Below, in pieces: positions 1 to 64,000 of a DNA stretch of 64,000 nt (its first letter is position 1; every line of letters starts with the position of its first letter). The notes beneath the pieces are model-generated. The model ran no database searches and was not told where the DNA came from. It was given only the letters and a program-made list of their open reading frames with translations. A program made the position numbers and the translations under genes. The stretch lies in assembly GCA_003693705.1 (NCBI GenBank), contig RBZT01000711.1, positions 4,335-68,334 of the forward strand, given 5' to 3'. This DNA comes from Polymyxa betae A26-41 (lineage: Eukaryota > Protista > Endomyxa: Phytomyxea).

Positions 1-2169
1 ATAGCATGTTGTGATACGAGAAAGTAAGCCTTAGCGGTAGCCCCAAGAATAATCCTTCCTGATTGTTGCAAGGCTAACACACTGCTCTAGTCAACAGAAG
101 GGGCTGACATGAAAACGGTTATCGTTTACCGTCGTGAAGGGGGAATGGATGGCGGAATCGCCAAACTGGCCCTAATCATTATGCATCAGAAAATTCAAAG
201 TTTGAACAACAAGAATCCTTGACGTCGCCAACGAGCCCTTTGAGACTAAGTCAGAGTGTCCCTCCTGCAGCTGTCGCAAATCAGAAGAAAGACCAGAATG
301 GCAAATTTAAGACGTCCAAGCCACGAGTATGGCCTAATCTCTTAGCAACGAGAAGCGCTTCTTCGAACAAATACAAGAGGGGCTTTCAAGGGCGAATTTC
401 GATCGACTAATTAAGCCACAAATGGAATTATTATAGACAAAGCAGGCAATACAGCGCTCGCCAAATGCTGATGGATCAACTAGTAGAGATTGTAGACGAA
501 AAGACAGTCGAGCTACTCCCAATCGTTCTGATAACGTTCCGATCTTGACTGTACATGTGGTCATCATCGGCATCGGCTTCGTCCAGATCCTGATGCTCTT
601 GCCTCATCGTCATCCGATCTTGTTGCTGTTATTGTCCCGATAGTGCGGTTGCTGTCGTAGTCTTCATCATCCTGATCATGCGGCTGCTGTCGTCGCCTTC
701 ATCATCGCTCCGTTCGTGCCACTGTCGTCGTCCACACACAACCTCATTGAACGGCCATAGTCTGACGCCATCAGGTTGTGTCATCGTCCGCTCACGTCCT
801 GATCATTTCATCGTAGCCATAATCTGGATTTTATTTCTCATTGCTTTGTTAAGACTCATTTCAATCGCTTTGTATGAACTTTTTGATTGATCAGATTTCA
901 TCATGCCCATTGAGTATATCAGTTTAACATCATTTTTTTATTATCAACAAATTTCTTCTCGTCCGATTCTAATTATAAAATAACTTTTAACTCCTAAGAC
1001 TTTGCCGAGCATTAAGATTACGGGTTCTACATTCTCGAAGAATACCCACCTTGACCACTTGTTATTCTCTGATTTGCTCATGGCACGACCAGCGGTTGCT
1101 GTGTCTCTTGGTCCAAACTGTATCCGGTTGGTACCAATCAACAAAGGCCAATTGCAAACGGGAAGCGTCTTCTTTGACGTTGAGAGAAAAACCACAGAGC
1201 AGCGGCGAGCCAACGAACAATCTTGTTTGAATTAGATTCAATTTCACCTGCATCATATGGCTGCAGGTTTCAAGAGCTCTTTGTTAGTAATTCCGGGAAC
1301 GAAATAGTGTTCTTTCATGCATTTTGCGTCTCGATATTGCTATTCCCCTGATATTTTTATCAACTTTGATATGGTAAGCAATATATAAGGCTGTCTCAAT
1401 TTTCAATCTCCAAAGAATCACAATCATTAATAAATCCACTATAGATCGAATGCAAGCGCTGAACGATAAAAGCTAGCTAGGTTTATTTCCCAGAATACAG
1501 CAGTATATTAAAGAAATCCGCAAATATAAACCCACTTTTGAAGTCTAGTTTCAGTCACAGAATCCCAAAGTGGGTGTCACTGTGTTCTTCCGTTTATTAT
1601 TGGAAAGTGGATGTCTGTAATCCCTGTTTTTATGATGTCGCCTTCTGAGAGGGATAGCTCAGGATCTGAACGCGAATTCGATTTAGATTTGGATCGAGCT
1701 ATGGGATGGTTCCTTCCCTTGCTGTATTCGGAAAAAATGCAGTGGTTTGATTCCACTAGCTTGCTCAAGTGGTTTCCGCTTGCGATTCCGTGCAGATTTC
1801 AGATTAGCGCCTGCATCTCCGGGACCGGATGAATCTATTTGGACAGTAGGTGCAAATTGAGTCGATCCCAAGGGGTTATCCATTCAAAATCGCAACAACA
1901 GATCACACAAAAATAAGTAATAAAGCTAAACAGAGTTTGAAACTGGAACTACGTCCACTTTTATTGCTTAAAACAATTTCACATCCACTTTAATGTGACC
2001 GAAAGCTTACTGGGAGGCTCAGCGGAATCCTAGACTCTCTTTGACCCAAACTGGCTGTGACAAAATCCAGTTTGAGCCAAATTACGGATAGCTTCATTAT
2101 AATATCTGATTTTTAAGGTCTGAAATATCAGTTTGGCTTTCAACACTGACTCGATTACGCATGACATTG

Positions 2170-3421
2170 TCATCGGAAGTTGCCCCGCATTTTGCAATTT
2201 CGATTTCGCAATATGCTGAATTTTGAAGTTGTTACCTCCTTCACTATCAATGCATGAACAAAAAACTGTTTGTAGAGTGAGAAAGTGAAATTAATCTTGA
2301 AGGGCTCCAGCTCTTCAAACGATTCCAGCACTGCGTTGATATCTGGTCCAAACTCGCAGTTTTCTTTTTGCATTGTAGTTTCTGAATCGCATTGAAGAAG
2401 CCTAAATCTAGGCTATTCATATCAGGGCTGTTAGGCGGCTGACATATAAGCTGAATGTGGTATCCGCCCTCTGTGAATTCAGAGACAAACTCCGGGTGAT
2501 CCGATCGGATATGTGGTCTTGCGTTATCTTGTTGGATAAACACTGGAGCTTGATTGGAAAATTTAGAGCAAATTGCTGGCAAAAGCTTTGTGATGAGGAA
2601 TTCCAGTTATATTTTTGGTTTCAATTCAGTGTTCCTCTCAGGCGGTGTTTGCTGGATCGCTGTACGGGCTCAATAGTAACGAACGGCCCCATACCGTTGT
2701 TCCGTTAAAGATGCAGTTGCCGCTCGCGACGAAGCGGGGCTTCGCGACCGCGGCAAGAAACATAACTTTACCGATGAACTTTTTGCTCTTGCCGACACGG
2801 TGCAGTGTCGCTTCGTCCCTCGTCAGATAGAGTTTCTTCGTTCCCTGAGTAAGGATGAACCACTTCTCATCGATGTGGACCACATCCATCATCGGTCTAA
2901 ATTTCGGCAATGATTACATTGAATCCGGCTGTATCATAGACAAAACTTGAGACGAGTGATAGTATCCTCATTATTAAGCGTTGGTTTTAGAGCATTTGGA
3001 TGACGCCGGATTTCCTCATTTTTCAATTTTCGATGTTCAGTGCAGTGACAGGGATTTTCGTTACTGCTGATAAATCTTCCAGTGTGCCTCTTCGTTCTAA
3101 AGGGACTGCGGAAACAATTGTAGAAATGCTCGCATATTTCAGTTTCCGTCCGCATTTTCTTTTCCGTGAGCGGACGTCTGCAAGAATTGCTCCAGCAGCC
3201 AATGACGATTCTCCACGCCTCCATATGCGACTTGCTGTTTTCCAGTAAATTCCAAATTCTTTACCGACTTTGGGAAAGGAGCCTTTTAGGCTGTCCTTTG
3301 TCGTCCAGCATCCGCAAGAGGCGCTCATAGACAGCGCGCGCTGGTCGTTATTGAGATCATGACAGCGAACGATACCGTTTACATTTGCTGGGTCGGCGTC
3401 CGACGCAGTCAAGGTGTCCAT
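2170..3421 (-). pseudogene. Plant/oomycete-type mariner (DD39D-like) transposase, frameshifted
   Basis: VHIDEKWF, KSKKFIGKVMFLAAVAKPR, IQQDNARPH and QPPNSPDMNSLDLGFF, spread over ORFs 3023-3421, 2934-3224, 2638-2910 and 2247-2582. TIRs not identified. Confidence 0.9.
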
Positions 3422-4414
3422 GCTGATGACCGAGCTGAATCAGCTCGCTGCAATTCTTAACAGAACAATGAAACATGCATGCACTGCAGCACGACCATCC
3501 GTATCAAAAACAGTACTGGCACCACAGCTTTCATAATCTAACGCTTCGTCCAACGTTATGACAACATTCTATGTGTGATGGTTAGGACTATAAAGAGTAC
3601 CGAACAAAGTCCAGGCGCAAATATAATGCATGAAATCAGTTTTATACTGGCGACTCGGATCCCAGCTGCTACTGAAATATGCTGTCAGTAAGTGTACACC
3701 ATAATGACCAGGACCGGGCTGCTTGTATGGACGGTTTGAGTCGCTCGTCCTGTCATATGGCTTTGCTGTGTTACTGCCTCTTCGAAGAGCCCGTTCGACC
3801 CGTCTGCGTTCTTCATGGCAAGCTGACAGATGTCCTGATAAACAGTCCAAGTCTATCAGAACAACAGTCGTGATAATTAGCAGATTTCAAAATCTGTTCT
3901 TAGTCCATAGAGCAGGAGCGGGTGGTCTGAAACTCAGATGCTGACATCTTCGAACGATTGCTGTCTTGCGGAAGGGATGGGACGAGGGTAAGTGAGCGAA
4001 AGATCCCAGACGACAAGTCCTTTTGTTAGACCTCAAGCCTATTTTGCTGCAGATGCAAGCCGCATTTAAACCTGTGGCTCCCGCTTTCCTCATCGCTTTG
4101 GCAAAAGCTGGAAGATCTGCCATACTGCTTACCAGCTTAACCTTGACATAACAGTCATTAGCGCATCATCACATTTATACTTGATTCAGCCGGATCCCTA
4201 ATTCTCACCATGATAAGCGATTCAGATGAAGTGTCAAATATGCATATCCCTTGCCGGTTGATCAGATTTAATTCGTGTGCTATGAGCCTAAGGTATGCCT
4301 GGAAGATGCCGTCTTTTATGCAAAACCCTATTCTACGTTTAATCTGATTACGATTTTATGCCTTCTCCCTTTATTGTTTTGCATTTAATAGATCTCGTGC
4401 ATCGGGTAAAGGCT

Positions 4415-5350
4415 CTTCATTGAGCTTCATTTGCACTAAATTCGCACATGCCGCTAAAATGATTTACTTGCTTGCGAGAATGCCGAAAGTGTTCTTTGAG
4501 GCAACTGAATCCTTAAAACGTTTGTCTACCATTTCATGTCTCGCCTGTAAGAGCTTAAGCCTTCGGTTGAGCTGTCGGTCACAATCAGAACGAGGATGTT
4601 CTATAGGGGTGAAAATATTACTCCTCCTGTCCCGGCATCCTTTATCTGCAGCAGGTTTTTCTCCTGGGAGCAATTTCGGAACGAGGCAATGTCTTGCCAA
4701 GCGAATGTCGGGCCCAGGTCAGCATTGTATCCCTCCAGCAACATGGACTATCTTGCTAACGCCAATGGCAAGACCGACCTCATAACGCAGCCCTGCATGC
4801 TTGCACTTGTGCGACCTGTCGTTTTTGTCAAATACTGCTTGTTCAAACACCCACAAATCGGTCCCATCGAGAGTACAGGATGGCACTAACTGGCTACAAT
4901 TTTCCCACCGGGTTTCCCAATGAATCTGAATCGTTCACAGTCAACGAAAAGACCAAACATTTAAAAGCAAAATTTATTACGTAATCTAGTTTTGAGATTT
5001 GCTCAACTACAAACCAAACCCATTTCCTCTAATTCTTTGCTGACAACTTAAATACTGGACAAGCAACTTCCTCGGGCCGGTAACATTGTTGAAAATTTTC
5101 TTCCCATTAGAAGGTGCTCTCGGCGCAGGTGCTTGTCGGAATTTCGGATATCGGACCATACCCGCAAGCAAGCCCTTAAGCTTATCCCGAAATGGGCTTT
5201 CCATTTCCTCTTCCATGATACTGCAGAGACGTATTCACAGAACCATTTGGCTTCGTTCACCGAACACATCATGAATGGACAAAAATTGCGTGTGGGCATA
5301 TGTTGGTACTCGAACATGAGACTGGAAAAACCGGTGTTTTCGGTTTCCAA
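4415..5350 (-). pseudogene. DDE_Tnp_4-type (ISL2EU-like) transposase
   Basis: WKAHFGIS..C..VW..EHLL, then TLDGTD..SHKCKHAGLRYEVG..GPD..L..GEKPAADKG..ARHEMVDKRFK. Contains in-frame stops. Confidence 0.8.
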
Positions 5351-5699
5351 AAAAAATGTACAGAAACTGATTGCTACTGAGCACAGAGCTTGACCATTTC
5401 AGCAGCAAGCAATATAGCGCTGTATGGACGGCTGAGGGCGATAATATTAACGTTTAACAAAATACAATTCGGCAAAACTAAACCGAAAAAAATAAAAAAA
5501 CTGCGTTTGGCTCTTGCAATTACATCGCTTTGTTCGATTTTGCCTAGCTGTTCTCAGATACGAATTTTTGGAGTTAGACGTTCAAGGTAGAATTTTGAGA
5601 CTGGTTTTTCGGTTTGACGAGTTTCGTTTATGAACGCAGCCATGGAAAGTGTGCGGGTAATTGATGCACATTCAAACTTCTGAGTTCGTACTATAAATC

Positions 5700-6520
5700 A
5701 TGTCCAAGAAGTCTAACAAGGTCTCGTCATTAACGGCCGAGCACGACAAACGCCTGCCCGCAATCTTAGGCGAGCTATAAGATGGGATTGACGGCAAGAC
5801 GATCACCGGGAAACAAGTCAAAGCATACGATGCCTTGTTTGCGTGACTGGATTCTGCACTACTGGGGAGAAAAATACGCCAAGGTCGATCTAACCGAGCC
5901 GACAATGGTAATATGCACTTTTTCGGCATTTTCTATAATATTTTTGACACTTCATAGCGGTTGCGCATCACATGGTTGCCGGAGATGAGGATGACGAGAT
6001 TACGCCATTGATATTGAATCGTAAGCGTGATTTTAAAATCTTTAGCTCCGATGTCGAGGAGATGAAAAGATACAGTAATGTTACCGATCAAAACACCCAT
6101 CTTCGGGTTCGTCAAAATGGGTTTCAATTTGACATTAGACCTTTCGAAACAGTGGAGTGGGCAGATGGAACGCGTGCAACAGTGCTCTTGATCATTACCG
6201 CAAACTACTCGATAACCGCGGCAGTCTCTGCTAATGGGCATTATCTTGATTGTTAACTATTTCCAGAGAATGATTGACCCAGATTTCTACCTTAGCCCCA
6301 GTGCCAAAAATAATATTTTATCCTGCTCCGAGTCAAGAGCCACTCTGCAATATTTTGAAGGTAAAGAAGCAGAAACTAAGCATTTTCGAAGAAAATACTT
6401 CCTTCAATGGTAAAGCGTGACATCAACAGCACGAAGGGAACATATCCATCTGTAATGGTGTTTACTCTTACTGTCGCCCCCGATATCTCTTATGGGGATT
6501 CCGAATCCTGCGAGTCGTTG
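5700..6520 (+). pseudogene. Divergent partner ORF of the ISL2EU-like element, function unknown
   Basis: Protein-like frame MSKKSNKVSSL..., a probable GT-AG intron (~5909-5958), then ORF 5972-6256. Lies inside the element's TIRs. Confidence 0.4.
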
Positions 6521-7353
6521 TAAAACGGCTTCTAAAACGTTTGGTTCCGGTTTTTGGAGCTCTTTTAGGTGTTTGAAAATAAATTACAAATAATAATGGG
6601 TTTTAGTTAAAAGACCGCAGCTTTCTGGCTGGAGAAGTAAGATGAGGATGTCCTAGCAACGGAAGATGGTTTGCAATGAGCAAACGATGGTAGAGTCAAA
6701 TAGCTAAAAACATGTGGCCAAACCGAGATTTCCAACGAATTGTGAACACAAACACCATCGAAGCCGTGAGCGACAGCAATGACCATGGATTTCCTCTCTG
6801 GAAACTCCCAGAGAGATCGCATGAAGATGACCGATGTCAGGATACCTGGATGTATTCTTTGCAATGACAATGTTTCCTTGACATGAAACTGGACATAGTG
6901 GTCGTAGAAGAGGTCGCCGTGGATCCAGTTGTTTAAAAGCTCGCTCTTCAGCTTTGTTTCCTTGAATTCTTCAACCTGCATTACGAGCTCGCTATATCCG
7001 GTCCAAAACAAAATTGCGAATGTACTGAAGCAAACCTAGTCAAAGGGCGTTATTGGACTCTGTTGCAAAGACAGACCAACCGGAATGTCATTGTACAATG
7101 GCCAGTAATGAAACGATTTAGCATTTTCTCTGGAACTACTGAAAATAGGGCAGCTCTCTGCCGTCTCCAACTCTAATACGTAGATGCAGTGGCCAGATAG
7201 ACATGGCAGAAGTTGAAGTGGCTTGAGCGGGAGAAGTATATCTCTCAGAATAGTTGTTTTAGCCTCGTTCCAGCAATTTGGGAAACACTTGAACAGAGCA
7301 ACGTCGTCTCAAGAAGACAAATCTGGTGCTGGTGGGTAAAAGGAAGATGATTC

Positions 7354-10300
7354 TGTTAAACGAGGCGAAGGGAGATTATGATTATCTAAAGAACTGAAGA
7401 AGTTTAATTGAGGTAAGCTCATTGTAGGTAAATTGTAATAGTTGATTCGCACATGAGTTAGTGTCTTGTGTCAACACGCCCCTTCGCTAAGGCCGCGTTT
7501 GGGTGTCGTTACGCACACCTTTCTGCGTAGAAATTTTCTATTTAGAAGCCAACTACACCTCCAAGATGTAGTGCGTTTTTCGTAAAATTTCTACACTTTC
7601 CTACATTCTTCTACGCAGAATTTGCGGATTCCAAACGCGGCCTAATCAATAGTGTGTGTTTCCGACCTGAGTCGTGGCTGTTGAGTAAAGGACATTGTGG
7701 CTGGATGCTGCGCCGCAGTTCGCAGTTTGAGTTGGGAACTCATAGGGTGCAGGGATGCGCTTCGAGCCATAGTTGATGAGTGTTGAACGATGTTGGTTGA
7801 GTACTCGTTCGTTGAGCGGATTGGTGAGGGCGTCGGTGAGCATCGCGGTCGTCGGGCTTAGCTGATTATGATCCGGCCTTCCGTGACCTTCTCACGTATT
7901 AAGTGATAACGAACGTAGATGTGTTTGGTTCTTGTTTTGTTGCAGTGGTTGTTCTCCAATAATATCACCCCTTGGTTGTTTTGAAAAAATGTTGACTTTT
8001 TCTTGTTTATGATGCCGACTTCGAAAAATAGGTTTTGTAGACATAAGGCTTCTTTTGTTGCATCACAAGCGGCAAAGTATTCCGCCACTGTGCTTGATAA
8101 TGTGACCGGCTTTTGTTTTGAGCTTTGCCATGATACAGTATTTTCTCCAAGCTTGTAATTCCATCTCGTGATGGATTTTCGATCGGCTTTATCTCCTGCG
8201 TAATCGCTGTCAGCCCATCCGGTTAATTCAAAGATTCTCTTTTTGAAGTTCAATCCGAATCCTTCTGTTGTTTTGATGTATTTGATGATGTGCTGAATCA
8301 AGTTCCACAGTTGCTTGCTGGGCTTTGTAGCATGTCGTGCGACTGAATTGACTGGGAAAGTGATGTCGGGTCTTGTGTTGTTAGCGAGATGCCTGAGTGA
8401 ACCAATTGCTTCTCTGACTGGGTAGCTTTTATCACTTTCGTTTTGGTCTTTTTCTGGGTCATAGATTTTGTCCTTCGGTGTTGATCGGCCTCTGGAGTTC
8501 TCCTGACCGAATATCTTTACAATCGAGCTGGCGTATTGCGTCTGAGTGAGTAATATGCCGTTGTCGGTCATTGTTGCTTCAATTCCCAAAAACTGCTTTA
8601 GGTTGCCTAAGTCCTTCATTCGGAATCTTGATGACAAAATTTTCTTGATGTTGTTGACTTCATTTCGGTCGTTGCCTGTGATGAGGAGATCGTCAACATA
8701 GGTGCCAATCAATGTCAGGCTGTTGTTGTAAAGCTTATGGAATATACAGGGCTCCTTCAGGGTTTGTTTGAAGTTTGCTGATTTAATGGCGTCGACGAGA
8801 TCATGCTGCCAGGCGCGTCCAGATTGTTTTAGCCCGTACTGTGCTTTGTTAAGCAGACAGACTTCTCCGCCTTGCTTGGTGAGGCCTTCGGGCTGCTGAA
8901 TATAAATCTGAATTTATAACGGGGCATTGAGGTAAGCTGTAGAAAAATCGTAGTGGTGGATTCACCAATCTTTGTTGACTGCGATGCAGATGAGGATTCG
9001 AAGAGATGTACCTGTGAGCACAGATGAGTAAGTTTCGTGATAATCGATTCCGTATTGTTGGGTGCAGCCTTTCGCAACAAGACGTGCTTCATAACGCTTT
9101 TCGCCATTCGGGAGTCGCTTTTTCGTGAATATCCATCGCGATTGAATTGCCTTCGTAAGCTCTGGTAGATTGTCAATGCCCAGGTTTCGTTTTTCTTATG
9201 TGTTTTCAGTTCCTCGAGTGCAGCTTCATGACATTTTGCCGCGTCTGGCATCGACATTGCCTCTTTGTAGGTTCGTGGGTATCCAGTTGATGTATGGGGT
9301 CCGTAAAGGTCCGTATCAATTCCATATTACTAAAATGGTTTCCAGAGGGTCAGTGCTGTTTTCAAGTATCGGTGAATTTGACGGGGCTGCAATAATGATT
9401 GTTCATCGAATGTAAAATCTCGTCGAAAGAATATTTTCTTGCTCTCAAGGTGTTGTAGGATATATCCCTTCTGGTATGGCGCCTAACCGAGGAATCGGCA
9501 TTTGATAGAAGTCGGCTGAATCGAGGTTCGGACTGATGGGTCAATATTCGCGTATACTGTACATCCAAAAGGCCTCAGGTGATTCATGTTTGGTTTGGCT
9601 CCGATCCAGAGCTCGTGTGGCGTGCGCCAGTTAATCCGGCGTGTAGGGAGGCGATTTAACGTGTACACTGCCTGATGCACGGCGAACGACCAATAATCGT
9701 ACGACAGTTTCGACCCGATCATATTCAACGCGCCATGGCCATGATGATCTGATTTCTTCGTTCGGCTTGTCCATTCTGTTGCGAGCTGTAAGGAACTGTT
9801 CGTTGATGTTTGATGTTTTTCTGAAGCAGAAATAGGCTCTTGTCCCGGTTGAAGTGTTCCCAGCCGCTGTCTGTTAACATCATTGCTACTCGCAGCTTCG
9901 TCTCCGCTTGACTGCTGGTGAAGAACCGCTTCATTGCGTTGAGCACTTCTTAGGCGTTGTTATGCTTCAGTAATCCGATACCTGTCCATGTAGAATAGAG
10001 GCAGTTGAAGATGATATAATATCGGAACCATTCGCGACTTGGTACAAAGAATGGTCCTTTGATGACAGATGAGATAATTTCAAACGGTCGTGTCGGTTTC
10101 GTTCGACGTTCCTTCGGGAAGGGCTGTCTTCTCGATTTTCCGTGTGCACATTCTTCGCAGAAGCTCCGATCTTTGCTGTTGACGCTGATGCCGTCAGTGG
10201 AATCTGGAATGTGCTGAAGACGCTCGTCTGATGAATGGCCAAATCGCCTGTGCGCCAGTTCCATGCTGATGCTGGAATTCGATTCGATAATGGAGATGGC

Positions 10301-11780
10301 GTTAATGGAGTCCGTTACGTTCTTCTGCTGTAATCACCGAATTGCCACTTCGATTGATGATCTTCAGCTTGTCCTGGATAAGCACGGTATATCCCTGTTC
10401 ACGGAACGATTTTGTGGCTAATAATGTCTTAGTGATGTTCGGTGCGAACAAGACACAAGACATTGTTGATGGTGATTGATGGATTTCCTGAAACGGTTAG
10501 TGATCCTGTTCCATATGCAAAAATTTTACCGCGATTGCTGGATGTGATTACGAGCGGCGTTTCGATGCCGTTGTAATTCTGGAGGATCGACTTCTCGTTG
10601 GTCATGTTGACGTTGGCCCCGCTGTCGATTAGGTACGTTTTTCGTTTCTGTCGGGTGCTGGTTGATGTGTGAAACCCTTTGAGCTCTGCAGATTCGTCAT
10701 CTGTCGTAACAGCGGTGTTGTTTGCCGCCACGGTCTTGGTTTTTCTTGAATTTCGATTGAGTTCTGGGCGTAAGATGCCGCATTCGCTGTTCGAGTGATT
10801 GTTCATCTTGCACTTTGAACAGAATTTTGTGGGCTTGAAGTTTTTCAGGCGGGAATTCAACGTTTTGATCTCTGAATTCAGGCAGTTGAGATCTGCTTGA
10901 GGGGCCAATACCGCGTCAGAAGATCCTGCGTCCCGTTCGGCTGATAACAACAAATTGGTCAGTCTTGGGATCGTGTTCACCTGCGACGCTCTTGCGGCAG
11001 TTTTGGTTTGCTGGTAAGTTTCCGGGAGACCTTCTAACGCTTTCGTGCATAAGGCAATTTCACCAATGATGATGTCATATGTGTTGAGGTCGTGGTATAG
11101 TCCAACAAGCTTGTCCAAAATATGATTTCATGGATTCAGTAGGTTTTTTCTTGAGGTGCATGAACTATAGGAATAACTTTGAAGCTTTGGATTCCGCACT
11201 TTCGTCATAAACTCCTTTGAGCGGCCTCCATATCTCGTTTGCCGTCCTGCATTGTGACACTTGTTTGTACTGAGCTTGAGGAAGCCGCATTAGTATCTGA
11301 GCGGCAGACAATTTGTCGTTCCGCGCTTCATGTCGAAGTTCGGCGTTAGGCGGGTGTTCTAAGTATGTCTCGATACACATAATCGTGAACTAGGTCTCGA
11401 GATTCCGCTTGAATTCTTCCTAAATAGAGCCATTGAATTGGGGGATGAGTTTGAGACCTGAGTTGTATTTCGCCAGGTCGACTTCGTCAGAGAGTCGATG
11501 GACCGAGGTTGAAGCTCGAATTCGACTTGAAAAATTGTTGGGCCGTTCGGACTTGGCTGTTTGGTGCTGGTTCATAATCGTCAGCGAAATGAGCGCTCGG
11601 ACGTCGGCTTATCGCTGGGACCATCGTAGCTGTAGAGTTCGAGTAGGACTCTTTATCTGTTAAACGAGGCGATGGGAGATTATGAGTATCAAAAGAAGTG
11701 CAGAAGTTGTATTGAGGTAAACTCATTTTAGGTAAATTGCCATAGTTGATTCACACATGCGTTAGTGTCTTGTGTTAACA
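7354..11780 (-). mobile_element. Full-length Ty1/Copia LTR retrotransposon (Copia-1), degenerate
   Basis: 123-bp TG..CA LTRs at 7354-7476 and 11658-11780 (14 substitutions). 5-bp TSD GATTC at 7349-7353 and 11781-11785. PPT AAGGGGCG. Order gag (CxxCxxxxHxxxxC) - protease (IDSGA) - integrase (QQNGQAER) - RT (YVDD) - RNase H (ADSDYA, TKHI). Confidence 0.97.
7491..7642. mobile_element. Tourist-like MITE (PIF/Harbinger), 152 bp
   Basis: Perfect 12-bp TIR GGCCGCGTTTGG/CCAAACGCGGCC, TAA TSD on both sides, and a subterminal inverted repeat TTCTGCGTAGAA/TTCTACGCAGAA. Confidence 0.92.
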
Positions 11781-11896
11781 GATTCAAAGGTTCCATCATC
11801 GACCAAGAGATTCAAGATGAGGATGTTACTGCCCGGTTCTAGGTTCGACTCTCACACAGGTGCAAAGGTTATTGTCATACCACAAACGATTTTAAC

Positions 11897-12429
11897 ATGC
11901 TCACCATAGATGGAATCGGAATAATGGGAAACCTTCGCCTCGGACAACTTGCACCAAACAAGGGTAATGCGCCATGTTTGGGTCAGTTGAGAATCGGGGA
12001 AACAGGGGGATCTCTTCGCCTGTACAAATCAAAGACAGAAATTCATCGCGATAACGATTTAGTAAAATATGCCAGAGGAAGTCATGAGTCCACGAGATTC
12101 AATCAATTAGGATGGATTAACAACTTGATTGAATCTCGGCGACCAAATCGAAAGACACGAACAAGTCCGGTTTTTCAAACGAAAACCGGGTGACCAATTC
12201 GTGGTCCCGCGTTCATCAAGTGGCTGAGATTGAAAACAGAAATTGGAGAGCTGTCTGTGAAATTCTCCGGACACTTCTTAAGAATCGGAGGGATGAACGA
12301 ATTTCGGAAAGCCGGTGTCATTAAGGGGTGATAAAGGCTCACGGCCGGTGGAGCAGTGATGCTGTGAACAGATACTTGCGAATATATGACGAAGAGGAGA
12401 CAAAGGATTTAAAATCGCTGTTGAGCTAA
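11897..12429 (+). pseudogene. Tyrosine recombinase C-terminal domain
   Basis: GNLRLGQL, LRLYKSKT, FSGHFLRIGG (HxxR) and HGRWSSDAVNRYLR (catalytic Tyr). Interrupted by stops and a frameshift. Confidence 0.85.
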
Positions 12430-13379
12430 CTGAATACCAAATAAAAAACGTGCAGACGTTGAGATACGGCAGCGACTGCGGATTCAGCCGATTTACTAGG
12501 AAGATTAGCTCCAGCTTCTTTTATTTTTGAAGGCGTAATGTTTGGAGGTCCAAAAACTAAATCTTTGTCGAATCGAGGGGGCAGGACTCTTATTCCCTCC
12601 CTCCCGACGGCGAATTTGGCCTCCGCCTTAAACACACAATCGTAAAAATAATACCGATAATTGGGATCTGGCAATGAAGGAACGAAATCAGCAAGTATCG
12701 AGATTATGGGTAAAATGATGAAAATTCAAATGTTCTATCATAGACAAAAGATTCAAGATGCGACTGTTTCTGTCAGAATATAGGTTCGACTCTCTCACAG
12801 GTGGTTTAATGTTTTTGTTTTAATGTCCACAGCCAAATTCTGCGTTGCGTGAACTGTGCTGATGGTACAGTAAAGAGAAGTTCGGCTGCCGCGTGGCTGT
12901 TGTGGAGCACAAGGGCCCACTGGGATCCCAGTGTTTCAAGGACTGAGACACTGTACCCTTTCTAACAACACCAGTGGGTTAACACCACAGCAGGTTGGCG
13001 CAAGCTCGGGCCTTAGCGTGATCACCCGACTTCGATGCCTCTATCTTGAATCGTTCTTCAAACCTGTCGACAACTTCAACATCGAATCACCCGTTGCCTA
13101 CCCAAGCCAAGACATTGAAAGAAATCTGCAGTTGAAAACCCAAACTCGCGAATCTAAGGGAGGTCCAGAAGGTAGATCTTTGGCGAACTGAGGGGACAGG
13201 ATTCGTATTCCCTCCCCCCCGATGGCGAATTGGCCTCCGCCTTAAACACACAATCCTAATAAATTATACCGATAATGTGATGCTAGATCGGGTACAGAGA
13301 TCGAGTACTAGTTTTTTTGAAAAAAAGAGCGAGTTTGAATGGTGAATAGCACGCTGGATTTTTTTCTGTATTAGGTTAG

Positions 13380-16300
13380 GGAAGTACTCCCAAGTTTTTA
13401 CAGTCGAGCAGAAATCTTTCTTTATTAAGTGTGACGCCCAGGCGCGGGTGTACCAGTCGGAGGACTCCTTTCCTTTCTACAGCGCCCAGGGTTCGCCTAT
13501 TCGTTAACGCCATCGGTGGGAAGTGTCGGTTGCATTGCACTGTCTTCAGCAAAAAGCTGCTTGGATGGGCAAGCAAATATAATATTCCACTGTTTGACGG
13601 TAACACTAACAAGTTATGCAATTCGTTTATTAATTTTCTGATCTGTAAATTGTTGGCATATAACCCTGTAAACACAGTCATTTAATTTCGCAACCGCTGT
13701 AATTGGGAGACTACAGACGAACGTTCTTTTGGACACCATTGCAAAAACCAAAGAATTACCTATTCATTATAAGCACTGCTTATGAAGGAATCTGTCCCGA
13801 ACTAGGGCAAATTCGCCTTTAAGCAGGTTGTATGCTTCCAGAACTTCGAGTGGTTTCGATTTATAATCCTTGATGAATCCGAGGAATTTACGCATCGTTC
13901 GATTCAGATTCTTTTCAACGGATTGCAAAAAGGGAACAGCGGGGTTCTCCACAATGTCAAATGTAGCTTAGTCTGCAGAACCAGTTCGGGGCCCGCCTTC
14001 TGCTCAATCAATCAGAACATCACTCACTCCATTACATGTCACCGAAAGCACCTACGTTCAGGCCAAGGTTCATTGACTTCCTTCAGGTTCCAGGTGATTT
14101 CACTCATTTCACCAAGTTGCGCCTGTTGTGATTCAACCTTTTCAAACTGAATTTAAACAGCAGGGACCACGCTCTCCGGAATAAGGGAATTCTTAGTTGG
14201 TGACTGTACTAACCTGGTTGATCTCTCTCGAACGGACAAGCTGGATTGTTACGTCCGACCCCGTTTCTTCCGGTTTTTCTGCAGGCAAAATTTTGATTGG
14301 ACTTTCTTCGAGTCTGGTTCCTATGAATCGCGGAAATTGCTGGCATATTGACATTATTCTTTGAGGGCAGCCCGCTCTCTTATGCTGCCTTGAAGGTGGT
14401 TGCAATGCTATTTGTACCACTGCAAAATCAGAACTGTTCGGATCAAATGCATTCTTCAGCTCATTAAGCAGCATATTGCCTTTAATAACCGACAACTCAG
14501 AAAAGGTGGTCATTGCTGTTAGATCCCTTTTTCAACGATTTGCTGGAGAGCTTTTTCAGTTTCTGGTAACGTCTCGCTGTGTCGTTGGACAAGCAGTTTT
14601 CTGATTTTGTGCCAGATCTTCGCGCTGAATTTCATCAGTACAACAATCTGTTGGTTCGGTCACACCATCACCTGCGACTTCATACTCGGTTCACAAGATA
14701 AATAGGGGGTATCAAAGTTAGGTTAAGAATCGATTCTCAGGGGCTCAAAAACATGCCGGAGAATCGATTCCCCTAGGGGGTATCAAAGTTGAAATGTTGA
14801 AATGGCCGCTTCTCCTATCAAGTTAAATTTTTCAAGTAATTTCGTTGCAGTAAACCATTGCCAGAAACTCCTTGCTGGAACGGCGACAATCATCGTTACC
14901 GTCATCTGCATTATGGGTTGTAGAATTTCACATTGTCTTAGCAGAAGGAAGGCGTGCAGGCGTACGCGCCTGGGGAGCAGGCGTCCTCATTCCTTTTTGA
15001 GAGCTGTTATGCAGAACAAAGAAAATTGTTTATTCCATGACGAGGGTGGATTAGATAAGAAGAATTAGTCACTGAAAATTAACTCCGTGGGAGAATCGAT
15101 TCTCCCGTAAGAATCAGGGGATTCGACGATTCTTAAAAGGCGGGAAGATCCTAACTTTGATACCCCCTAATTTAAAGACTTCAATGCTTTGTTCATCAAG
15201 TGGTGAATTTCCAATCGCCCTCTGGGATGCAATACCGATTTGCTGAACGTCTCCCATCCTTTGCCCTCATATACTGCACATATTGCGCCGCACGGTAACA
15301 TTGTTGAAGAGATCCCGAGCTATTGCATGATGCAAACGACTTTGACTCCATTGGATCATGGCAGCGGACAGAATGTGGAGGTTTTTGCGAATTCTACGGT
15401 TCACGGACCAACTTTTGTCATCATCTTGCCACTCAAGTTTTTAACAAATTTGAAAATACAATTGGGCGAGCTTTTTAAGTCTTTTCCACATGCTTGATGA
15501 GCGTCCTAATCAGGTCCAATATTTGACACCTTATCGCAGGCAGATAAGAGATGCTGAGAATATTTCAAACAAATTGAAGTTCTTCAGATCTTGCTTCAGG
15601 AAGACATTCTGCTTGATTCAAGCGTTGTTTGACTCGGCCAGCTAGGAGGAAACATGACCAGCTGAGAAAAGTCGTGCTGTTTTCGTTGCAAAATCCCTGT
15701 CAGCATCATTCCTCAGTTTGGCGAAGAATAGCAAGCGCCGGAAATACTTTCATTTTTTTGCATGCAAACCTGAAATTCTGAAGACAGATTTTCGTCAGTG
15801 GGGAGGACATTATGGGTGATGGACTTGCAGTCTCTGATGAATTCTACTCCAGTTGCGCTCACCATTCCCGTTTTAACTGAAATCATTGCTGTCCGGTAAT
15901 GTTTAAACCAAAGAAAGTGCTGCATAATGAATTCCTGAGCAGTTATAGCATAGTCTTAGGCTCGTCAGACATAACATCACAACTTGTCATAATCAAAAGC
16001 AGGCAACAGGTTAGCTGTCAGATATTTGATAAGACTGCCGTTATGAATCTGCTAATCAAGAATTACCTTAGCTATTGCGTTCGCTTCCAATCCGCTGCCA
16101 GCAGTGGTTGTGAACAACATAGCAGAGCCGAAAGAATCTGTTTTGGTCGCTTCACAATAGCATAATCAACAGCCCACGTGACTGCACCGAATCCATTATT
16201 CTAGTGAAGAGCGTATGAACCAAGAGATGCATTCAATGATTGGATATGGAGATGACTACACATTGGTGGCACAAACTCTCCAAGCGGCATATAACCTGCC

Positions 16301-16700
16301 CCAGGGCGAATCCGCATTGGTTCGGGATAGACCGTCTCATCAAAAGTGGACGGATAATCTAGGTAAAATCATTGTGGATCTTCAAGTTCTCTGAAGATAG
16401 TGTTATAAGCTGAATTTAGTGGATCAATTGAAGTGGGCGAGCAAATTGACAAATTCGACCGTCCATCCTGCTGAAAACCAAAACTCCATCGAAGTTTTAT
16501 CAGTGGAAACTCAAAATCTTTAATACTCATAGGTCAAATTTACGGGTGCTCTTAATTGAAGCTAATATTTACCCTCTGCTGAAACTGCCCCTGGACATCG
16601 CAGCAACTAACTGACCAGAAGGTACAATAACAGCTACACAGCTTTTAGTCCAGGTCCTACTTAAGCAGTATTCCACACAGAACGAAACCCAGCAGGCGCA
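13380..16700 (-). pseudogene. Highly decayed MULE/FAR1-like transposase with SWIM remnant
   Basis: VMSDE..H.LWFKH (~15900-15970), LAES (~15635), and SWIM-like C....MLPCGAICAVY..F..VLHPR (~15220-15330). Boundaries uncertain. Confidence 0.5.
14705..15167. mobile_element. MITE with 18-bp TIRs
   Basis: GGGGGTATCAAAGTTAGG (14705-14722) and CCTAACTTTGATACCCCC (15150-15167), flanked by TA. Extra internal copy of the left TIR at ~14775-14790. Repeated palindrome GAATCGATTC. Confidence 0.85.
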
Positions 16701-16979
16701 CTCAGAAGAAAGCTACGGCGAGTAAGCATGGACCAAGTGCACGAGTGCAGGTGGAGAGTGGGCGATTATAGACCCTTCTATTCTTTTTGTCATCGCCCTA
16801 CTATGACCGGATCGATGGCAGAATGTCAAGTGCCTGCGGCACGCTTGCACCCGCAGTCAAACAATAGTTTCTGTACAACAGTGAAATTAAAACTGCGGAA
16901 GAGGCTGCAAGTGCTTCAGGCATGAGGCACGCGTGCTTCAATCACGCGTGCTTCAAAATATTAACCGGAATTCATACGC

Positions 16980-18250
16980 ACCGAGAAAAATGATTCACTG
17001 ACGAGCACAAATTTGGCTGATTGGGTTAATGAATATTTGCATCACAAACTTGGGCTTGAATTGCCTTTGGCAATATCTGCTAGAACAGGTTAAAGATGGC
17101 TCAACGTTTTGGGATTACATTTTGGCAAGTTCATGCAAGGATTATAAAATGACGGCCACGAACGCGATGATGTCAGATATCGTATTGGCTTTCTTGAAAG
17201 AATGTCGTCCTACGAAAAACGCATCATACATTTCGCTGGCGATTTCATTGAAACACCAATTTCTCCAGCGCTTGCAGACGTCGAGAAGACATTAATTCTT
17301 GTGACCGATGATGAATCGTGCTTCGGATCATATGACGGGCGGAGTCACTGCTGGATCGATGAAAATTACAGACAATTTCGACCGCAAGGCAATGGGTGGA
17401 GTGTGATGGTTTCATCATTCCTGTGCGAATGCCATGGAATTCTCAAAAGTAGGAGATGAGCTCCAAGCTCAGCATCTGAATGTTCCAGCCGACTCTACAG
17501 TGTCTCCTCAAACCTGGGGTTAATGCTGAGGGATATAGGAAAAATAGTGATTTCTTCACCCAGGTGAAAGAGAAAGCTCTTCCCATTTTCAAAGTATTGC
17601 ATCCCAATTGTGATGGACTGTTTATGTTTGATAACAGACAGAGCCATCTCGCCAAACCACCTGATGCGCATAACGTTACCACAATGAATTTGAAAAACGG
17701 AGGTGTCAACAAACCGATTATGAGGAACGGGTGGTTCATTGACGGTAACGGTGATCGCGTTGATCAAAGAGCGGTTATCGAGGATGGAGTCCCTTCGAAA
17801 GGCCTGTCACTGGTTCTCCGAGAAAGAGGTTTAGGGCATTCTTCCTTGAATGTCAAAGAAGCCAGAAAAATTCTTTCTGAACAGCCAGATTTCCGCGAAC
17901 AGAGAGAATGGCTGGAAGAGACTGTCATTCACGAAGGGTATCTCATTGATTTTGACACAAAGTACCATTGCGATTTTTATTATGTCGAGATGTTTTGGGG
18001 TGCGGCAAAGGCATGGTCTCGTGCTCGCTGTACTTTTAATTTTACCGACCATGTAGCCCTTGTTCCAAAAGCTCTTGAGAGTGTTTCTCTTGCCAAAATC
18101 AGAAAGTTCGCCCGGAAATCATATCGATACATTGACGCTTATCGCGCCAAAGATGCTGGAGGAAACTCTTTAAGTTGCCAGCAAATTGAATATGCCGTCA
18201 AGAAATATCGGGGCCAACGCAAAATTCCAATGCGCATTTTAGTACTGTCG
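16980..18250 (+). pseudogene. IS630/Tc1-mariner-like DDE transposase with a long insertion between the second D and E
   Basis: DGHERDDV..R..FL, LVTDDESCF..YDG, FMFDNRQSH, KGLSLVLRERG, LSEQPDF, KYHCDFYYVEMFW. Stops in the 5' part. Confidence 0.8.
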
Positions 18251-19728
18251 CGCTCTTTGTTTCGCACTTTTTTGTTTACGCATATGTTCGGAATCAAATT
18301 GCAACAAATTGTAGAGTTAAGCTGTCCGCTACGGTAGAGGCGTTTTTCTTTGACTCGATCCTCGTGAACACCCATTTGCTTTTTATAGGATATGGCGTCT
18401 CTGTATGTTGCTGGCACTGTATCAGCTGTTGCGTTGTAGGCCACGTTCGCTGTCGAAGAATACTTTTCATAACTGATTGCAAGTGGGTCAGAGTTTGGGC
18501 TGTTAACGGTACCGTTGCTGGTGTTCGTACGTGGGATTGACCTTGCGTCAAATGTTATGGTTCTGCGAACCAGGATCTTGTCGTTTTTTCGCTCAATTTC
18601 GTAGCCTTTCGAATAATGAGTGTATCCTACGAAAATATCGCCTTCTGCTGTTGGGCCTAGCGCTGCTCGTAAAGATTTGTCGATCAGAGTGTAGCAGTAC
18701 ATCCGAAGGGATGCATGTGGCGGATGTCAGGTTTGCTACCGTGCCAAAGTTCTTGTGGTGTTGTCAAATTCAGCGATTTTGCAGGTAAACGATTGAATGT
18801 GTATACAGCATAGCATAGCGAATTCCCAATACTCACTTGGTAATCCGGATTCGATAAGAAAGTTTCTAGTAACATTCATAATTGTATGATTCCGTCTCTC
18901 TGCAGTACCGTTCTGCTGTGGGCAGTACGGGACCGTCCTTCAATGTTTGATGTTTTTCGTTAGTGGGAGATCGCTCACGGTTTTGTTCACATACTCTCCA
19001 CCATTATCTGTTAACGAAATATTTGATTTTTGTTTCGTTTCCGCTTTACCGTCTCTGCACCTCTTGCGGCGTTTTACTCTTCAGGAAGGTAACCCAACAC
19101 CATTTTGAGTACAGGCAATTGAACGTGATATAGTATTGAGAACCTTGGCTTGTTGTAAGAAATGGTCCCTTCAGGTCTGAGCTTACGATCTCGAAGGCAA
19201 GGGTCGGGTTTGTCGTCCTCTCGTCTGGAAACGGCTGTCTTCTCGATCTCCCTAGTGCGCAACTGCTGCATGTAGGTCTTTTGGAGTCTCTGATTTCGAC
19301 ACCATCACAATGATCGATAAGCTGTGTTAACCGTTCGTTAGCATCGTGTCCGAAACTTCGATGCGCTTCGTGCAGGCTGATGTGCTGAGCGACAACACTG
19401 GAGAAGTTTGATTCAGGCGAACTTGTGATCTCACGTAATAAAGGCCGTTATCGTTGTGGGCAGTAAGTAATGTAACTCCATCGCGTGTTTGTATGTACAT
19501 ATCTTTCTTAATTCATATAGTGTAGCCCATTTTGTGATCGAATCCGTCGAGATCAAGGTCTTCATCAGGTGCGGGACGTGTAGAACGTTTGGTATCAGGA
19601 TTGACGTTTTTCCTGTTAATGTTAACGTTCCTTTACCGATTGCTTGAAGTGTTCCTCCGTTGCTGGCTTTACACTTGATGTCGCTGTGAATTTTCGTAGT
19701 TGATTAACCGACTTCTATTGGGGGGCCT

Positions 19729-22700
19729 TGTTTCTACGGAGAGTCGCTGTCGGGTTTTTAGGTAACTTTAGGTTGTTGTATTAACCATCAGCTCCTCGTC
19801 CAACGCATCCCCGCACGAGTCACGCGGCGTCATCGTGCGTGACGTCATGCCTGATCCTCGAAACAGCCGCCCTGATCTGACAGGCTGTCACGCACGCCGT
19901 ACTCATCGACCACGGACATCCCCGCCGCCTCCATCATCACAAACAAAGATTGAATTGTCGGCGCTTTCGTCAGTGCATACGCGGGATTATTCCGTCTCGA
20001 GACCGTCAGCAACTTAATGGTACCATCTCGAACACATTGTCGAACGACATGCCACTTGACTTGTATGTGCTTGTTAGCATCCGTGACTCCGACTCTCTCC
20101 GCCGTCGTCTTCGCAGCCGCCTTGTCCTCCATCAGGATGTTCGGACTCTTGATCACGAACCCGATTTCCGTCCGAAGTGTTCGCAAACAGACAGCCTCTC
20201 GCGCAGCTTCGCAAGAGGCGACATATTCCGCGTGACATGTAGATGTCGCCACGATACTCATGAGCTTCGATCTCCAAAAAACAGCTGTTCCAAACAGCAT
20301 CACTAATTGTCCGCCCACGGACTTCAGGGTATCTGGATCATTCGCGAAATCAGAATCGACAGCACAGGTTGGTTCGCTCCGATCAGCTCCATTCAAGCGA
20401 TGTACCGTAGAACGTGCACAACGGTGTCCCAGTGCTCCTCCGTTGGCAGTGAAACATATCGGGACAGAAGACTAATTGGGAACGCGATGTCGATTCTCGT
20501 TCCGATCGCCAGGTGACCGATACAACCCAGCAATTCACGATAGGGCTGAGTCGTCGCCACTTCTCCGCTTTACCGCGATCAATCCGCATTTTTAAACGCA
20601 GCGGTACTGTGAGAGGTCGCGCCCGCTTCCGAGTAGCCGACTTCACGGAATTCCGAAATCGCGCCAGTACATCACGTAGATACTGGGTCTGAACCAGCAC
20701 GTAGGCGAAATTGTTCTGCAACAGACGCATACCTATAACCCATCGTGCAATTCCGAGATCTTTTGTCTTGAATCGACCGGATAACATCTGATTCACCTCC
20801 GTGACCATATCCGAGCTCGTTCCGAAGATCAGAAAATCATCGACGGAAACACCCAAAAACCACGATTTGGCGCCCCCGCCGCGAAACATTGAGGCATGGA
20901 TCGCTAATTGTCCTCTTAAAGTTGACCTCAACCAGGACTCCGTGTAGGGTCTCGTACCAGATCCGTGGTGCTTCAACCAGGCCGTGCAGCGCTTTCTTTA
21001 ACCGCCATACCTTTTTCTGCGGGTCTCCAGTCTCAAACCCGTGAGGCTTCTCGCAGAACACAGCGCAGTCCAGAACTCCGATCAAGAAGGCTGTTTTAAC
21101 GTCCATCAGGTGAATCAGTACACCGAACATAGCCGCCAGCTGGATGATCACCCTCAGAGAAGCATACCGAAGGGTCGGCGCAAACGTCTCCTTCCATGTC
21201 TTCCACGGATCGCAGCATCCGAGAGGAACATAAGGCGCTTTCCACCGTACGCATTCACCGTGCTCATTTCGCTTCCATGTGTAAACAAATTTCGCAGGTA
21301 AAACATTCGAATCGGTCGGTCGGTCAACCACTTCATCGCAGTCATTCTCAATGATGGCGTTGACTTCCTCGATCTCGCCCTCATTCCAATGCTGCCAGTC
21401 CACGCTCGCGCGCGCCTCCGCTTCCGACTTGGGGTCGGAACGCACTTCAGGGACTTCTCCCGTCAGAAAGGCAAACAACCCGTTGTCTGCTGTATCGACC
21501 GAGCAGTATCACGCCCGGTGGCCGTCATCACGATCAAAATTAGCCTCGTAGAAGATGTCCTCATCATCTTCCTGCTCTTCCTCGGCCGAAATTGGTTCGA
21601 CCGCTTCGGTGATCTCCGACCAGAAGATCTTATCCCGAAGCGCGTCCGCTGCCGATTCGTCGTTGTCTGCTTTCTCACTGTCGCCGGATCCATCATCTTC
21701 GTCGCCTGCTTCCTGTCGCGCAGCGCGAGCCATCCCGTCGTAATCAGCATTTGCGAAGCGATCCGGCTGATGGCGAATCCGTCCGGAGCGTCGCAGTCCA
21801 TGCTGCTCGACAGTGTCGGTGCGTTCGCGCTGATGAAGGTCAGGACCTCCACCGGCAGCACAATGTCTAATTCCATCATCATCGCGGTCCCCAACTGGCC
21901 GTTCGATTTCGTCGGGACCATTATCATGACACTCTTGCGGCCGCTGATGGGCCGTAGCTCCACCATCGTCACTAACGCCGCCCTGAGCAGCGACGCCATC
22001 GTCAGCGTCACCAAGGTCGTCGTCCAAAACGTCCACGTCGAACATGCCGCCGAGCACGGCCGCCCTCTTGACTACGTCCGTCTCATTGTCGCCGTCCTTG
22101 AACGGGAACACGGACTCATAGAAGAAATCATTCCTCGACTCCAGGATCTTCCGACTTTCCCAGAGAAGAAACACGCACGCCTTTTTGGATGCTGAGACAG
22201 CCAGGTGAACCGCGCGCTCCGCCTTCGGCTTCAGCTTCGCCTTATTCCTACGGAGTATCAACACCCAGGCCTCGCAGCCCCAAACCCTTGCTCGAGAGAG
22301 GTTCGGGCGCTGCCATGTGAGGACCTCAAAAGCCGTCGTTTGCCCGTGATGACGATCGAGAGGAACCCGATTATGGAACCATGTCGCATTCATCGCGGCG
22401 CTCGACCAGAACCGCTCCGGCGCAGCCGATCGGACCAGACATGCACGCACCATTGCGACGATCTTGCCGCCGATGACCTCTGGGAGGCCATTCTGGAACG
22501 GCATACGCGTGTGCGAGAATTCCTGCTGTATTCCGTCCAAATACAACTCCTGACGCTGTACATTACCGACGTACTCGCCACACTGATCGGCACGGAACAC
22601 CACCACCTGTCCGGACATTCTCTCGAATCTCCGTAGAATCGCGACCGTATGATTCTCCGTGTCGGACTTCCGCGCCAGATTCACCGTAGCCGCAAATCCA

Positions 22701-24473
22701 GATGCATGATCGACCCAGACGCCCATATACAGTTTTCGGTCATGGCTCCTGGTTGGAAACGACAGTAGGTCGGCTCCGATAATCTGTGCAGGCCGTAAAC
22801 TTCGAGTGCGGCGCTTCGGTGCCGGGGCCACTTTGAAGTTCGCCTCAATACATATCCGACATTTGCATCTTGGTACATGATCCACGCAGTTGATGCGCAG
22901 TCCGCCCACGATCGCGTTCCTGTTCATTTTTAGAAAGGTTTGTAAATTAGTGTCACAGAGTCTCTCGTGGGCAAGCTTTAGAGAGATCTCTCCAGATAAT
23001 CGTCCTTGGTTTGGATCGTTGCTGAGGGAGACCAAGGCGGCTCCCCGCAACAAAAATCCTGCCCAGCGTGAAGGTCCAAATACTGTAGACCTCTGCGCAC
23101 AGATCAAGTCAGCAGGAGCTTCCCGTCTTTGTTTACGATTTTCGAGGAACGCGCAGTCTCACGGTGTTCGGAGCCCTTCCCGAGCTTAGAAAGTGCCGCC
23201 CTGATCGCGAACAGATTCGCGACGGAGTCAGGGGCATAACTGGCATCGAATGAAATAACTCTGCCCGACGCAGTCCGTAGGACGATCCCTCCCCGCCCGT
23301 GGATGTAAATGCGGTCTCCGCCGACACCACCGACAGTGGGCCGCTCATTCGTCTCGAACAACTTCAGATTGCTGCAATGTTCCTTGCAGCTCGAAATTTG
23401 TGCACAAGTTACGGCGCCATCCATGACCCAGTCACGGACTCCTTTCCGCGGAGTGCTTCCGCTTGACAGTGCCATAGTCAACATTGCGATATGAGCATGT
23501 CCGCCTCCATTATCGATACCGTTGCCTTTGCAATCCGTCGACCGGTGACCAAACTTCTGGCACTTCCAGTAATTGCCCCTAAATTGGCCCACATTACTAC
23601 GTCCTCGGCGTCCTCCACGACGTCCACCCGAAGCCTGCATGGCATGACCACTGTCAGCGCCGGACGCCTGATCCGTCACCGCCATTCGCCTCAAGAGCCA
23701 CACGACGTCGTCACGGATATTGGTCGGGATCAACTCCGCATAATTTCCGGAGAGGCTTTTGTAACGGATCTGCTCCATGTCGTTCGGGAGCGACATGCAC
23801 ATCAGCACAGCGATGACTTAATCAGGCAGAGAACGATCTTCGTCGATCACTCTGAGACGCAAGTTCAAATCCTTCATTGACTAGAAGTGAATCTTGGCCT
23901 CTTCAACGGTAGCGTTCTCGTTCAGCCTCTTTCCGAACAACTCAATAAGGAGTGTCGCCATATCCTGGTTAGAGGAACCGGCATACTCCTTCGACAGCGC
24001 CTCCCATGCACCCGCTGGGTCATTTATGTGAGCCTTGATCAAGGTCAGCTGATTTAACTCCACGTTCCGAGTGATGGCTAGCATCGCCTTGGCATTTTTC
24101 ACAGGATCCGATGCAGCCGCCTTTTTCGAGTTGTCGACGTAATCGCCCAGCCCGTAGGCAGTTAACAGGGTCATCATCGCGAATCTCCATGACGTGTATA
24201 CGTTTCGGCCATTCAGCTTGAAGCCAATCGACAGATTTTGGCTACTGCTGGCATTCTGAGAGCCAGCGCTGGTGTCATGTTCCGAACCGGTCGTCATCGT
24301 CTCGCTTGATAGGTTGATGAGCTGGGACTCTTAATCTGTTTCTACGGAGAGTCGCTGTCGGGTTTTTAGGTAACTTTAGGTTGTTGTATTAACCATCAGC
24401 TCCTCGTCCAACGCATCCTCGCACGAGTCACGCGGTGTCATCGTGCGTGATTTCATGCCTGATCTTCGAAACA
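19729..24473 (-). mobile_element. Full-length Copia (Copia-2), GC-rich
   Basis: 137-bp LTRs at 19729-19865 and 24337-24473 (5 substitutions). Near-TSD GGCCT/GTCCT. PPT AGGGCGGC. gag 23881-24297, knuckle/protease 23104-23808, integrase 21509-23107, RT 20383-21478 (SVDD), RNase H 19845-20396. Confidence 0.97.
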
Positions 24474-24958
24474 GTCCTGCTCACATTCGCACCACTATCG
24501 ATGATGACTGCTTCGACATTTTGTTCGTTCCGAGTTTCTCTATGGAAGCCTCGTCTTCTTCTTCTTCGTTGACATTGCTGTTCGCTTGTCCTGTTTGTTC
24601 GTTGCCTTTGTATTGTCGAAGTTCCGGATGTTCGATCCAGCATTCATCGATGTTATGGTTTGTTCTTCTAAACCGCGTACAACGTTCTATCTTGCTTTTC
24701 AGGTCTTTGATCTGAGTATGCAGTGACTGGATATCTGCTTTTAGATCCTTTTGGTCCTGGTCTTGCTTCCCGGATTCATGCTGTTCATCTCGCTCTTTTG
24801 AGAGCAGGATGTTCGTCAGTGGCGGGAATTTGCTTACTTGCGATGCTCTAGCCACAGCCTTAACTTGCTTGTACGTGTCCAGTAGTCCGTCAAGCGCTGG
24901 ACGCAGATGATCAATTCTCCTAGTTCAATATTGAAGGATTGCACGAGTTTGTACAAAA

Positions 24959-27900
24959 CAGGGCGAGTCACCTTAAAGTGACATTTGTTTCAAATTGGTT
25001 TGAAAGTTTTTTATTCGATTTTCGATATTTTTTATTCTAATTCTTCATAAATGTGCATCGGAAACCACCGATGGCTTTTGTATTTCTTAACAGCATATTC
25101 TATTGGACGAGATGTCAAAGGCTTACCTTCTTTGTTTCTCAGACTATAGGCGTCCATATATCGATAATACTTTCTGGCAAAACGCCTGATTAATTGAGAG
25201 ATCTCGACACTTTATAAAGCCAATGGAACGTTTTGAAGGTCCTTAGAAAAATATGTGCAATTGCGACGCGTGTATGACTTACAGACGGCCTAGAGTATCT
25301 CAATAAAGTTGAATTCGCAATGAAATTTCGGATAAAATCGATTTTGAATCCGTCATGGTTCTCAAAGACATCATGGACAGGACGTCTCTTGCAGCACTCA
25401 GCTGCTTCCATCTACGGTTCTTGGGCGCCATTGCCATGAGAGACACTGCAGCTCAACCAACCTTGGAGCAGCCCTGTCATTTCTGCGAAGCGGGCTGCGC
25501 AAACAAAAATGTGCAGTCGCCACAGAAAATGCGACAGTGGGACTAATCAAAGTGCGAGCGCAAACTTGGGCTGTTTCATTCCAACCCGTCTCCATACAAC
25601 TTCCAACTGTATTGCAGCCTTCAATTTTTTATTTTTTCGATTTTTTTCTGTAATTCTCTTCAGCTCATTGAGATCTATCGATTTACAGAATTTAAGTGCC
25701 CACGGAGTTATATCTCGGAGCCCAGATACCAAAGGGTGAATCTAAATCCTGAACTTCCCCGGCAGCGGGCTGCACCAGAATCTGTTTCTGGAAGTCGAGT
25801 TTCCAGTCACAGATTCTGGTTCGAAAGTTCGAACCTCCAACCTATGGTGATCTTAAAAAAAAACTGAATAAATTGTCAAACAGCGGGTCTTACTATATGC
25901 ATCGATCCTTCATCGTGATTAAAGCTACCTAAACCATTTCGATTGTAATCCATGCAAAGTGTAGGCTTGGGAGCGCCTGACCTTGGTCGAAAATACGATC
26001 TCCAACGTGATCTGTCCATCAGCAAACAAATAGAATAATAACGGCGAAAGCAACGTTGCAGGATATCTCAAACGCGAGCCTGTGACTTGCCTGTAACTGA
26101 TTTTGCTGCTATTCAAAATATCTAAAGTCCTGTTCTTTGTGGTTACGAATGACTGAAAACGAGTTTTATTTCGATTTTAACAAATAAGAAAAAGTTTTAC
26201 ATCATCAGCACAAATCGTCGCTACAGTGTTCCAGAAAAAAATGATTTGTTTATCGGAGAAAACGCATCTGATAATGATTAATTATCTTCATAAATTTTTT
26301 ATTTTTGTTCAAAAAATCATTTAAATGCCTGCATTATCAGATCTCATTGGTTTCCACTGCAAAACAGCGGATCCAACATCAACGACAACAGGGGCAACCG
26401 ATCCTGCAAACCAAATTAGTATTTGGAAAGAAATTTACTGGATACCATACTTAGTTGAGAAATCCTCAAAATCTGGCTTACGACGTCGATGAAAAAGTCG
26501 GCTGCTTCTTGAGGTGCTGGTTCGACGATATTTTCTTCTGCTGGATGTTGGAGAACCTAGAGGTTTCTGGTGTAGAAACCTCTCTGTTATTTCCTATAAA
26601 AACCTTTCTTAGTGCCTGAATCATAGTGCATTACACTAATCGGCGCCTGGAACAAAAGCTGACGCTTCAGTTTCCAACTCTTTCAACTCTGTTAAAAACG
26701 TGGTATGTAGAAGACTTTGGTTGGACAGATCCTGCAGAGCATCGACTTCAGAATCTTGAATCTGAGCTTATTGGTCTTGAGCAGCGGTCACGACATCAAC
26801 TTGAGCAGCTACAGAGCCAGAAACCTCCAGATCGCCTGAGGACATCATACCCTTCGCTGTATTCAGCCTTCTGGGGTTGAACCATATCTGATGAAGAGCA
26901 ACTGAAAGGTCAACGATTCGAACTGGAAATTATGCTCGTAACTAGATTTACCTGCAAATATGTGCTTGCAATGATGTCCATTGCTGATGTAGTCGTGACA
27001 AGTACAATGCCAGCTATGTCGACAAACGCGACATAGCTGATACGCCATTCAAGGAGTGCTGGTCTTGAACGCCTCATGCGTTCCTTGATCTTGTTCCACC
27101 GATTCCGTCTCATCGTGTTTGTAAAAGCAAACTGCATCGTTTTTTTTACATAGAGAATTGATGACAAACAACCATAAAAAACAGTAAATTCGTACCTCCG
27201 AAACGAAATAGGTTTTCGTTGCCTCCACATTACACACCATAAACGTCTTCGGGCTGTCATCTCCTGCGATCAGTTTGATCTGATCGGATGTAATCGCCAA
27301 TGCTTTCTTGATACGAGTCTTCAGTATGGGACTGATTTTGACATCTTTGCCCATTTCTCTGCTGCAGATTAACAAGCTCATACAAATTCCCTCAGAAACT
27401 TATTGAAATAGAATTCTTCCACTTGCAACAGCAATCGCAGCAGCGGTTCTATGTAGATATTCTGTTTGCCATTCATGAACTTGTACTTGAATACCCGATG
27501 CCACGATTCACAATGTCCAGTGGTATCGGGCATATCAGGATCGCGATAGCAAACCTCCCATTTTTCGTGACGATTCGCGTAATTGCCTACAAAATATTCA
27601 GTGATCCGATCTTCCCTCACCTCCCACTTGGCAATGAATCCAGCAAGCTCCTGAGGAGAGCTTTCTTTGTCCCGCATCATTCGTGGATAGCAATGCTGTC
27701 TATAGATTTCATTTCGATGATCCCGTGAACGAAGACGTTCCTGGAGCTAAATGCACCATTTCAGTAAAGGATTTTGCGATCGATTATCGATTAAAAGTTT
27801 ACAGCTGTCTGCCAATTCTTATCAATGTGCCAAACACAAAATAAGTGGCGTCTCATCGATGCGAAAATGCTGCTGCCCTCACTCAATGCAGTATTGTCGT

Positions 27901-29786
27901 CGTCTAATAGCAAAACTCTAGGCTTGAGATCGGGAATCTTGGCCTATCAGAGAAAGAATTCAGAAAAGTTGTCGTGACAGCAATACGTTACTGAACTCAC
28001 GCGGAGACTGCAAAATAAAGCCCTTAAAGCGACTTTATTTTCACGCGATGTGACACAAAAACACGCAGGATATCCTTGATTTGCCAAAGGATCGATCACC
28101 ACAATAGTGATCAGTTTAAATCCATACGCGTTTGTGCCATGTGTTGAATCGATGGCCCAGCCCCGGTCCCCGAATTTGAAAACAGATGTACTAAATTTAC
28201 TAAACGTTGATTCCAATAACATATATACAAACTCTTTCATAAGCTCGTACATGAACTCAGTCTGGATGACGACGCAGAACTCGCTTTGTTCGAATCCGTA
28301 TCGCAAAGCGTCACATACATAAGCCGCTAATATTATCAAAATTGGTAAATACACAATGCGAATAGATAAAAATTAACACATACCTATGTACAATACGACC
28401 GGATTGTAGTTTTCTTACTGTAACATATTCCTGATGAGGCTGTCGGTTAAGTCCACGTCCTGCGCTTCCAATCCCGTTGTCTTGAAAACTTTGGATTTGA
28501 TGTTGAGAACATCCTTCATGGTCACCAGGAAACCTCGGACGTCACCTTTCTATACAAGTTTTTGAAATCGTTGCATTAACTGTATCGGATTGATTACCTG
28601 GGTCACATTTTTCCGTTCGTTGCGATCGGACCAAACCGCATTGCAGTTTCTGACGATTCGATCGGGTGGAATCCCCAGCCGGAGTTGCTGAGCAATATGC
28701 TCAGAAACGTGACCCGACAGCTTGAGGAAGTGTTGTTCCTCTAACGATCCCGACTTGTGTCCAGAATGATCCTGGATATGATCGACGGCGATCTCTCCAG
28801 ACAGCTCTCGCCTGACGTACATTCGCGCTAAACATCAAGACGACAACTTACAGGATTCCTTCGTGAACAGCGCCTTCGAATCGTCGCTCTTTTCGTTTAT
28901 GGCCTGACCCTTTGGGAGGTTTTCTGGCGAACGCCTGCAGACCAAGACCTGGGTCTTTGAACTTGGGCCGTTTACAGCGACGTTTGCTTCCCCTTTGAGC
29001 TCGCTTTTGAATCTGTGATGCAGGAAATCAGGTTCGTGCTGTCAGCAGTTCAGATCACGTCACTTTTGGAAATCGTGCTGATTGTTGAATTTATATATTG
29101 TTCGCCTAATGGTTTCGTGTTCGTGGTCCTAAATATTCATATAAACAAATGATAATTTGAAAGAAACGAAATAGAAATGATTACCTTTTGACAATGAAAC
29201 AGTACACCCAGGACCGAATCCAAATTCGAGCGGTCGCAAAATGGACCGAAGAATGCCAGAGACATTCGGCCGTGAATTTCTGGCTGAATCGATTCAACCA
29301 ATGTTTTCCTACATTCATGTCGAACTAATTAGGCATAATAATTGCCACAAGTCGCGCAGAGATCTTTCATTCTGTTCGAGTCGTGGGTCTTTCTATGCCT
29401 TTCCAATTTACTCCGGTACGGAAACGATTTTTGGCACCCATCGAAATCACATGAATATGATCTCTTATAAATAGGCGGTACGAATTGGTTATTTTCCATA
29501 CCGTTCGCTGGCGATGCGCTGAGCTCCATGGATATTCAGACAAAGGAATAAAACAAGTTGATGTTCTAATCGATTCGCACAGAATACTCCAATGACAAAA
29601 GTGAGGATTTTATTCACAAAAGAATTAGAAAAATGCCATATCACACTCAGCGTGCCGCTAGTACTTCCAGTCCCAGGGCCTTTCTTTTGACGGCAACCCG
29701 CTGCCGGGAAAGTTCAGAATTTAGTAAACCTCGATACCAAACCCCGTGGTTCCTAATAAAATCGTCTCTCAAAAGTGACTCGCACT
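24959..29786 (-). mobile_element. MULE (Mutator-like) DNA transposon with short CAG-terminated TIRs
   Basis: Termini CAGGGCGAGTCACCTT and AAAGTGACTCGCACTG. Interrupts Copia-3 gag, which resumes on both sides. Confidence 0.75.
26430..29529 (-). pseudogene. Multi-exon MULE transposase with N-terminal C2H2 zinc finger and C-terminal SWIM
   Basis: CDFDGCQKSF..LERHRKTH; HSGH; IDSTHGTNAYGFKL..GYP; LLDDD; HLFCVWH; TTGHCESWH; CTCHDY..HHCKHI. GT-AG introns, e.g. 27944-28000 (57 nt). Confidence 0.9.
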
Positions 29787-30317
29787 GTAGGTTTTCATGT
29801 GTTGATTTGGCTCCTTCTTATAGTGGATAAATTGCAGGAATATGCTCGCTGCCTTTGATTCCGCAGTCTCTTTGTCAATGTCTTGCAGTCTTTTCCATAT
29901 TTGGTAAGTGTTTTTACAGGACGATACTAGTTTGTACTGGGATTGTGTCAGTCGTAAGCATATCCGGGCAGAAGCGGACTTGTCTTTCCGTAACTCTCTA
30001 GGGTTTCGGGGGCTCGGATCATGTTTCAGATGGGTATCAATTCCCATTATAGTGAACTGAGTTTCGACTTTCCTTTTAAAGTCCTCCCAATTGCATCCGT
30101 TGAACTCGGGTATGAGTTTCAGTCCAACGCTTTGTTTTGAACGGTCCACTTCCTCCTGCAGATAAGGAAATGATTGAGGCATTCCACTGTCTCGGTTTTC
30201 TTGAGCATTATTTCGTGTGTTCGCTTGGCTGTTAGCTCCGCTGCGGGCGTTAGATTCAGTCATTATGAGAGCGAACTCTGACTCTTAATCTCTTAGGCTT
30301 AGCTATGTTAACACGCG

Positions 30318-31230
30318 GTGTCTGCACAAGAAGTATTTAAGAAAAGTGAAAACTTTTATTGTGACTTTAAGTCTTGTGATTCCGTTATAGAGCTCAGTGA
30401 CTGGGAACGACTTCGTTCTGACTGCTATACTCGAGGAGATCTATCGATTAATGACATTTTTCGTGAAAATGGCGTAAGATTTCTGAAGTTATTGACCCAA
30501 AGAGCCTCTCCTAGCTGACGTGTATAGTTTAAAACAGGGCCCACCATATTTCAGTTCAACGAGCTCTTTGCAACAAGAAAATCGCCCTAAGGATTTATAG
30601 GGAAAGATAGAGAGGATGAGGATGAAAATTCAAATTCCTCTGTAAATGCCGCGATTGAAACGTTGCAGTCGATCGTTCGAATCAGCAGCAACGATAAAGC
30701 TGAGAAAAACACTCCTCAAACCAAATTTGAGCTCTTTGGACACCTCGCCGTATTACGATTTTTCCAACGCTTCAAGAAAATCGACGGTCCTGTGTCACAG
30801 CGTCCAAAGATTGTTGAGATTCTCACCGGCTCTCTAAACCTGCTGGATGGTGCGGCCCCGGATCAGAATAACAGCTCAGCAAAAACTGCGCCCCGGAAGT
30901 ACGTCCCATAATTTCTGTTCAGGAATATGAGTATTCTTCAGACCATTGAAACATTAATACATCTTTGTTCAACGAAAGGCCTTGTAATGGTGCACGAGAG
31001 ATTCTGGTACCTATGCCCTTTTTCGCTCATCCGACAACATCAAGCTGTCGGCAATAAACCGAAATCAGTTCCACCCCAACAAGGATATCGCAAAAATTTC
31101 GGCGGTTGTGAGAGCAGGGCAAAAAACATTAGAAATTGGAGCAACGATAAAGTTCGAGCTCATCAAATGAAGGTGTTAAGGCAAGGGAAGCATCAGAAAA
31201 CCGAATCATTAACTGATGACTCGGATATAC
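30318..31230 (+). pseudogene. N-terminal fragment of the same Tc1/IS630-like transposase family as 16980-18250
   Basis: RAKNIRNW...RQGKHQKTESLTDDSDI resembles the motif that precedes DGHER in this family (my recollection, not a search result). Confidence 0.5.
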
Positions 31231-32216
31231 CGGTATACAGAAAAAAAATTGAAGAACTGCGAAGTGGGCTAGAAGAAATGCCAAAAGCAGTTACAGAAAC
31301 ATCCGAAAAACAGAGGACTTTGAAGAAGAAGACTCAGAAGAAATACAGAAGAGAGCCAAATTTTGGAGTTGGAGATTACGTCTTAGTTGGAGTACCAGAG
31401 CCGATAAAAATGGCAGTTCGAAACTGTTCTTGAAATGGCGAGGTCCATATCGGATCAGTGACAGTGAAGATAATTATGTGTTCGAGTAGAAATTATTATC
31501 GATCACAGTAAAGACGGGTCCATGGAGACCGAATCCAGCTACGGTATATGCAGATGATAAGCTAAATGTCACAAAGGAAATAAAAATCAGTTTGCCCATG
31601 ACAATGAATCATATCAAGTAAATGATTTTATTAACTGCAGACTTAACACAGAAAGAGGGCAACTAGAGTTGCTGGTCGAATGGAAAGGATTTACAGAAGA
31701 TGAGAATTCGTGGGAACCACTGAAGATTTTGTTAGAAGACGTCCCCGAATTAGTGAAGAAATATCTGAAGAAATTAACAGATGAGAAAAGTGCGTACGCA
31801 GAAGTTGATGACTTTGTTAGAAGTATTTCCAAAAAGTCGAGCTGAAAATCTACTATTGACTCCAAGCTTTTATCCCATTGGGCTTTAACGCGGAACTATA
31901 GCAAATGATCAGTAAGTACTAGATTGAGGTAATGAGATGACATGAAAAGATGATAATATTTGTATAAAAACACGAATCTTATGATGATTCAGAGGACCCT
32001 AATAGATGAAATCGATGAGCACTATGAAGACTTTGGACGACCTTGACGAAAATGGATGATCAGATCTGATAAAATGATGACTCCATGATGGCTAAGAGCA
32101 AGAGCACCGCGCGCGATTATCCTTATCAGTAAATATAAAATTTAAACGAACTTTAATGTTATACATATAAAGATTTGTGCGGGATCCTCCACCGGGACAC
32201 AAAAAACCATTATTGA

Positions 32217-33504
32217 TGGATGCTTTCTGGCAACAGTTTCAGCCCAAGCTTCTCGACGACAGCAGTGAAAGCGATCTTGGCCATGATGATTTACTTTTAA
32301 TGATGATGATGGATGAATCCGAATGCGAAGAATCCAAGATCACAGGCTCTCGACGTGGCAGAAAACCGAACAAGGACCGTAAAAGAGAACACTATGATGG
32401 GCTCTTATTTCATGATTACTGGGGTCCAAATCCAACGTATAACAATGATAATTTTCGAAATACGTTTAGCATACCGATCGAGCTCTTTGAAGAATTAGTG
32501 GCTCGCTTGCAAGAGCAGGATCATTATTTCATTCAAAAGCGCGATGCTTTGAACAAAAAGGGCTCAGTGCAAGACAGAAGATAGCATGCGTTATTCGGAT
32601 CCTTTCTAGCGGATCGCTCAGCTCAGCAGAAAGACGATCACTATCGAGTGGGAAAGTCCACTATCCTTGAAAGTTTGAAACGGTTTTGTGTTGTGATAGA
32701 CGCGAGTTACGGCGAGGTAGCTCTACGCTCTCCAAACATCGACGACCTGAATAGCATCCTGGATGAGTCCCTGCAAGATGGATGGCCAGGCTGCCTGGGC
32801 ACGATTGATTGCATGAACTGGGCCTGGAAAAACTGCCCTGCCGCGTGGGCAGGGATGCTTACCGGCAAGGAGGGCTATCCAACCGTAAAGCTGGAGGCGA
32901 TTGCTGACGGCCGTTGTCGGTTTTGGCACTTTTTTTATTACCAAGCTCGTTGAATGATATTAACGTGCTTGACCGCTCACATCTTCTCAAGGAGGCGATC
33001 AATGGTAAAGCTATCACAGTCAAGTACAATGTCAATGGTAATGAGGATTCAATCCCTTTCTGGCTCGCTGATGGCATTTATCCCAACCACCATTGTTTCA
33101 TGGCGAATCCTGTAATGCGTAAAGAAAACTGTTTCCCAGCAACAAGAGAGCAAAAGGAAAGACATTGAGCGAGCCTTCGGGATACTCCAAGCGCAATTTC
33201 ACATCTTGACAGTTCCTTGTAAGCTTTGGTCTCGCGATGCCATGCGCGAAATCATGAAAACTTGTGTCATTCTCCATAATCGGATTTTAGATTTTAAGGA
33301 ATATGGGTTGGATTCATCTTATATTACCCACGAGCGCTACAAACCTAAGCATCCGCCGTATTAGTGGATAATACGAGTAGCCGTCAGTTCTCTAGTATTG
33401 AAAAAATGATTAACCTCTCGAAGATTCAAAGTTCGGATCTTCATTTTGAACTAAAAGCAGATCTGATCGAACGATTCTGGAATGTATTGGGTACGGCTCA
33501 CTAA
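32217..33504 (+). pseudogene. Pong-like (Plant_tran) transposase
   Basis: GSRRGR..DYWGPNPTY..F, GWPGCLGTIDCMNWAWKNCP, LNDINVL, LADGIYP, IERAFGILQ. Frameshifted. Confidence 0.92.
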
Positions 33505-36143
33505 ACTCAACCTAGATCTCACTCATTTAATCATCCATTGCTAAAACTTCCTCGTCAATACAGACATTGAAGCCAGTTTCTGTTTTTTCTGCCAACCGTA
33601 TGCGAATATCCAGTAATGCTTCCTCCTGCTTCAACTTTAAGAATTCTTGAGATTCTGGAGCACCAGAATTCATTGAGAACAGAGCCAAGATCAGCGTATC
33701 CAGTTGGACCTGTGCTCGGCGATCACTGTTTTCGGCCATTCGTAGATAAACGTTTCCCTTGAGCGGCTGGCATCCTGATCTGACTCGAATTTCAGCTTCT
33801 TGGCGGCCTTCTTCCCGATCTCGGGCCTAGGTGCACAACGGAGCGATCGATTGGATTCGGCTGAAGCATGAGCGGGAAGGGCTCTTTGACAGTCAAGGGC
33901 TGGTTCATCTGCTTCTTCCACATCATCATCGTCAAGCTCTAACGCTTTTTTCATCGGCTTAGTCATTCTTTCTACCTCGATACAGAACTTGGGCATCTGC
34001 TTGACGATTGTCCAACAGACATCATGAACAAAAGGCTTTTGACTTCATCTTGGTAGTATTGTTTCGCGAATACCATATAATTTTCCAGAGACCACCCTGA
34101 ATGGTATTCAGATATGGCTTTGTTCATGCAGGCCGTAAACTTCAACAAAGCTTTCTGGATTGCATTTACCCATCGAGTCTTAATCGCTGCTGCCGTTCGA
34201 TCCTGAACAAGTCATTTCCGATAAAAAGGCCGAGCTCATGCTTAATTGTCATGAATGCGCGACCCCCAATAGTGCAGCTCAACTGCGTCGGACGTGAAGC
34301 TTCCAGTTTCAGTCACAGTGTCAGAATAAACGACTGCAACTTGTTTGGTCGAGCTGAGGTTAGCTCAGTTCGATCAACACCGGTTTTGGACTAATACTTG
34401 CTTCGTTTTCGTATTCTTCGCTCTCGACTCTCGTTTTAGATATATTAACTTCTTTTTATTCTCGTTCCGTTCCGAATTATCCATAGTCCCCTCTCGCCTC
34501 TAGTTAGTCCATTACAGTTTGATCGAACTAGAAAAATTGGATGAAAATTCTCCTTCTAATTCGTCAATGTCTTTCGATGATTCTCCCAATATCATGTTCG
34601 CACACACGCCGATGCAGCTTACAAATTGTTCTTCCTCTGATGTTGAGACCTTGCTTCAGAATCTACAAAATTACAAAATCAGTTGGTCTCTGTCACGCAG
34701 AGCCAATCGAGTCAGATTGCTGGCCTTTAGGAACAATTTGCGACTATCGCAAGTATTCGTAATAGCCCCTCTGACAGCATTCCGGTGTCTGTTATTACCC
34801 CCGCTCCTGGCTCCTTGATTTCTGATGAGGATAACGTGGCAACAGCCAACGGTGATCAGCGGACTTCCCATTCTCTATTTCAAAATTCTGTCGATCTTCC
34901 CAAACCCACAGTAGTTTTTCAGGTGATCGAAGAAAATTTCGACAGAGGATGTGTCAGGTAGAAAACTATCTACGAATGCACGAACGATCGTTTCGTAATG
35001 ATTACATACCGTGCCGGATTATTTACAAGTCTTCTTTCGGAATCTGCCTTAAATTGGTTAATGCCATATGTCGAAGCCAGATCTCCCATCCTTGATAACT
35101 ATAGTCAATTTATTGCTGAGCTTCGTCGGGCATTTGACGATCCAGATCGACGACAAAACTCCTCAATGAAATTAAGACAGTTACGGCAAGAACAGTTTTC
35201 GACTTTTGCAGAATTTGACTCTGTATCGACTTTTATTACCCTACGTAGACTGGACCAAAACCTCAAAAATACGAGCACTTTCGAGAAGTTCTTAACCCGT
35301 CAACGGAAAGAATGTTACGAATCGCACAAACATGTGGAAACGCGAAACTCAAGACGTTAGACGATGTAATTCGCACAGCCGCTGTTATCGATTTGGAATT
35401 TCCGTCGGGATCAGAGCCAGATACTGATCGGCCTCGACCAACCCCGGCCCGAACAATCGATCAACCTCGAACAGCAATATACCTTCCAATAACCCTTCCG
35501 GGCCTCGCTCATTATCGGATAAAGAGCGTGAACGTCGTCGTGAACACGAGCTATGCTTGTATTGCGGTGGCGAACATCTGATCTCACACTGTCCTATTTT
35601 GATGAATCGCAAGAATTCGTCTATCCCACTAAACTCTACTGTTAACCCTTCTCCGGTTTGCTATCTCAGCATCCTTAGTTTCAGATTCCATCCATCCTAT
35701 AGATATATTAATTGACAGTGGCGCTGGAGGAAGTCTTATCAGCCTAGCGTTAGTGAAAAAATATAATCTGAACACTTGGAAATTAGATTCGCCTATTACA
35801 TTTTCTTCATTTAATGGAGCGCCCGCCGCTTCGATATCTATGGAGTCTTTTTTCCATTTGGAGCTATCCGAAACCAGTTTTGAAGTGCGAGCTTGTATCC
35901 TGCCTACCTGTCGCTTCGACATCATCCTGGGTTTCAATTGGCTGAAGCGGTTTAATCCTAAAATCGATTGGGAGGAAGGCGCGGTGTCTCTTCCCTTGGC
36001 TAAGGCCAAACCTGGTACGCCAGTCATCCCCCTACTGACGCTTGATATTGCAGACGCACCACCACAAGTTCAAGCAACCGAAACCTTGCCCCCTGCATAT
36101 TCGGATTTTGACGACGTTTTCTCGAAAAGGAGTGCTGACATAC

Positions 36144-36685
36144 AAGAGATATCCGTAAACGTAGCCAAACTGCCGGTAGTAACCCGAAGTTTCACCAAAA
36201 CTAACGGTGGGCTGCGCCAAAAATGCGGCGGAGCCTCCATACAAAAAACTATTGGTGAAACTGAAATGACTACCGAAACTGGGGGTGGCATATTTTCGCC
36301 CTCAGTTTTGGACCACGGGCTGCGTCAGCATTGAAGGGAGCCATTTTCAGCAGCTTTTCTGGCTACATCTGCCTGTCAGATACTGGTGACGTCACTGCAG
36401 GAATGTCATGTTCCTTGGACCTCGACAGTCTCCATATGGAGAGCAGTGCTGACCGCTTTGCTTCTGGTTTAGTCGAAGCAGTCGTCTACAGCAGTATCAG
36501 AACCGTCGTCACGGGCGATCTCGTCCCAAATATTCGATAATCACACAAGAAATAAAGTTTTTTAAAAACTGCCGGCGAAATTTTGAAATCAGGGACCAGT
36601 TTGCGGATACCAGCACAAACTGCGGGTCACCGCGTTTTTTAACAAAACTGTCGGTGAAACTGCGGTCGACGTTTACGGATTTCTT
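36144..36685. mobile_element. Non-autonomous TIR element (MITE) in Gypsy-A pol
   Basis: TIR cores ATCCGTAAACGT/ACGTTTACGGAT and 3-bp TSD TAC. Removal restores [15 protein letters not shown]. Many AAACTG subterminal motifs. Confidence 0.88.
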
Positions 36686-37559
36686 TACTACCTCCACATA
36701 GACCTTATGATTGTACGATTGACATTCAACCAAACACCACCCCTCCATTCGGCCCGATTTATTTTTATCTATCGAAACGAGAAACGGAAACCCTGCGCGA
36801 ATACATCAACGAAAACTTGCAGAAGGGATTCATTCGGCCTTCACAATCTGCTGTAGCTCACCTGTCATGATCGTTCTTCAGAAAGACAAATCGTTACGGC
36901 TATGTGTAGATTATCGTAAAATCAACGACTTTACTGTTAAGAACCGATATCCTTTGCCCTTGATACAGTCGCTGTTATCGGAGGCATCGTCAGGAAGTAT
37001 TTTCTCTAAAATCGATCTACGTGGCGCCTACAATTTAGTGAGGATTAGAGAAGGGCTTTTCGGCCTATACGAGTACCTCGTTATGCCTTTCGGCCTAACA
37101 AATGCTCCAGCTTGTTTTCAGCATTTGATGAACGATATCTTTCTTGAGCACATCGGCAAGTTTGTGGTATATACTATATCTGGATGACATCCTTGTCTAT
37201 TCTGCCAACGAATCGGATCATATCACTCATGTACGCTCTGCTCTATCACTCTTGGGCGAAAATGGCCTTTATGCCAAATTAGAAAAATGTGCTTTTCACC
37301 TACCTAATGTTGATTTTATTAAAGGTGTCCGCGAATGTGAGTGAGCTTTAACCCTCAACTGTCTGTCACTGGAAGAACTTTGCAGTTGTTCGAATATGTC
37401 ACAGATCTTTGCAAATTCTGTGAAAACAGCCTGTTACACATAAAAGGGCCTAATAAATGCGATTTATTTTTGAAAATGGATATCTTCTTGGGCTACGAAA
37501 AAAGCGAAAACAACGTTTGACCGATCAGCTTTTGAAGACGATCTATTTCAAATTCTTGC

Positions 37560-38518
37560 AACCTATTCACAGATGACGAGTTGTTGAACGAAGATCAGAA
37601 CTTGAAGATGGCGTTCGTGATCAGCTAGTTCTGCTGCAGCGTACTCCTTCCTATTTTCGAATTATTACCAACTTTTCTGCAGAAGAATTCGAGGAGCCCT
37701 CAAGTCGAGTCTGTCCGATTCTTGCAACAACAGCCCGCTCAACAGGACAGCAGCGCTCTGTCTTTGGAAGGCAGCCGAAGCTCTCATCTCAGCAACGTCT
37801 GTTGCTGTTTGTGCTGTATTTGAAGCACGACAACACTGTGCGAATGAACGCTTTTACTTGGAACTGGGCGAAATCGTCAACAAGCGATGACATCTTGTTT
37901 GTCTCTTCCTGTATCAATGCCGCCTTGCACGATGAATTGCGTTGGCCATCTAAATCGGAGCGCTCTATTTCCTAGGGTTTATCGACGGCACGCTTATACA
38001 AATCAGGCGTCCCTCCAATGTTGACAGTGATAGACCATGGTATAACGGACGAAAGTCCATGTATTGCTTAAACAATACGGCGGTGATTGATCATCGTGGT
38101 TTATTTATTTACATAGACAGTGGATATCCAGGATCACAAGAACTGGCGTCAATACTTCACTCATCGCGATGATTATTTTGAATACTTATTAGGCGATCCT
38201 GGTTACGTGGGAGAGGAGATGTTTATAATGCGGCGAATAGGGCGCAGAGAGATCCCTGAAGACGGCAACGTAGATGTGATTGACGCTTTTAACGCTATCC
38301 ATGCGGGATACCGCGTTCGCGTTGAATGGGGCATTGGATTTCTCGTACGAAAATGCAAAATATTCATGAAGACGTTTGAATCATCACGTGATAGATTTCC
38401 TCATCTTTTTCGCAGTGCAGCAATACTGACCAACTTTCTGCAAAAACGACGACTGGATATGACCGCTGAATTGGAGGAAGGCCTGGATCAGAATATTGGC
38501 TGGGATGTTGCTGAATAA
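37560..38518 (+). pseudogene. DDE_Tnp_4 (HARBI1-like) transposase
   Basis: GRQPKLSSQQRLL, GFIDGT, YNGRK, LGDPGY, RVRVEWGIG. Confidence 0.85.
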
Positions 38519-38732
38519 ACAGCCAGAATGCTACCGTAGATCCCGGGGAAATATCCACTACGGATCTGATAAAATGGATACTGATTTGATAGGGTAGTGG
38601 CTATTTCGCCGGGAGTTTTGAATCGATTTGGTGTATTTTTTCTCACTGACTACACTTCTGTATAGCCTTTTAAAAATAGATTCTAACGGTATGCGGCTAG
38701 CTTGCCCATGCGTATTCACATATCCGTTTAGC

Positions 38733-39260
38733 ATGGGTCGTGGAATGTCTCGCTACACTCTTCTGGAGAAGAAAGCCATCGCACGAAAGGCTTATGAAGA
38801 GCCTGGTCGTGTCTATGCAACAGCAAAGAAATACCTTGTTGATCTCCGAAATATTAAACGATGGAAGAAGCTTCTAGATGTGGAAACAATGAAATCGGGT
38901 GCTAAAATGCACCGTCCTAGTAGTTCTGTTCATGCGGAGGACCAGGATGTTTATGACCACCTTCTACATGACTTTGAAGTTGAAAGTGCACGTTCGGTGC
39001 CAGTTTCTGTGTCGATGTTGCTGCACGAATCTCAACGGTAAGCGGGTTTCTTGCGAACCTAGGGTTAGGGTTTGGATAAATGGTGTAGGTTTCGCCCAGG
39101 TTTTCTGGCCGACAATCCTGTGGCCCTACGAAAGCGAATATATAGATTCTTGCATCGCGAAAAGCTAGGACAGTGCCGAGCCACACATAAGGCTCAAAAT
39201 ACACGACATTGTGCTGACACAGTCGCTGATTTTGTTGCATGCGTTAATAAGCACATAGCC
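38733..39260 (+). pseudogene. pogo/Tigger-like DNA-binding fragment (Brinker-like HTH plus CENP-B-like HTH)
   Basis: RYTLLEKKAI..TAKKYLVDLRNIKRWKK and IYRFLHREKL..RATHKAQ. No DDE domain follows. Confidence 0.6.
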
Positions 39261-41159
39261 ATGATGCAATCCAACTTTTTACAGGGTGGAGAACTGTCTG
39301 GACCCAGAGCTGATGCTGATTCTTCATTGCTAAGATCAACAGCTGCTGTAGATGATATATCAGATACAATATCAACTTGGTCCATAGTGATATTTTTCTG
39401 CAAAATTTTGCTAGAGTCGACAGTCTGTGAAACAGTTTGAGGGACGATTTATTGGGCTTCGAAAAGTTTGCAGGATCTTTATCAATGACTGTAAGCACCA
39501 GGAGACTCCCCCGAATTTTTGAGATGAAAAGTCTTTCACTCACAGACTTTTAAAGCCTTTTGCGGACATCTTTATTGGATATCAAATTTCGCATAGATCT
39601 TTGCAAATGAACTCAGTCCGAGTTCGATCCGTCTCTTCTTGGCCAGAACCTACCTGCATGAAAGAGGTGCAATCCTTTCTTGGTTTTGCCAATTTTACAG
39701 ACAATTTATTTGTGAATTCGCCAAAATCTGTTTACCTCTTGACGCATTAACACGAAAGGACGTCGAATCCAAATGGGATGCGTCGTGTAGCTGGTCCTTT
39801 CAGCAGCTTAAAACCGCGTTCATTCCAGCACCTATATTGTCCACTTTCGACCCTTGTTTGCCGTTAATTGTCGAAACGGATGCATCTGACTATGCTATCG
39901 GCGCGATTCTTTCACAGACTCATAGCGATGGAGATCACCCGATCGCTTTCTTTTCTAGGAAATTAACATCAACCGAACTCAGCTACGAAGTTTACGAGAA
40001 AGAGCTGTTAGCGATTGTTGGTGCTTTCATGAGTGGAGACATTTTCTTAACGGTGTTAGCAAACCTGTGGTAGTCTGGAGCGACCATCGGAACCCGCAAT
40101 GGTTTATGACCTCGAAAAGATTTAATCGACATCAGGCTCGCTGGTCGATCTTCATGTCTGAATTTTCGTTTGTTATTCCGCATCGGGCAGGCTCACTGAA
40201 TGCCAGGGCGGACGCTTTATCACGCCGGTCTGATTACATCACTAAGACTGCTGCCACCCTGCCTGTACTTGACTCTAAATTATTCATCAATAGCATATCT
40301 GTTACCACAAACTCTGCAGATCTAGATGAACTACGCCATTATCTTCTCAACATAAGCTCGACAACTACGATGAAAAGCAGTTCTCGTTTGATAAAGGGAC
40401 GCTTTACTTTAAAACGCCAGCTCAAAGCCGACCACGCGGCCCGCCTTGATGTCCCGAGGTTAAGGCACGATTCCGTTCTTGCCGGGCATTTTGGCGTTTC
40501 TAAGACCTCTGATCTGGTAGCACACGACTATTGGTGGCCAAACATGAGTACTACGATCCGCGATTACGTTCTGTCTTGTGATGTTTGTGCACGGTCGAAA
40601 AGGTTCGCAAAAAACCTGTCGGATTATCATTGCCGCTTCCTATGGAATCTAAGCCATGAATTCAATTTCCATGGATTCAATCGTTAAGATCCCTCGTAGC
40701 TCCCATTATGATTCTATTTTAGTCATTGTAGATAGATTCACAAAAATGGTCATTTCATTCCATGTAAAGAATCCTTGACCAGTTCAGACCTTGCTTTATT
40801 TGTAGTTTCCAGCTGTGTAAAATTACATGGTCTGCCTGACAACATAGTTTCAAACAGGGGACCCCAATTCGTCAGCAAGTTTGGAAAAACCTTCTCCAAC
40901 AACTCGGCATTCAACGAAACCTTTCCTCAGCACGCCATCCAGAATCCGATGGACAAACAGAACGGGTAAATCAAATACTTCAACAATATTTGCGATGTTT
41001 TGTTATTGTTTCGCAAGACGATTGGAGTTCGCTTCTCGCAATGGCTGAATTCGCTTATAATAACAGCACACGCCCCTCTTTTAAATTTAGCCCTTTCTAT
41101 GCTAATTACGGCTATCACCCTCGTTTTGATTTCCGGTGTGCTGCATCTGGCTCTTTCTC

Positions 41160-44100
41160 GCGTCCAATAATCAGCGATCTTCGCATCGCGGCAAACGAGG
41201 AGGGCGTAAATTTCAATCCAAACCCAAAACGGAAGATATCATTTGTAAAAGATGTCAAGAAAAAGGGCATTACGCGAGTGACTGCACGGCACCGGCGCCA
41301 AAACCGAAGCCTTTTAAGACTGAGACTTCTTTCGCCGCATCGTTTTTCGGAAAGGTCGCCGAGCCGGAATGTGAAGCTAAACAGCGATGGTTCATAGACT
41401 CAGGAGCCCGCGCTCACATGACTGGTGATAGCTCGCTGCACAATGATGACGTTAATCCTACCCCATCTTCCACCTGCGTGACGATTGGAAACGGCTCAAC
41501 CATGAAGGCGGAATACTTTGCTAGCGCTTCTGCTGGACCTGTGAAATTGCAGAACGTTTGGTACATACCCGGAATGGCTGCAAATTTGATCTCTGTTGAT
41601 AAGGCAGGGTTGACGAAATTGTGTTCAAGCGGAAATCGATGTCTGTGCTATTTACCAAAGGTGGATCCGTTATTGCAACTGGTTCCAGAAGGGCAAATTT
41701 ACTCGCCCTCGAGAATCAGACCGCTGTTATGTGCGATACAGAACCGAAACCAGCTCGAGCAAAACCAACTGATGATTATCATGGCTGGCATCTTCGTCTC
41801 GGCCATTTACATTACTACGCCATTCGTCAATTAGCAAAACCTGGAATTATTGTTGTCACTGGAAGTATTCCCAGCGTGCCGTGTGAAGCCTGTTTACTAG
41901 GAAAAACAAGTCGACTCCCATTCGGCAATCGTCCCCTGCCAATTCGTTCAAGTTCACCTTGTGAAATCATTCATAATGATGTTTGTGGCAAACTTCCCAC
42001 AACTGTACTGCGAGGCGAAAACATTTTTGTTACCTTTATTGACGATTTTTCACGTTTTTCGGCAGTTTATGCAATCCGCAGCAACGCCGAGACGATTACA
42101 AAATTCAAAGAATTCGTCTCCGCTATTGAAACGGAGTTGGGAACAAGGGAAGTCAAAACACTAATTTCTCAGATAACGGGGGCGAGTACATAGTCGACGA
42201 GTTCGTGGCCTATTTGAAAAAAAGGGAATTCGTCACGAGAGAACACCTCCTTATACCCCTCAACTAAATGGAGTCGCCGAACGCGCCAACCGAACGCTAA
42301 TGGAAATGGCAAGATCTATGATGGCGCCGATAGACTGCCCGCGCTCATGGTGGCCCGACGCGATAATCTATGCAGCTTATGTTCGCAATCGGGCGCCTTC
42401 CCGATCAATCAATGGCGACACTCCTTACCACCGTCGTTTTGGTAAAATACCGAATCTTGAAATGGTCCACACATTTGGTTGCTAAGCTTACGCCATGATT
42501 CCAGATGAGCATCGTAATAAGCTCGACTACAAAGCACAACCATGGAGATTCATCGGTATTGCTCAAGGCGAAAATGGGTACCTGTTACGAACCTCAGCTG
42601 GAACTACAATCATGTCACGCGAAGTTCGAACTTTTCTGGATAAGCCCAATCTTACGCCACCCTATACAACACCTACGGTACCTCATGAGGAGGGAATCAC
42701 TGACGAAAATGATGTTACTATCTCCGATTCTTCTGATATCGATGAACATGCGGATGACGAAGATGTTGTATCTGCCGACCTTGAGGATACAAAAGCTGCC
42801 AAATCAAACGAACATACATCACAAGATCCTCAGAACGTGAGCTCTACCAGGTATGGCCGTCGAACCTATGCACCGCTGCGTTGGATCGACGAAGTTCATT
42901 GCACATATAGTTACTCAGCACGTGAACTCTCGCTTTCAGCACCAGCATCCTATCATCTGGCTGTTACTGGTCCGGATCGTGATGAATGGCTCGCTGCAAT
43001 GACGAACGAAATTGAAAGTATGGAACGCAATAAGACCTGGGAATTGGTCGTACCTCCCAGAAATGTAAATTTTTTGGGCTGCCGGTGGGTCTACAAAATC
43101 AAGACCGATTTAGATGGAAACGTAGACAAATACAAAGCTGGCCTAGTCGCACGTGGTTTCTCCAAAGTCCATGGCGCTGATTACACCCACACATTTGCTC
43201 CGGAAATTTCTCTTGCGAGCCTAACAATATTTTTCAGTATAGCCGCTTCGCTTCGGGTACGACCTCATCACCTCGATGTGGTTACAGCATTTCTGAATTC
43301 GCCGCTATCTGAGACCATTTACATGCGTCAACCGCAGGACTTCGAAAAGCAAGGACAGAATGGCGAACAATTGGTTTGCAAATTGAACCGAGCAGTCAAT
43401 GGCCTGAAACAATCAGGTCGTGAGTGGTGGAAGACCGTTTCCAACACACTTCTGGAAATAGGTTTCAAGCCGACTGCCGCAGAGCCTTGCCTTTTCTTTC
43501 GTGGATCTTGTGATCTGATCGTTATTCTCGCTCTATACGTTGATGATATTGGAATTGCAACTAAAGATATGAATCAATTACAGGAAATCAAATCGACTTG
43601 GCGTCTAAGCACCGCATCAAAGACCTCGGCGAAATGTCCATCATTTTGGGCATGAAAGTGGACTTTGATGAAGTCTCCGGATCCATCACTTTATCACAAA
43701 GTGCTTACATCGAGCAGATCCTGAAGAAATACGAGGTGACCAATTGCAAATGAGCCGTGACACCGTTGCCAGGAGGGACCGTTCTTCTCCCAAATTCTGA
43801 CGATGAGAAGGACAATAACTTACCTTACCGTGAATGTATAAGCAGCTTAATTTACGCATCGAGCTCTACACGTCCAGATACCTCTGTCGCTGTTAATTTA
43901 TGTTCGCGTTTTGTATCAAATCCTTCTAAAATGCATGTCACTGCTCTACAACATATTCTTCGCTATCTTCGCGCTTACCCAGACATCGGCATTACATTCT
44001 CTGACAAAACACGCAATGGCAACCCTCAGCTGCACGTTTACGTCGATGCTGACTGGGCTGCTGATCAACATTAGAGAAAATCGATTTCTGGTATCGTTGG

Positions 44101-44641
44101 CATACTTAACTGCCCGATTTTCTGGTCTTCGAAGCGACAGCAGTGTGTCGCTCTATCCAGTACTGGAGCCGAGTATGTCGCCGCATCAGCCGCCTGCCAA
44201 CAACTTCAATGGTGTCGTCAAGTTCTGAATGAGATCGGAATTAAACAAGACACTACCGACGTATAAGAAGACAATCAAGCGACTATTGCTTTGGCGCTTT
44301 CCGAAAGCATCACACGGCGTTACAAACATATCGATGTCCGCCATCATCTCATACGCCAATTGGTCCAAGACGGCGTCGTGCGACTCCAATACTGCAAGTC
44401 GGAAGACAACCTAGCAGATATAATGACGACAGCACTCACTCCTGATAAATTCAAGAAACCGCGTACACAACTCACTTACACTCCAAGTGGCCGCGCTGAT
44501 ATCTGAGGAGGGTGTTGAAAACCCTAAACCCTAAGATCAGTTTACATCTATCAGGCGCGTGCTTGCTCGTGCCTCTCTGACTTTTTTTAATTTACCTATA
44601 TCAAAGACAAATCCGTAATCCTAACTTTAATATCAGAAACA
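41160..44641 (+). mobile_element. Copia-5: 5'-truncated Copia inside Gypsy-A
   Basis: CKRCQEKGHYASDC, WFIDSGA, WHLRLGH, QLNGVAER, LYVDD, YVDADWA, KHIDVRHH. PPT GAGGAGGG, then LTR from TGTTG at 44513 (right end approximate). Confidence 0.92.
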
Positions 44642-44899
44642 GCAGCGGATTCATCACTTATAGCAGAGTTTATTTCGGTAACCATGGTGGTATCCATTAG
44701 AAACATACAAACTCGGTGTGAAACTGGGAAGACACCGACTTTTGATAGTCTTCCCAGTTTCACTCCTAGTTTGTATGACTGGCTGTCTCATAGAGAGGCC
44801 GCTGTCAGGATCAAACAGAGTTTGCACTGAACTCAGGGCAGCGCCACAGACTTTAAGGCAATTTACGGAAAGATCTAAAGATCAGTTCGTTCTTTCTTA

Positions 44900-47800
44900 G
44901 CTTTCTCAGATGTCTCCAACTTTACAATCTTCTCATGTTTCTGAAGTCGTTGCTGACCCGGTCGACACCAAGCAGCTATTTCGATCGATTCGGTTCGTAC
45001 ATCACGATGACGCGTTGCGTAGTGTTCATTATATTTTTGGACATTGCAATACGATCATCGAGTCGTACGGACTTTCTGCACCTTTTAATACACACCTAGA
45101 TCTGCGTGTCAACAAATTGACGCCATTATTTCGGCCGTTTATCCTCATGTTCTGCATGATTTTTTACGTATTCGGCTCAACCTGGATAAAATAGATTGTC
45201 GTTCAGATTTGCCCAAGTTTTTCAATTTTATGGTCGAGACTTTATATGACTTTTTAATCCTCTATCGGCGGTACCGACCCAACGTCATCCGGGTCAGTCA
45301 CGACCTTTACGTTGCCTCCACTGTCAGGAGGCCCACCATGTTTTGGACTGTCCACGGTATTCACCCGAGGAGGCCAAGCGCCTCATCAGCTCGCAACCGC
45401 ACGCAGGCAACTACGCCTTTCTTGGGTCCTAGCTCCTTCTCTGAGCGTGCAACACCGCAGACTCCTGCGATGTCGGCTACCGCTCAGCGGTCTTTCCCTT
45501 TCTCCCACGCCGGAGTCTTCTAAGGCACACTCTCGGGCACCTTCGCGAAATGACCCCCCTGCTTCTGTCCACGCTGGCTTTAAAACGGAATCACGTGCGT
45601 TTCGCGTTTCCACTGTTTCATCCCAGAACGTCGACGACGCGGATGATTTCTGGACACAACCTCACGTCACATCGTACGTGGAAGTCGTCTCTTCTGAACC
45701 TCTTGAGTCAGGTTCAACCACTGAAAATGATGCTACCCAACCAACAGTCAGGAGCGGCAAGAAACTAGGAGAGAATCGAACAGGAGACGCGGAACTAGGA
45801 GATCTCGGGGCCGTGAGATTCTAAGGAACGAGGACGATGGAACGATAGGGTTTCTTAGGAGCAGGCGGGAGTTAGAAGGTGTGATAGTTTATCAAGCAAT
45901 ATCAAGTCTGGAGCGCAGTCGGGCTGTGCAACCAACCCTGAAGCCAAGACGAAGTGCGTAGAATGTTCTTCGGAACCACATTCTCGGCACGGACATTCTG
46001 CAATACGCACATTCCTGACACCAACTCAAGTCAACAAAGTCAGCTCTGGCCACAACGTTTCCTACCGATCTTTGGATTCTTTTACGCGTTTACATTCTGT
46101 TCAATTGAATGTTTGTGAAAAATCTTTTGCTTTTTCGGCCGCTCTAGATGACGGTGCTAACATTACACTTAGGGGTTCGAATATCTGGGAAGGTCTTGAA
46201 TCTAATGGAATTTCTTCTAAACCCGTTAATATGAAATTCAACTTAGCGGATGGCTCTTCGTCTATCGCCAGTAAGGCTATTTATGTAGATTTACATCTGC
46301 AGACTTCCGCTGGTCCTGTCATTGCCAGTAATCAGGAGGTCTTTATTGCTGATATCGCTATTACGGACATTTTGCTGGGTCGTCCACTCCTATTTTCTTT
46401 AGGTATTGATGTGGAGCGACAGTTGTTCGACCTTGCCGTCAACTCTGATGTCCCTATTCCTGCTGAATCTCATTTGGATGATAGTGATTTCGAACATTTT
46501 CCTTTTGGTGATCTCGATCATTCCGCAGTTGTTGAGGCGTTACAGGAGGCCCTATCAGCCGCTGCGTCCCACGCTCCTGCTTCGTTCGTCCACGAACTCA
46601 AGAAACTACTATTTGATTTTGTGGACATCTTCCGGGTCCAATTAGGTCCTGACCCTCCAGTTGACATAGAGCCTGCACTTCTTCAATTGTTACCGGACTC
46701 TAAGCCTACGTTGTGTAAGCCACGTTCAATTCCTCCCCTTTACTCTGAATTTTTATCCCAGCAGTTTGGTTACGGTTTCTTAACCCTAACTCTCGCTGGG
46801 CCTCCCCCGCTTTTTGCGTTCCTAAGCCTGGTCCGAACCGCTCCTTACGTTCGGTTTGTGATTTGCGCGTTCCGAACTCTATGATGCGCCGCCTCTCCTA
46901 CCCGATGCCACACCTACTGTCGCTCGGCGAGTATCTTTCGGAGTCCGCAGTGTTCTTCATACTCGATGCGTTCAAGGGCTTCTGGCAGATTCTAATTGCT
47001 GGAGATGTTGAAAGTCAATCTATGTCAACCCCGATCGGCATTTTTTCTCCTACCAGATTACCACAGGGAAATTTAAATTCTGTATTTATTTTTCAAAATG
47101 CTATGGACACTATTTTTCGATCAGATTTGTCGCCTCGCGAGTTTTTGATCTGGATTGATGACCTACTGGGTCACGCCCAGGACTCCGAATCTCTGCTTCG
47201 TACACTTCGTCCTGTTTTCGGGCTATGTCGGAAGTTTCGACTGAAACTGAATGCGGCTCAATGTAATTTTTTTCTACTCGAAGCTAAATGGTGCGGGAAG
47301 ATGTATTTTCGTGGTGGCTGTAACCATGACCCTGCTCGTACTGCAGCTTTACGTTCCATGGCGCGGCCTCGCACTGCTGGCGATTTGATGCAGTTTGTCT
47401 GCGCATGTACGTGGCTGAGTCCGCACATTCCTGATTTTGCTCGACTTATTAACCCGTTGCGCACTTTGCTTGACAGTTTACTTAAGCAGAGCAAGGATCG
47501 CTCGAAAGCTTCTGCCCGTCGCAGCAGTATTGCTGAAGGGCTCTGGACTCAGTCTGTCTCACAATCTTTTCAGCATATGCTCTCTGCGTTAGATCATTGC
47601 GTTTCCCTTTCTCACCCACGTAGCGATCTGGAACGCTGTGTTTTCCATGATTCTTCTGGGGATTTTTGTTCGGTTATCATCACTCAGGTATCTCTGTCGG
47701 AGCTTTCGAAACCTATTTCGGATCAGTTCCACGAGCCACTGGCGTTCTATAGCAAGCCTTTCATTGGCGCCTCTTTACGCTGGTCTGTTCCGGAAAAGGA

Positions 47801-49880
47801 GGCTTACTGTATTATCGAAGCCATTGATCGTTTTGACTATCTTTTGCTGTGCTATCGACCTTTCCGCATTTTTACAGATCATCGGAATTTAACTTTTATT
47901 TTTGATCCTGAATCTTCTTCTCTTCATCTTAAACGACATTCTATTGATAAGCTTCATCGTTGGAGTCCACGATTAAGTAGTTTGAACTACGTTATCGAAC
48001 ATATCCCGGGTCATCTTAGCGTCTGGGTCGACATGTGAACTCGGTGGGCCGCGCCACGCTCCAATTCTTCCGTTGTCCGGCGTGTTGTAATTCCTCATGG
48101 GATTGCGCAGCCCGTCCAGTCTCCGGACTTTTGTTTTCCCGCACCTGAACATATTATAAGCGCTCAGCAAGCTGAGTCCCCGGACTCCGCAGGTTTCAGC
48201 CATGGCCCTTTGCGTTCTATATTGAACGATTCTGGAGTAGTTTTCGCCACCGATTCCGGTGTCATTTGGATACCTGACGGTGCTTCTGACCTGCAGCTTC
48301 GCCTTATGATCATCGCGCATTGCGGAGTCAGCGGACATCGAGGGACAGTGGCTACCTACGATGCCTTCTTCCCGTTTCTTTTGTCCAGTATGCGCGCTGA
48401 TCTTGACGTTTATTTTGAAACAGTAGCTTCACTGTCTTCCGGACCGTGGTGGCGATACCGTTCCTCGACCTTTCGGAGCTATTATTGAACCTCGATTTCG
48501 AAATGAAATTATGATTTCGATTATCTTTATTTGCAACCTGCCCGTGACGGTAACGCATATCTTCTTGTTATCCGCGATCCTTTGTCAGGTTTCTGCGACC
48601 TTTTCCCTACATCTCCCACCGCTCGGCATACGGCGGAATGCCTCCTCGACTGGTTCTCCAGCTTCGGTATTGCGTCAACTTGGGTCAGCGATCGCGGTAC
48701 ACGCTTCCTAAATCAGACTTTTGCGGAACTCTCTTCTATTTTAGGTTCACAACATTACGTTCATATTGCGAACTGCCCCTGGGCTCATGGCGCTATCGAG
48801 AACCTTAACCGACGAATTTTGTCAGTTTTTCGTTCATTATGCTCTGAGTTTCGCATTGAATTTAAAGATTGGCCGTTTTGTATTTCTTTGGTTCGGTTCG
48901 CTTTAAACAATTCTATTTCGCCAAACACGAAATACGCTCCGGTTGAATTAATGACTGGCCTTCCACCCAGCTCTGCTCTAGACACTGTCTGGCATCCTTT
49001 AAAATCTGAATTTGTTACCGCTCCATTGCCGCAAAGCAAGCTGGATAGTATGCTGTTTGACCTGAAGACTTCTTTAGCTGAGTTGCATCGGCATACTCTT
49101 GATGTGCGCAACGCTGCGCACCTTCGCGCAAATCGCCGACGCCGCGCCCCGCTTGCGAACTTCACTGTTGGTGATTTTGTACTATATTCTTCTCATGTCT
49201 CGAAGCCGAAACTTTCCTTTTCTTGGCGAGGTCCTGCTCGCGTCGTTGAGTGTCGTTCCGAGCATATCTACTTAATTGAGAATCTTATCACCCACGAAGT
49301 TTTCGAATGCCATGCACAACGTTTACAATTTTATTCTGACTCTTCTTTGAATGTGACCCAGAGTCTTCGTGACCAGAATGCATTTGACGATACTGGCTAT
49401 GAAGTCGAAACCATCTTAGACGCCAAGAAGGACAAGCGTATTTGGAAGCTCTTAATCCGCTGGCGTGGCCTCTCAGAAGAATATGATTCTTGGGAGACTT
49501 TTGCATCTTTAAGACGCGATATTCTAGTTTACCTCAAGCAGTTACTTTAATCCTCTGCGCTTCCTGAGGCTCCCGAGCTCCTCGGACTTCTTTCTCGCGA
49601 GAGGGAGATGTGACGCACTTTTCTTCCAAACTCTTGCGCCAGAACTGCGCTTCTGTATTGGTATGAAAAATTTTCTTTCTTTCTTCACTTTCCTGATCCT
49701 AAACTATCGGTCCTTCCCCTAATGCGTCGTCCCGATCCTGAATCTACAGTGCCGTGACGGCCTTTTCTTTGAATACACAGTCTTCGTGTTTTCCTCCAAT
49801 TGTTCTTGTCTCGAGTCGCTCGTGGTGCCTTTTGGCGGTTTGAGTCTGTCTTGTTGGACGATTCTTCTAAAGTTGTCACA
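44900..49880 (+). mobile_element. Gypsy-B: chromodomain-bearing Gypsy lacking its 5' LTR
   Basis: Protease ALDDGA (46072-), RT WIDD and RNase H (46863-48038), integrase and chromodomain LLIRWRGLSEEYDSWE (48531-49550). PPT GAGAGGGAGA. LTR TGTGAC..GTCACA at 49609-49880. Confidence 0.92.
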
Positions 49881-51229
49881 GGGTATAATGTCATGAATGC
49901 GCGACCCCCAATAGTGCAGCTCAACTGCGACGGACGTGCAGCTTCCAGTTTCAGTCACAGTGTCAGAATAAACGACTGCAACTTGTTTGGTCGAGCTGAG
50001 GTTAGCTCAGTTCGATCAACACCGGTTTTGGACTAATACTTGCTTCGTTCTCGTATTCTTCGCTCTCGACTCTCGTTTTAGATATATTAACTTCTGTTTA
50101 TTCTCGTTCCGATCCCAATTATCCATATTCCCCCCTCTCGCCTCTAGTTAGTCCATTACATTAATCTTGCCGTAGTATTCATCGGTATCCTGGTCGGTGC
50201 CGACAGCTGCGTCTGATGTTGCTTTTTGTAAGCTTGAGTGACTGCCAAGTCTTCTTTAATAGAAACGTTCCTCACTCCTAGTTGTTTGCCCTTACGACGG
50301 ACAATGCTGTCTCTAACGCTGATTGCATATATCCATTGTAACAGAGCTATCAAACCGATAATCAAATTTAATACGCAGTTTAATGATAAATTAAATGTAA
50401 TGCTTGCGAAAGTGTTTGATGTTGCCCTGTGGAAGCTGAATTCATTATCTTTATCATTATTTAAATGATAATTATAAAGATAAAGTGCGCCCGGTGCCCA
50501 TGCCCTAATGGATGATGTTTGATGAATGTTAAAAGACATGACGAACATAATTAGATGAACGCTGATGATTCAGGGTCTAGGTACAAAAACCCTAAAAACC
50601 TAAACGAAATAAATAATTTTTCAAGGACAAGCGAGATTTTGAGGAGGGGAGTGTAGAAAGTTGGTATAGTTCATCAAAAGATATCAAGAAAACTACAAGA
50701 TTTTCAAGCTACGACCAGGCTGCCCTAAGAACTTCGTCCCAGACTCCTTACGGACTCCGCGACGGCATTTGGGCCCTGGAGCCTTTTGGGGAACTGAATA
50801 CAGACATTGTTGATTTTACCTTCATTCTTATGGATCTGATCGTAGAATCGAGAGGATTGCTCCACTAGCTATCGAATCAATAGCAAACAATTCGTTACAC
50901 AAACATCTTTGCAGGAAAATTCTTCAAAGAACATGCAGAGAAACACGAACTTCTGAAGAAATCTTCAGAATTCAAACGCGCCTGAAAAATGAAATGCTCA
51001 ATAAGGCGGCATTGGAAATAATGATACTGAAAAAACAGCATTGTCTTTTGACCGAACAGGAATTCCTTGAGCAAGCGAAACTGCTTAACTGACCGGCGAC
51101 TTTATAGTCAAATACAAACTCTGCTGGTCTCAATCATCATCATCAACTTCGCCGTCCCAGGCGCCTCCTTCGAGAGCACCTAAATCAATTAGTTGCAGAT
51201 TATTTCGGCAGCGATGTTGACAATTCGTC

Positions 51230-52473
51230 AGAATGCAGCAGCAGCGCATTATGACATCAAATTTTCGTCAGCGCATAGGAAAGGAAGACTGAAGAATTCG
51301 CTATTTCATTTTCAGCCCACCGATACCCCATTCAACCTGAATGCGCTTGCCGGCGCGACGCTCGTTGAAAGCGTTAAGTACAAAACAAACTACATCAACT
51401 TCTTCTCTTTGATCAACGCGACGCATGATAAACATGTCAGCGCCGATATAGCCTGCTGAACAAACAAGTCAAAATGCTGGCAGCTCAGACTGTTCATTAG
51501 CTTACGGTCACCGAGAACATATTCGAAATAGTTTTCCTCATCAACTCATTCAACTGTGAAATAATTTCTCCAATTGCGATAAAGGTCTGATTGTTTGAGG
51601 ATAGTGACGTCGTGATACGATCCTGCATTTCACTAGGCCATCATGATCAACAACTATCGTATTGTTGAAGCCGTAAATCTTCTTTCGTCTATTATAATAT
51701 CTCCTCGACAGGTGCTCGCTATCGTCAGCACGCCGATGGATCTTTACCAGAGTGCCATCAATGAATCCGATGGCGCCGTAAAAGAAAGGCTCTCTCTGAG
51801 CAAGATGCGGACGTTTTTCTTCGTTTGACCATTCTGTTTCATGGGCTAAATTTTGATTGATCAGTCTGGCGATAAAGAAGCAATCATCGCACGCTGAAGA
51901 TCTCGAAAAGTTCCATCGGGTTGCTTCATCGCGGCAGGTTTGTTTCTGTCATGGTCGCTTACTGAATTTGGTTCCAGGCAATAAGCTAGGCGGTTACCTT
52001 TCGCAGGAACAAAACTGTGGCTAAAAGCCTTTGTTCAGCAGTCAATTTTGGAGGCCGACTTCGCTTGATATGCGGCTCCCCAGGAAAGCGAAACGTTCTG
52101 GCGATAACAGGACATACGACAGTAGACAGCTCCTGATGAGTTTATTAAGTTTTAATTCACAATAAAAACACGCTGTCTCGTACTCTCCATTCCTCCAAAG
52201 TAAGGCCTGACTGATTGTAGAAGATAGAAACAGGACCCAAAACGATCAGTTCTAAGAAATAGTAAACAAGAACCGGGCATCGACACTGGATTGTCCATCA
52301 GGATGTTCGGGAAGGTTGTCGTCATTCAGATCCTGTAGCTCCAATGCCAAAGCGCATGCCTGGGCATTCATGTTGTGCGACGCCACGAAGAATGACAGGA
52401 ACTGCACTAAGGCTGCTTGGTCCTCATCCTCAACGAGTTCTTGGAAATCGAGATCCAGAGCGTCCCCAGCCAT
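51230..52473 (-). pseudogene. DDE_Tnp_4 transposase, same family as 37560-38518
   Basis: GAIGFIDGTLVKI..YYNRRKK.YGFNN..VDHDG..GSYHD..NWRNYF..YFEYVLGD, with probable introns. Confidence 0.8.
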
Positions 52474-54764
52474 GGCAAGGTACCAAGATTGCAGCAGAAT
52501 CGCCGGAGGGCGCCTCCGTATCGTTGGAGCAGTCCTTCGAATTTTTTACAGTATGTTTTCATTGTACGGACTTTACGGATGTTCGGGGGTTTCAACGTAT
52601 CATTGGAAAAAATGCGTGAAATATCATACGTTAGCTTTACGGACGCTTATAATGTAACATTACAGTTTCAGCAGAACAGCATATACAATAACATCATTGG
52701 ACGCAACAGAGAGAGCAATACAGCAATTTGGAAATTTACCCATCTGTTACAATTTGACACAATCCGACTCAGAAAACCCCATTTAATCAACGGATTAAAT
52801 CTCAAATGCGCTCTATTGCCCACATGATATTGAAATCGCTTGAATCGCTTCCAGAATTGTCTCAAACCAAATTGAGACCCATTATTTTCTCATACAATAA
52901 GTCAGTAATCATTCTAAATGAAAATCTTACTGTAGATTTCGCCTCTTCTACCACCATGCAATCAGAGCGAATTCGATCAATCTTCGCTAGATCATCAAGG
53001 GTTTGCTTCTCAGCAGCTTCCAGGCTCTCAACGTAATGTTTGTCCATGCCGGATGTCGAACTACAAAGATCTTTGTGTAAGCTCCAACCTTTTGATAGAA
53101 ATAGTTAATGCTTTATATATCAGATCTTAGAGCCTTTAAATATTCAACTCGGAGATCGAAATTCATCAGGCGCCAAAAAGTTCATGTTGTTGAGTCGCGC
53201 TACGCCGGTCCACACAAGAATGCATATGTAACATAGACCTAGTTATATCTAACCTGAGTTTCCGTTTTGATCTCTGCAAGACTTTCGATGTCACCCTGGC
53301 GGCCTGATCTGTCTGTATCTGGGTCTTTTGATGCCTTGCCACTGTGGTTGAAGAGCTATATATAGCAACGAGTCTGACTCTGTGACGGGTAGCGAAAACG
53401 TTTTTTATCCATAAAATTCATCAAACTGTTTATAGTTGAAGAGAACCCAAGCTAGCATAGAAAGAACATTCATCCAAAGAAGAGAAATGCTTCTTCAACC
53501 GCTCCTCCGCTTCATCCTCTGATAAAAAGGGATCTTGCCCACATTTTGGGAACGCATTCGCTTTTGTTCGGCGCTTAATATGCTCTGCATTGTAAGCTGC
53601 GAAAACATTTTCAATAAATGAAGTTAGCTCTTCACGGGTAACCGTGAATTTGGCACCAACAGGAACAGATCTAATTCGCGTCCAACGGAGGTCATCATAC
53701 TCCCGTCGGATTTGTTCTTTGAGGCAGCGGTTTAGAGCAACGTCACCTACCTAATCCAATTTAGTTAGGCGATACATTCAAAACTCCTCGTTGCCATACC
53801 TTCATTGCTGATGTCACACCCTCAGAAATGAATCGAACGAGGATTTTGCCCTTTGATTTTGCGTTGTGTTCAGAAATCCTATCCTCGATGTCAGGTCCAT
53901 AATGTGCGGCGGCTCTATCCCATATCAATCCTATAGCCATGTTAACAGCATATCATGTGATTTGGTTCAATCATTACCAAGCGTACGATCAGGGAACAGA
54001 ATTGTCAGCCAATGCAGAAAAATGCTATTTTTTTTGTCATCCAGTGCGACTCCGATAAGACCACAACGCTCTTGCTATAATGCGCCCATTGCCTCATCAG
54101 AGTTGCTCCAAATTTCGCCGTTCCGATAATGAAAGATGGGAGCAACGAAGATGTGGTCAGGTCGGCTGCCACAGCAAGGGTGATCCCCGATTTGGGATCA
54201 TGAGGCCGGGCTGGTCCTGCCACACGTTTTGACCCCTGAGGAACCAAGACGGTCTCACAGGATTCATGAAAGCGAATGAATGTTTCGTCCATTGATGTGG
54301 TCTACGTCAGCATCCCTGAAGTCCTTCCTGATTGCTGCTGATTTGCTATTGCGATCTCTCTCCAGGTTTAAGTACAACCTGAGATACTGTCTCTTTTCGG
54401 TTGGCCCAACGGTTTCTTTCCAACACCCTTTGAAACCAGTTGTTAAACCTAGGTGGCATGCAGTGTAAGTTCGAAAAGTAGTGATGTCGAGAATTCACTA
54501 CAGCTTTCTGCTCTTCACCAGTTTCTGAAATCCTTCATGACGACAACCGGTCAATCGGATTCTATTCACTGTGATCGGAATACCTCGATCGTATTCCGTT
54601 TGATAAGCTCCAGCAAAAAATGTTCTTGTTCAGGATAACCTGTCGGTTTTCCAAGCTTTTTTCCTTCTTTTGCCAGCCTTTGCGTTTTTTGATTAACGTA
54701 TTTAACACATTCTATTTGCTTCGCCAGACTCGCCATTTTCTGCACGCTCATCGCTCGTTCATCA

Positions 54765-57347
54765 TTTTTCGTCAAAACTGCTTGTACAGATGCATTCCCA
54801 TTTCGTTTCCGGCATATATATAACCAAAACCTTTTCTGGAAATTTGTTAGACCCATCAATCGTTTGAGGGCTTCTGATTTTTCTCTTAGGAAAAATACTT
54901 CAGCATAGTGAGAATACTGGTCGAGTACGATCATGGCGTACAGCTCGCCGTCAAATGCGGGAGATTGGCGCAAAGGTCCGCAAAGGTCCGTGGATACTCA
55001 TCCCAGTGTCTCGGTCGCTTTCGCACTCTTTGAGTGCGTTCGAAAGGGGTTCGAGTTCCTTTTCCGTGAATACAGGACTCGCAACGGAAATTATTCCGAT
55101 TAGTTACTTTCATACCGTTGGCCATTTGTTTTCGCCAGAGAAGTTTTAGGCGATCTCTACTAATGTGGCCAAGGCGAGCATGCCAGAGTGCTTCGGAAGC
55201 AGAATTTGCGGTCATGCAAATTTTGTTTATTTGTTGCGATTTTATGTTGGATACAGTACCAGTCAAATAGTACAGTTCATTCCCTTCGTTCGCCGACAGC
55301 AGCTATGAGTTTATGCTCGACTGCTGTATAGAGTAGTACGCGATCATATTGCAACATGCAGACTATGCCGCTGTCCGCAACTGCCCTTAACGAAAAATAA
55401 TTTCCGGAAAGCTGGGGAATATAATTCACGTTTCGTAGGTTCAGAATGACTGAATCACGTTTTGATGGAGACCGTTCCAGTTCCTTCTACTGAATTTTCA
55501 GAATTATCAGCCATTTGAACTCGACGGCTACGGTCGGAGTATGGAGTAAAATTGACAAATAAATTTTTGTCTCCTATAGCGTGGCTTGTGCATCAGCTAT
55601 CAACTAAAAATTCTACATAAAGGAGATAAGCATCAAATTTGTCAAGTTTACTTTGAATTTCTTGATCGATCAGGGAACCGATTGTTCCTTTCTTTGAAGG
55701 TTGTTGGTCGGTTCGCTCAGTCTTTTTTGACTCCTCATATTTGCGCTTCCTGCAATCTTCTCGGACATGGTTTTTCTTTTTGCAATAAGTGCAAAAGATT
55801 GTCCCGGAAGTTTTGCTAGCTGAGGGTGTAGACTTGGCTGGTTTGTGTTGCGCACTTGGAAGGAGGCTACGCTCGAGTTTGAGATCATGTTTGATCTCAG
55901 ACCAAGTCATTCGTCGTCGCAGGATCTCCTTTTTAGATGTATCGTCCGGGAATTTCCGGGCGATACGGAGTCCGAGGCGCCGATATTCAACCCGGTCGTG
56001 ATCGCCAATGTCAATCAGCTCGGATCGAATTCGATCCACAGCTGTGATGAATCTGTCGACGTGGGCTAGGTTCGAGGGAAATTTCAGGTTGTCCATCTCC
56101 TCGTTGAGCTGCATTATAGTGGCCTCGCGGAGGTCACTTTGTGCAGCGCCGTACTCCTCCTCGAGGGTATCAAAAAGGCAGCGGTGTCATGATGACGAGC
56201 CGCCGGCAGGAGAAAACCGTCAAGCTGGTTGCGCACGTAGCCGAGGGCTGCGCGGTCCGCGACGTGGAAAGCGGAGTCGCTGCCCGGAGGGCAACGGCAG
56301 AGGCCGCTCGAATCAGATGCTGGGCAGCGCTTATGTCCGAAGACAAAAGCGCTCAATTTGGTGCACGCCAGGTTGCTCGTCAACCGGTCTTTCCAGATCA
56401 CGAAGTTGCTCACGCCTTGCAGAAGCTGGTTCTGCTGGAGCGGCGGAGGGCATCGGATCTGGTGCCAGTTGGGAGTCGGCGTCATCGTGGCGGGCTACGC
56501 CGTGGGCTCGGTCACTGGAGCTGCGGGCTCCGGGATCTCCGAGCTGACGGCGATAATAGCCGGGGGTTGCGCCTCGGAAGAAGTGCGCTCCGTGGTGGGG
56601 GCTGCGCCCGTCGTGGACGTGGGCAGGGTGACAGGGGCCGGCTCTGCGGATTGGGCTGTTGTGACCGTCACATCGGGCGTGGCCTCCTGCACGTGAAGTT
56701 GCGCGAGTTGGCCTAGCGAATGGTTGATGCCATTCAGTGTGGCCATGAGCATCGGTAGCCAGGACGGTCGTTCGGATGTGGGTCCGGCTGAGTCCGTGGA
56801 GGAAGAGGCTTCCGTGCTGTGGAGTTGGTCGCGCTGTACTACAGGTACCGTTGGTGTGGAGAAGAGCCGCAGAGGCATGACGTAGCCAGTGCCTCCTGGA
56901 GTTGAACGGAACGCTGGAGTCCCGTCGATCGGGTTCTGCCTCGGTACTGGTGGGGCTGCTTGATTGGGAGAGGCAGCTGCTTTGCTTTGCAGAGGTGTTA
57001 GCGTTGAGGAGGCCCATAACCTGTTGGAAGTCGTGCGGATAGTAGGAATTCTAATAAAGCAGATGTAGTCGATATATCGGGAAATGAATTGTGTCCATTT
57101 ATTTCCATTTATTCACGACGGAAGGTCTGATCGGGACCAAAAAGGGCAGTCTTGACCTGAAAGGGAAGTCTTGACTCGTCGGACTGCGGGATCGATCCTG
57201 AGTCACCTTCTGATCAAACACTAAAACCCTAATTTTCATTCCAACATTTTTCGTCAAAACTGCTTGTACACATGCATTCCAATTTCGTTTCCGGCATATA
57301 TATAACCAAAACCTTTTCTGGAAATTTGTTAGACCCATCAATCGTTT
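54765..57347. repeat. 101-bp direct repeat (54765-54865 and 57247-57347) flanking Copia-4
   Basis: Direct comparison shows 2 mismatches. Both copies are pogo coding sequence. Confidence 0.95.
54866..57246 (-). mobile_element. Copia-4: 5' LTR, gag, protease and partial integrase; 3'-truncated
   Basis: LTR TGTTGGAA..TTCCAACA at 57022-57246. PBS GGTTATGGGCC (half-tRNAiMet type) at 57011-57021. CTYCKKKNHVREDC and WHARLGH..CESC. Breaks at REKSEA in integrase. Confidence 0.9.
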
Positions 57348-59069
57348 CGTACACGTATCGATGCCTTTCAGGAAGGGATTGTACGGCATCTTGCATTGTT
57401 AACTTTTCGATCTCAGATATCCACTTCGACTGCTGATGTGGCTTGAGCCATCCTCTAAGAGTTTCTGTAAACTTTGATTTAGTACATACCATTTCGCCTG
57501 ATCGTTTTGTTCACATTACCGATGCAAATTTGAAAAGACCTGCTAATTAGCTCACGGTCGTGGTTTCCTAGCTTTGGATGAAGAAGAAAGAAAATAATTT
57601 TGGCTCGTTCGCTCCACGCCAGCTGTTTGCGCTTATTTGCTGAAATCGCAGAGAGTTTTACCGGTGCTTTTCTTGTCGTAACGCTTCCTTCAGACTTTCG
57701 CAAACAATGGACACCTGTGATTTCAAGTTAAGCGTTTGTCTGTTATTCCGATAATCAGTTTACCAGCTGGGCGATTACGCTTCGCGCGATTCTCAGAGCC
57801 AGTTCCGAATGCTGCATGATAAGGCGCTGTCGTTGTCGTCGTTTTACGATCTCAAAATCTGTCTGCAATCTCTTCAACAATCCCGGATCGGGTTTATAGA
57901 CGTTCATCCAAGCCAGTATAGGCTGCTTATCTTTTTTGGAAATCCTTTGTTGTTTGTTGTTCGCACGGCTTGGTTTTTTCCTCGCATGCATTTTCCTTAT
58001 TTTCTGAAGCCGTACTGAGTTTGAGTTCAGCTTGCCGCTCGTCGGAGGGCACATCAGCGATGATGGCATTCAAATGCTCTTGACGTTGCGAGACCATAAG
58101 ATTGCCATTTCGCAAAATATGTACTGCTTGAACAGGCGCAGGCTTCAAGTACAAAAAATGATTCAGCTGTCGCGCCATGCTTGACAAAACTGGAGTCGTA
58201 GGACGTTGGTTAATATGATGAAAGAGATGGATTACTGGTGCGCTTGTTTGGATGTACTGAGCGATTTTCAAGTGCTGCTGCAGGAAGCTTTTTGTGGTAA
58301 TTACGGTTAGGTCCAGTATTTGAAATGCTAACACAGTCCAGAAGAAATAACGCTGTTATCAGGACCATCTCAAATAAGCCTCCCCATTGTCCTGGTTTAA
58401 GAATGTGCCTCCGTGCGTACTCATTCAAGGATTTGCTTTCAGGAGAGGTCAATGGAGAAAGTCTATCGTAAGCCTTTTGTGCTAATTCTCGTCCGTCACG
58501 AATGCAAAACTCAGCGATTCTGTTCCGCAGCAATTTTCATGATTTCAATGTGTATCAACTTATATTTTCTCCTAATGAAGTAATAAATACTGCGACACTG
58601 CGCACTATTTAAACCACATTGCGATACTACGCAAATGGTAACATAAGGGTTTCAAGTCAAGACCGCCGGAAGCTGAAGGCCCCCAAGCCCTGAATCACCT
58701 TCCGTCGGAATAGCGTCACGGACATGCGTCACGGACCGCGGAACTACCTGGAAGAATTACAGTTTGATTGAATTACCATTACGATTTTACAGCACTAACT
58801 CCAACGACTATCACGTTTTAGTAGAAGTGCTATAAATGGAATCAAACCTGTATTACTCATTTTCAGTTTGCTATCAGGGCAATCGGCTAACAGATCGCTA
58901 CCGGAAAGTATTGCTGCCGTTGACATGCAAACCATGGCGGTAGAAGTTGGCGATTTCTTCCATAGTCGATTCAACAAGTTATCTGAATTGCTAAGACGTG
59001 ACCCAAGAAAAACGAATAATTAAAGATAACCCGAAAACCCCCCTAACCCAAACCTGCCACCTCTAAGCT

Positions 59070-59119
59070 AGGCGACAGCAACTGTAACCAGGCGACAGCA
59101 ACTGTAACCAGGCGACAGC
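59070..59119. repeat. Short tandem repeat AGGCGACAGCAACTGTAACC x2.5
   Basis: Seen directly. Confidence 0.9.
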
Positions 59120-59587
59120 CGTCACCTCCCAGTGGACCCAATGCCCAATGGGCTGGTCTGGCCGTCTAGGTCAAGTCTGTAACTGACTGTTTTTATGCCA
59201 TGGTGGGCTCCCTTGGTCTTTGTGTCACTGGGTGTAATGAGGTCGAGGCCAAAAACGGGCCTGGTTAGTTATTTTGATGGGTTAGATATACCGTAACTTA
59301 TAGGTCTACGGTACGCGTGTACCGATCTGAGGTACGAGACAGTTGATCATAGTCTGTATTAATTGCGTAAGGACGGAAATAGCGTAGGAGGGCTTCGCTA
59401 AGAGACTGGTTCAAGTAGAAAAATTGCGGGAAAACAATTGCGGGAATAAAAATTCCAGTGAAAAAGTAGCAGCCTCCGGAAATGGCGGCCCCGCTATTTC
59501 GTGATAGCGGGGCCCCCATTTCCGGAGGCTGCGCGCTGTTTCTCTGCTGCCGTCTTGGCGTCTCTGGGTAGGCAGTTTCGAGCGACC

Positions 59588-60401
59588 ATGTCGTCATCAT
59601 CTGTTCCAGCTGAGCCGGCGGAAACTTCCACGCCTGTCTGCAGCACTCCTGCTACCAAGCGCCGTGGGAGGAAGCCGAAATCCCAAACTGGGAGCAGTAT
59701 CCGTTGGAATAGCGAAATGATCGAAAGTTTAATTACAGCAAGATTCGAAACCTACAGTCAGTTCTTCAGAGAAGTTAAGAACAGCCATAAGCTCTACGAG
59801 GGGTGGTCAAAAGTCGCATACGAGGTTTGCAAAGTGACCAATCAAAATGTCAATGGCGACAAATGCCGTCAGCAATTCGGCAGATTGTAGACAAAATGGC
59901 GAGACCACAAGCCTGATGGAAAGAATCTGTTCGAACGGGTAACCAGGATCCCGGCAATAGCGTAAATGACGACACGTTTGCCACCATTCAACCGTTTTTT
60001 CGAAAAAGCCGGGCTGTGGCTCTAACTTAGGCCAGGCCACTGATGATCATGATTCGTCGCCGGAAGCTGCTGACAGCGATTCATCCTCTGACAGTGAAAT
60101 CGAAATGCAACCGAAACCCATGAAACAGTTCAAGCCAGACCTGCCAAAAAGGCCGCTGACTTCGGTTGAAGGAATAGCAATGCTAGGGCAGTCGTTTGAT
60201 AGAGTTGGAATCAACGTTGCTGAGGGACTTAGATCGATAGCATCGTCTTTAGGCTCTAGGACCTCTGGCAATGACGACATCATGAAGTTCTTTGACGAAA
60301 ATCGGGAGGAACAGAAGAAAATGCGAGAAACATTGGATCGTGTTGCTTCGATTCAGGAAGCGACGTTGCAGTTTATGCAGAGGTTCATGTCTAATCAGTA
60401 A
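59588..60401 (+). pseudogene. Harbinger Myb/SANT-like (trihelix) ORF2
   Basis: RWNSEMIESLI..W.KVA..C..F..L*.KW with a stop at 59888-59890 and a later frameshift. C-terminal ORF 60105-60401. Confidence 0.8.
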
Positions 60402-60411
60402 AGATGGCTGG

Positions 60412-61632
60412 TTATGATTTCCAGAGATAATCTCGGATAGAGTCCCGCTTGCGTTTTGCAGCCTCTCCTGGTATCGCTTGTGCTTCTTCGCCATCTTCCT
60501 CCTGCCTTGCGCTGAGCCGGATGTCATCATCGTCAAGTTCCTCATCGTCATTTAGATGAATGAAAATATTGTGCAAGATGAAGCAGGCTCGAATCACTCG
60601 CGACATCTGTTTCACTGCAACCTTTTCCGGTCTGTTGTTGCTGTTCCCGTTGTTAAGATTGCCTTTCTGATTGAGAGCGGATTTAAAAATGCCTAATCGG
60701 TTCTTCAATCTTCCAAGGGTATTTTCAACAGGCATCCTGGTTTGAGAATGCAGATGATTATAATTTTTTTCCTTTCTGGTCATACCATCGTGTATCTCGT
60801 ATGGAATCATACAGTGGGCAAAGAGTTGATAACCCACATCTACAACAATCATCTTGTCATTCGGAAACTTCTGCGCAATCGTCTGTCCGAATTCCGATCG
60901 GTTATAGACACCTCTATCGTTTTCAGATCCCGGCCGAAAGCAATAATCTCGAATTCGCATTCGGTAATCAACGACAATCTGTGCGTTGATAGCAGGATAG
61001 CCCTTTCTGCAGTACCACCCTTCATAATCTGCAGGTCGTTCAATCGCGATAAGGGAACCATCAACAGCTAGGCACGTGTCGGGAAATCCACAAATTGCTT
61101 CGAAACCTTTCGACAGATCCCCCCATTCATCGAGCGTTTCAGGCAAGCGAATAAATTTACTCCCCAGACACTTAATTAAAACGCGGATAACTTGATCAAT
61201 GTACCGAACTGCTGACGCTTTGCTCATCCCAAAAACTCCAGCTGAGTCAACCACAGATCCTGAATGCGTTAAGTAATGCAGACAAACTGCGACACGATCA
61301 CGATGGAAGAACCGAGGGTTATGACCGATCACAGAATTGACTGTATCCCAAGCGATTGTGATGTATCCGACAATTTTATCAAAAGACGACTTGTTACAAC
61401 GGAACTGATTCCGAAACCATCCTTCGTCGAACCATACGTTTGCATCGGCTATGGGAAATTGTGAGTCGCGAATCGACCATCCAACCGATGCAGGCCGTCT
61501 GGACGAGCGGCCATCCCAAGAAATATCAGACACCGCCAGGACAGCAGTAGTGAGACAGCTGGTCAATGTAATTTGGATAGCAGCGCCCAAAGCGCCGATC
61601 AAAGCCGCCAATTCGTGGTCAGATAGGTTCAT
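60412..61632 (-). CDS. HARBI1-like DDE_Tnp_4 transposase, uninterrupted 406-aa ORF
   Basis: FRNQFRCNKSSF, AVDGS, RKGYPAINAQ, GSEND, VDVGY, RMPVENTLGRLK, CFILHN. Confidence 0.93.
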   Translation of the reverse strand: MNLSDHELAALIGALGAAIQITLTSCLTTAVLAVSDISWDGRSSRRPASVGWSIRDSQFPIADANVWFDEGWFRNQFRCNKSSFDKIVGYITIAWDTVNSVIGHNPRFFHRDRVAVCLHYLTHSGSVVDSAGVFGMSKASAVRYIDQVIRVLIKCLGSKFIRLPETLDEWGDLSKGFEAICGFPDTCLAVDGSLIAIERPADYEGWYCRKGYPAINAQIVVDYRMRIRDYCFRPGSENDRGVYNRSEFGQTIAQKFPNDKMIVVDVGYQLFAHCMIPYEIHDGMTRKEKNYNHLHSQTRMPVENTLGRLKNRLGIFKSALNQKGNLNNGNSNNRPEKVAVKQMSRVIRACFILHNIFIHLNDDEELDDDDIRLSARQEEDGEEAQAIPGEAAKRKRDSIRDYLWKS

Positions 61633-62859
61633 GATTGGCGAAGAAATGCCGCTATTTATGAGAAACGGACCCTCTGAGGGTCCATAAAATAATAGCGCAA
61701 AAATAGCGCCACGGAATTTCGGGGGTCGAAATCTGATTGGCTCGATTGAAAAATAGCGGTATCGCGATTTTTACTTGAACCAGTCTCTAACCATATCACC
61801 GCACGTTTCTGAGCCATCCGAATTTGGATGATTCAAAACCATTGACGTTACGCCACGAATATATGACAGTTTACAGAAGCGAAGGTTACCGCCTGCTCAG
61901 TTTCCCGAGCTCCTGAATCAACCGCAAATGGACAATCCCACGAACTGGCATGATTCGACACTCTGCGAGCGTTCAGGAAATTCATAATCTTCTCAAATGA
62001 GGCCTTATCGAATGTTGAAGCCATGGGGTACAGAGAATTTTTGACAGGGTCAAAGAAACGGGTTGGAGTCGGTCGGTAAATCGAGAGATAACCGATAACC
62101 TGTATAAATCCTGCTATATCAGTTCCTATTATAAGAGCGCTCCCTATATAGCCTCAGGTCATTTTGGGGGGTTAGAGGTTTTAGGCTGGTAACGTTACAT
62201 AATGGAAGCCCTTCTTGAACGGCATTTAAAGGCTACCAGCAAGCGCAGATAAAAAATAGTTCACGTCATGACATCATCACAGGTAACCTCGGGGTTGCTG
62301 GATCTGTTCAGGGTCTGCCTCAGATTGCGGCGGACAGCTCGAATCTCTCGAACAGCGTGGTCGTAAACCATCCGATCCAGAGAAGTCGTTACAGCAGAAA
62401 ATTCGCCAATTTGATCAGTGGTAGCACAGCTCTACTGTAATGGATTATCCTCAGTATCGTCTTCGGAGATTTTGGACGCTGAATCATCGTAAGTATCGAT
62501 AAAACCCTCCAGAGACGCCATTGAAACAGAATGGAAACGCAGCCAGCGACGACGAGGTCCAAAACGCGAATTTCCGGAAAACTTTTTTGCAAGCTAGGGT
62601 TTGGGAGCTTATAAAATAATTTGTTACTTATCTACGGCAGTCAAAGACAAGCCGTACCTGACCAGGCAGGGCTACCTGGCAGGAGGTCGGATCGGGGGCC
62701 TCACACTGCGGCTCTCGGCAGTAACAACCTCTGCCGCCCCAATAGTAGGCAGAGTGCAAAATTTCGTCGATTTCAAATTCAAAATCGACCATTTTCCAGC
62801 CCTACGATAGTTGGGCAAAATTGCGAACTCCGTGATAAGATAGGTTAAATGTATTAAAT

Positions 62860-63010
62860 ATGGGCCTACAGAAAAAGGTAGACAGGCAAAAGGTAGACAG
62901 GCAGAGAAATGCGAGGGTGTCTACCTCTTCCTGTCTACCTTTTTAATGGTGGGCTACAGAATTAAGTAGACAGGTTTGACACTGGCGCAAAAACCCTAGG
63001 TAGACAGGCT
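62860..63010. repeat. Cluster of GTAGACAGG motifs in both orientations, probably a transposon end or small MITE
   Basis: Four forward copies of GTAGACAGG plus two reverse (CC)TGTCTACC copies. Confidence 0.55.
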
Positions 63011-64000
63011 GAGCGCAGCCGTTTTTCCATCTGATCATCACTCTGTCCAAGCTCAATGAACAAGACATTAGATGGAAGATTTACAATCTTGATGTACTCA
63101 TCAAGCTCCTGTTTAACGTTCAGTTACATAGCGACAACGGGGCAAATTTCAAATTTAAGTGTATATTCACCTCATTGCATCCTTCATCCTGGCAGCTTCC
63201 TGCTAGTCTGAGCTGAGCACCTTCCGAACCTGCTAGCTTTTCAAGAATTGTCTGCAAAGACATTGATCCGCTGCTGGCAATCATACTATCCGTGATGTGC
63301 TGTATGACACTTAGTCGCTAGCAATATCGTTGGGGTTTGTTGTTTTACCAAAATTGGCCAATTCAGATCAACGACCTTCAAAACGTGTCCGTTCGAACAG
63401 ATCAAACTTTTCTATCATTCAAATTACCAACCAGGCCAACATGTCGTACGCATATATGTACCTGTGCTTTAGAAATCACACTGGGCTGCAAAACGGCCAG
63501 AACGTCTTGCAATATATGATACAAAGCCTCGAAAGGATTACCATACTGCCCAGGAGCAAATAAGTTTCGTTCAAAAATGATCCAGTTTGCGATCAAGTCG
63601 CGGCCACGATTGAGTTCTTTGGTCAAAGCTGCGCCTTCCTTTGCTGATTTTTTTCTCTTAAATGCAGATGATCAAGAAGTTTGACGAAAATACTCTTCCC
63701 GTCAAAACCTATATAGGGTGGGTACATTTTCGCCGGTCCATAACAGAAGGATGTTACCTGCTGTCGGTAACTGTATGCGTGTTAATGACGCGCTTAACAT
63801 TTCAAGTAACGCAGTTATGTAACAGGTGTTGTTAAAGTGGCTGTACGATTGATAAGTGGTCAAGGGACATTTTGCAATATTCTTGGCCCCTCTGGGTCGT
63901 CCAGCTTTCTTTGCTGCTTTTTTGGGTGGTTCATCAAGCAGGCTTTCAGTAGTATCTGGAGGGCGACCATCGATTTCAAAAGCAGTTTTCCGTTTGTATC

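What the first reader, a model, noticed from the sequence alone, without database searches (positions are those of the whole stretch)
24319..24336. Copia elements apparently primed by the 5' half of tRNA-Lys(CUU)
Seen: directly inside the 5' LTR, the + strand reads GAGCTGGGACTCTTAATC in Copia-2, TCTGACTCTTAATC in Copia-3 (30277-30290) and GAGTAGGACTCTTTATC in Copia-1 (11641-11657). On the element strand this is GATTAAGAGTC..., not the usual TGG. Known: GACUCUUAAUC is the anticodon arm (positions 30-40) of tRNA-Lys(CUU). Drosophila copia, Ty5 and other hemiviruses prime from tRNAiMet cut in the anticodon stem (PBS GGTTATGGGCC). Copia-4 in this window has exactly that PBS, and both PBS types end at the same position. 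Inference: at least two divergent Copia lineages here use a cleaved elongator tRNA-Lys half as primer, possibly exploiting host tRNA halves. I cannot confirm how far this is already described.
Basis: partly seen in the sequence, partly recalled or inferred. Interest (0 to 1): 0.8.

Follow-up and report, generated by a model that had tools for sequence, protein, structure and literature searches.

The report
Copia retrotransposons primed by half tRNA-Lys
Many Copia retrotransposons in this plasmodiophorid genome have a primer site matching the anticodon arm (bases 27-40) of the spliced host tRNA-Lys(CUU), so they most likely start reverse transcription from a cut half-tRNA; this trick is already described with other tRNAs, and with tRNA-Lys in fungi, so it is a solid but not new kind of finding.

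Summary
Directly after the 5' LTR of Copia-2 (minus strand) stands GATTAAGAGTCCCA (window 24336-24323). The same 14-mer follows an LTR end in 68 places of the 27-Mb genome, in 34 families whose flanks are otherwise unrelated.

It is the exact complement of bases 27-40 of host tRNA-Lys(CUU), but only after the tRNA's intron at 37/38 is removed. All 12 or so genes carry that intron. The second primer-site type, GGTTATGGGCCCAG, complements bases 27-40 of the host initiator tRNA-Met, so it has the same footprint and the same 3' end at base 40. That is the published primer end of hemiviruses.

I tested and rejected self-priming, the 5' exon as primer, and a site written for tRNA-Lys(UUU).

Half-tRNA primers other than iMet are published for Candida (Arg), plant Bianca (Ile) and rust fungi (Tyr/Ile/Asp/Asn, also across intron sites). 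Fungal FunCo1 Copia use tRNA-Lys (PBS ATTAAGAGTCT).

New here are the host group (a plasmodiophorid, Rhizaria), the scale, the CUU specificity, the exact 14-base footprint, and signs of switching between Lys and iMet primers. No primer molecule was observed. The scan had noted the same idea on an overlapping window (s1-684349).

The parts
24323..24336 (-). Copia-2 primer binding site, GATTAAGAGTCCCA; exact complement of bases 27-40 of spliced host tRNA-Lys(CUU)
24337..24474 (-). Copia-2 5' LTR (138 nt, TG...CA)
19729..19866 (-). Copia-2 3' LTR (96% identical to the 5' LTR)
23104..23808 (-). Copia-2 first ORF in the gag position (no Pfam hit)
21509..23107 (-). Copia-2 integrase ORF (rve, SH3_retrovirus)
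20383..21478 (-). Copia-2 reverse transcriptase (RVT_2), split over two frames, so this copy is broken
11644..11657 (-). Copia-1 decayed primer site GATAAAGAGTCCTA (2 mismatches to the 14-mer)
11658..11780 (-). Copia-1 5' LTR
7354..7476 (-). Copia-1 3' LTR (89% identical to the 5' LTR, so an old copy)
7858..8712 (-). Copia-1 RT/RNase H ORF (RVT_2); 32% identical to Copia-2 RT
30277..30290 (-). Copia-3 primer site; 11 bases (30280-30290) match tRNA-Lys(CUU) 30-40, the next 3 do not
29769..30263 (-). Copia-3 gag ORF (Retrotran_gag_2)
57011..57021 (-). 'Copia-4' primer site GGTTATGGGCC; complement of host tRNAiMet bases 30-40 (the full genome-wide form is 27-40)

Best explanation
These are Copia-type LTR retrotransposons that prime minus-strand DNA synthesis from a 5' fragment of host tRNA-Lys(CUU) ending at base 40, as hemiviruses do with tRNAiMet.

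Shown: the 14 bases right after the 5' LTR are the exact complement of bases 27-40 of the spliced tRNA. That span covers the whole 5' strand of the anticodon stem, the loop, and two bases of the 3' strand. The site is invariant across dozens of families whose flanks have diverged. A second set of elements carries the same 27-40 footprint written for tRNAiMet.

Inferred: the mature, spliced tRNA is cut between C40 and C41, or is used after such a cut. Its 3'-OH at base 40 is then extended into U5. The enzyme that cuts is unknown. Pairing stops at base 27, perhaps because G26 is usually dimethylated in eukaryotic tRNAs; that point comes from general knowledge and was not tested.

Because two unrelated tRNA sequences give the same footprint, the choice of tRNA seems to lie only in the PBS sequence. 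Lineages appear to have switched between iMet and Lys.
For: - Element type: RVT_2, with integrase before RT, plus Retrotran_gag_2.
- Position: LTR identity ends exactly where the motif begins.
- Copy number: 80 genome hits against 8 control.
- Conservation: 68 hits continue with CCA to give the 14-mer, in 34 flank clusters. Information content drops to zero at base +15, and the base before the site is the LTR's terminal A in 94% of clusters.
- Host tRNA: the tRNA-Lys(CUU) genes read ...GAGCG TGGGA CTCTTA[13-20 nt intron]A TCCCA.... The spliced form gives 14/14 pairing at offset 0. The unspliced gene gives 11 at offset 3, and no other held tRNA exceeds 7.
- No intronless gene was found.
- Isoacceptor: the UUU version of the 14-mer occurs only in the six tRNA-Lys(UUU) genes plus one other place.
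- iMet type: GGTTATGGGCCCAG is the complement of host tRNAiMet 27-40, with 72 hits against 7 control.
- Published hemivirus primer end is the 3'-OH of nucleotide 40 (PMC1181622).
- Outside this genome: six environmental or NCBI relatives at 42-66% Pol identity keep the same 14-mer after their LTRs, while three at 37-43% have the iMet form. The two groups separate on a tree.
Against: - No primer molecule, tRNA 1-40 fragment or tRNA-linked strong-stop DNA was seen. The two raw-read RNA runs held no reads of the organism.
- The evidence is complementarity plus conservation only.
- A G:U pair at base 34 would let tRNA-Lys(UUU) bind almost as well (-19.3 against -21.9 kcal/mol).
- t6A37, expected in this tRNA from general knowledge, should weaken pairing.
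- The genome-wide survey was seeded on the exact 11-mer, so only the last three bases (CCA) and the flanks count as unconditioned conservation.
- I held 34 tRNA sequences, not the full set.
Confidence: 0.8

Rival explanations
1. The primer is a half of tRNA-Lys(UUU), or both isoacceptors serve, with a G:U pair at wobble base 34.
For: tRNA-Lys(UUU) is identical to tRNA-Lys(CUU) at bases 27-40 except base 34. The predicted duplex is only 2.6 kcal/mol weaker.
Against: All 68 sites carry G opposite base 34, which is the Watson-Crick partner of C. The A version occurs only in the tRNA genes themselves plus one other place. If UUU were the usual primer, some families should carry A.
Confidence: 0.06
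2. The 5' exon released by tRNA splicing (bases 1-37) is the primer.
For: Every tRNA-Lys(CUU) gene has an intron at 37/38, so a ready-made 5' half exists in the cell.
Against: The site begins with GAT, which pairs with bases 38-40 of the 3' exon. There is no class of junctions in which TAAGAGTCCCA directly follows an LTR end. tRNAiMet has no intron here, yet it gives the same 27-40 footprint.
Confidence: 0.02
3. Self-priming as in Tf1: the site pairs with the 5' end of the element's own transcript.
For: None specific. It is a known alternative for LTR elements that lack a TGG-type primer site.
Against: In 63 copies, the 400 nt upstream hold no piece of TGGGACTCTTAATC longer than a shuffled control gives (longest 8 against 9).
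Confidence: 0.01
4. The conserved 14-mer is not a primer site but another cis signal (packaging, dimerisation or translation) that happens to mimic the tRNA arm.
For: No primer was observed directly.
Against: The position is exactly that of a PBS, with zero spacing from the LTR. A parallel motif written for tRNAiMet sits at the same place in sister elements, and that motif is the experimentally proven primer site of copia and Ty5 (as cited in PMC10886601 and PMC1181622).
Confidence: 0.03

Closest known systems
Hemivirus-type priming (Drosophila copia, 1731, yeast Ty5, Volvox Osser)
   Same: These are Copia-superfamily elements. The PBS abuts the LTR and is complementary to the anticodon stem-loop. 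The primer's 3' end is at nucleotide 40 (PMC1181622; Kikuchi 1986 and Ke 1999 as cited in PMC10886601). The iMet-type elements of this genome match this exactly.
   Different: The tRNA here is the elongator tRNA-Lys(CUU), not tRNAiMet.
FunCo1 Copia clade of Pezizomycotina (Donnart et al. 2017, PMC5445492)
   Same: The PBS ATTAAGAGTCT is reported as complementary to an internal region of tRNA-Lys. Ten of those bases (ATTAAGAGTC) are also in the site seen here.
   Different: The hosts are filamentous ascomycetes, not a plasmodiophorid. The last bases follow the fungal stem (TCT...) rather than CCA. That paper gives one sentence, with no footprint, isoacceptor or intron analysis. Kinship of the proteins was not tested here because I held no FunCo1 sequence.
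Rust-fungus Copia and Helenus elements (Kojima 2024, PMC10886601)
   Same: [quoted passage not shown] That paper concludes that the mature, spliced tRNA is the primer, and it reports repeated primer switches.
   Different: tRNA-Lys is not among the anticodon-loop primers reported there. The hosts are fungi.
Plant Bianca lineage (1/2 tRNA-Ile) and Candida albicans elements with an internal tRNA-Arg(UCU) PBS
   Same: Half-molecule elongator tRNA primers in Copia elements (PMC6317226, PMC4139406).
   Different: Other tRNAs and other host kingdoms.

Membership tests
Ty1/Copia superfamily (Pseudoviridae) | RVT_2-type reverse transcriptase, with integrase upstream of RT in pol | tested here: met
   Copia-2: rve and SH3_retrovirus at 21509-23107, RVT_2 at 20383-21478, on the minus strand. 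Copia-1: RVT_2. Copia-3: Retrotran_gag_2.
Ty1/Copia superfamily (Pseudoviridae) | Direct LTRs ending TG...CA that flank the coding region | tested here: met
   A clean 5-bp target duplication was not seen for Copia-2.
Half-tRNA-primed Copia (Hemivirus sense) | PBS directly after the 5' LTR, complementary to the anticodon stem-loop, with the match ending at tRNA base 40 | tested here: met
   14/14 pairing with bases 27-40 at offset 0. Conserved in 34 families.
Half-tRNA-primed Copia (Hemivirus sense) | The primer tRNA is the initiator tRNA-Met | tested here: not met
   The Lys-type elements match tRNA-Lys(CUU). Only the second set (72 genome hits, including the window's site at 57011-57021) matches tRNAiMet.
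Half-tRNA-primed Copia (Hemivirus sense) | A cleaved tRNA fragment shown to be the primer in particles | not testable with these tools
   There are no small-RNA or VLP data. The raw-read runs had no reads of the organism.
FunCo1 clade | Phylogenetic placement of RT/RNase H within FunCo1 | not tested
FunCo1 clade | Host restricted to Pezizomycotina | tested here: not met
   A Nop56 fragment next to a host tRNA gene is 68% identical to Plasmodiophora brassicae Nop56, its best named hit. The only close hit of the Copia-2 integrase is a 1-kb 'Beta vulgaris' contig.

The most novel reading that the evidence does not exclude
In half-tRNA priming, the tRNA may be chosen only by the PBS sequence, while the cut at 40/41 is set by tRNA structure. 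Related Copia elements could then hop between primers by a few substitutions.

Three signs point this way. (1) iMet and Lys give identical 27-40 footprints. (2) One genome copy (C790) sits with the Lys group by RT similarity but has the iMet motif at the PBS position. (3) An environmental member of the Lys clade (L182) reads GATTAACAGTC, one base off, as would fit an Asn(GUU) arm.

Several of the same families also insert 8-12 bp upstream of tRNA genes. These Copia elements would then depend on the tRNA system twice: for priming and for targeting.
Probability: 0.35. Interest if true: 0.5.

Novelty: new member of a known kind. Interest (0 to 1): 0.33.

Why it matters
It extends half-tRNA priming with an elongator tRNA to Rhizaria. 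It also gives an unusually clean natural data set: dozens of families in one genome, with two primers sharing one footprint. That data set could be used to ask what makes the cut at base 40 and how primers are switched.

It also has a practical side. LTR annotation tools that look only for matches to tRNA 3' ends, or that match against unspliced tRNA genes, will report these elements as lacking a PBS.

Tried and rejected
- **Self-priming:** rejected.
- **5' exon as primer:** rejected.
- **UUU-type PBS:** absent from elements.
- **Asn-like variant GATTAACAGTC:** not enriched in this genome.
- **Standard tRNA-Lys(CUU) pattern:** it found nothing because the genes carry an intron. This was solved.
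- **The one genome hit of GGACTCTTAATCC:** not a tRNA.
- **RT tree of this genome's own copies:** I used coordinates and similarity to two outside references instead. That is weaker than a tree.
- **Repeat 54760/57242:** not the LTR of 'Copia-4'. No RT lies next to that element, so its superfamily is not shown in the window.
- **Protein atlas:** gave no usable taxon.
- **Word search with the Copia-2 integrase:** gave a single hit.
- **Full-text search for the motif letters:** gave only unrelated primers.
- **Reads:** X21 and X22 held no reads of the organism, so they are no test. X19 gave one 222-nt contig on the gag side of a 12-copy family, which is weak evidence of transcription.

Full report
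**What is there.** The window is a nest of transposons: Copia, a chromovirus-type Gypsy, and PIF/Harbinger. Earlier first-reader notes, which I did not check, also list a MULE and a Tc1-like element.

- Copia-2 has 138-nt LTRs at 19729-19866 and 24337-24474. The two copies are identical up to ...GTAGAAACA. After that the 3' copy runs into flanking DNA and the 5' copy reads GATTAAGAGTCCCAGC. Its ORFs carry rve/SH3_retrovirus upstream of RVT_2, which is the Copia order. The RT is split over two frames, so this copy is broken.
- Copia-1 has LTRs at 7354-7476 and 11658-11780, 89% alike. It continues GATAAAGAGTCCTA. Its RT is only 32% identical to that of Copia-2.
- Copia-3 reads AAGA|GATTAAGAGTCAGA and has a Retrotran_gag_2 ORF just downstream.

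So the strings, the coordinates and the position 'directly inside the 5' LTR' are all right.

**More than chance.** In the 27-Mb assembly, GACTCTTAATC occurs 80 times against 8 for the reversed control. I fetched all the junctions.
- 68 of 79 continue with CCA, giving GATTAAGAGTCCCA.
- They fall into 34 clusters whose 40 nt on either side are unrelated.
- The base before the site is the LTR's terminal A in 94% of clusters, with consensus AACA.
- Information content falls to zero at the fifteenth base.

The survey was seeded on the 11-mer. Only the CCA, the sharp edges and the diversity of the flanks are free evidence of selection.

**The tRNA.** A standard pattern for tRNA-Lys(CUU) found nothing, because the genes have an intron. 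Twelve genes read ...GAGCG-TGGGA-CTCTTA[13-20 nt]A-TCCCA-AGGCT..., with the intron at the canonical 37/38 site. No intronless copy exists.
- The spliced tRNA pairs 14/14 with the site at offset 0 from the LTR, over bases 27-40.
- The unspliced gene gives 11 bases at offset 3.
- The best other tRNA among the 34 I held gives 7.

So the site spans the splice junction and can only have been selected against the mature tRNA. The first three bases, GAT, pair with bases 38-40 of the 3' exon. That excludes the 5' exon (1-37) as primer, and no junction class lacking GAT exists.

tRNA-Lys(UUU) differs only at base 34 within 27-40. The version of the 14-mer that would pair with it is found only in the six UUU genes and one other place. 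The elements are written for the CUU isoacceptor.

**The second type.** GGCCCATAACC occurs 72 times against 7 control. Three of the ten loci I read are tRNAiMet genes (A54, three G-C pairs in the anticodon stem). The others are LTR junctions of the form ACA|GGTTATGGGCCCAG followed by unrelated sequence. That 14-mer is the complement of tRNAiMet bases 27-40.

Both types thus share the footprint and the end at base 40, and in both tRNAs the implied cut lies between C40 and C41. A published description of hemiviruses puts the primer 3'-OH at nucleotide 40 (PMC1181622).

The window's 'Copia-4' site (57021-57011) has 11 of the 14 bases. I found no LTR pair and no RT next to it. Its superfamily is therefore not shown in the window, though genome copies with this PBS type are Copia.

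**How many lineages.** I matched the integrase hits to the PBS lists by coordinate. This gives 14 Lys-type, 9 iMet-type and about 25 unassigned copies.

Lys-type copies other than Copia-2's own small group (65-100%) are only 24-28% identical to the Copia-2 integrase. That is the same range as iMet-type copies (23-28%).

I then compared RT-RH with two outside references.
- Thirteen Lys-type copies are 44-61% identical to the Lys-type reference P0122 and 33-43% to the iMet-type reference P0164. For four of them, only the P0122 figure is listed.
- Three others (C730, C797, window Copia-1) are 32-35% against 36-40%, so they belong elsewhere. C844 matched only P0164 (38-40%) and points the same way.
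- Most iMet-type copies that matched lie nearer P0164.
- C790 carries the iMet motif exactly where its PBS should be, yet it is 48% identical to P0122 and 40% to P0164.

It does indicate several deep lineages with the Lys site, and at least one likely switch.

**Outside this genome.** One metagenome scan for AACAGATTAAGAGTCCCA gave 18 hits. One of them, L164, is a complete Copia with a 1350-aa open frame. Using that polyprotein I fetched DNA for ten relatives.
- Six relatives at 42-66% identity all have LTR|GATTAAGAGTCCCA. One of them comes from an NCBI assembly.
- Three at 37-43% have LTR|GGTTATGGGCCC.
- On a quick maximum-likelihood tree the Lys elements form one clade (SH-aLRT 99) and the iMet elements another (91). 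Copia-2's integrase is a long branch outside both.
- One member of the Lys clade (L182) reads CAACA|GATTAACAGTCG just before its ORF. That is one base off, opposite base 34. From memory this would fit a tRNA-Asn(GUU) arm. It is untested, and that variant is not enriched in this genome.

**Host.** A Nop56 fragment next to a tRNA gene is 68% identical to the Plasmodiophora brassicae protein, its best named hit. The only close relative of the Copia-2 integrase in the word search is a 1-kb contig filed under Beta vulgaris. That would fit a root parasite of beet, which is my inference. The genome is a plasmodiophorid other than P. brassicae. I cannot name the species.

**Mechanism and rivals.** The best reading is hemivirus-type priming by a 5' fragment of mature tRNA-Lys(CUU) ending at base 40.
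- Shown: the position, the exact complementarity, the conservation, the isoacceptor specificity, and the parallel with the proven iMet case.
- Inferred: the cut, its timing and its enzyme.
- Self-priming is excluded: the LTRs hold no complement of the site beyond a shuffled control.
- Caveats from general knowledge: t6A37 should weaken pairing, and pairing may stop at 27 because G26 is usually dimethylated.
- No fragment or tRNA-linked cDNA was seen. The two raw-read RNA runs had no reads of the organism. One root-metatranscriptome contig lies on the gag side of a 12-copy family.

**What is known.**
- Half-tRNA priming defines the genus Hemivirus (PMC8515867, PMC1181622).
- Non-iMet halves are published: internal tRNA-Arg(UCU) in Candida (PMC4139406), 1/2 tRNA-Ile in plant Bianca (PMC6317226), and anticodon-loop sites for Tyr, Ile, Asp and Asn in rust fungi. 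The rust study explicitly notes that the sites span intron positions and so imply the mature tRNA (PMC10886601).
- I found no paper on PBS types in plasmodiophorids.

The finding is therefore a new member of a known kind. New are the host group, the numbers, the exact shared footprint, the CUU specificity and the hints of switching.

**Verdict.** Novelty is modest, and interest is 0.33.

Noticed in passing
L091, L094, L101, L116, L121, L129, L107, L108, L130, L138 (genome loci around Lys-type junctions): In ten copies from four Copia families, a tRNA gene lies divergently just outside the 5' LTR. The genes are Phe, Arg, Leu, Glu, Lys-UUU, Gly, Arg, Ser, Thr and Leu. The mature 5' end of the tRNA is only about 8-12 nt from the first TG of the LTR. 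That spacing is about that of a pol III start site, so these Copia elements may target tRNA genes with Ty3-like precision.
   Followed up: partly
L061:1471-1557 and eleven other loci: Every tRNA-Lys(CUU) gene of the assembly has a 13-20 nt intron at 37/38, while the six tRNA-Lys(UUU) genes have none. One copy (C649) has a duplicated CTCTTA at the exon-intron border. Two copies (C214, C937) have different introns, and C214 also has a changed 3' stem (ATCACA); they may be pseudogenes.
   Followed up: partly
L182:200-230: An environmental Copia nested in the Lys-PBS clade reads CAACA|GATTAACAGTCG before its ORF. That is one base off the Lys site at the position opposite anticodon base 34. It may be a single-substitution switch to a tRNA-Asn(GUU) half. 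Its LTR end could not be confirmed because the contig ends.
   Followed up: partly
G000:C790:19157-23424: This copy has RT-RH 48% identical to the Lys-clade reference and 40% to the iMet reference. It carries the iMet motif at exactly the expected PBS distance. It is a likely primer switch, but the DNA could not be fetched.
   Followed up: no
window 40067-43655: A Copia fragment (zf-CCHC, Pol_BBD, RVT_2 on the plus strand) begins inside a Gypsy integrase ORF with no LTR or PBS visible upstream. This looks like a nested or truncated insertion.
   Followed up: no
window 54760-54865 and 57242-57347: A 106-nt direct repeat, 97% identical and 2482 nt apart, is not the LTR of the neighbouring iMet-PBS element. 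Its nature is unexplained.
   Followed up: partly
L175-L180, L164 (metagenome contigs of 4.4-4.8 kb): Many relatives are contigs of almost exactly one element length, holding one LTR plus an intact 1350-1500 aa frame. One (L175) starts at the first TG of the LTR. These may be transcripts, circles, or assemblies collapsed on the LTR.
   Followed up: no
P0121: The only close database relative of the Copia-2 integrase (58% identity) is a 1063-nt contig filed as Beta vulgaris. It is probably DNA of a root parasite within the plant assembly.
   Followed up: no
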